Assembly (NCBI GenBank): GCA_965224465.1
Contig: OZ245049.1
Span: 2,430,001-2,462,000 of the forward strand
Length of the DNA: 32,000 nucleotides
Direction: 5' to 3'
Source of the DNA: Flavobacteriaceae bacterium
GTDB taxonomy: Bacteria > Bacteroidota > Bacteroidia > Flavobacteriales > Flavobacteriaceae
Part shown: positions 1 to 32,000 of the stretch, piece after piece
Position numbering within the stretch: position 1 is the stretch's first letter
How the letters are laid out: the number at the start of each line of letters is the position of its first letter
Translations under genes and position numbers: made by a program
Notes under the pieces: model-generated
Told to the model about the DNA's origin: nothing
The model's input: the letters and a program-made list of their open reading frames with translations, nothing else
Databases searched by the model: none

Positions 1-240
1 TCCATCAGCTCCAGAATCTTCACCAAATAAACTAAAACCATTGATTGTTTTTAAGATAGTTTGATGATAAGAAGTCATAAAAACATCATCCTCAAAATTG
101 TATACACCATCAGCGTTTAAAGTTGGGCAATTCTGAGCACCTACATTCGTACTAATTAGAAGTAGAAACAGCCACATACCTGTTGACAAGAAAGTAAAGC
201 TACGCATCACTTTCACAATTGAAAAGGAAAAATTAATCAT
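1..240 (-). CDS. N-terminal part of a secreted or exported protein of unknown function; the gene runs off the left edge of the window
   Basis: Minus-strand translation from the ATG at 240 reads MINFSFSIVKVMRSFTFLSTGMWLFLLLISTNVGAQNCPTLNADGVYNFEDD... The frame stays open to position 1. The hydrophobic N-terminus looks like a signal peptide. No family was recognised. Confidence 0.4.
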   Translation of the reverse strand, partial: MINFSFSIVKVMRSFTFLSTGMWLFLLLISTNVGAQNCPTLNADGVYNFEDDVFMTSYHQTILKTINGFSLFGEDSGADG

Positions 241-704
241 AAAACATTTTTAGTTATGTACTCAGTTCTTATTTTTAAATCTTAAAAGCTTAAGATTCAG
301 GGGGGATAAGAACCATGAAAATTGGCAGCAAATATACAAAAATTAACACAGGTTAACTATACTTATTTTTATGTATATCTACAAAAAGTAAGTTTAATAC
401 AACTAGATGTAATTATTATCGAATAACTTGTATTTATATTTTACAATAAGCATGTGAATTAAGCTTAAATAACACTCATTTATCGTAATTTTCACACTAA
501 AAACACCTACTAAATACATATTGATTTTACAGTTATTTCAAGTGTAATTCATGCTTAATCCCATTCAGAAATAACACATTACAACTACCACATCTCTCAA
601 TAATTCACACCCAAATCAAACTCATAAATACACTCTAAAAATGAAACCATCACGAATGCATTCCTTTTTTTGTATCTTTAACTAGAATAGAAAAAGAAAA
701 CAAA

Positions 705-2240
705 ATGCTAGTAAAAGTTTTTGGGTCCGCTGTTTTCGGCATAGAGGCCTCTACCATAACGGTGGAAGTAAACATAGATAAAGGTGTAGGATACCATTTG
801 GTAGGTCTTCCAGATAGCGCAATTAAAGAAAGTAGCTATCGAATTTCTGCAGGGCTAAAAAACAATGGCTACAAGCTACCTGTAAAAAAAATAACCATCA
901 ATATGGCACCCGCAGACATGCATAAAGAAGGAAGTGCCTACGACCTGACCTTAGCCGTAGGTATTTTAGCCGCTTCCAAACAAATTGAGACCACTATTCT
1001 TGATGATTATTTAATTATGGGAGAACTATCCTTGGATGGAGGTATCCATCCTATTAAAGGAGCACTCCCTATAGCAATCAAGGCAAGAGAAGAAGGATTT
1101 AAAGGATTTATTTTACCTCAAAAAAACGCCAAAGAAGCAGCTATTGTAGATGACTTAGATGTACTAGGAGCTGAAAACATAGTTCAAGTAATTGAGTTTT
1201 TAGAAAAAGGCACTGGACTTACACCTACTATAGTTGACACACGTGCCGAGTTTGAAAAAAGCCCCACAGATTTAGAATTTGATTTTTCCGATGTAAAAGG
1301 GCAAGAGTCTATCAAACGCTGTATGGAAATCGCAGCTGCAGGCGGCCATAATATTATTTTAATCGGCCCGCCAGGAAGCGGAAAAACAATGTTAGCAAAA
1401 CGACTGCCCAGTATCCTCCCTCCAATGACACTACACGAAGCATTGGAGACCACAAAAATACACTCCATCGTTGGAAAAATAAAAGACACTGGATTACAGA
1501 ATTTCCGACCTTTTAGATCCCCACATCACACCATAAGTGATGTCGCCTTAGTCGGAGGTGGACAATATCCACAACCTGGAGAAATATCAATGGCACATAA
1601 CGGCGTGCTGTTTTTAGATGAACTCCCCGAATTTAAACGCAGCGTACTCGAAGTAATGCGACAACCATTAGAAGATAGAGAAGTGACTATTTCACGTGCT
1701 AGGTTTACCGTTACTTACCCTTGTAGTTTTATGTTGGTAGCTAGCATGAATCCAAGTCCCAGCGGTTATTTCAACGACCCCGATTCCCCAATGACCACGT
1801 CTCACTCAGAAATGCAACGTTATTTAGGGAAAATATCAGGTCCACTTTTAGACCGAATAGACATCCATATAGAAGTCAACCCTGTACCTTTCGAAAAATT
1901 ATCCTCCACACAATTGGCAGAACCCAGTACCGAAATACGAAAACGAGTCACAGCAGCAAGAAAACACCAGACCAAACGTTTTGAAAAATCAGAAAGCGTG
2001 CATTACAATGCGCAAATGAGTGTCAAACAAATTCGAACTTTTTGTAAATTATCAGACCCGTCTTTACAATTACTTAAAACTGCAATGGAAAAACTAAAAC
2101 TATCTGCCAGAGCTTATGACCGAATCTTAAAAGTAGCCAGAACCATTGCAGATTTAGAATCCGTAGAGCATCTTGAATCACATCATATTGCAGAAGCCAT
2201 ACAATACCGTAGCTTAGACAGAGAAGGATGGCTGGGTTGA
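705..2240 (+). CDS. comM: YifB/ComM family Mg-chelatase-like AAA+ ATPase
   Basis: 511-aa ORF with a Lon-protease-like N-terminal domain, Walker A motif GPPGSGKT, a [10 protein letters not shown] Walker B region and the C-terminal motif [17 protein letters not shown] that is typical of ComM/YifB. Confidence 0.9.
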
Positions 2241-2591
2241 TACAATTCTAAATTTACGTGGCTATCCGTAGAGAATATAAGAATGTTTTCCTTGATTGAT
2301 GATAAACCTAATTCAAAATGATTGCAACTGTACTTGGAAACATTGCTGATATACAACGCACAAATAGGTCCCAAGACAGAAAGATAGAATTGAACTAGCA
2401 AAGCTATAAGGTAAATACAAGAGGTCGCTTCAATGATTACACCAATTAAACCCCAATATAACCGATAAAAATATAAGACGGTAAAGATTGAGCTACCTAA
2501 TAGTAAATCACATAGAAGACACTAAATTAGATGAATAGACTTGCTGTTGGTCAAAAGATTGAAAGGCTGATGATGCTGGAAGCTTCATGAA

Positions 2592-3365
2592 TTAAAAACC
2601 CTCGAATACCCCTATTCCAAATAGAGCAAAGTCATATTTAACGGGATCTAGTGGATCCAATTCCCTTAATACCATATCTAATTCTAAAAGAGCTTTGGCA
2701 TCATTTTGCTTCCGTTTTAAAAGACCTAGTTTTCTTGCTACATTCCCAGAATGCACATCAAGCGGACAAGAAAGTATAGATGGAGAAATGTTTTCCCAAA
2801 GACCAAAATCAACACCAGCATTATCTTTACGAACAAGCCACCTCAACATCATATTTAACCTTTTGCAAGCAGATCCTTTATTAGGATCGCCAACATGTTT
2901 TTGAGACCTTACTTGGTGGTCTAATGAAAAGAAGATTTTTTTAAACTCGTGAATCGCAGGCTGTATCGTTATTTTTGTAGCATGCTTCTGAAAAATAGAT
3001 TCCATACCATCATGATTTAAATAAATGTTTTTAAGCGATGTAATAAAGTATTTAAAATCTACTGAATTGAATGTACGATGAACAAAACCATCGAACTTAT
3101 CTAAATCACTTGTTTTATGATTCATCACAAAATCATAGGGCGAATTACCAAGCAATTCCATCATTTTATTAGCGTTTTTAATAATCATTTTACGATTACC
3201 CCAAGCGATGGTTGCTGTTAAAAACGATGATATCTCAATATCTTCTTTTAGAGTATAGCGATGAGCTATCTGTACAGGGTCACTATCAATAAACTTTGGA
3301 TTGTTATACTCCAATACCTTTTCGTCTAAAAAATCTTTAAGCTCCTTTTTATTCACATCTTTCAA
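2592..3365 (-). CDS. TIGR02757 (DUF2400) family protein
   Basis: 257-aa ORF. The N-terminal FLDEKV..YNNPKFIDSDPVQIAHRY and IAWGNRKMI motifs match my memory of the TIGR02757/DUF2400 family. Confidence 0.7.
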   Translation of the reverse strand: MKDVNKKELKDFLDEKVLEYNNPKFIDSDPVQIAHRYTLKEDIEISSFLTATIAWGNRKMIIKNANKMMELLGNSPYDFVMNHKTSDLDKFDGFVHRTFNSVDFKYFITSLKNIYLNHDGMESIFQKHATKITIQPAIHEFKKIFFSLDHQVRSQKHVGDPNKGSACKRLNMMLRWLVRKDNAGVDFGLWENISPSILSCPLDVHSGNVARKLGLLKRKQNDAKALLELDMVLRELDPLDPVKYDFALFGIGVFEGF

Positions 3366-3610
3366 AATTAGACTTAAAAGTAATCATAATTTAATTACTA
3401 AATTATAGTTCATCATTTTGCGTAGTTATTTTTTACGCTCGTCAAGCAAAAATAATTCTAAAAATGACTACTCAAAACAAAGCTCAAAGCTTAGCGACAT
3501 TGCGCAGCGGGTTTTAGAATACCTCACCAAAGTCACCTAAAAAGCATTATTAATAGGATCTGTTTTTCTGTTGCAATTTTCGCCCGCACTTCAATATCTA
3601 TTATCTTACA

Positions 3611-3758
3611 CCAACTACAATTCAAAATAATAGATATAAATAGTCTGTTTTACGTTCTAACATCATTGAAAAACAGAACGATAGCTATGACTATCCTTAG
3701 ATATATCGCCTAACTAAAACAATTACATTTCGAAACGGTCACTTGGAAATGTAGTTGG
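3611..3758 (+). repeat. Intergenic palindromic repeat family, copy A
   Basis: The 5' arm is ccaactacaattcaaaat and the 3' arm is cacttggaaatgtagttgg, which is its inverted complement. The interior is tagtctgttttacgttctaa...cagaacgatagctatgactatccttagat...ctaactaaaac. It aligns along its length to copies B-G. Confidence 0.85.
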
Positions 3759-3764
3759 AAGTAC

Positions 3765-4197
3765 TTAGCCTTGTCGATTTATATTGGTAGCTAGTATGAA
3801 TCCAAGTCCAAGTGGTTATTTCAACAACCCCGACTCCCCAATGACCAAGTCTCTAACAGAAACGCAACGTTATATAGGGGAAATAACGGGATCACATTTA
3901 GACAGAATAGACATCCAAACAGAAGTCAATCTAGTGCCTTTCAGAAAATTACCCTCCACACAATTGACAGCACCAAGTACAGAACTACGAAAACGAGTCA
4001 CAGCCACAAGAAAACATCAGACCATCATTACAATTACTTAAAACTGAAATAAAAAACTATCTACCAGAACTTATGACAAAATCTTAAATATAGCCAGAAC
4101 AATTGCAGATTTAGAATCTGTAGAGTATCTAGAATCACATCATATAGCAGAAGCCATACAATACCATAGTTTGGACAGCGAAAAATGGTTGCGTTAA
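3765..4197 (+). pseudogene. comM: Decayed duplicate of the comM 3' end, covering roughly codon 342 to the stop codon
   Basis: The nucleotide alignment to 1724-2240 is by eye and is roughly 85 percent identical. There is an internal deletion of about 90 bp after ...aaaacatcagacca and a second small deletion. Homology ends exactly at the stop codon (tggttgcgttaa versus tggctgggttga). No N-terminal part is present. The ORF-track entry 3784..4041 is a piece of this fragment. Confidence 0.85.
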
Positions 4198-4400
4198 CTT
4201 TTGCTCCTTATGAAACTACATGCTAATAACGAGGGAATTAACAGCGAAATCCACCTAAATAAACGTTAAAAAAAAATGCGAAACCTTCATACAAAAACAC
4301 TGAACATCAACCACTCATAGAAACAGGCGAGTCCAAAAAGGGGGAGTTTCACCCCTACAAGTTTATGCAAATACCGTCCGTGATTAAAACAATATAATTG

Positions 4401-4408
4401 TACCTTTG
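4401..4408 (+). promoter_or_regulatory. Candidate Bacteroidota -7 promoter box (TAccTTTG)
   Basis: Exact match to the TAnnTTTG -7 consensus. It lies 29 nt upstream of a 13-codon ORF and about 85 nt upstream of a terminator hairpin. Confidence 0.3.
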
Positions 4409-4436
4409 CACCATACAATAATTGAAAGATTGTTTT

Positions 4437-4478
4437 ATGGGAATTGCTAAATTATTAAAACATTTGTGGGGAATGTAA
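4437..4478 (+). other. Candidate 13-codon small ORF (MGIAKLLKHLWGM) or small transcript
   Basis: ATG..TAA mini-ORF located between a -7-like box (4401-4408) and an intrinsic terminator (4491-4520). There is no homology evidence. Confidence 0.15.
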
Positions 4479-4490
4479 ATAATTTAAAAG

Positions 4491-4520
4491 GCTCTTTAGT
4501 TTACTAAAGGGTCTTTTTTT
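4491..4520 (+). terminator. Rho-independent terminator-like hairpin followed by a T-run
   Basis: The stem pairs ctctttag with ctaaaggg (8 bp including one G-U), with a 4-nt loop, followed by tcttttttt. Confidence 0.5.
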
Positions 4521-4600
4521 CTGTCTTGACTTTTCGACTAAAAAAAGACACTGTCCCGTTTGTACTATTACAACAATACACAAGGCATCTCTGGATAACA

Positions 4601-4749
4601 CCAATTACAATCAAACTGACAGATATAAATAATTTATTTTACGTGCTAGCGTTTGTTGAAAAATAAAACAACAGCTATGGCTATCCCTAGATTTATCGCT
4701 TAGCTAAAAAAAAATCCATTACTAAACGGTGACTTGGAAATGTATTTGG
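4601..4749 (+). repeat. Intergenic palindromic repeat family, copy B
   Basis: ccaattacaatcaaactgacagatataaataatttattttacgtgctagcg...acagctatggctatccctagatttatcgcttagctaaaaa...ggtgacttggaaatgtatttgg. Collinear with the other copies. Confidence 0.85.
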
Positions 4750-4940
4750 TATTATACGTACTTTATAATCGATTTCTGTTTCGCCTGCACCACACTTGAC
4801 ACGGGGGATTACATTTACCGACGACCTCCTTCAGACTTAATAACACCCTCAACCTTCTTACCAATTACTACTCTTACCTCTCAAAAAGGCATACACAAAG
4901 ATTTACAATTTTCGAGACCATTACCATGCACTACAAACAA

Positions 4941-4970
4941 AAAAAGGCAGCCTTTTTGAAGGCTGCCTTT
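4941..4970 (-). terminator. Bidirectional intrinsic terminator downstream of ahcY
   Basis: A 9-bp perfect GC-containing stem pairs aaggcagcc with ggctgcctt. A/T runs flank it on both sides. It lies 23 nt past the ahcY stop. Confidence 0.75.
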
Positions 4971-4992
4971 AGACTATTTAAAATACGATAAA

Positions 4993-6309
4993 TTAATACC
5001 TGTAATATTCTGGTTTAAAAGGACCTTTTACAGTAACACCAATATATGCTGCTTGTTCCTCGCTTAAAGTTTCCAACTCAACACCAATTTTATCCAAGTG
5101 TAAACGGGCAACTTTCTCATCCAATATTTTCGGTAACATATACACCTCATTTTCGTAAGATGCTCTGTTATTCCAAAGTTCCAGTTGCGCCAATGTTTGG
5201 TTTGTAAACGAATTACTCATCACAAAACTAGGATGTCCTGTAGCACAACCTAAATTCACCAAACGACCTTCCGCTAAAATAATGATATCCTTACCGTCTA
5301 CAGTATATTTATCAACTTGAGGCTTAATTTCAACTTTGGTATCCCCATAGTTATCATTCAACCATCCAATTTCTATTTCGTTGTCAAAGTGACCGATATT
5401 ACAAACAATCGTCTTGTCTTTTAACATTTTAAAATGTTCAGCTCTCACAATTCCTTTATTACCAGTAGTTGTGATAATGATATCTGCATTGGGAGCAATT
5501 GTTTCCAATTTCTTCACTTCAAAACCATCCATAGCAGCTTGTAAAGCACAAATTGGATCTATTTCTGTAACGGTAACAATAGAACCAGCACCACGGAAAC
5601 TAGCAGCAGTACCTTTACCTACATCACCATATCCACAAACTACAACACGTTTTCCTGCCAACATAATATCTGTAGCTCTACGAATAGCATCTACAGCACT
5701 TTCTCTACATCCGTATTTATTATCGAATTTAGATTTTGTAACAGAATCATTTACGTTAATCGCAGGCATTGGAAGTGTTCCATTTTTCATACGATCGTAC
5801 AAACGATGAACTCCAGTAGTCGTTTCTTCAGACAAACCGTTAATTCCAGCCACTAATTCAGGATATCTATCCAACACCATATTGGTCAAATCACCACCAT
5901 CATCTAAAATAAGATTCAATGGTTTTTTATCTTCACCAAAAAATAATGTTTGCTCTATACACCAATCGAAATCCTTTTCATTCAATCCTTTCCAAGCATA
6001 CACAGAAACACCTGAAGCAGCAATTGCCGCAGCAGCTTGATCTTGCGTAGAAAAAATATTACAAGAACTCCAAGTCACCTCAGCACCTAACGCAACCAAT
6101 GTTTCTATCAACACTGCCGTTTGAATGGTCATGTGTAAACATCCTGCAATTCTAGCACCTTTTAAAGGCTGTTCGTCTTTATATTCTTCACGTAAACTCA
6201 TTAAGCCAGGCATCTCAGCCTCTGCCAATTCAATTTCTTTTCTTCCCCAATCAGCTAAAGAAATATCCTTAACTTTATAAGGTACATACGTTTTTGTATC
6301 TGTACTCAT
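4993..6309 (-). CDS. ahcY: Adenosylhomocysteinase (S-adenosyl-L-homocysteine hydrolase)
   Basis: Strong family resemblance: [37 protein letters not shown]..., the NAD-binding motif [10 protein letters not shown] and the C-terminal [12 protein letters not shown] place the start at the internal Met at 6309, because the 68-codon upstream extension of the ORF reads through repeat copy C. Confidence 0.93.
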
Positions 6310-6336
6310 ATTCTTATCTTTGTTCTTTATGAATTG

Positions 6337-6344
6337 CAAAAATA
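6337..6344 (-). promoter_or_regulatory. Candidate -7 promoter box (TAttTTTG) for ahcY
   Basis: The minus strand reads gacTAttTTTGcaattc, an exact TAnnTTTG match. It lies about 28 nt upstream of the ahcY ATG and outside repeat copy C. Confidence 0.45.
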
Positions 6345-6376
6345 GTCTAAAATCACAAATCAACACATAAGTAATA

Positions 6377-6529
6377 CCAATTAAATTTCCAAGTGAAGGT
6401 TTAGAAATGGAATTATTTTTTGTTTTAGCTAGACAAAAAATAGAAGGATAGCCCTCTATCGTTCTGTTTTTTAACAACACTAGCACGTAAAACAAACTAT
6501 GTATATCGGTCATTCTGAATTTTAATTGG
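6377..6529 (-). repeat. Intergenic palindromic repeat family, copy C
   Basis: The reverse complement reads ccaattaaaattcagaatgaccgatatacatagtttgttttacgtgctagtgttgttaaaaaacagaacgatagagggctatccttctat...ctagctaaaacaaaaaataattccatttctaaaccttcacttggaaatttaattgg. Confidence 0.88.
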
Positions 6530-6626
6530 TTGAAGACAAAATAATTAATTTTTTAACCACAATAAAGGCAATTTAACCAACTGTTTTGTTGATATTTACT
6601 GCTTATTTTAATTTTGAAACGTATAA

Positions 6627-7259
6627 ATGCCTCTCTATAAAATCATAAAACCTCATGCAAACACCATCATTTTTGTATGGAACATCAAAGATACTTTATC
6701 TAAATTATCTGAAAACATGCCGCTTTCCGACAACAGCATAGCACGTTTAAAGCATATGAAATCTGAATTACACAGAAGAGGATTTTTAAGCGTGAGACAT
6801 TTATTAAAAGAAGCGGGATATACAGATCATGATCTGTATTACACCCCCAATGGAAAACCGCATTTAAAAGACGGTAAACACATTTCGATCACTCATTCTT
6901 ACGAATTTTCAGCCATCATCATCAGTGATTCTGAAATAGGAATAGACATCGAAAAAAACAGGCCTAAGATCACAAGAATCGCCTCAAAATTCACAGATTA
7001 TAAAGTCAATTTTGAAGATCAAACTCAGGAACAAATTGAAATATTAACCGTAATATGGGGCGCCAAAGAATCCCTTTATAAGATTTATCCTTATGGTGGA
7101 TTGACTTTTAGAAACGACATAGAGGTAACTCCTTTTAAATTAAATGATACCAAAACTACGGCATGGATAAAAGCTACCGACTGGAGTAAAAAATACCAAA
7201 TTCAATTTGAAAAAATAGAAAACTTCACCCTAGTCTATGCCCATGACCATTTTAATTAA
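6627..7259 (+). CDS. 4'-phosphopantetheinyl transferase superfamily protein (Sfp-type)
   Basis: 210-aa ORF with GKPHL...ISITHS and GIDIE motifs and a W..KES.YK motif, all characteristic of PPTases. Confidence 0.75.
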   Translation: MPLYKIIKPHANTIIFVWNIKDTLSKLSENMPLSDNSIARLKHMKSELHRRGFLSVRHLLKEAGYTDHDLYYTPNGKPHLKDGKHISITHSYEFSAIIISDSEIGIDIEKNRPKITRIASKFTDYKVNFEDQTQEQIEILTVIWGAKESLYKIYPYGGLTFRNDIEVTPFKLNDTKTTAWIKATDWSKKYQIQFEKIENFTLVYAHDHFN

Positions 7260-7296
7260 TACTATCTTGAGCCCTCTTAAACCCTAATTATATATA

Positions 7297-7929
7297 ATGA
7301 CTGAAATATTTGATTTTTTTTTCGGGCAATATAAAGAATACCCTACCCACGAAATAATTTTAGAATCCATCGCCATTATCTTTGGTTTTTTATCTGTTTG
7401 GTACTCTAAACAAAATAAAATATGGGTATTCCCTACGGGGATTATCAGTACTTTAATCTTTGTTTACCTGCTTTTTAAATGGGGTTTATTAGGTGATATG
7501 ATGATAAATGCCTATTATTTTATCATGAGCATTTACGGCTGGTACATTTGGACTAGAAAAGTAGACGAAACACATGTTACTCCTATTTCAAGCATCAATT
7601 TAAAAGAAAAATACATCTCCATTACAATCTTCTTTTGTACCTTAATTTTTGTTTATTTGGTGTATATTAGCTTCGACAAATGGAATGGCTGGGTTGCCTA
7701 TGTAGACGCCCTGACCACAGCAATATTTTTTGTAGGCATGTGGCTGATGGCAAAACGAAAAATTGAAAACTGGTTGTTTTGGATAGTCGGTGACATTATC
7801 TCCGTTCCATTATACTTTTATAAGGGATATACCTTAACAAGTATTCAATATTTAATATTTACATTTATTGCCATATTTGGATATTTAGCATGGAAGAAAA
7901 ACTTAGACAAACAGCAACTGAAGTCTTAA
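7297..7929 (+). CDS. pnuC: Nicotinamide riboside transporter PnuC
   Basis: 210-aa polytopic membrane protein. Its W-rich helices and NWLFWIVGDIISVPLY motif are typical of PnuC. An NadR-like kinase follows it. Confidence 0.85.
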   Translation: MTEIFDFFFGQYKEYPTHEIILESIAIIFGFLSVWYSKQNKIWVFPTGIISTLIFVYLLFKWGLLGDMMINAYYFIMSIYGWYIWTRKVDETHVTPISSINLKEKYISITIFFCTLIFVYLVYISFDKWNGWVAYVDALTTAIFFVGMWLMAKRKIENWLFWIVGDIISVPLYFYKGYTLTSIQYLIFTFIAIFGYLAWKKNLDKQQLKS

Positions 7930-9911
7930 AAATAGTACTATTCGGTCCAGAATCCACAGGTAAAACCACCTTATCTAGGCAATTGTCTCGTTATTACAAT
8001 ACGGTATGGGTTCCGGAATACGCACGTGAATACTTACAAAACAAGTGGAACAACGAGCGAAAAACTTGTGAAAATTCAGATTTACTCCCTATAGCTATTG
8101 GGCAAATGACCCTAGAAAACGATTTGGCAACAAAGGCAAATCAAGTACTTATATGCGATACAGACTTACTTGAGACCAAAGTCTATTCTCAAGAATTTTA
8201 CGGAGGCTTTGTAGATCCATTATTGGACAAAATATCGAAAGAAAACACCTACAACCTCTACCTACTTACTTATATAGACATTCCTTGGGAAGCCGATGAC
8301 CTAAGAGATCAATCCGAAAACAGAAAAACAATGTTCAATGCATTTGAACAAGCATTAATCACCAATAACAGACCTTATATCTTATTAAAAGGCGATAAAA
8401 AAACACGCTTAAAAACGGCCATAAAAGCCATCGATAATATATTAAAACTAAAAACTATGTATAGCGAAATAGCCCTTAAAAACCTAACTAACAAAGGAAT
8501 TTCTCTCACGAAACTACAAGAACAACTCAACTGTTTTAAAAAAAACAATTTCCACATCCATGTAAAAAATGTCGCAACTCCCAGCAATGGTGTCTTGCAA
8601 TACACCCAAAGCGAACAAGATGCTTTTATTACACGGTACCAACAAGAGCAAACCAAGTTAGACATTCTTAAATTTGTACCTGCTTCAGGTGCAGCTACAC
8701 GCATGTTTAGCGAATTGTATCAATTTGTTGAATCTAGCGAAGAGACTCCTTACATTCACATCTTTTTCGAACACCTAAAATCTTTTGCTTTTTACCCCGA
8801 AGTGATTCATCAACTGCGATTAAAGCACAGTACTTTTGATATCACAGATACTGAGAGTAAGATTGAATTTATAAACGTACTCTTACACAAAGACTACATG
8901 AATTTTGGAAAACTCCCCAAAGGACTAATTCCATTCCACTGCCACAAAAACGAAGCCTACACTCCTGCGCAAGAACATGTAGTAGAATTAGCATTGTACG
9001 CCAAAGGAAAAGGAAACCGAACAAACATCCATTTTACGGTAAGCGAAGCACATGTAAAGCTATTTAAAAAACACCTATCAGACAGCACTCATAACATTCA
9101 CTATTCCGTACAAAAGACATCCACAGAAACCATTGCTGTAGACAAAAACAACCTTCCAATTACACAAGCTGATGGAAGTTTCCTTTTCAGACCTGGAGGA
9201 CATGGCGCCTTAATTGAAAACTTAAACGATTTAGATGCAGATCTAATATTTGTAAAAAACATAGACAATGTGTGTACACAAAAACAGAACAAAACCACTG
9301 TTAGATTCAAACAAGTACTAGCAGGAAAACTGCTCGAAATACAAAAGGAAATATTTGAGCTATTGGTAGCGTTAGAACATAAGCTTCCGACCGAACGCTT
9401 AGAGAGCATTCAGGAAATAATCAGCCAGAAACTACAATTAAAGAGTTCTAAAACTCTTATCCAACAAGAACTTATCGCTATTTTAAACCGTCCAATCCGC
9501 GTCTGTGGAATGGTCAAAAACTTAGGAGAACCTGGAGGAGGCCCATTTTGGGTAACCGAAAACACGCTAAGTCAATTGCAAATTATTGAAAAATCACAAA
9601 TCGATATTTCAGACAAATCACAAGTTGATATCTTAGAATCTGCTACGCATTTTAACCCTGTAGATCTAGTCTGTGCAACTAAAAATTACAAAGGAGAGAA
9701 ATTCGATTTAAACAATTTCACAAATAAAAATGCGGTCTTTATCTCTGAAAAAACAATTGAGGGAATCCCTATAAAAGCATTGGAATTACCAGGGTTATGG
9801 AATGGAGCCATGTCTAATTGGACCACCCTCTTTGTAGAAGTCCCTATAGAAACATTCAACCCTGTAAAAACGGTAAACGACTTATTAAAGCCAGCACATC
9901 AATCAAAATAA
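7890..9911 (+). CDS. Single 673-aa ORF fusing an NadR-type P-loop ATPase (ribosylnicotinamide-kinase-like, about aa 1-190) to a DUF4301-like domain (about aa 190-673)
   Basis: The N-terminal part has the P-loop GPESTGKTT and the motifs VPEYAREY and LICDTDLLET, as in NadR C-terminal kinases. The remainder (MYSEIALKN...FVPASGAATRMF...RPGGHGAL...VCGMVKNLGEPGGGPFW) matches my memory of DUF4301. There is no stop codon between the two parts. The ORF overlaps the pnuC 3' end by 40 nt. Confidence 0.7.
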   Translation: MEEKLRQTATEVLKIVLFGPESTGKTTLSRQLSRYYNTVWVPEYAREYLQNKWNNERKTCENSDLLPIAIGQMTLENDLATKANQVLICDTDLLETKVYSQEFYGGFVDPLLDKISKENTYNLYLLTYIDIPWEADDLRDQSENRKTMFNAFEQALITNNRPYILLKGDKKTRLKTAIKAIDNILKLKTMYSEIALKNLTNKGISLTKLQEQLNCFKKNNFHIHVKNVATPSNGVLQYTQSEQDAFITRYQQEQTKLDILKFVPASGAATRMFSELYQFVESSEETPYIHIFFEHLKSFAFYPEVIHQLRLKHSTFDITDTESKIEFINVLLHKDYMNFGKLPKGLIPFHCHKNEAYTPAQEHVVELALYAKGKGNRTNIHFTVSEAHVKLFKKHLSDSTHNIHYSVQKTSTETIAVDKNNLPITQADGSFLFRPGGHGALIENLNDLDADLIFVKNIDNVCTQKQNKTTVRFKQVLAGKLLEIQKEIFELLVALEHKLPTERLESIQEIISQKLQLKSSKTLIQQELIAILNRPIRVCGMVKNLGEPGGGPFWVTENTLSQLQIIEKSQIDISDKSQVDILESATHFNPVDLVCATKNYKGEKFDLNNFTNKNAVFISEKTIEGIPIKALELPGLWNGAMSNWTTLFVEVPIETFNPVKTVNDLLKPAHQSK

Positions 9912-9912
9912 G

Positions 9913-10317
9913 ATGAACAAAACACTACTTTTAACAGAACTCATTTTTAAAGCCATTCGCAGTGGTGGCGCAGGCGGACAACACGTTAATAAGGTCTCGT
10001 CAAAAGTAGTGTTATCTTTTTCCGTCCTTGCATCCAATGGACTCAACGAAGATGAAAAAGCATTGCTCTTAAAAAACTTAAACACAAAACTCACAACAGC
10101 TAAAATATTATCCCTGAGCTGTGACGAAAGCCGCAGCCAACATCGGAATAAAGAACTGGTAATTGATCGTTTTTTTAAAACCTTAAAGAAGGCCTTGTTT
10201 GTGCCAAAATTTCGTAAAAAAACCAAACCGAGTAAATCATCCATCAGAAGACGACTGGAACATAAAAAAAAGCAAGCATACAAAAAGGTTTTACGAAAAA
10301 AAACAAATAACTATTAA
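9913..10317 (+). CDS. arfB: Alternative ribosome-rescue factor ArfB (peptidyl-tRNA hydrolase, GGQ domain)
   Basis: 134-aa ORF with RSGGAGGQHVNKVSSKV (the GGQ motif) and a very basic C-terminal tail. Confidence 0.85.
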   Translation: MNKTLLLTELIFKAIRSGGAGGQHVNKVSSKVVLSFSVLASNGLNEDEKALLLKNLNTKLTTAKILSLSCDESRSQHRNKELVIDRFFKTLKKALFVPKFRKKTKPSKSSIRRRLEHKKKQAYKKVLRKKTNNY

Positions 10318-10403
10318 ACAAGAACACCTTTAATTTAAATCACCTTTAAATAGATTTCCAAAGCATCAGATCTGTCAATTAAAGAAATGCTTGACCGTAT
10401 TTT

Positions 10404-11186
10404 TTAAAACACAAAAACCATTCCTGTCTTTACAGAAACCACAGGCATTCTCTCTCTAAAAGCAGCCAAAGCCTCTACAGACGTACAATGTGAAGGACAC
10501 ACCGTTTTAATCCCTAATTCCAACATAAAATCAATGGTTTTTTGAGTCTGTTGGTTCTTGTATTTTAAATGAAACCCTCCTACTAAGGCTTTCACTTTAG
10601 AAACTCCAGTGACTTGCATAGCATAGGAAATTATATTACAAATCCCAGCATGCGAACAAGCCGTAACTATAATCAATTCCCCTTGATCTACCACAGCGAT
10701 CGCAGAATCATCTAACACATAATCCTCTTGCATATGAGCATCTACAAAGTCTGTTGTTTTTGATTCAAAATCGTGCAATCGGGGGATTTCACCAAGAAAA
10801 AAAAATCCTGGATAGATTTCTAAGGGAACTTTTGTTAACTTCAACTCAAACCTCCTTCTAATTTCCGTTTCATTCAAACACAATCCAAGGCTCGACCCAT
10901 CTTTTTTTCGATACCTTTTGATAAAGGAACCTGGATGTGTAATTAATTTTTTATTTGATAAAAAGCGCAAACCATTTCCATGATCCCAATGCCCATGACT
11001 TAAAATAATAGTGTCAACTTCCTTTACAATATCAAACCCTAAACCATGTGCGTTTTTCAAAAACACATCCGTATGCCCTGTATCAAACAGCACACAATTT
11101 CCTTGGTATTCAATAAAATAAGAAAGCCCATGCTCTGCCAAATAACCAGGACCCGCATTATTTTCTGTTAAAACTGATAATCTCAT
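10404..11186 (-). CDS. MBL-fold metallo-hydrolase
   Basis: 260-aa ORF with the HGHWDHGNG (HxHxDH) motif and downstream His and Asp/Cys ligand positions. Confidence 0.8.
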   Translation of the reverse strand: MRLSVLTENNAGPGYLAEHGLSYFIEYQGNCVLFDTGHTDVFLKNAHGLGFDIVKEVDTIILSHGHWDHGNGLRFLSNKKLITHPGSFIKRYRKKDGSSLGLCLNETEIRRRFELKLTKVPLEIYPGFFFLGEIPRLHDFESKTTDFVDAHMQEDYVLDDSAIAVVDQGELIIVTACSHAGICNIISYAMQVTGVSKVKALVGGFHLKYKNQQTQKTIDFMLELGIKTVCPSHCTSVEALAAFRERMPVVSVKTGMVFVF

Positions 11187-11192
11187 AGTAAT

Positions 11193-11603
11193 TTAACGTT
11201 TAAAATAGGGTAAAAATACTTCTTTTACAAAATCAGGAATCTGAACAGGGGTTCTTTTTATCATATCCACAAAAACAACTGTAGACAAAGCCGTACTCAC
11301 AAGTTGGTTCTTATTGTTTAAAACCTCAAATTCAAACTCTAACCTTACTTTTGGCATCACAGAGATCGAAGTATTTATAGTCAATAACTCATCATAAAAA
11401 ATGGGTGTTTTATAAATTATATCAAATGAGATTACGGGTAACATAAGGTGATGTTTTTCTAACATGGCATCTTCAATACCAAGTCCCCTCAACAATTCTG
11501 TTCGTGCTTGATGGCAATAGCTAACATAATTGGCATGATACACATAGCCCATTTTATCAACCTCTCCATAGCGTGTTCTCAATTGAAATTCAGCTGTAAT
11601 CAT
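11193..11603 (-). CDS. Acyl-CoA thioesterase (4HBT/YbgC hot-dog fold)
   Basis: 136-aa ORF. The N-terminal RTRYGEVDKMGYVYHANY motif is typical of the YbgC/4HBT family. Confidence 0.8.
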   Translation of the reverse strand: MITAEFQLRTRYGEVDKMGYVYHANYVSYCHQARTELLRGLGIEDAMLEKHHLMLPVISFDIIYKTPIFYDELLTINTSISVMPKVRLEFEFEVLNNKNQLVSTALSTVVFVDMIKRTPVQIPDFVKEVFLPYFKR

Positions 11604-11743
11604 CCTATTATTAATGTATTAAAATTTTATAAAACCCTTTTAAACTCCTCCACAACCTCCCTCTACAATGGAGCCGAACAATTAATATCATACAAAAAAC
11701 ACATCGATCTATTTCTAAATAGACTTGAGAATTATATGTAATA

Positions 11744-11912
11744 CCAATACATTTCCAAGTGACGTTTTAGAAATGGAATTATTTTTTGTTAATTCTAAAA
11801 AAGAACTTTCGGTAACAACCGCTATCGTACTATTTATCAACAACAACAAAAGAACAAAAAGACTTAGCTTACATCGATCCTTTAAATATGCTTTTAGCAC
11901 AATAGCAATTGA
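11744..11912 (-). repeat. Intergenic palindromic repeat family, copy D (the most diverged copy)
   Basis: The reverse-complement 3' half is near consensus: ...aacaaaaaataattccatttctaaaacgtcacttggaaatgtattggtattac. The 5' half (tcaattgctatt...cgatgtaagctaagtctttttgtt...agtacgatagc) is recognisable but carries indels. Confidence 0.7.
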
Positions 11913-11924
11913 ACCTTCCCTAAT

Positions 11925-12272
11925 TTAGCAATCGTGATCGCAATGGTTTAAAGAAGTACTAAACGCACCATCTAAATAACCATTCACTAAAATCGAAGCT
12001 TTTAACCCCGGCGCGCCAGTGACCACATGAATATCTAGGGCACTCAATAATTTCAAAGCTTTTTTCCCAATCCCCCCTGAGATAACATCGGTCACATTGT
12101 ATCCAGCTAACCACTTCGGCAATACTCCAGGCGCATGTGGAGGTGCTTTTACATTCACTTTTTTTATGATTTTTTTATTCTCTATAGCTACTATTTCAAA
12201 AAATACACTATGTCCAAAATGCCCGTCGAGCATTCCGTTTTCGTCAACCGGTATTGCTATCGTTTTTATCAT
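11925..12272 (-). CDS. NifB/NifX-family (dinitrogenase FeMo-cofactor-binding domain) protein
   Basis: 115-aa ORF. IAIPVDENGMLDGHFGHS..F and VISGGIGKKALKLL are typical of the Nitro_FeMo-Co domain. It has a Cys/His-rich C-terminus (NHCDHDC). Confidence 0.75.
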   Translation of the reverse strand: MIKTIAIPVDENGMLDGHFGHSVFFEIVAIENKKIIKKVNVKAPPHAPGVLPKWLAGYNVTDVISGGIGKKALKLLSALDIHVVTGAPGLKASILVNGYLDGAFSTSLNHCDHDC

Positions 12273-12274
12273 AT

Positions 12275-12604
12275 CTAGTTGTTTTTATTCGTTTTTAACC
12301 GTTCAATAATAGTTCCCACTAACAATTCTTCTTCTTGGACAACTACCATTTGAACCTCAAATTTATCTAACATTTCTTTTCCTTTAAACCCGAAATCTCC
12401 AGAAATCACTTTTTTAACACCAAGTGCAACCATTGTTTCGGCAGCCATAATCCCAGCGCCTGTTTTTACTCCAATATTTGAATTTTCAACAAACAAAACT
12501 TTTTGTAATTCGTCGTCATAAACACAAAACCATGATGCCCTACCAAAACGCATATCAAATTGATTCGTAATTGCATCCCCCGATGCGGTAATAACTATTT
12601 TCAT
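12275..12604 (-). CDS. NifB/NifX-family (FeMo-cofactor-binding domain) protein, second paralog
   Basis: 109-aa ORF. The RFGRASWFCVYD and VISGDFG motifs belong to the same domain family. Its start lies only 1 nt from the upstream gene's stop, and its stop only 2 nt from the downstream gene's start. Confidence 0.7.
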   Translation of the reverse strand: MKIVITASGDAITNQFDMRFGRASWFCVYDDELQKVLFVENSNIGVKTGAGIMAAETMVALGVKKVISGDFGFKGKEMLDKFEVQMVVVQEEELLVGTIIERLKTNKNN

Positions 12605-12605
12605 C

Positions 12606-13010
12606 TTATTTATTTATTAAGCCTATCCGTCCCGAGGCACATATTGCACATGAATGATTCACTATCGATTTTGGAATGGTAAACTTAGCATGGCATTCCT
12701 CACACTCATACCAGTTCTTATCCAAAACAGCATGCCCATAAACAGCCCTTATTTCTTTTACCTCAACCAAAGCACTGGCTATTTTCCTACGAGCCTTCTC
12801 ATATATCCTTGCAAAAGTAGATCTAGATATCCCCATTACAGATGCTGCCTCAGCATGATTCATCAATTCATAATCTGCCAACTTTAAAGCTTCAAACTCT
12901 TCGTAAAACAACTCTAAATAATCCTCAGAACTACCCCCTACTCCATAAGGCTTAAAACCTTTAAACTTAGGTGGAGCAACTACTTTTCTTAACGTTCTAG
13001 GTCTTGACAT
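12606..13010 (-). CDS. DUF134 (UPF0251) family putative DNA-binding protein with a C-terminal CxxC..CxxC zinc-ribbon-like tail
   Basis: MSRPRTLRKVVAPPKFKGFKPYG...EEFEALKLADYELMNHAEAASVMGISRSTFARIYEKARRKIA is the classic DUF134 pattern. I place the start at the Met at 13010, because the longer ORF to 13076 adds a non-conserved hydrophobic extension. Confidence 0.75.
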   Translation of the reverse strand: MSRPRTLRKVVAPPKFKGFKPYGVGGSSEDYLELFYEEFEALKLADYELMNHAEAASVMGISRSTFARIYEKARRKIASALVEVKEIRAVYGHAVLDKNWYECEECHAKFTIPKSIVNHSCAICASGRIGLINK

Positions 13011-13142
13011 ATACCAATATAAATGTTTTAGGAATATTCCCACAACAAAAGTAATGAGAATATTCTCATTAATCATGATTTAAAATAGTTTTTTTTCAAA
13101 AACACCTACACAAGGAAGCAACAGTGATAAAGCAAGATTAAA

Positions 13143-13298
13143 CATCGAAGAATCCAAAACAACAGATATACATAGTTTATTTACGTTTTAGCCTTGTTAA
13201 AAAACAGAACGGTAACTAAGGCTATCCTTCCACTTTCCGACTAGCTAAAACAAAAAACAACTCCATTTCTAAACCGTCACTTGGAAATGTAATTGATG
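13143..13298 (+). repeat. Intergenic palindromic repeat family, copy E
   Basis: ...aatccaaaacaacagatatacatagtttatttacgttttagccttgttaaaaaacagaacggtaactaaggctatccttcc...ctagctaaaacaaaaaacaactccatttctaaaccgtcacttggaaatgtaattgatg. Confidence 0.8.
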
Positions 13299-13387
13299 TA
13301 TAGATCAATATATTAAAGATAAAACAACGCTAAAATAAAGGACAGAAGAATATCTCAAAAAACAACAATCATAAAGAAAAAACAAAG

Positions 13388-13395
13388 TACATTTG
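13388..13395 (+). promoter_or_regulatory. Candidate -7 promoter box (TAcaTTTG) driving the TPP riboswitch leader
   Basis: Exact TAnnTTTG match, about 10-15 nt upstream of the start of the riboswitch. Confidence 0.45.
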
Positions 13396-13404
13396 CAGTC
13401 AATC

Positions 13405-13480
13405 TCATAAGGGGTGCCGTAAGGCTGAGATCACACCCATCGAACCTAGAACAGGCAATGCTGTTTAGGGAAATCACGTA
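13405..13480 (+). promoter_or_regulatory. TPP (THI-box) riboswitch
   Basis: The sequence ggggtgccgtaaggctgagatcacacccatcgaacctagaacaggcaatgctgtttagggaa contains the conserved GGGGTGC, GCTGAGA, ACCC, GAACCT and TAGGGAA elements in the canonical order. It sits in the 5' leader of a TonB-dependent receptor. Confidence 0.85.
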
Positions 13481-13560
13481 CTATTTAGATATAGTCCAGG
13501 GAAGGTATATTATCAAACATCGATTAATCACCTCTTTTTATTCGTTTTATTTTAAAAAAA

Positions 13561-15924
13561 ATGAGACACCAAACTCTAATTATTGTGCTATTTGCACTCG
13601 TGATATCTACTTTTACAATAGATGCACAAACGTTCAATCTTAGTGGAAAAGTATTGAATCAAAACAAAGAAGCATTGGCAGGAGCTAGTGTAATTATCGC
13701 TAATAAAAGCCAAGGAACAACCACCAATTTCAAAGGTGAATACACGCTAAAACTAAGCAAAGGGAGCCATCAAATTACCGTAAGTTATATCGGTTACACA
13801 TCCAAAAAAACACAGCTAACTATTTCAAAAAACACCCTTCTTAACATCACTTTATCTGGAAACATAGAAAGTTTAGATGAAGTTATGGTAAATGCAGTCC
13901 GTGTAAAAGGAAATGCCCCTATTACCTATTCCAACATCAATAAAAAAGAATTAGAAAAGCGTAATTTAGGGCAAGATATCCCTACCTTATTAAACTTTTT
14001 ACCTTCGGTAGTTACTACTTCCGATGCGGGTGCAGGTGTAGGATATTCTGGAATTCGAGTACGTGGTAGTGATGCAACCCGTGTAAACATTACTATTAAT
14101 GGAATTCCTTATAATGATGCCGAAAGCCAAGGAACATACTGGGTAAATATGCCCGATTTTGCTTCTTCTACAGAAAGCATACAATTGCAACGTGGCGTAG
14201 GAACTTCTACCAATGGATCTGGTGCTTTTGGAGCCAGTATAAATATATTGACCAATGCTGTCTCAACAGAGCCATATGGAGAAATAAGCAGTTCATTTGG
14301 TTCTTATAATACTCAAAAACATACGGTAAAATTTAGTACTGGTCTATTGAACGATCGTATTGAAATAGCAGGAAGATTATCAAAAATAGATTCCGACGGA
14401 TACATAGATCGTGCTTGGAGTGATCTTAAATCATATTTCTTACAAGCAACTTATATAGATGACAACACAACAATCAAAGCCTTGACATTTGGAGGTCACG
14501 AAAAAACATACCAAGCTTGGGGAGGAATTACTAAAAAGCAACTAGAAAAGAACAGAAAACAAAATCCATATACCTATAAAAATGAGATTGACAATTACCA
14601 ACAGGATCATTTTCAATTTCACTGGAACCAACGTTATTCTGACGCTTGGTCAACCAATCTTGGATTGAACTACACAAAAGGAAAAGGATATTACGAGCAG
14701 TATAAAAAAGATCAAGACTTTGCTGATTACGACTTTACGCCTATTACCATGGGAGGAGAAACGATAAACACTACAGACTTGGTACGTCGCAGATGGTTAG
14801 ACAACAATTTTTACGTAGTAAACTTTAATACCAATTACAAAAAAGAGGGTCTAGACCTTATTGCTGGAGGTTCGTATAGCAATTACCAAGGCGATCATTT
14901 TGGAGAAGTAATATGGGCTCAAAATGCTGGAGGATCACAGTTAAGAGATCGCTATTATGAAAGTGATGCAAAAAAAATAGACAACAGCGTCTTTGCCAAA
15001 GCTACCTATAAACTAAGCGATAAACTTTCTATTTATGGAGATCTTCAAGGTAGGTTTCTAAATTACAAAACCAAAGGACAAACGTCTAAACGCGTCCCCA
15101 TTAATATAGATGCGAACTTCTCTTTCTTTAACCCAAAAGCAGGGGTTTCCTACGAATTAGACATTGATAATAGTTTTTATTTCTCTGTAGCTAGAGCCAA
15201 TAAAGAACCTAACAGAAATGATTTTGAAAACGGAATTAACCAATCGGAACAATTGACTGATTTTGAATTAGGACATCGCTTTAATAGTGCTAAAGTTCAA
15301 ATAAACACCAATGCTTATTATATGTCCTACAAAAACCAGTTAGTCCTAACAGGTGCTATCGACGACACTGGAGCTCCAGTACGTGCAACCAGTGGGAAAA
15401 GCTACAGATTAGGCTTAGAGATAGATGCAAACATTAAGGTATCAAACACGGTTACTTGGAGACCAAACCTAGCCTTAAGCAGTAATAAAAACACCGATTT
15501 TCATACCGTATTGGATGGCAAACTTACCAATTTAGGAACAACAGACTTGTCTTTTTCTCCAGATGTTATTGTTGGGAATATTTTTACCTATGCTCCGACA
15601 AGCAAATTACAATGTTCACTTCTATCAAAATATGTTAGCGAACAATTTATGGGAAATACCAGTGCTGAACAATCAAAGCTATTTGACTATTTTGTAAATG
15701 ATATAACTGCTAGTTATGTTTTTACTCCTAAAAGTATTTTTAAATCTATTACTTTAACCGCCATGGTAAATAACATTCTTAATGTGAAATATGTGTCTAA
15801 CGGCTATTATTTTACCTATGATGATACATGGACAGAAGCAGGAAAGACAACTACAATACACGGAGCTGGATACTACCCACAAGCCACTACAAACTTTTTA
15901 GCTGGCGCAACATTGAGGTTCTAG
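13561..15924 (+). CDS. TonB-dependent outer-membrane receptor with an N-terminal carboxypeptidase-regulatory-like domain; likely takes up thiamine or a thiamine precursor
   Basis: 787-aa ORF with a signal peptide, a CarbopepD_reg-like segment (GKVLNQNKEALAGASVII...GEYTLKL), a plug domain, a beta-barrel and a terminal aromatic residue (..GATLRF). The upstream TPP riboswitch is what suggests the substrate. Confidence 0.88.
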   Translation: MRHQTLIIVLFALVISTFTIDAQTFNLSGKVLNQNKEALAGASVIIANKSQGTTTNFKGEYTLKLSKGSHQITVSYIGYTSKKTQLTISKNTLLNITLSGNIESLDEVMVNAVRVKGNAPITYSNINKKELEKRNLGQDIPTLLNFLPSVVTTSDAGAGVGYSGIRVRGSDATRVNITINGIPYNDAESQGTYWVNMPDFASSTESIQLQRGVGTSTNGSGAFGASINILTNAVSTEPYGEISSSFGSYNTQKHTVKFSTGLLNDRIEIAGRLSKIDSDGYIDRAWSDLKSYFLQATYIDDNTTIKALTFGGHEKTYQAWGGITKKQLEKNRKQNPYTYKNEIDNYQQDHFQFHWNQRYSDAWSTNLGLNYTKGKGYYEQYKKDQDFADYDFTPITMGGETINTTDLVRRRWLDNNFYVVNFNTNYKKEGLDLIAGGSYSNYQGDHFGEVIWAQNAGGSQLRDRYYESDAKKIDNSVFAKATYKLSDKLSIYGDLQGRFLNYKTKGQTSKRVPINIDANFSFFNPKAGVSYELDIDNSFYFSVARANKEPNRNDFENGINQSEQLTDFELGHRFNSAKVQINTNAYYMSYKNQLVLTGAIDDTGAPVRATSGKSYRLGLEIDANIKVSNTVTWRPNLALSSNKNTDFHTVLDGKLTNLGTTDLSFSPDVIVGNIFTYAPTSKLQCSLLSKYVSEQFMGNTSAEQSKLFDYFVNDITASYVFTPKSIFKSITLTAMVNNILNVKYVSNGYYFTYDDTWTEAGKTTTIHGAGYYPQATTNFLAGATLRF

Positions 15925-15930
15925 ATTTTA

Positions 15931-15973
15931 CACCAAATGTATTTCTAAACACTCCTTTAGAAATACATTTGTG
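15931..15973 (+). terminator. Long perfect hairpin immediately after the TonB-dependent receptor stop
   Basis: caccaaatgtatttctaaa pairs with tttagaaatacatttgtg in a stem of about 17 bp with a 6-7 nt loop. No clear T-run follows. Confidence 0.55.
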
Positions 15974-15991
15974 TTATAATTAATTCTAAGT

Positions 15992-16034
15992 AAAAAAATC
16001 TAAGAGCAGCAAAAGCTATTCTTAGATTTTTTTT
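15992..16034. terminator. Bidirectional intrinsic terminator
   Basis: aaaaaaatctaaga pairs with tcttagatttttttt. The stem is flanked by an A-run and a T-run. Confidence 0.6.
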
Positions 16035-16137
16035 AACACAAAAAAGAATGCATTCAATCTGATTGACTACATTTTTGATCTGCTGCTCTGCTGCGCAAAG
16101 TCTCCCGACTTTGAGCTTTATTCTTATTTGTTACTGT

Positions 16138-16222
16138 CACGATTGTATCGTGTGACCGTAGCAGCTTATGAATTCCTAATATGAAGTCTTTTTACCTATT
16201 ACACGACTATATAGAAAACTAA
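16138..16222 (+). repeat. Roughly 85-bp direct repeat flanking the TA cassette (left copy), containing the palindrome cacgattgtatcgtg
   Basis: ctgtcacgattgtatcgtgtgaccgtagcagcttatgaattcc...tacacgactatatagaaaac aligns with 16872-16947 (ctttcacgattgtatcgtgtgatcgtagcagcttaggaatcc...tcacacgactaacctagaaac), with one internal indel block. Confidence 0.7.
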
Positions 16223-16273
16223 TAACTGCATGGTTTACTCATAGACGCTACACGATACAATCGGTAGTGGGGA

Positions 16274-16582
16274 TTATTTATTGATTCTTTTTATAACTAT
16301 TTCAGGGTATTTACTTGTATGCAAAACTCCAAAAATAATAACTCTCCGCTGTTCTTCTTCAACTAAATAGAAAATAGCATAAGGAAAACGAGTAACTAAA
16401 GATGGTCGTAACTCTTTATATTTTAGCTGATAATGTACTGGATATTTCCCAATATAATCGATTTCTTTTTCAACTTCTATTTTAAATTCTTTGGCTAATG
16501 TTTCGTTTTTATTCTGATACCATTTTTTAGCCTTTCGTAAATCTGTTTGTACGATTGGCAGTAATTGTATTTTTTAACACAT
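16274..16582 (-). pseudogene. RelE/ParE-family type II toxin with an in-frame TAA at codon 3; possibly inactivated or translated from a non-canonical start
   Basis: The minus strand reads ATG TGT TAA AAA ATA CAA TTA CTG... Its ATG overlaps the antitoxin stop (TAATG). After the TAA the frame stays open for 99 codons: KIQLLPIVQTDLRKAKKWYQNKNETLAKEFKIEVEKEIDYIGKYPVHYQLKYKELRPSLVTRFPYAIFYLVEEEQRRVIIFGVLHTSKYPE..., a typical Bacteroidota ParE/RelE pattern. The ORF track omits it because the frame has no ATG after the stop. Confidence 0.65.
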
Positions 16583-16845
16583 TACCAATCAAGCTTTACA
16601 TCTTCCCAATCTAAAATATTATCCGGGCTGTCTTTATAACTTTTTAAACGAGTATCTAACTCTTTTTTTTGTGCGGTAGAAATTTCTTGATACTCTTCTT
16701 TTTCTTGCTTTAAAACACGTTCTAAAGCCGTCATAATCTTCTCTTTATCTATACTGAATAATTCTTGTATAAAATTATATTTTCGTGCTTCTAAATCCAT
16801 AATACGTATCTTTTCACTTCTGTAAAGATACAAATTTTGTTCCAT
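16582..16845 (-). CDS. Putative addiction-module antitoxin component (Unstab_antitox / TIGR02574-like)
   Basis: The C-terminal KKELDTRLKSYKDSPDNILDWEDVKLDW matches the family signature. It lies immediately upstream of the ParE/RelE-like frame and is translationally coupled to it. The real start may be the Met at 16800 (MDLEARKYNFIQELF). Confidence 0.7.
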   Translation of the reverse strand: MEQNLYLYRSEKIRIMDLEARKYNFIQELFSIDKEKIMTALERVLKQEKEEYQEISTAQKKELDTRLKSYKDSPDNILDWEDVKLDW

Positions 16846-16871
16846 ATTTTTAATTCCCTTATTCTCCCCAC

Positions 16872-16947
16872 TTTCACGATTGTATCGTGTGATCGTAGCA
16901 GCTTAGGAATCCGTGCGCACCCACATTCACACGACTAACCTAGAAAC
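16872..16947 (+). repeat. Roughly 85-bp direct repeat flanking the TA cassette (right copy)
   Basis: See 16138-16222. In addition, an inverted partial copy at 16248-16274 (reverse complement tccccactaccgattgtatcgtgtagc) mirrors 16865-16892 (tccccactttcacgattgtatcgtgtga). Confidence 0.7.
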
Positions 16948-17199
16948 AGTACACAATTATGTTGTTGACAGTGTTTTAACGCATTTATAATTACGTATTT
17001 CTGATTCAACCGCGTAAATACATCTACCCAGCCTACCGTTTAATAGTTATAATTAAGCCTCTTCTGTTTCTGTTGCTTTATATTTGGTTGACATATTTTT
17101 TAGTTTACTATTATTTTTTCTTTTTTTAAGCTTTGAGTGAGCAACCTTACGTGACGCACTTTGTGGGCACGGATTGTAAATCCGCGCTATCACGTGGGC

Positions 17200-17379
17200 G
17201 GTATGTCCGCGCCATCGGGTTCATGCATTCTAAAGGTATAGTTCAGACTATTCCCTTCCCCCTTAACTTCATCATACATTTCCTGCCCTTGGAAGCCGTA
17301 CCTATAATCAGGCGTATTGTGATGCCTGTTTGGTAGCAACACCCCAAACACATACCCCCCTACACAGTTTTAAATAATA
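17200..17379 (-). pseudogene. Orphan fragment resembling the C-terminal tip of an RHS/YD-repeat core, truncated by GC-rich hairpin repeats
   Basis: The minus-strand frame reads ...[34 protein letters not shown]|DGADIPPT*. The YRYGFxGxE...[12 protein letters not shown].(D/E)P pattern matches my recollection of the conserved RHS-associated core end in Bacteroidota. There is no start codon. The frame breaks where the expected R.GRF..DP motif should follow, inside gcgcggacataccgcccac. Confidence 0.4.
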
Positions 17380-17414
17380 TTTTAAAGAACTTACAACAGT
17401 TAAATGTAACTAAA

Positions 17415-17446
17415 AAAGCAAGACCTTTTGGGGTTCTTGCTTTTTG
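17415..17446. terminator. Bidirectional intrinsic terminator, downstream of the disrupted YwqK-like gene
   Basis: aaaagcaagacc pairs with ggttcttgcttttt. The stem is flanked by an A-run and a T-run. Confidence 0.6.
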
Positions 17447-17534
17447 TTGGATTATATTTGTTGTTTGCTGCGAAGTCAGAGACTATCGCAGAGCTGTATT
17501 TTTTTATTTAAACTTTGCGGAGCGGGAATTCTCA

Positions 17535-17757
17535 TTACCAATTAGTATATGGATATACTCCCCACATATGAGAACCTCCATTTTTATCTATATAAACATA
17601 ATAACTCCATAGTTCATGTACATGAGGAAAACAATACCAAGTCTCTTCTTTCAATCTTCCAATAGTATCATATGTTTTTTTGGTGTTACCCCTAAAATAC
17701 CATTTGATATCCTTATTTTTTTTATCGAAATAAATTTTTTTGATTTTATTGTTATGC
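17535..17757 (-). pseudogene. YwqK/MORN-variant-repeat-like small protein (a type of immunity protein), interrupted near its 5' end by IS30
   Basis: The minus-strand frame reads QHNNKIKKIYFDKKNKDIKWYFRGNTKKTYDTIGRLKEETWYCFPHVHELWSYYVYIDKNGGSHMWGVYPYTNW*. A matching 5' piece with an ATG (MCFVKIDFIFN) lies at about 18880-18913 on the far side of the IS. The two pieces join in frame if about 1.12 kb is removed. Confidence 0.45.
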
Positions 17758-18880
17758 TGAATTCAAGTCACAAACGCAACTTTTAGTTAAATAATAATTG
17801 TTCCATTACAAATATAGGATTTTGATATTTATGTCTCTTCCTAGGTCTGTTATTTAATTTTGTTTCTACCTCTTTGATTCTTTGATCTGTTAGGTTTGTA
17901 AAGTCACTTCCTTTGGCAAAATATTGTCTAATCAAACCATTTAAATTTTCGTTAGATCCTCTTTCCCAAGAGTGATATGGATGCGCAAAAAAGTAATCAA
18001 TACATAAATTTTCTGCAACCTGCTCATGGCCTGCAAATTCTTTTCCATTATCAGCTGTTATAGTATGTAGATAAGGCTTCCAGTCTTCTAATATTTCATT
18101 GATAGCTTTAGTGACAACAACTGCTTCTTTAGAGCTTACTTTTTTCATTTTAAGCATTCCAGAAGCTCTATCATTTACGGTAAGTATGGCTTGATTATGG
18201 TTTTTACCTATGATTAAATCGACCTCTAAATCTCCAAATCGATTTCTTTGTTCAACAACTTCAGGGCGTTGTTCTATACTAATACGATTCTTTATAACCC
18301 CTCTAGAATCCTTTGATGAGCCACGTTTTCTATATCTCCTTCCCTGTCTGCGAAGGTGTGTATGTAAATCACCATCATTCCTCTTGTCTTCCCTAATATG
18401 CTGATATATACGCTCAATAGACACCGTTTCTTTACCTTGTTTTTTTAGGACACCAACTACTTGCTCAGGACTATAATCGTCTCGCAATAACAACTCTATT
18501 GCTTGTTGAATATCTTCTGTAAAGCGTTTTCTTTTAGGCTTTTCTTTATGACGTTTAGCATACTTTTTTTGGGCTAATTCATGCTTGTAAACTCCATTTC
18601 TTTTGTCTGAATTACGCTTAATCTCTTTGCTAATAACAGACTTGTCTTTTCCTATAGCAGCTGCTATCTCAACCTGTTTATAACCTTGTTTTAACATGCA
18701 ACAAATTGTGTATCTTTGCGCTTGGGTGATGTGTTTCATACAACTTCTTTTTTCGAGATTTGAGACCGTAAGATACATATCCATCAAGACAAGAAAGGTA
18801 GGTTTTCCTACTTTTCTGTTTTGAAAATATAACCATCATAGAATCAAATCGAAAAGTTGCGTTTATTAGTTGAATTTAAG
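17758..18880 (-). mobile_element. IS30-family insertion sequence (about 1.12 kb)
   Basis: Single transposase ORF with imperfect terminal inverted repeats: the left end is (t)gaattcaagtcacaaacgcaactttt, and the reverse complement of the right end is ttaaattcaactaataaacgcaactttt. The exact ends are uncertain by about 3 bp, and I could not identify a target-site duplication. Confidence 0.85.
17783..18739 (-). CDS. IS30 family transposase
   Basis: MKHITQAQRYTICCMLKQGYKQVEIAAAIGKDKSVISKEIKRN is the helix-turn-helix N-terminus typical of IS30. A DDE core is present (DLEVDLI..., ITADNGKEF, SWERGSNENLNGLIRQY). I chose the start at the Met at 18739; the ORF extends to 18787. Confidence 0.9.
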   Translation of the reverse strand: MKHITQAQRYTICCMLKQGYKQVEIAAAIGKDKSVISKEIKRNSDKRNGVYKHELAQKKYAKRHKEKPKRKRFTEDIQQAIELLLRDDYSPEQVVGVLKKQGKETVSIERIYQHIREDKRNDGDLHTHLRRQGRRYRKRGSSKDSRGVIKNRISIEQRPEVVEQRNRFGDLEVDLIIGKNHNQAILTVNDRASGMLKMKKVSSKEAVVVTKAINEILEDWKPYLHTITADNGKEFAGHEQVAENLCIDYFFAHPYHSWERGSNENLNGLIRQYFAKGSDFTNLTDQRIKEVETKLNNRPRKRHKYQNPIFVMEQLLFN

Positions 18881-18954
18881 ATTAAAAATGAAGTCTATTT
18901 TCACAAAGCACATCCTTTTTAAAAAGACGTCCTTAATTATAGGTATACACAGTT

Positions 18955-19275
18955 TTAGCGCCCTACTAGCAATGTGTTTTTATTCTCTATCATCATCATC
19001 TTACATTCATCTTTAGACGATATCCGATACATCACTTTATTTTTTAGATTAAACATTTCGCCTATAGTCATAAAAATAGGAGCTGATCCTTCCTCTTCAA
19101 ACAAGACAGTCCCTTCTAAAACATAGCACAATTGATCTTTTTGATCATGCACTTCCCAAGGTGTATCACCTCCTTTTACACGTATAATCTTCACTGAGAC
19201 ATCAGCTGCGTCCTCTCCTATAGTGGCAGAAAAAAAAGCTGATTTTGCTACAAACTCCTCTAGTAAATCTCTCAT
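18955..19275 (-). CDS. Cupin domain protein
   Basis: 106-aa ORF. WEVHDQKDQLCYVLEGTVLFEEEG resembles a cupin beta-barrel motif. It is only 1 nt downstream of the upstream gene (the DUF3365-like protein). Confidence 0.55.
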   Translation of the reverse strand: MRDLLEEFVAKSAFFSATIGEDAADVSVKIIRVKGGDTPWEVHDQKDQLCYVLEGTVLFEEEGSAPIFMTIGEMFNLKNKVMYRISSKDECKMMMIENKNTLLVGR

Positions 19276-19276
19276 A

Positions 19277-19846
19277 TTAAAACTGTATGCTCCAGATACC
19301 TCTTAAATCACCTACTTTATAACCGGTAGCTAAATCGTTTGGATACAGTGTTTTTATAAGTGAATCTGTAGTTTTGGAAACTTGCTCTCCCACCACTCCA
19401 TGGCAAACCAAACATTTAGAATTGATAATAATAGGTGCGTAGAACTGTGGTTCTCCAGAAGGGCGACTTAGTAACACGGGGGCCAATAAGTTTCCCTGTA
19501 GTTTTTTTATTTCATAGTCTTCAATAATTCCTATTTCTATTTTTGAAGGCTTATTATTACCATTCCTAAACAATTTTGAAACTCTTTTGATTCGAACATG
19601 CTCTTGTCCTGCAATTTTATCTGTCAAAAGAATGGCTTGCGAATTACAAAAAGGAAGTGCTTGAGGAGGTCCTCCTTGCTTCATTTGAGTCATTAAATTC
19701 CTACTTAACAATTTAAATGTTTTTTGGGTAATTTCTTTCCCTAATGCTAAATATTCATTTTGAGCTTCTTTGGATAATTTAGTAGCGGTATTGCAACCCA
19801 CAAACCCTATAAACAACACATATAATAAGCTATATTTTAGATTCAT
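19277..19846 (-). CDS. DUF3365-like c-type heme-binding protein (CxxCH), exported
   Basis: 189-aa ORF with a lipoprotein-like signal (..FVGC), a CLVCHG heme-binding motif and a C-terminal GDLRGIWSIQF motif typical of DUF3365. Confidence 0.6.
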   Translation of the reverse strand: MNLKYSLLYVLFIGFVGCNTATKLSKEAQNEYLALGKEITQKTFKLLSRNLMTQMKQGGPPQALPFCNSQAILLTDKIAGQEHVRIKRVSKLFRNGNNKPSKIEIGIIEDYEIKKLQGNLLAPVLLSRPSGEPQFYAPIIINSKCLVCHGVVGEQVSKTTDSLIKTLYPNDLATGYKVGDLRGIWSIQF

Positions 19847-19903
19847 AATAAAAATATTTTAATTAACTACATATATTCAAGCTGCATTCCCCTTTTAAGC
19901 AAA

Positions 19904-20326
19904 TTACTTTTTAACCAATGGGAAACCGCTTTTTTTCCATTTTAGAACGCCATTTTTCAGTTCAAATACCTGAGTAAATCCAGACTGAATCAACTTTCTA
20001 GAAACATAACTTGATCTATTCCCACTTTTGCAATAAACATATATTGGTTTAGACTTATCAAAACCTGCATAATTAGACAACCATCCCTTAGCGTAAAAGT
20101 TTATATTCCGGGCGTTTTCTATATGCCCATATTTAAACTCTTGCGGTGTACGTACATCTATCAATACTTGATTTTTCATTCCTTTATCAAATAATTGTGC
20201 TTCCAATAAATTCACTTTTATCTCCACTCCAGAAGCGTCTACTACTGCTGTTGGTTTTCCTTGTCCACAACTAGAAATTGCAATGCTAAAAAAAGCAAGG
20301 CAATACATAAATAATTTATTTTTCAT
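19904..20326 (-). CDS. Rhodanese-like sulfurtransferase, lipoprotein
   Basis: 140-aa ORF with the signal plus lipobox ..ISSCGQ, the motif IDVRTPQEFKYGHIENA and the active-site loop YCKSGNRS. Confidence 0.85.
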   Translation of the reverse strand: MKNKLFMYCLAFFSIAISSCGQGKPTAVVDASGVEIKVNLLEAQLFDKGMKNQVLIDVRTPQEFKYGHIENARNINFYAKGWLSNYAGFDKSKPIYVYCKSGNRSSYVSRKLIQSGFTQVFELKNGVLKWKKSGFPLVKK

Positions 20327-20375
20327 TCTGTAATATTTTCACCCTTAAAAGGGAATTAGTTTCGTATTTGTTTTT

Positions 20376-21791
20376 TTATAAAATTGTAGTAGGACATATA
20401 AAATCAGATAAAACAAGTCCAGTCTCTCTTATATCTTTATATCCTCCTCTAATATCTGTAACATTATTTATCCCATGAGCCTTAAAAATAGAGGCTGCAA
20501 TTAAAGACCTATATCCACTTTTACAATGCAAATAATAGGATTTACTTGAATTGATAATGGCACTATTTTCGTTGATAAAATCTAGCGGAAAATTAGTAAC
20601 ACCCACAACATGTTCTGACAAATATTCAGATTCTTTCCGAACATCCAACACAACTTCAAGATTATTTTCTTTAAATTTCACTGCAAATTCCGACGCTGAT
20701 ATTGACTTCACTTTATCTACAGCTAAGCCTGCATCCAACCAACTTTTAATCCCTCCTTTTAAAAAACCTGCAGTATTATCATAGCCTACACGAGAAAAAC
20801 GCGTCACAACTTCTTGTTCCCTTCCTTGATCAGCAATAAATATAATTTTTTGCCCAATATTTTTTATCAATGCCCCCACCCATGGAGCAAAACTACCGTC
20901 TATCCCAATAAACCAAGCTCCTGGAACAGTCCCTTGATTTGTATATGCTTCCTTAGAACGCGTATCTATCACCAACACTTCTGGTTGCTTACTTTTGGCT
21001 AAAAAGGTACCAGGATCTAAAGGAGTAGTTCCTTTGGTCACAATTTCATCTATACTCAAATTAATGCCCTTATTCATTTTTACATTATTAGGAAAGTACT
21101 GAGGCGGTGTTTTTAAGCCCGTGAGTACTTCTTTAATAAACTCTTCACGTGTCATATCGTCTCGCAAGGCATAATTTGTTTTTTTCTGATTCCCTAAGGT
21201 ATCAAAAGTTTCGTTACTCATATTTTTCCCACAAGCAGAACCTGCACCGTGATTTGGGTAAATAATGATATCGTCTGGCAATCGCATAATCTTATTCCGA
21301 AGAGAATCAAATAGATAACTCGCCAAATCTTCTTGAGACACGGAGGAACTTACAGCTAAATCTGGGCGCCCTACATCTCCAATAAACAAGCAATCACCTG
21401 TAAAAACATACGGTTTATTACCACTTTCATCTACTAAAACCAATGATATTGATTCCATTGTATGCCCCGGAGTGTGCAACAATTCTAAGGTAATATTCCC
21501 CAGTTTAAATTGTTCTCCATCGGTCGCATTATGAATTTTATAATTTGCTTCTGCAGTTGGACCAAACACAATAGTAGCTCCTGTTTTCTTCGCTAAATCA
21601 ACTTGTCCCGAGACAAAATCTGCATGAAAATGAGTCAAAAATATGTATTTTATGGTAGCACCATCTGCTTTTGCCATTTCTATATAAGGCTCTGTTTCAC
21701 GCAAGGGATCAATAATGGCAACCTCTCCATTAGATTCTATATAATAAGCCATTTCCGCAAGACAGCCTGTAAATAATTGTTCTACTCTCAT
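20376..21791 (-). CDS. MBL-fold persulfide-dioxygenase-like protein fused to rhodanese domains
   Basis: The N-terminal MBL domain carries THFHADF (HxHxDH). Two rhodanese-like modules follow, the second with the active-site loop HCKSGYRS. I place the start at MRVEQLFTGCLAEMAYYIE (21791); the ORF extends to 21812. Confidence 0.85.
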   Translation of the reverse strand: MRVEQLFTGCLAEMAYYIESNGEVAIIDPLRETEPYIEMAKADGATIKYIFLTHFHADFVSGQVDLAKKTGATIVFGPTAEANYKIHNATDGEQFKLGNITLELLHTPGHTMESISLVLVDESGNKPYVFTGDCLFIGDVGRPDLAVSSSVSQEDLASYLFDSLRNKIMRLPDDIIIYPNHGAGSACGKNMSNETFDTLGNQKKTNYALRDDMTREEFIKEVLTGLKTPPQYFPNNVKMNKGINLSIDEIVTKGTTPLDPGTFLAKSKQPEVLVIDTRSKEAYTNQGTVPGAWFIGIDGSFAPWVGALIKNIGQKIIFIADQGREQEVVTRFSRVGYDNTAGFLKGGIKSWLDAGLAVDKVKSISASEFAVKFKENNLEVVLDVRKESEYLSEHVVGVTNFPLDFINENSAIINSSKSYYLHCKSGYRSLIAASIFKAHGINNVTDIRGGYKDIRETGLVLSDFICPTTIL

Positions 21792-22050
21792 TTTTAAATA
21801 ATTTATTTCCAAACGTTTCTATATCGGAATACGTTCGTATTTCTAGTGACAACCTCAGTACTCTTAATTTAAATACACGCTAGTTTTAACGTATAGATTT
21901 CTCAAATTAACAAGCTTAGTTCACCATCCTTTCACTCTTAAAATTTGGACTAACAAACTTAGTATTTCCTATAGTATTGAAAGTACTTTTTGTTACACAG
22001 CCCAAAAACAATGCAAAAAGTACATATTTTAATTGACATTTAGTATGATA

Positions 22051-23781
22051 TCAATCATTAATTTGACTTATATATTTGCCGTACCTTCCATTATTTTCAC
22101 TACGTTGGACGCTATCCGCATAACAATTCATGGCTTGTTGAATCCCCATATAACAGTTTTCGAAATCTGTTCCATTAAATATCCCTCCTTTAGACATGGC
22201 ATCTCTAACAGGGCCTTTTAAAGCTGTAAACACAATTTTAATGCCCATTTTTGTGTATTTTTTATTAATTTCCTTGAGCATTCGAATGGCACTACTGTCC
22301 AAGTTATTAATACTCTCACCATGGATAATTATCAATTTTAAAGCAGTTCCTTTACGGGCTACCAATGCAGCTAATGTATCTTTAAAATAACTAATATTCG
22401 CAAAATAAATTTGTGCATCAAATCTATAAATCAATACATCTTTACACGGAACTAAGGATTCGAATCTATCTATATTTCTATAAAAATGTGTTCCTGGAAC
22501 CCTTGCCAATACTGCCACATGTGGTTTTGTAGACCTATAAATAACCATTATAAGAGATAAGGTCACCCCAATAGCAATTCCTTTTTCAATCCCTAAAAAT
22601 AAAGTAGCGCAAAAAGTAGCCACAAGCAACCAAAAATCTATCCGATTACTTTTATATAAGAACAAAGCCTCTTTTACATCTATCAATCCATACACCGCAA
22701 CTAGAATTATAGAAGCTAAAATGGTATTGGGTAAATTGTAAAACAACGGGGTTAAAAACAATAAGGTACACACAATTAACACTGCACTAAACAGGGATGC
22801 CATTGGTGTTTTTGCACCTGCCTCATTATTTACTGCGGTCCGTGCAATACCACCAGACACAGGATAGGACTGAAAAAAAGCACCTATCATATTAGAAAAA
22901 CCGAGAGCTTTGAGCTCTTGATTTGCATTTACCACATGATCCCCTCTTTGGCTTTCTAATGATTTTGCAACGGCAATACTCTGCATATACCCTACCAAAG
23001 CAATGGTAACCGCCATGGGAAACAATTGATTTAAAATAGCATAATCAAACCGAAACACAGAAAAGTGAGGCAACGCTGATGGGATATCCCGTGTTATTTC
23101 TAGCGATGTTCCTAGATCAAAAAAAGTGACCGTCAAAATCCCAAAAAGCATCGCTACCAATAAAACAGGGATAGCGGTATGTATTTTTTTTAATACTACA
23201 ATCAATAGAATGGCTGTAAGACCAATACCAAGCGCCAATACATTCACTTGATCTATCTTTTCTAGCAAACTCCTTACAATCACAATTACATTGCTACTTC
23301 TTTCTATTTGAACACCTAGCAAATGTTTGAGCTGCGTTAAGCCTATAATGGCAGCGGCAGCCGATGTAAATCCACTTATAACAGGATAAGACAAAAAATT
23401 AACTAAAAAACCAAGCCTAAAAACGCCCAGCATAACTTGTAGACAGCCCACCATAAACGATAACAACACCGCATAATTAATATAAGTACTCATATCTAGC
23501 GCTCCAAAAGAAGACAAGGCAGTCGCCGTTAATAAAGACAACATCGCAACAGGCCCAACAGACAATTGCATAGAAGTCCCCAAAAGCACATATATCAAGA
23601 CTGGAACCAAGGCAGCATACAATCCATACACAGGTGGTAATCCTGCCACAGAGGCGTAAGCCATAGCTTGAGGAATCAGCATGACTCCAATGGTGAATCC
23701 TGCAAGTAAATCTTTTTGTAAAAAGGATTTCTTATACTGAGGTAGCCAATTTAAAATTGATACAAATGCACGAATGTTCAT
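22051..23781 (-). CDS. SulP family inorganic anion (sulfate) permease with a C-terminal STAS domain
   Basis: 576-aa polytopic protein. The motifs DLLAGFTIGVMLIPQAMAYASVAGLPPVYGLY and the STAS-like tail are typical of SulP. Confidence 0.9.
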   Translation of the reverse strand: MNIRAFVSILNWLPQYKKSFLQKDLLAGFTIGVMLIPQAMAYASVAGLPPVYGLYAALVPVLIYVLLGTSMQLSVGPVAMLSLLTATALSSFGALDMSTYINYAVLLSFMVGCLQVMLGVFRLGFLVNFLSYPVISGFTSAAAAIIGLTQLKHLLGVQIERSSNVIVIVRSLLEKIDQVNVLALGIGLTAILLIVVLKKIHTAIPVLLVAMLFGILTVTFFDLGTSLEITRDIPSALPHFSVFRFDYAILNQLFPMAVTIALVGYMQSIAVAKSLESQRGDHVVNANQELKALGFSNMIGAFFQSYPVSGGIARTAVNNEAGAKTPMASLFSAVLIVCTLLFLTPLFYNLPNTILASIILVAVYGLIDVKEALFLYKSNRIDFWLLVATFCATLFLGIEKGIAIGVTLSLIMVIYRSTKPHVAVLARVPGTHFYRNIDRFESLVPCKDVLIYRFDAQIYFANISYFKDTLAALVARKGTALKLIIIHGESINNLDSSAIRMLKEINKKYTKMGIKIVFTALKGPVRDAMSKGGIFNGTDFENCYMGIQQAMNCYADSVQRSENNGRYGKYISQIND

Positions 23782-23782
23782 C

Positions 23783-24805
23783 TTAAAATAATTCTCCTTG
23801 TTTGCCTAATTTAGTCCTTCCTAGATGAGCGTATGCCAATTTAGTAACCTCTCTCCCTCTAGGCGTACGCATAATAAACCCTTGTTGAATTAAAAAAGGC
23901 TCATATACTTCCTCTATCGTTTCCGTATTTTCACTTACAGCCGTTGCCAAAGTACTAATACCTACAGGTCCTCCTCCAAATTTATCCATTATGGTGGTTA
24001 AAATTCTATTGTCCATTTCGTCAAGACCATGCGCATCAACATTTAACGCATTCAACGCGTATTTTGCAATGGCAATATCTATACTCCCATTCCCTTTGAT
24101 CTGTGCAAAATCACGTACCCTACGCAACAAAGCATTGGCAATACGCGGAGTACCACGGCTACGACCTGCAATTTCAATAGCAGCTTCCATAGCAATAGGA
24201 ACCTTTAATATCTGTGCACTTCGTTGGACAATAGTAGACAGCAATTCTGTACTGTAATATTGCAAACGACTGCTAATTCCAAAACGTGCGCGCATAGGTG
24301 CGGTTAACAAACCCGATCTAGTAGTCGCTCCTATTAAGGTAAAAGGCTCTAAATCAATCTGAACCGTACGAGCGTTTGGTCCTGTTTCTATCATAATATC
24401 GATTCGGAAATCCTCCATTGCAGAATATAAATACTCTTCTATCACAGGGCTCAATCGGTGAATCTCATCTATAAACAATACATCTCTAGTTCCTAAATTC
24501 GTCAACAATCCTGCCAAATCGCCTGGCTTGTCCAAGACAGGTCCCGAAGTAATTTTAATATCTACTTCCAACTCATTGGCTAAGATATTTGCCAAGGTGG
24601 TCTTTCCCAGTCCAGGAGGCCCGTGAAACAAGGTGTGATCTAAAGCTTCCCCTCGTTGATTGGCAGCCTCAACAAAAATTTTCAGGTTTTCCATAATACT
24701 TTCTTGACCCGTAAAATCGTCAAAACTTAAGGGTCTTAACGCTTTTTCTACTTCAATATCAGTATTTGAAAAATGATCTTTTTCAGGATTTAAATGTTCA
24801 TTCAT
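23783..24805 (-). CDS. ruvB: Holliday junction branch-migration helicase RuvB
   Basis: [11 protein letters not shown]..., Walker [10 protein letters not shown] and Walker [10 protein letters not shown], plus the conserved C-terminal winged-helix region. I place the start at MNEHLNPEK (24805); the longer ORF to 24871 runs into the flank of repeat F. Confidence 0.95.
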
Positions 24806-24856
24806 AGTTGGACAAAGATACACAATAGGGATGAAAAAATTACTGCTAATAGTATA

Positions 24857-25011
24857 CCAATTAGAAACCAAAATTACTGCTATAAATAGTTTGTTTTACG
24901 TTCTAGCGTTGTTAAAAAACAGAACGATAGCTAGGGCTATACTTAGATGTATCGCCTAGCTAAAACAAAAAATAATTACATTCCTAAACCATCACTTGAA
25001 AATATATTTGG
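24857..25011 (+). repeat. Intergenic palindromic repeat family, copy F (near consensus)
   Basis: ccaattagaaaccaaaattactgctataaatagtttgttttacgttctagcgttgttaaaaaacagaacgatagctagggctatacttagatgtatcgcctagctaaaacaaaaaataattacattcctaaaccatcacttgaaaatatatttgg. Confidence 0.88.
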
Positions 25012-25058
25012 TATTACACTGTAAACTTTGAGCTAGCTAAACATAAAAAAAAGAGCAT

Positions 25059-27962
25059 TTAAAGCAATTCCATTACATCATTCAACGAAATATCATCCGT
25101 TCCAAAATCATCCAGAAAAGAACCAGATAATTCCTTTTTACGTTCTTGTAATGTGATGATTTTTTCTTCTAAAGTATCTCTTGACACAAAACGAGCTACA
25201 TGTACTTTTTGTTCTTGCCCCATTCTATGAGCTCTTGCTACAGCTTGTTTTTCGGCAAAAGGATTCCACCATGGATCAAGGATTACAACATAGGAAGCTG
25301 CGGTTAAATTAAGCCCTGTTCCTCCAGCTTTTAAGGAAACAAAAAATATAGAAATCGCTTTGTTTTCTTGAAATTCCTTAACCACCTCTTCTCTTTTAGA
25401 ACTCTGTGTACTTCCTGTTAATGTACAAAACTGAATGCCTTGTTGTGTAGACCAATTTTCGTAAAGACTTAAATGACTGACAAAAGAACTAAACACTAAT
25501 ATTTTTTTATTTGCCTTGATTAAGGTATCTAAATAAGCAGTTACGTACATAAATTTTCCAGAACTAACATCTGCGTATTCTTTATTGAGAAGGACTGGAT
25601 GGTTTGATAACTGACGCAAACGCATGATCTCTTTTAATACCTCTAATTTATTTTTCGATGAAATATTCAACAATTGATTGCGCACCAAAGATTTTTCTTT
25701 ATCGTAAAGTTTTTGTTGTTCCGTAGACATATCTACATAGAATATCTGACTATTTAAAGCAGGTAAATCTTTTAACACCTCTTCTTTAGAACGCCTTAAA
25801 ATATAAGGAGCAATCAGATTTTTTAACGAAGTAATAAGCCCCTCATTCTTTGTGCTTTCTATAGGAATTTGATACTGTTTTTTAAAAGAAGCGTACGTTC
25901 CTAACAAGCCGTTATTTATAAACTCCATTTGAGACCATAAATCAGACAAGCTGTTTTCTATGGGTGTACCACTTAAAGAAATCTTATGTACTGGTTTCAA
26001 AGAGTTAATAGCCTTAAAAACTTTGGAATTATTATTTTTTATATACTGACTCTCATCCAAAACCAAGTATGAGAGAGGCAATGTTTCAAAATGTTCAATA
26101 TCTCTCAATGCCGTTTGATAGGTAGTTAAAATAACGTCGTAATTTTTAATTCTCGATTTTATTTTTTTCCTACTAGGACCTCTATATTCAATTACATTTA
26201 AACTAGGCGCAAACTTTTTAAGTTCGTTTTTCCAGTTAAAAACCAAGGAGGCCGGAAGTACTAATAAGGCACACAAAGGCGTAGATCGTTGAAAAGAATT
26301 CTGAGAAAACAACGTGAAGGATTCACTTTCTGGAACCTCCTGATGTGCATCTATTAATTCTTGTTTCGCATAACATAGCACCGCAATGGTTTGTATGGTT
26401 TTACCCAAGCCCATGTCATCCGCCAAGCAGGCTCCCAATTTACTAATATGGTGTTCTAAAAGCCAAATAACACCCAATTTTTGATAATCGCGCAACGTAG
26501 CCTTAAAAATCGTAGGGATTACAAATTCGGGATGCAATGCTTCTAATTTACCCACTGGTTTTAAATCTAAAAACTCCAATACTGGGTATTGACTCTTGGA
26601 CAATAACAATGTTTGGTTTGTAATTTTACCCAATAAGAACAAGGGCTTATACCGTTCCATCCAAGCTATAGGAATTATAAAAAACTGATTATTAGGCAAC
26701 TTATAAAACCTATCACCCGCAATAATATTAGATTTTAAATCGATAAAGTTTATTCTATATTCCCCATGTACTACCACCGCTTTTACATCAAACCAATCGA
26801 TACTTTCAGAAGCCGAAATCTCCAAAGTAGTCTTCTCTATAGATAAGTTCTTTCTTTCCACTTCGAAAGGAACAATTTCAAACCCTTGCAATTCCAAATC
26901 TGTCTTACACACGACTAGCTGATTAACAATAGCATACGAGTCTTCGTCATTACTAAAACCAAAATAGTTATTTGAATCCTCTTGAAATCCCATGTCTTCT
27001 AATTTTGATATGAAGTGTGATTCCTGCAATTTATTCCTACTGGTCTTATACAGTTTTAAGGATTCCCCCTCCACTGCTATCGCAGTTTTAACTTGACGTT
27101 GTTCATCCATATAAAAAGACTCCTTGCCGTAAAAAAACTGAACTCGCAACAACAGCTCATCTCTTAAAAAATGATGAATTAGAAAGAGTCTACATGCCGT
27201 TACTTGATTAATTTCACACACCTCAAACCCTTCCGTCTCAATACTTAGATTATTACTAACCCCCAATACAAATTTCTCAAAATACATCAACTCGGTCCGT
27301 TTAGGAACAAAAATCGATTGCTTATTTAAAAACGGAAGTAATTTTTTAGCATTGATATATTTGAGTTTACACAACACTCCATCCATGCAAAAATAACCTT
27401 CTTTATCATATAGAATAAAAATAGCAGCATCTTCCGGAGCAATACATTTACCATGTACCTGAAGTTTTAGGGAATAATAAACCCCTTCTTCAGTTCTTTT
27501 AAAATGTAATAATGGAACAACAGACTCCTCTTTTAATTCAATTGAAACGGATCCTAAAAACTGATTTTTATCTTGAAAATAAAAAACAGGAGGTTTATGT
27601 TTTAATATAAGTTCAAAAAAACGATCTCTTTTTATATTGATATACCTTAGGACCACTTGGCGAATTGCTTGGTCTTTTACATACTCTTCAAAAGCAATGT
27701 TCTTTTTAAGATTCTTGACATATTTATCCTGCAACCTCTGTAAGGAAATATCCGCACACAAGGACAACAATTCTTTGTGATAAACATCATCTTCCTTGGC
27801 AAGATTACTGTTTTCTAAAACTGCATTCGTTGCTTTTTTAAAATAGTAGGTCAATGCTCCTTTTTCAACACTTGCTACAAATGGACTCGGTATATATATA
27901 TTCCCTAACTCTTTTATCAATATAAAATTATAGGCAAGTGCAAAGGAGGTTTCTTCTTTCAA
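25059..27962 (-). CDS. SNF2-family DEAD/DEAH-box helicase with a long N-terminal SNF2-associated region
   Basis: 967-aa ORF. LRDYQKLGVIWL, LADDMGLGKT (motif I), LVLDESQYIKN (DExx) and the C-terminal helicase motifs (LKAGGTGLNLT, QAVARAHRMGQ) are present. Confidence 0.88.
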   Translation of the reverse strand: MKEETSFALAYNFILIKELGNIYIPSPFVASVEKGALTYYFKKATNAVLENSNLAKEDDVYHKELLSLCADISLQRLQDKYVKNLKKNIAFEEYVKDQAIRQVVLRYINIKRDRFFELILKHKPPVFYFQDKNQFLGSVSIELKEESVVPLLHFKRTEEGVYYSLKLQVHGKCIAPEDAAIFILYDKEGYFCMDGVLCKLKYINAKKLLPFLNKQSIFVPKRTELMYFEKFVLGVSNNLSIETEGFEVCEINQVTACRLFLIHHFLRDELLLRVQFFYGKESFYMDEQRQVKTAIAVEGESLKLYKTSRNKLQESHFISKLEDMGFQEDSNNYFGFSNDEDSYAIVNQLVVCKTDLELQGFEIVPFEVERKNLSIEKTTLEISASESIDWFDVKAVVVHGEYRINFIDLKSNIIAGDRFYKLPNNQFFIIPIAWMERYKPLFLLGKITNQTLLLSKSQYPVLEFLDLKPVGKLEALHPEFVIPTIFKATLRDYQKLGVIWLLEHHISKLGACLADDMGLGKTIQTIAVLCYAKQELIDAHQEVPESESFTLFSQNSFQRSTPLCALLVLPASLVFNWKNELKKFAPSLNVIEYRGPSRKKIKSRIKNYDVILTTYQTALRDIEHFETLPLSYLVLDESQYIKNNNSKVFKAINSLKPVHKISLSGTPIENSLSDLWSQMEFINNGLLGTYASFKKQYQIPIESTKNEGLITSLKNLIAPYILRRSKEEVLKDLPALNSQIFYVDMSTEQQKLYDKEKSLVRNQLLNISSKNKLEVLKEIMRLRQLSNHPVLLNKEYADVSSGKFMYVTAYLDTLIKANKKILVFSSFVSHLSLYENWSTQQGIQFCTLTGSTQSSKREEVVKEFQENKAISIFFVSLKAGGTGLNLTAASYVVILDPWWNPFAEKQAVARAHRMGQEQKVHVARFVSRDTLEEKIITLQERKKELSGSFLDDFGTDDISLNDVMELL

Positions 27963-28327
27963 AATTAAAGTTATGATTTCTTACAAAGGTAAGGATTAGC
28001 CATCAATTGTAAAAAGAAATCAGTTTTTGATATCTATTTTTTTTTAAAAAATCTCAAATGATCGATGTAAAATCCAGCATTCCTTTCTCGTGGTTATAAA
28101 ATAATGGCGAAAACTGTTCTTAATTTTTCACCCAGAAAAAAAAACAAAGTCCAATCAATTTATCCAGTCACTCCGTTTCTTAAACAATCACTTTAAAATA
28201 CCGTTGTTTAACCCCCTTTGAATACCACAAAAAAACCTCTCTAAAACCACCTCAACAACTAGGAATTAGTAGAAACAAACAGCACTTCCTATAATTTCAC
28301 TTATTTTAGCCTTTAAACACGATTCTT

Positions 28328-29218
28328 ATGATGCAAAAAACCATTAGCAATGCATTTAAAAACGCAAAACATATAGCTATAGATCAACATTCAAAATTGA
28401 TTCTATTTAGTGATTGTCACCGCGGAAACCATAGCTATGCAGATGATTTTTCTCATAACAGTGAAATCTACGAACATGCACTTGCGCATTATTTTGAAAA
28501 CGAGTATACTTATATAGAACTTGGGGATGGGATTGAACTGTGGGAGAATCGTAATTTTTCGGAAATTTTTGAGTCGTACATCGAAGTTTTTGAGCTCCTT
28601 TTAAAATTTCACAAACAAAAAAGACTCCATTTTATATGGGGAAATCACGATATGGTTTTTAAAGACCAACAACAAGTACAACGTATTTTGGGTAGTTTCT
28701 TTGATAAAAATTGCAACGAAAAAAAGGTATTATTTGAAGATTTAATCATTCAAGAAGCCATTTCACTTGACGTAAAGGGTTTCGATAAATCCATCGTTCT
28801 AATGCATGGTCATCAAGCAGATTTTTTCAATTACTACTGTTGGAAACTAAGTCGTTTTCTTGTGCGATACTTATGGAAACCTTTACAATTAATAGGCTAT
28901 ACCGACCCTACGAGTCCTGCAAAAAACCACAAAGAATTAATTCGGGTAGAAAAACGCATCAAAAAATGGATCCAAAACAACAAAAATCAAATGGTAATTA
29001 CAGGACATACCCATCGTCCGAGATTTCCAAAACCTGATGAAATCCCCTATTTTAACGATGGTAGCTGTGTACATCCAAAATCCATCACGGGTTTAGAAAT
29101 TGTAAATTTAAAAATCTCTTTAATTAAGTGGGCAACAACCACTACCAAAGACGGCACGGTGAAAATTGAAAAAACAATAATTGAAGGGCCGTCAGCACTT
29201 AGTTTGTATCTTTCATAA
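28328..29218 (+). CDS. Calcineurin-like metallophosphoesterase
   Basis: 296-aa ORF with the motifs SDCHRG, GDGIE, GNHD, HGH and GHTHRP in the canonical order. Confidence 0.8.
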   Translation: MMQKTISNAFKNAKHIAIDQHSKLILFSDCHRGNHSYADDFSHNSEIYEHALAHYFENEYTYIELGDGIELWENRNFSEIFESYIEVFELLLKFHKQKRLHFIWGNHDMVFKDQQQVQRILGSFFDKNCNEKKVLFEDLIIQEAISLDVKGFDKSIVLMHGHQADFFNYYCWKLSRFLVRYLWKPLQLIGYTDPTSPAKNHKELIRVEKRIKKWIQNNKNQMVITGHTHRPRFPKPDEIPYFNDGSCVHPKSITGLEIVNLKISLIKWATTTTKDGTVKIEKTIIEGPSALSLYLS

Positions 29219-29230
29219 CTATATAATATC

Positions 29231-29336
29231 ACTTAAAATCCAAAATGACCGATATAAATAGTTTATTTTACGTTCTAGCGTTGTTAAAAAATAATTCCAT
29301 ATCTAAACCTTCACTTGGAAATTTAATTGAGGTTGG
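29231..29336 (+). repeat. Intergenic palindromic repeat family, copy G (internally deleted)
   Basis: acttaaaatccaaaatgaccgatataaatagtttattttacgttctagcgttgttaaaaaa|taattccatatctaaaccttcacttggaaatttaattgaggttgg. About 55 bp of the central part is missing, between two A-runs. Both arms are retained. Confidence 0.8.
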
Positions 29337-29352
29337 TATAAATAAACGCTTT

Positions 29353-30708
29353 CTAAAAAAACAGATCCACCAAATCATCCACTTTTGAAATTTTACGCAC
29401 AATAATTCCAAATTTCGAGGTGTCTATTTTATTGTATGACGAAATAACGATGGTTTCAAAACCTAATTTTTCTGCCTCAAGAATTCTTTGCTCAACACGG
29501 CTTACAGGTCTAATTTCACCTGCCAATCCTACTTCAGCAGCAAAACACGTATTGCTCGCCATAGGCTCATCCTCATTAGAAGATAAGATAGCACATACTA
29601 CGCCTAAATCAATAGCAGGGTCATCTACTTTTATACCTCCTGCAATATTCAAAAACACATCTTTTGCGCCCAATCTAAAGCCAGCCCTTTTTTCTAATAC
29701 AGCCAATAACATATTCAAACGTTTCACATTGTAGCCTGTAGCAGAACGCTGTGGCATTCCATACACAGCCGTACTCACCAACGCTTGAACTTCTATCATT
29801 AGCGGACGAGCACCTTCTAAAGTAGCCACGATAGCATTCCCGCTTAAATCATCATCTTTATCACTTATCAATACTTCTGACGGGTTGGAAACTTCACGCA
29901 ATCCCGTGTGTTGCATTTCGTAAATACCCAGTTCAGCAGTAGAGCCAAAACGATTTTTCTGAGCACGTAAAATTCGAAACGTATGATTTCGATCTCCCTC
30001 AAACTGTAAAACCACATCTACCATGTGCTCCAAAATTTTGGGCCCCGCAATACTTCCTTCTTTATTGATATGACCAATTAACAGTACAGGTGTAGACGTT
30101 TCTTTTGCAAATTTGGTCAACTCTGCAGTGGTTTCTCTAATTTGAGAGATACTACCAGGAGATGCCTCAATAAAATCGGTAAACAACGTTTGAATAGAAT
30201 CGATCACCACCACATCAGGCCTTTCTTTTTCTATATGTTTAAAAATGTTTTGCGTATTGGTTTCTGTAAGGATCAAACAATCATTATTGTTACATTTTAA
30301 ACGATCCGCACGCATTTTAATTTGAGATTGACTCTCTTCACCAGAAACATACAGGATTTTTTTAGGAATGGTTAAAGCTACTTGCAACAACAATGTAGAC
30401 TTCCCGATACCCGGTTCACCACCCAGTAATATAACAGATCCTCTAACAATACCACCGCCTAAAACGCGGTCTAACTCTTGGTTATTTGTTGTAATACGAT
30501 CCTCCTTTTGTATAGAAATCTCATTAATACTCAAGGGAATCACTTTCCTTTTTTTATCGGAAGACTGTTTCCATTCCCGTTTTTCTTCTTTTTGTGTAAT
30601 TTCTTCAACCACGGTATTCCACGCATTGCATGTTGTGCATTTCCCTAACCATTTAGGAAACTGTGCACCACAATTTTGACATAAAAAAATTGATGTTGTT
30701 TTTGCCAT
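29353..30708 (-). CDS. radA: DNA repair protein RadA (Sms)
   Basis: N-terminal zinc finger CQNCGAQFPKWLGKCTTCNAWNT, Walker A GGEPGIGKST, the KNRFG motif and a C-terminal Lon-like domain. Confidence 0.95.
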   Translation of the reverse strand: MAKTTSIFLCQNCGAQFPKWLGKCTTCNAWNTVVEEITQKEEKREWKQSSDKKRKVIPLSINEISIQKEDRITTNNQELDRVLGGGIVRGSVILLGGEPGIGKSTLLLQVALTIPKKILYVSGEESQSQIKMRADRLKCNNNDCLILTETNTQNIFKHIEKERPDVVVIDSIQTLFTDFIEASPGSISQIRETTAELTKFAKETSTPVLLIGHINKEGSIAGPKILEHMVDVVLQFEGDRNHTFRILRAQKNRFGSTAELGIYEMQHTGLREVSNPSEVLISDKDDDLSGNAIVATLEGARPLMIEVQALVSTAVYGMPQRSATGYNVKRLNMLLAVLEKRAGFRLGAKDVFLNIAGGIKVDDPAIDLGVVCAILSSNEDEPMASNTCFAAEVGLAGEIRPVSRVEQRILEAEKLGFETIVISSYNKIDTSKFGIIVRKISKVDDLVDLFF

Positions 30709-30741
30709 ATCTATTCAAATCTTAGGACAAAGAAAGGAAAT

Positions 30742-31713
30742 TTATGACTTCTTATTATAAATCGGAAGGAATAAAAATGACAAAAGTCCAAAAACCAGTA
30801 CCATCAAAGTTTGTGCAGTCCACATAATCCAACCAAAAGCTCTTGCAGCATTGTCGTCTACATTGTATAAAATAAGTGCACTCGCAACAAAAACAGGATA
30901 TGTCCCCAAGCCACCATTGGTCAATGCCATACTGAGTCCTCCGACTACAAAACCGACAATTATAGCTGTAAAAGGCAAATTTGTAGTTTCTGGCAATGCA
31001 AAAGTCACTGCATAAAACATGGCTAAGTACATCAACCAAATAAAAACAGTATGAAAAACAAACGATCCTTTGTTTTTCATTTTAAAAACACTGATTGCGC
31101 CTTCCATTAACCCGTTGATAAAATGAATGATTTTTACAATAAATGGATGCTTAGATTTTTTTAAATACCTAAAAAGCACAAACCCTACAGCAGGAACGAC
31201 CAAAATAAACATAATTTTAAACCAAACATTACTTCCTCCATCCGCTTTAAATAAATAGCTACTTATCAAATCTGCTTGTAAGAAAAAAGCCAATCCAATA
31301 ATCCCCAAAAGCATTATAACATCCGAAACCCGTTCAGCCACAATAGTTCCAAAAGCTTTTTCAAAAGGAATGCCTTCATATTTTTTTATAGCAGCTGCTC
31401 TTGCCACTTCCCCAGATCTTGGCACTAATAAATTCAATAAATAGGCCAACAAAACAGTCATTACACTATTTGCAAATCTAGGTTTATAACCTAAAGGAGC
31501 CAACAGAAACTGCCAACGATAAGCACGCGAAAGATGACTTAAAACACCAAAAACCAAGGACAAACCTACCCACCAATAATTGGCTGTTCTAAAAGAATTT
31601 TTTATAGATGCCAGATCCGTATCAGATAATTTGGACAAAGAGTACCAAATTAAAAATACTCCCAATAAAATTGGAAGTATTGCAAATATTGATTTTTTAA
31701 GTTTTTTTTTCAA
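30742..31713 (-). CDS. UPF0104 / lysylphosphatidylglycerol-synthase-like transmembrane-domain protein
   Basis: 323-aa polytopic membrane protein. The RAYRWQFLL and PRSGEVARA motifs are typical of this family. Confidence 0.6.
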   Translation of the reverse strand: MKKKLKKSIFAILPILLGVFLIWYSLSKLSDTDLASIKNSFRTANYWWVGLSLVFGVLSHLSRAYRWQFLLAPLGYKPRFANSVMTVLLAYLLNLLVPRSGEVARAAAIKKYEGIPFEKAFGTIVAERVSDVIMLLGIIGLAFFLQADLISSYLFKADGGSNVWFKIMFILVVPAVGFVLFRYLKKSKHPFIVKIIHFINGLMEGAISVFKMKNKGSFVFHTVFIWLMYLAMFYAVTFALPETTNLPFTAIIVGFVVGGLSMALTNGGLGTYPVFVASALILYNVDDNAARAFGWIMWTAQTLMVLVFGLLSFLFLPIYNKKS

Positions 31714-31718
31714 AAGGA

Positions 31719-32000
31719 TTATTTCAATAAATTGTTATTTTCATTTGGAAAAACAAGCGCTGGTTTAAACGTTTTTGCTTCGTCTAAATCCATAAAAGCA
31801 TAGGTGATTAAAATAAGAACATCTCCCACAGCAACCAACCTTGCAGCGGCACCATTTAGCGTTATTTCCCCACTATTTCTAGGTCCAGGAATAGCATAAG
31901 TTTCCAAACGCGCCCCATTATTATTATTCACAATCTGCACCTTCTCTCCTTCAATAATTTTGGCGGCATCCATTAAATCTTCATCAATAGTAATACTTCC
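31719..32000 (-). CDS. panD: Aspartate 1-decarboxylase (pyruvoyl-dependent), C-terminal part; the N-terminus lies beyond the window edge
   Basis: The minus strand reads ..[60 protein letters not shown]. This contains the G-S self-processing site context and the conserved PanD core. Confidence 0.85.

Follow-up and report, generated by a model that had tools for sequence, protein, structure and literature searches.

The window analysed here is a stretch of 32,000 nucleotides from a Flavobacteriaceae genome, and its intergenic regions contain eight copies or fragments of one repeat: five near-full copies, a solo end, and two partial copies, of which one is internally deleted and the other keeps only the 3' half. 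The 25-nt core of the repeat has seven matches in the window against 0.02 expected, and the nhmmer E-values of the copies range from ~1e-13 to ~1e-50. The full-length copies are A (3609..3760, plus strand, ~152 nt; E = 7e-45), B (4599..4751, plus; E = 1e-43), C (6375..6531, minus; E = 3e-49), E (13141..13298, plus; E = 4e-46), and F (24855..25013, plus; E = 2e-50). Copy D (11742..11844, minus; E = 6e-13) consists of the 3' part only, without the 5' arm, while copy G (29227..29338, plus) has lost ~53 nt from its center. The solo 5' arm H (2441..2473, plus; ACCAATTAAACCCCAATATAACCGATAAAAATA) has neither an internal part nor a 3' arm. The copies lie exclusively between genes, in either orientation, and the element is 152-160 nt long, which falls within the size range of MITEs.

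Distribution and insertion sites of the repeat

Beyond the window, at least four further copies are present in two related MAGs, NORP129 and NORP167, where the flanks are unrelated and housekeeping genes are adjacent. A scan of the genome contigs with an 18-base core gave four real copies and 45 chance matches among the 49 loci listed. In metagenomes, a 25-base 3' pattern had no match and a 5' pattern recovered one solo 5' end (L086), which has no transposase with it. Viral scans with two 3' patterns and one 5' pattern returned no match or chance matches only. Altogether, the repeat occurs as full, internally deleted, half, and solo-end forms, and its multiple dispersed copies, combined with presence/absence differences between related genomes, are as expected of MITEs.

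Searches for SNF2 and AhcY homologues yielded one usable relative (L050; 88.5% nucleotide identity in ahcY), and its orthologous locus lacks copies B and C. Copy A adjoins a comM fragment, and its 3' junction falls precisely on a TTA present in the intact comM paralogue. The repeat also marks rearrangement junctions, such as that of the truncated comM paralogue. Both empty sites come from sequences that are only 85-88% identical, so their junctions are blurred. All eight copies have TWA-like flanks: TAA...TAA is exact in copies L010, L037, and G, the three least-diverged two-ended copies, and the flanks are degenerate in older ones. The duplication would be 2 or 3 bp long, with a 2-bp reading (TA or CA) fitting four copies equally well.

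The intergenic positions, both orientations, truncated derivatives, TWA flanks, and absence at the orthologous locus together point to a non-autonomous fold-back MITE. We therefore hold, with moderate confidence, that the repeat is a ~155-bp non-coding family of this kind in a marine Flavobacteriaceae lineage. A transposase encoded elsewhere would cut the inverted ends and place new copies in AT-rich TWA targets, with a probable duplication of 2-3 bp. Within the window, no autonomous partner sharing the ends of the element was found. Its only transposase belongs to an IS30-family element (17783-18787), which we rejected as a partner because its inverted repeats are unrelated (shuffle P 0.36-0.89).

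Folding and covariation of the arms

The element is imperfectly palindromic from end to end, with a left half that approximates the reverse complement of the right half, and each strand is able to fold back on itself into a rod of ~59 pairs. Nine full copies were gathered in all. The consensus rod has 53 to 59 pairs with 83.7% of cells paired, and helix 1 has 26 pairs with 76% of cells paired. The terminal inverted repeats, as in MITEs, are ~25 nt long and imperfect (...YA-CCAATTAMAATCCAAAATGACCG / CGTCACTTGGAAATKTAATTGG-YA...), with a core box of 9-10 bp. When individual copies were folded, as the initial annotation had proposed, the young, least-diverged copies gave z-scores of -5 to -7.3, but the older ones reached only -1.3 to -2.9.

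At the center of the rod, copies other than C carry the hairpin GATAGCTARGG-CTAT-CCTTAGAT; in A, B, E, L037, and L013 this hairpin has imperfections that no second change compensates. The hairpin of copy C (6439..6460, minus strand) has been rebuilt as GATAGAGGG-CTAT-CCTTCTATT, followed by TTTTG; the restored stem that had been described for it is indeed in the sequence, with 8-9 bp and one G·T. This rebuilt hairpin scores as terminator-like, but it is the only one to do so, and a promoter or terminator carried by the repeat was rejected since none is conserved. Template switching at quasi-palindromes, a hairpin-templated correction that would produce matched changes without selection, perfects hairpins by several bases in one step, much like the indel and AG>CT of copy C (PMC8794818, PMC7202029). 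It is a mutational mechanism rather than an element family (PMC8794818, PMC7202029) and only a candidate here; the new stem of copy C retains a G·T that exact templating would have removed.

The case for selection on a folded nucleic acid was originally made from this central hairpin and from matched substitutions in the arms of copies A and C. The arm substitutions of copy A are present as described, a T>C change being matched by A>G in the opposite arm (CCAACTACA at 3611-3619 and TGTAGTTGG at 3750-3758, plus strand). The matched change of copy C, an A/T variant at box position 8, is present as well (C>A matched by G>T in the opposite arm; minus strand, 5' arm CCAATTAAA at 6529-6521, 3' arm TTTAATTGG at 6385-6377), but it is not private: G, L010, and L037 carry the same variant, which makes it one subfamily event. 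A third matched event, A>T with T>A, lies in L013 at box position 3. The remaining copies had been credited with the consensus apart from single mismatches in B and F, which proves too generous. Copy B does have one T·T mismatch (CCAATTACA at 4601-4609 and TGTATTTGG at 4741-4749, plus strand), but F has two mismatches in its terminal box, E has a degenerate 5' terminal box, the 5' arm of D is missing, and the arms of G are altered.

Could such matches arise with no folding constraint at all? A MITE descended from a palindromic founder would then owe its matched variants to chance double hits and inheritance from variant masters. We consider this unlikely, and the numbers that bear on it depend on the part of the rod that is counted. 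In the 9-bp terminal box, a neutral simulation of independent sites in seven copies expects 0.29 matched pair-restoring double changes, whereas three independent ones are observed. The corresponding P(>=3) is 0.003, or 0.026 if the box evolves 1.5 times faster and 0.10 at twice the rate, and these values are flattering because the box was chosen after the matches had been seen. Over all 59 pairs, which give no clear excess, double changes occur in 8 pairs against 4.7 +/- 1.6 in shuffles (19 of 500 as high), and sliding the structure by +3 columns likewise yields 8, as the absence of constraint would allow, although the covariation score was reached by only 1 of 500 shuffles. Counted as events, double changes restore pairing in 6 of 10 cases compared to a fraction of ~0.33 to 0.375 expected, which is not significant.

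The initial annotation had itself named copying from variant masters as the scenario that would undo its claim. One of its two arm events is indeed a subfamily marker, inherited by four copies, which is that scenario. In the internal stems, compensatory changes are not in excess. Pairs are broken by 38 of the 68 one-sided changes, and the fraction of cells differing from the consensus is 0.116 in paired and 0.096 in unpaired columns, which leaves the stems no more conserved than the loops. The initial observation is largely borne out, whereas its reading as selection on a folded nucleic acid has only partial support: the terminal-box arms co-vary beyond independent decay, but the rest of the rod shows no excess. 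We agree with the initial annotation that independently bound transposase sites would not be expected to change in step.

For the fold-back MITE that we favor, the matched arm variants may arise in a few copying "master" lineages, where either selection acting on a snap-back single strand or correction templated by the hairpin as it replicates would maintain the complementarity of the arms. Such variants would afterwards be inherited as subfamily markers, and inserted copies would decay without structural repair.

Strand bias and the nature of the folded strand

One-sided transitions at Watson-Crick pairs are unevenly distributed, giving G·U rather than A·C in a ratio of 22:8 on one strand (p = 0.016). 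All six non-Watson-Crick transition-type pairs of the consensus are likewise G·U on that strand, which runs opposite to the orientation of copy A. A mutational strand bias was rejected as the source, as the overall transition spectrum is symmetric; a repeat free of folding constraint would have to attribute the excess to sampling noise. On the same reverse strand, the RNA fold is more stable in nine of nine copies, by 2.4 to 23 kcal/mol, whereas both strands fold about equally with DNA energy parameters. Neither the G·U bias nor the stability of the reverse-strand RNA is predicted by a purely double-stranded-DNA mechanism.

A tentative proposal, which we also rate as unlikely, is that the selected and copied unit is the snap-back single strand of one strand. 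It might take the form of an RNA rod, such as an RNase III substrate tuning neighboring mRNAs, or of a ssDNA transposition intermediate in an element that otherwise resembles an ordinary cut-and-paste MITE with target duplications. Such a unit would account for the matched variants of the ends together with the G·U excess of 22:8.

Less probable again is a structured RNA proper, either a UTR cis-module or a small RNA gene carried by the repeat, in which selection would act on the reverse-strand rod and the matched changes would be truly compensatory. The greater RNA stability of the reverse strand, the wobble excess, and the symmetric transition spectrum would all suit this reading. The RNAalifold energy is -20.3 kcal/mol on the reverse strand and -5.1 on the forward strand, but its covariation term is a penalty on both, and composition-corrected z-scores are nearly alike on the two strands in six of the nine copies. 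Rfam 15 has no match for any copy, at gathering thresholds or at E <= 5. The orientation relative to co-directional neighboring genes is mixed, with F and L018 sense and D, L037, and L013 antisense. Stems that are no better conserved than loops, one-sided changes that mostly break pairs, a promoter and terminator that are not conserved, and the absence of the element from the orthologous locus also argue against a structured RNA.

Most improbable is a hairpin-recognised ssDNA element of the REPIN/RAYT type or derived from IS200/IS605, in which a Y1/HUH transposase would read the folded strand and the arms must stay complementary: the full-length hairpin, matched arm variants, and strand-specific wobble bias are in its favor, but HUH elements, whose ends are asymmetric, are not known to duplicate their target, whereas here the inverted repeats run to the very ends between TWA triplets on both flanks, no Y1 transposase was found among the window proteins scanned or beside the NORP copies, the 155 nt with complex internal stems are unlike a REP pair of ~20 nt each, and the two strands fold about equally as DNA. 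The initial annotation had put forward such substrates; the full-length hairpin stands, but the flanking repeats and end-reaching inverted repeats fit a MITE better.

Relationship to known elements and effects on annotation

In overall architecture, the repeat resembles the Correia elements of Neisseria (CREE/NEMIS) and the ERIC/IRU elements of enterobacteria. These are intergenic imperfect palindromes of ~100-160 bp with inverted ends of ~25 bp and TA-containing insertion sites, and they can form a long whole-element hairpin when transcribed. On the Correia and ERIC/IRU side, the comparison also takes in transcription, processing by RNase III, and functions related to promoters or IHF. The repeat described here has no known sequence similarity to them, belongs to a different phylum, and probably targets TWA rather than TA.

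Compared to bacterial MITEs in general, the repeat is alike in its length, which lies within 50-800 bp, and in being non-coding; its terminal inverted repeats reach at least 10-15 bp, its flanks carry short repeats, and its many intergenic copies would depend on a transposase acting in trans (PMC11602168). It differs in that palindromy spans the whole element and not just the ends, and in that no autonomous partner was found within the window. REPINs are also non-autonomous, with a long hairpin as the replicating unit and with compensatory changes reported to be common, which had counted toward a hairpin-recognised element (PMC3116915). However, they consist of two short REPs and a spacer, are associated with a single-copy RAYT gene, and are thought to move as ssDNA (PMC3116915), while the repeat here has end-to-end inverted repeats, TWA flanks, and conserved blocks that are not two short REPs. 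It is also unlike an IS200/IS605-type substrate (PATE), which has asymmetric ends with subterminal hairpins and lacks terminal inverted repeats, as its ends pair with each other to the termini.

MITE families have already been catalogued by the thousands in Flavobacterium and other Bacteroidota (PMC11602168). The repeat would be an ordinary new family of a known type, and on present evidence it adds one more MITE family to the phylum. If the covariation of the ends and the wobble bias hold genome-wide, it would be a Bacteroidota MITE with a constrained folded single strand, beyond transposase-binding ends, a constraint so far documented mainly for REPINs.

The repeat also affects gene annotation. 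A small conserved ORF was rejected by six-frame translation, which shows that A, B, E, F, and L037 either lack the start codon or have an interrupted frame. A protein database search with the translated element returned three called ORFs and nothing else, each of them from the genome to which the window belongs. These three tiny database "proteins" are spurious calls produced by the repeat, as is a false 506-aa extension of ahcY, and within the window a gene caller annotated copy G as a 47-aa ORF (P0123).

Anatomy and distribution of the fold-back repeat

Repeat finding and alignment across the window gave a non-coding element of about 155 nt, longer than the boxes of the initial annotation. 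Copies A (3609-3760, +), B (4599-4751, +), C (6375-6531, -), E (13141-13298, +; 5' box degenerate) and F (24855-25013, +) are full length; D (11742-11844, -) retains the 3' part only, G (29227-29338, +) has its central part deleted, and H (2441-2473, +) is a solo 5' arm. The window contains seven matches to a 25-nt core pattern versus 0.02 expected, and nhmmer E-values for the copies range from 6e-13 to 2e-50. The window has a G+C content of 35% and carries housekeeping genes of Flavobacteriaceae type.

The element is an imperfect palindrome from end to end: the arms, CCAATTAMAATCCAAAATGACCG and CGTCACTTGGAAATKTAATTGG, are followed inward by complementary blocks up to an apical GATAGC-N4-GCTATC. 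RNAalifold predicts a 53-pair rod on the reverse strand (-20.3 kcal/mol; forward is the orientation of copy A), or 59 pairs with 1x1 mismatches included (83.7% of cells paired), versus only 27 pairs on the forward strand (-5.1 kcal/mol). Folded singly, C, L010 and L037 (the last two from other genomes, see below) have z-scores of -5.0 to -7.3, whereas those of A, B, E and F lie between -1.3 and -2.9; the predicted fold is near-perfect in young copies and decayed in old ones.

A six-frame check across copies found no conserved ORF, Rfam gave zero matches for the element, no promoter or terminator is conserved across copies, and the copies have no consistent direction relative to genes. The translated element matched just three small ORFs among 5.8 billion protein clusters, all on one 5,241,564-bp contig. 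This contig belongs to the genome of the window, since one of the three ORFs, P0123, is copy G and the SNF2 protein encoded on it, P0124, is 100% identical to that of the window. Spurious ORFs do arise from element copies, G included. The ahcY frame is open through copy C, producing a false 506-aa ORF (4993-6513, -; the real protein has 438 aa and starts at 6309), and the 39-47-aa "proteins" P0121-P0123 in public databases are translated element copies of this genome.

A genome-collection scan recovered at least four true copies in two Flavobacteriaceae MAGs, NORP129 (L010) and NORP167 (L013, L018, L037), with unrelated flanks, housekeeping genes as neighbours and no transposase beside them. 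Metagenome and viral scans yielded nothing beyond one solo 5' end, L086, whose sequence past the 5' arm is similar to an extra segment in L018. This related segment of ~25 nt (C..CAATC.AGTTGAG.ACA...TTTTTT) lies immediately after the 5' arm (L018 4826-4848; L086 ~2126-2154, -), and may be a trace of a longer variant of the element or of its parent form.

Insertion and target site

The element is an insertion. A JGI contig from a relative (L050) is orthologous over PPTase-ahcY (81.5% and 88.5% nucleotide identity) and lacks both copies C and B, with 27 nt versus 190 in the window and 101 nt versus 409, respectively. TWA-like flanks occur in all eight copies having both ends, and are exactly TAA...TAA in the three least-diverged copies; a 2-bp reading may also fit.

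The 3' third of comM (Mg-chelatase-like, ORF 705-2240) is duplicated, and the second copy, which carries deletions, is cut exactly at the 3' end of copy A. This decayed comM 3' end (3762-4195) is 85-87% identical to 1712-2238. In the intact gene the homology begins exactly at the TTA within ACCG|TTA|CTTACC, so the junction suggests either that a MITE inserted into a comM paralogue or that MITE copies recombined with each other.

Matched substitutions and their origin

The initial annotation took matched changes in the arms and central hairpin as a sign of selection on a folded nucleic acid. The matched arm changes of copy A (T>C with A>G) are present as claimed, as is the rebuilt central hairpin of copy C, ATAGAGGG-CTAT-CCTTCTAT (8-9 bp, one G·T). 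The arm changes of copy C (C>A with G>T) are also real, but not private: G, L010 and L037 have them too, so they represent a single inherited event. Copy F has two box mismatches rather than one, and E, D and G depart from the consensus arms they were said to carry. L013 supplies a third matched arm event.

Covariation was analysed across nine full copies. Over the whole structure, eight pairs changed on both sides versus 4.7 +/- 1.6 in shuffles (19/500 as high), and sliding the structure by +3 columns also gave eight; the covariation score of 0.164 (shuffles, 0.137) was reached by one shuffle in 500. Among the 49 Watson-Crick pairs of the consensus, one-sided changes led to G·U (22 events), A·C (8) or another mismatch (30), and two-sided changes restored the pair in six events and not in four. 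The restoring fraction, 6/10 versus ~0.35 expected, is not significant, and two of the six restoring doubles sit in the poorly aligned end of L018. Conservation is no higher in paired columns than in unpaired ones (0.116 versus 0.096 differ from consensus), and central hairpin mismatches are uncompensated in A, B, E, L037 and L013. The matched-change excess is limited to the 9-bp terminal box, with three independent events versus 0.29 expected (P = 0.003, or 0.10 if the box, chosen post hoc, evolves 2x faster than the rest).

On the reverse strand, one-sided transitions at Watson-Crick pairs favour G·U over A·C (22 versus 8, p = 0.016), and all six consensus wobble pairs are G·U. The transition spectrum lacks strand bias (25:22 in paired columns, 9:5 in unpaired), and gene context shows no orientation bias. 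RNA folding energy favours the reverse strand in 9/9 copies; DNA energy parameters barely separate the strands, and composition-corrected z-scores differ little between them in 6/9 copies. We treat this strand effect as a lead, not a finding.

Altogether, the element is probably best read as a fold-back MITE that is mobilised in trans. The window's IS30-family insertion sequence (17749-18887; 36-nt inverted repeats 17749-17784 and 18852-18887), with its transposase at 17783-18787 (-; 334 aa, HTH_38 + rve), does not qualify as the mobilising partner, its ends being unrelated to those of the MITE. The matched end variants would most likely originate in copying master lineages and be inherited as subfamily markers. 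Arm complementarity in the masters may be kept by selection acting on a snap-back strand, which has been argued for REPINs (PMC3116915), or by hairpin-templated correction (PMC8794818, PMC7202029); nine copies cannot separate the two. After insertion, MITE copies would decay neutrally. Flavobacterium and Bacteroidota are rich in MITEs (PMC11602168), making this a new family of a known type, of modest interest.

Other features of the window

A perfect 16-bp hairpin, CAAATGTATTTCTAAA...TTTAGAAATACATTTG, lies at 15928-15986, directly past a TonB-dependent receptor gene (13561-15924). The hairpin and its flanks (TTACACCAAAT... / ...TTGTGTTATAA) are similar to the element's ends and 3' hairpin; it may derive from the element by extreme reduction, or be a terminator with a related origin. 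Upstream of the same gene, ~100 nt downstream of copy E, is a TPP-riboswitch-like sequence (13400-13488, +) scoring 41.6 bits (E = 5e-5), below the Rfam gathering score of 54.3. A 41-nt direct repeat (16133-16173 and 16870-16910; 93% identical, 737 nt apart) is located in the ORF-poor stretch 16000-17750 adjoining the IS30-family element. Finally, a 110-nt non-coding block (window 4414-4523, L050 2297-2406) is 87.5% conserved in L050 despite differing gene neighbours. At its end is a strong hairpin (4486-4517) that, with the T run after it, resembles a terminator. The short ATG-initiated frame within the block is interrupted by an indel in one organism relative to the other, so the block probably represents a small RNA or a leader and not a peptide.
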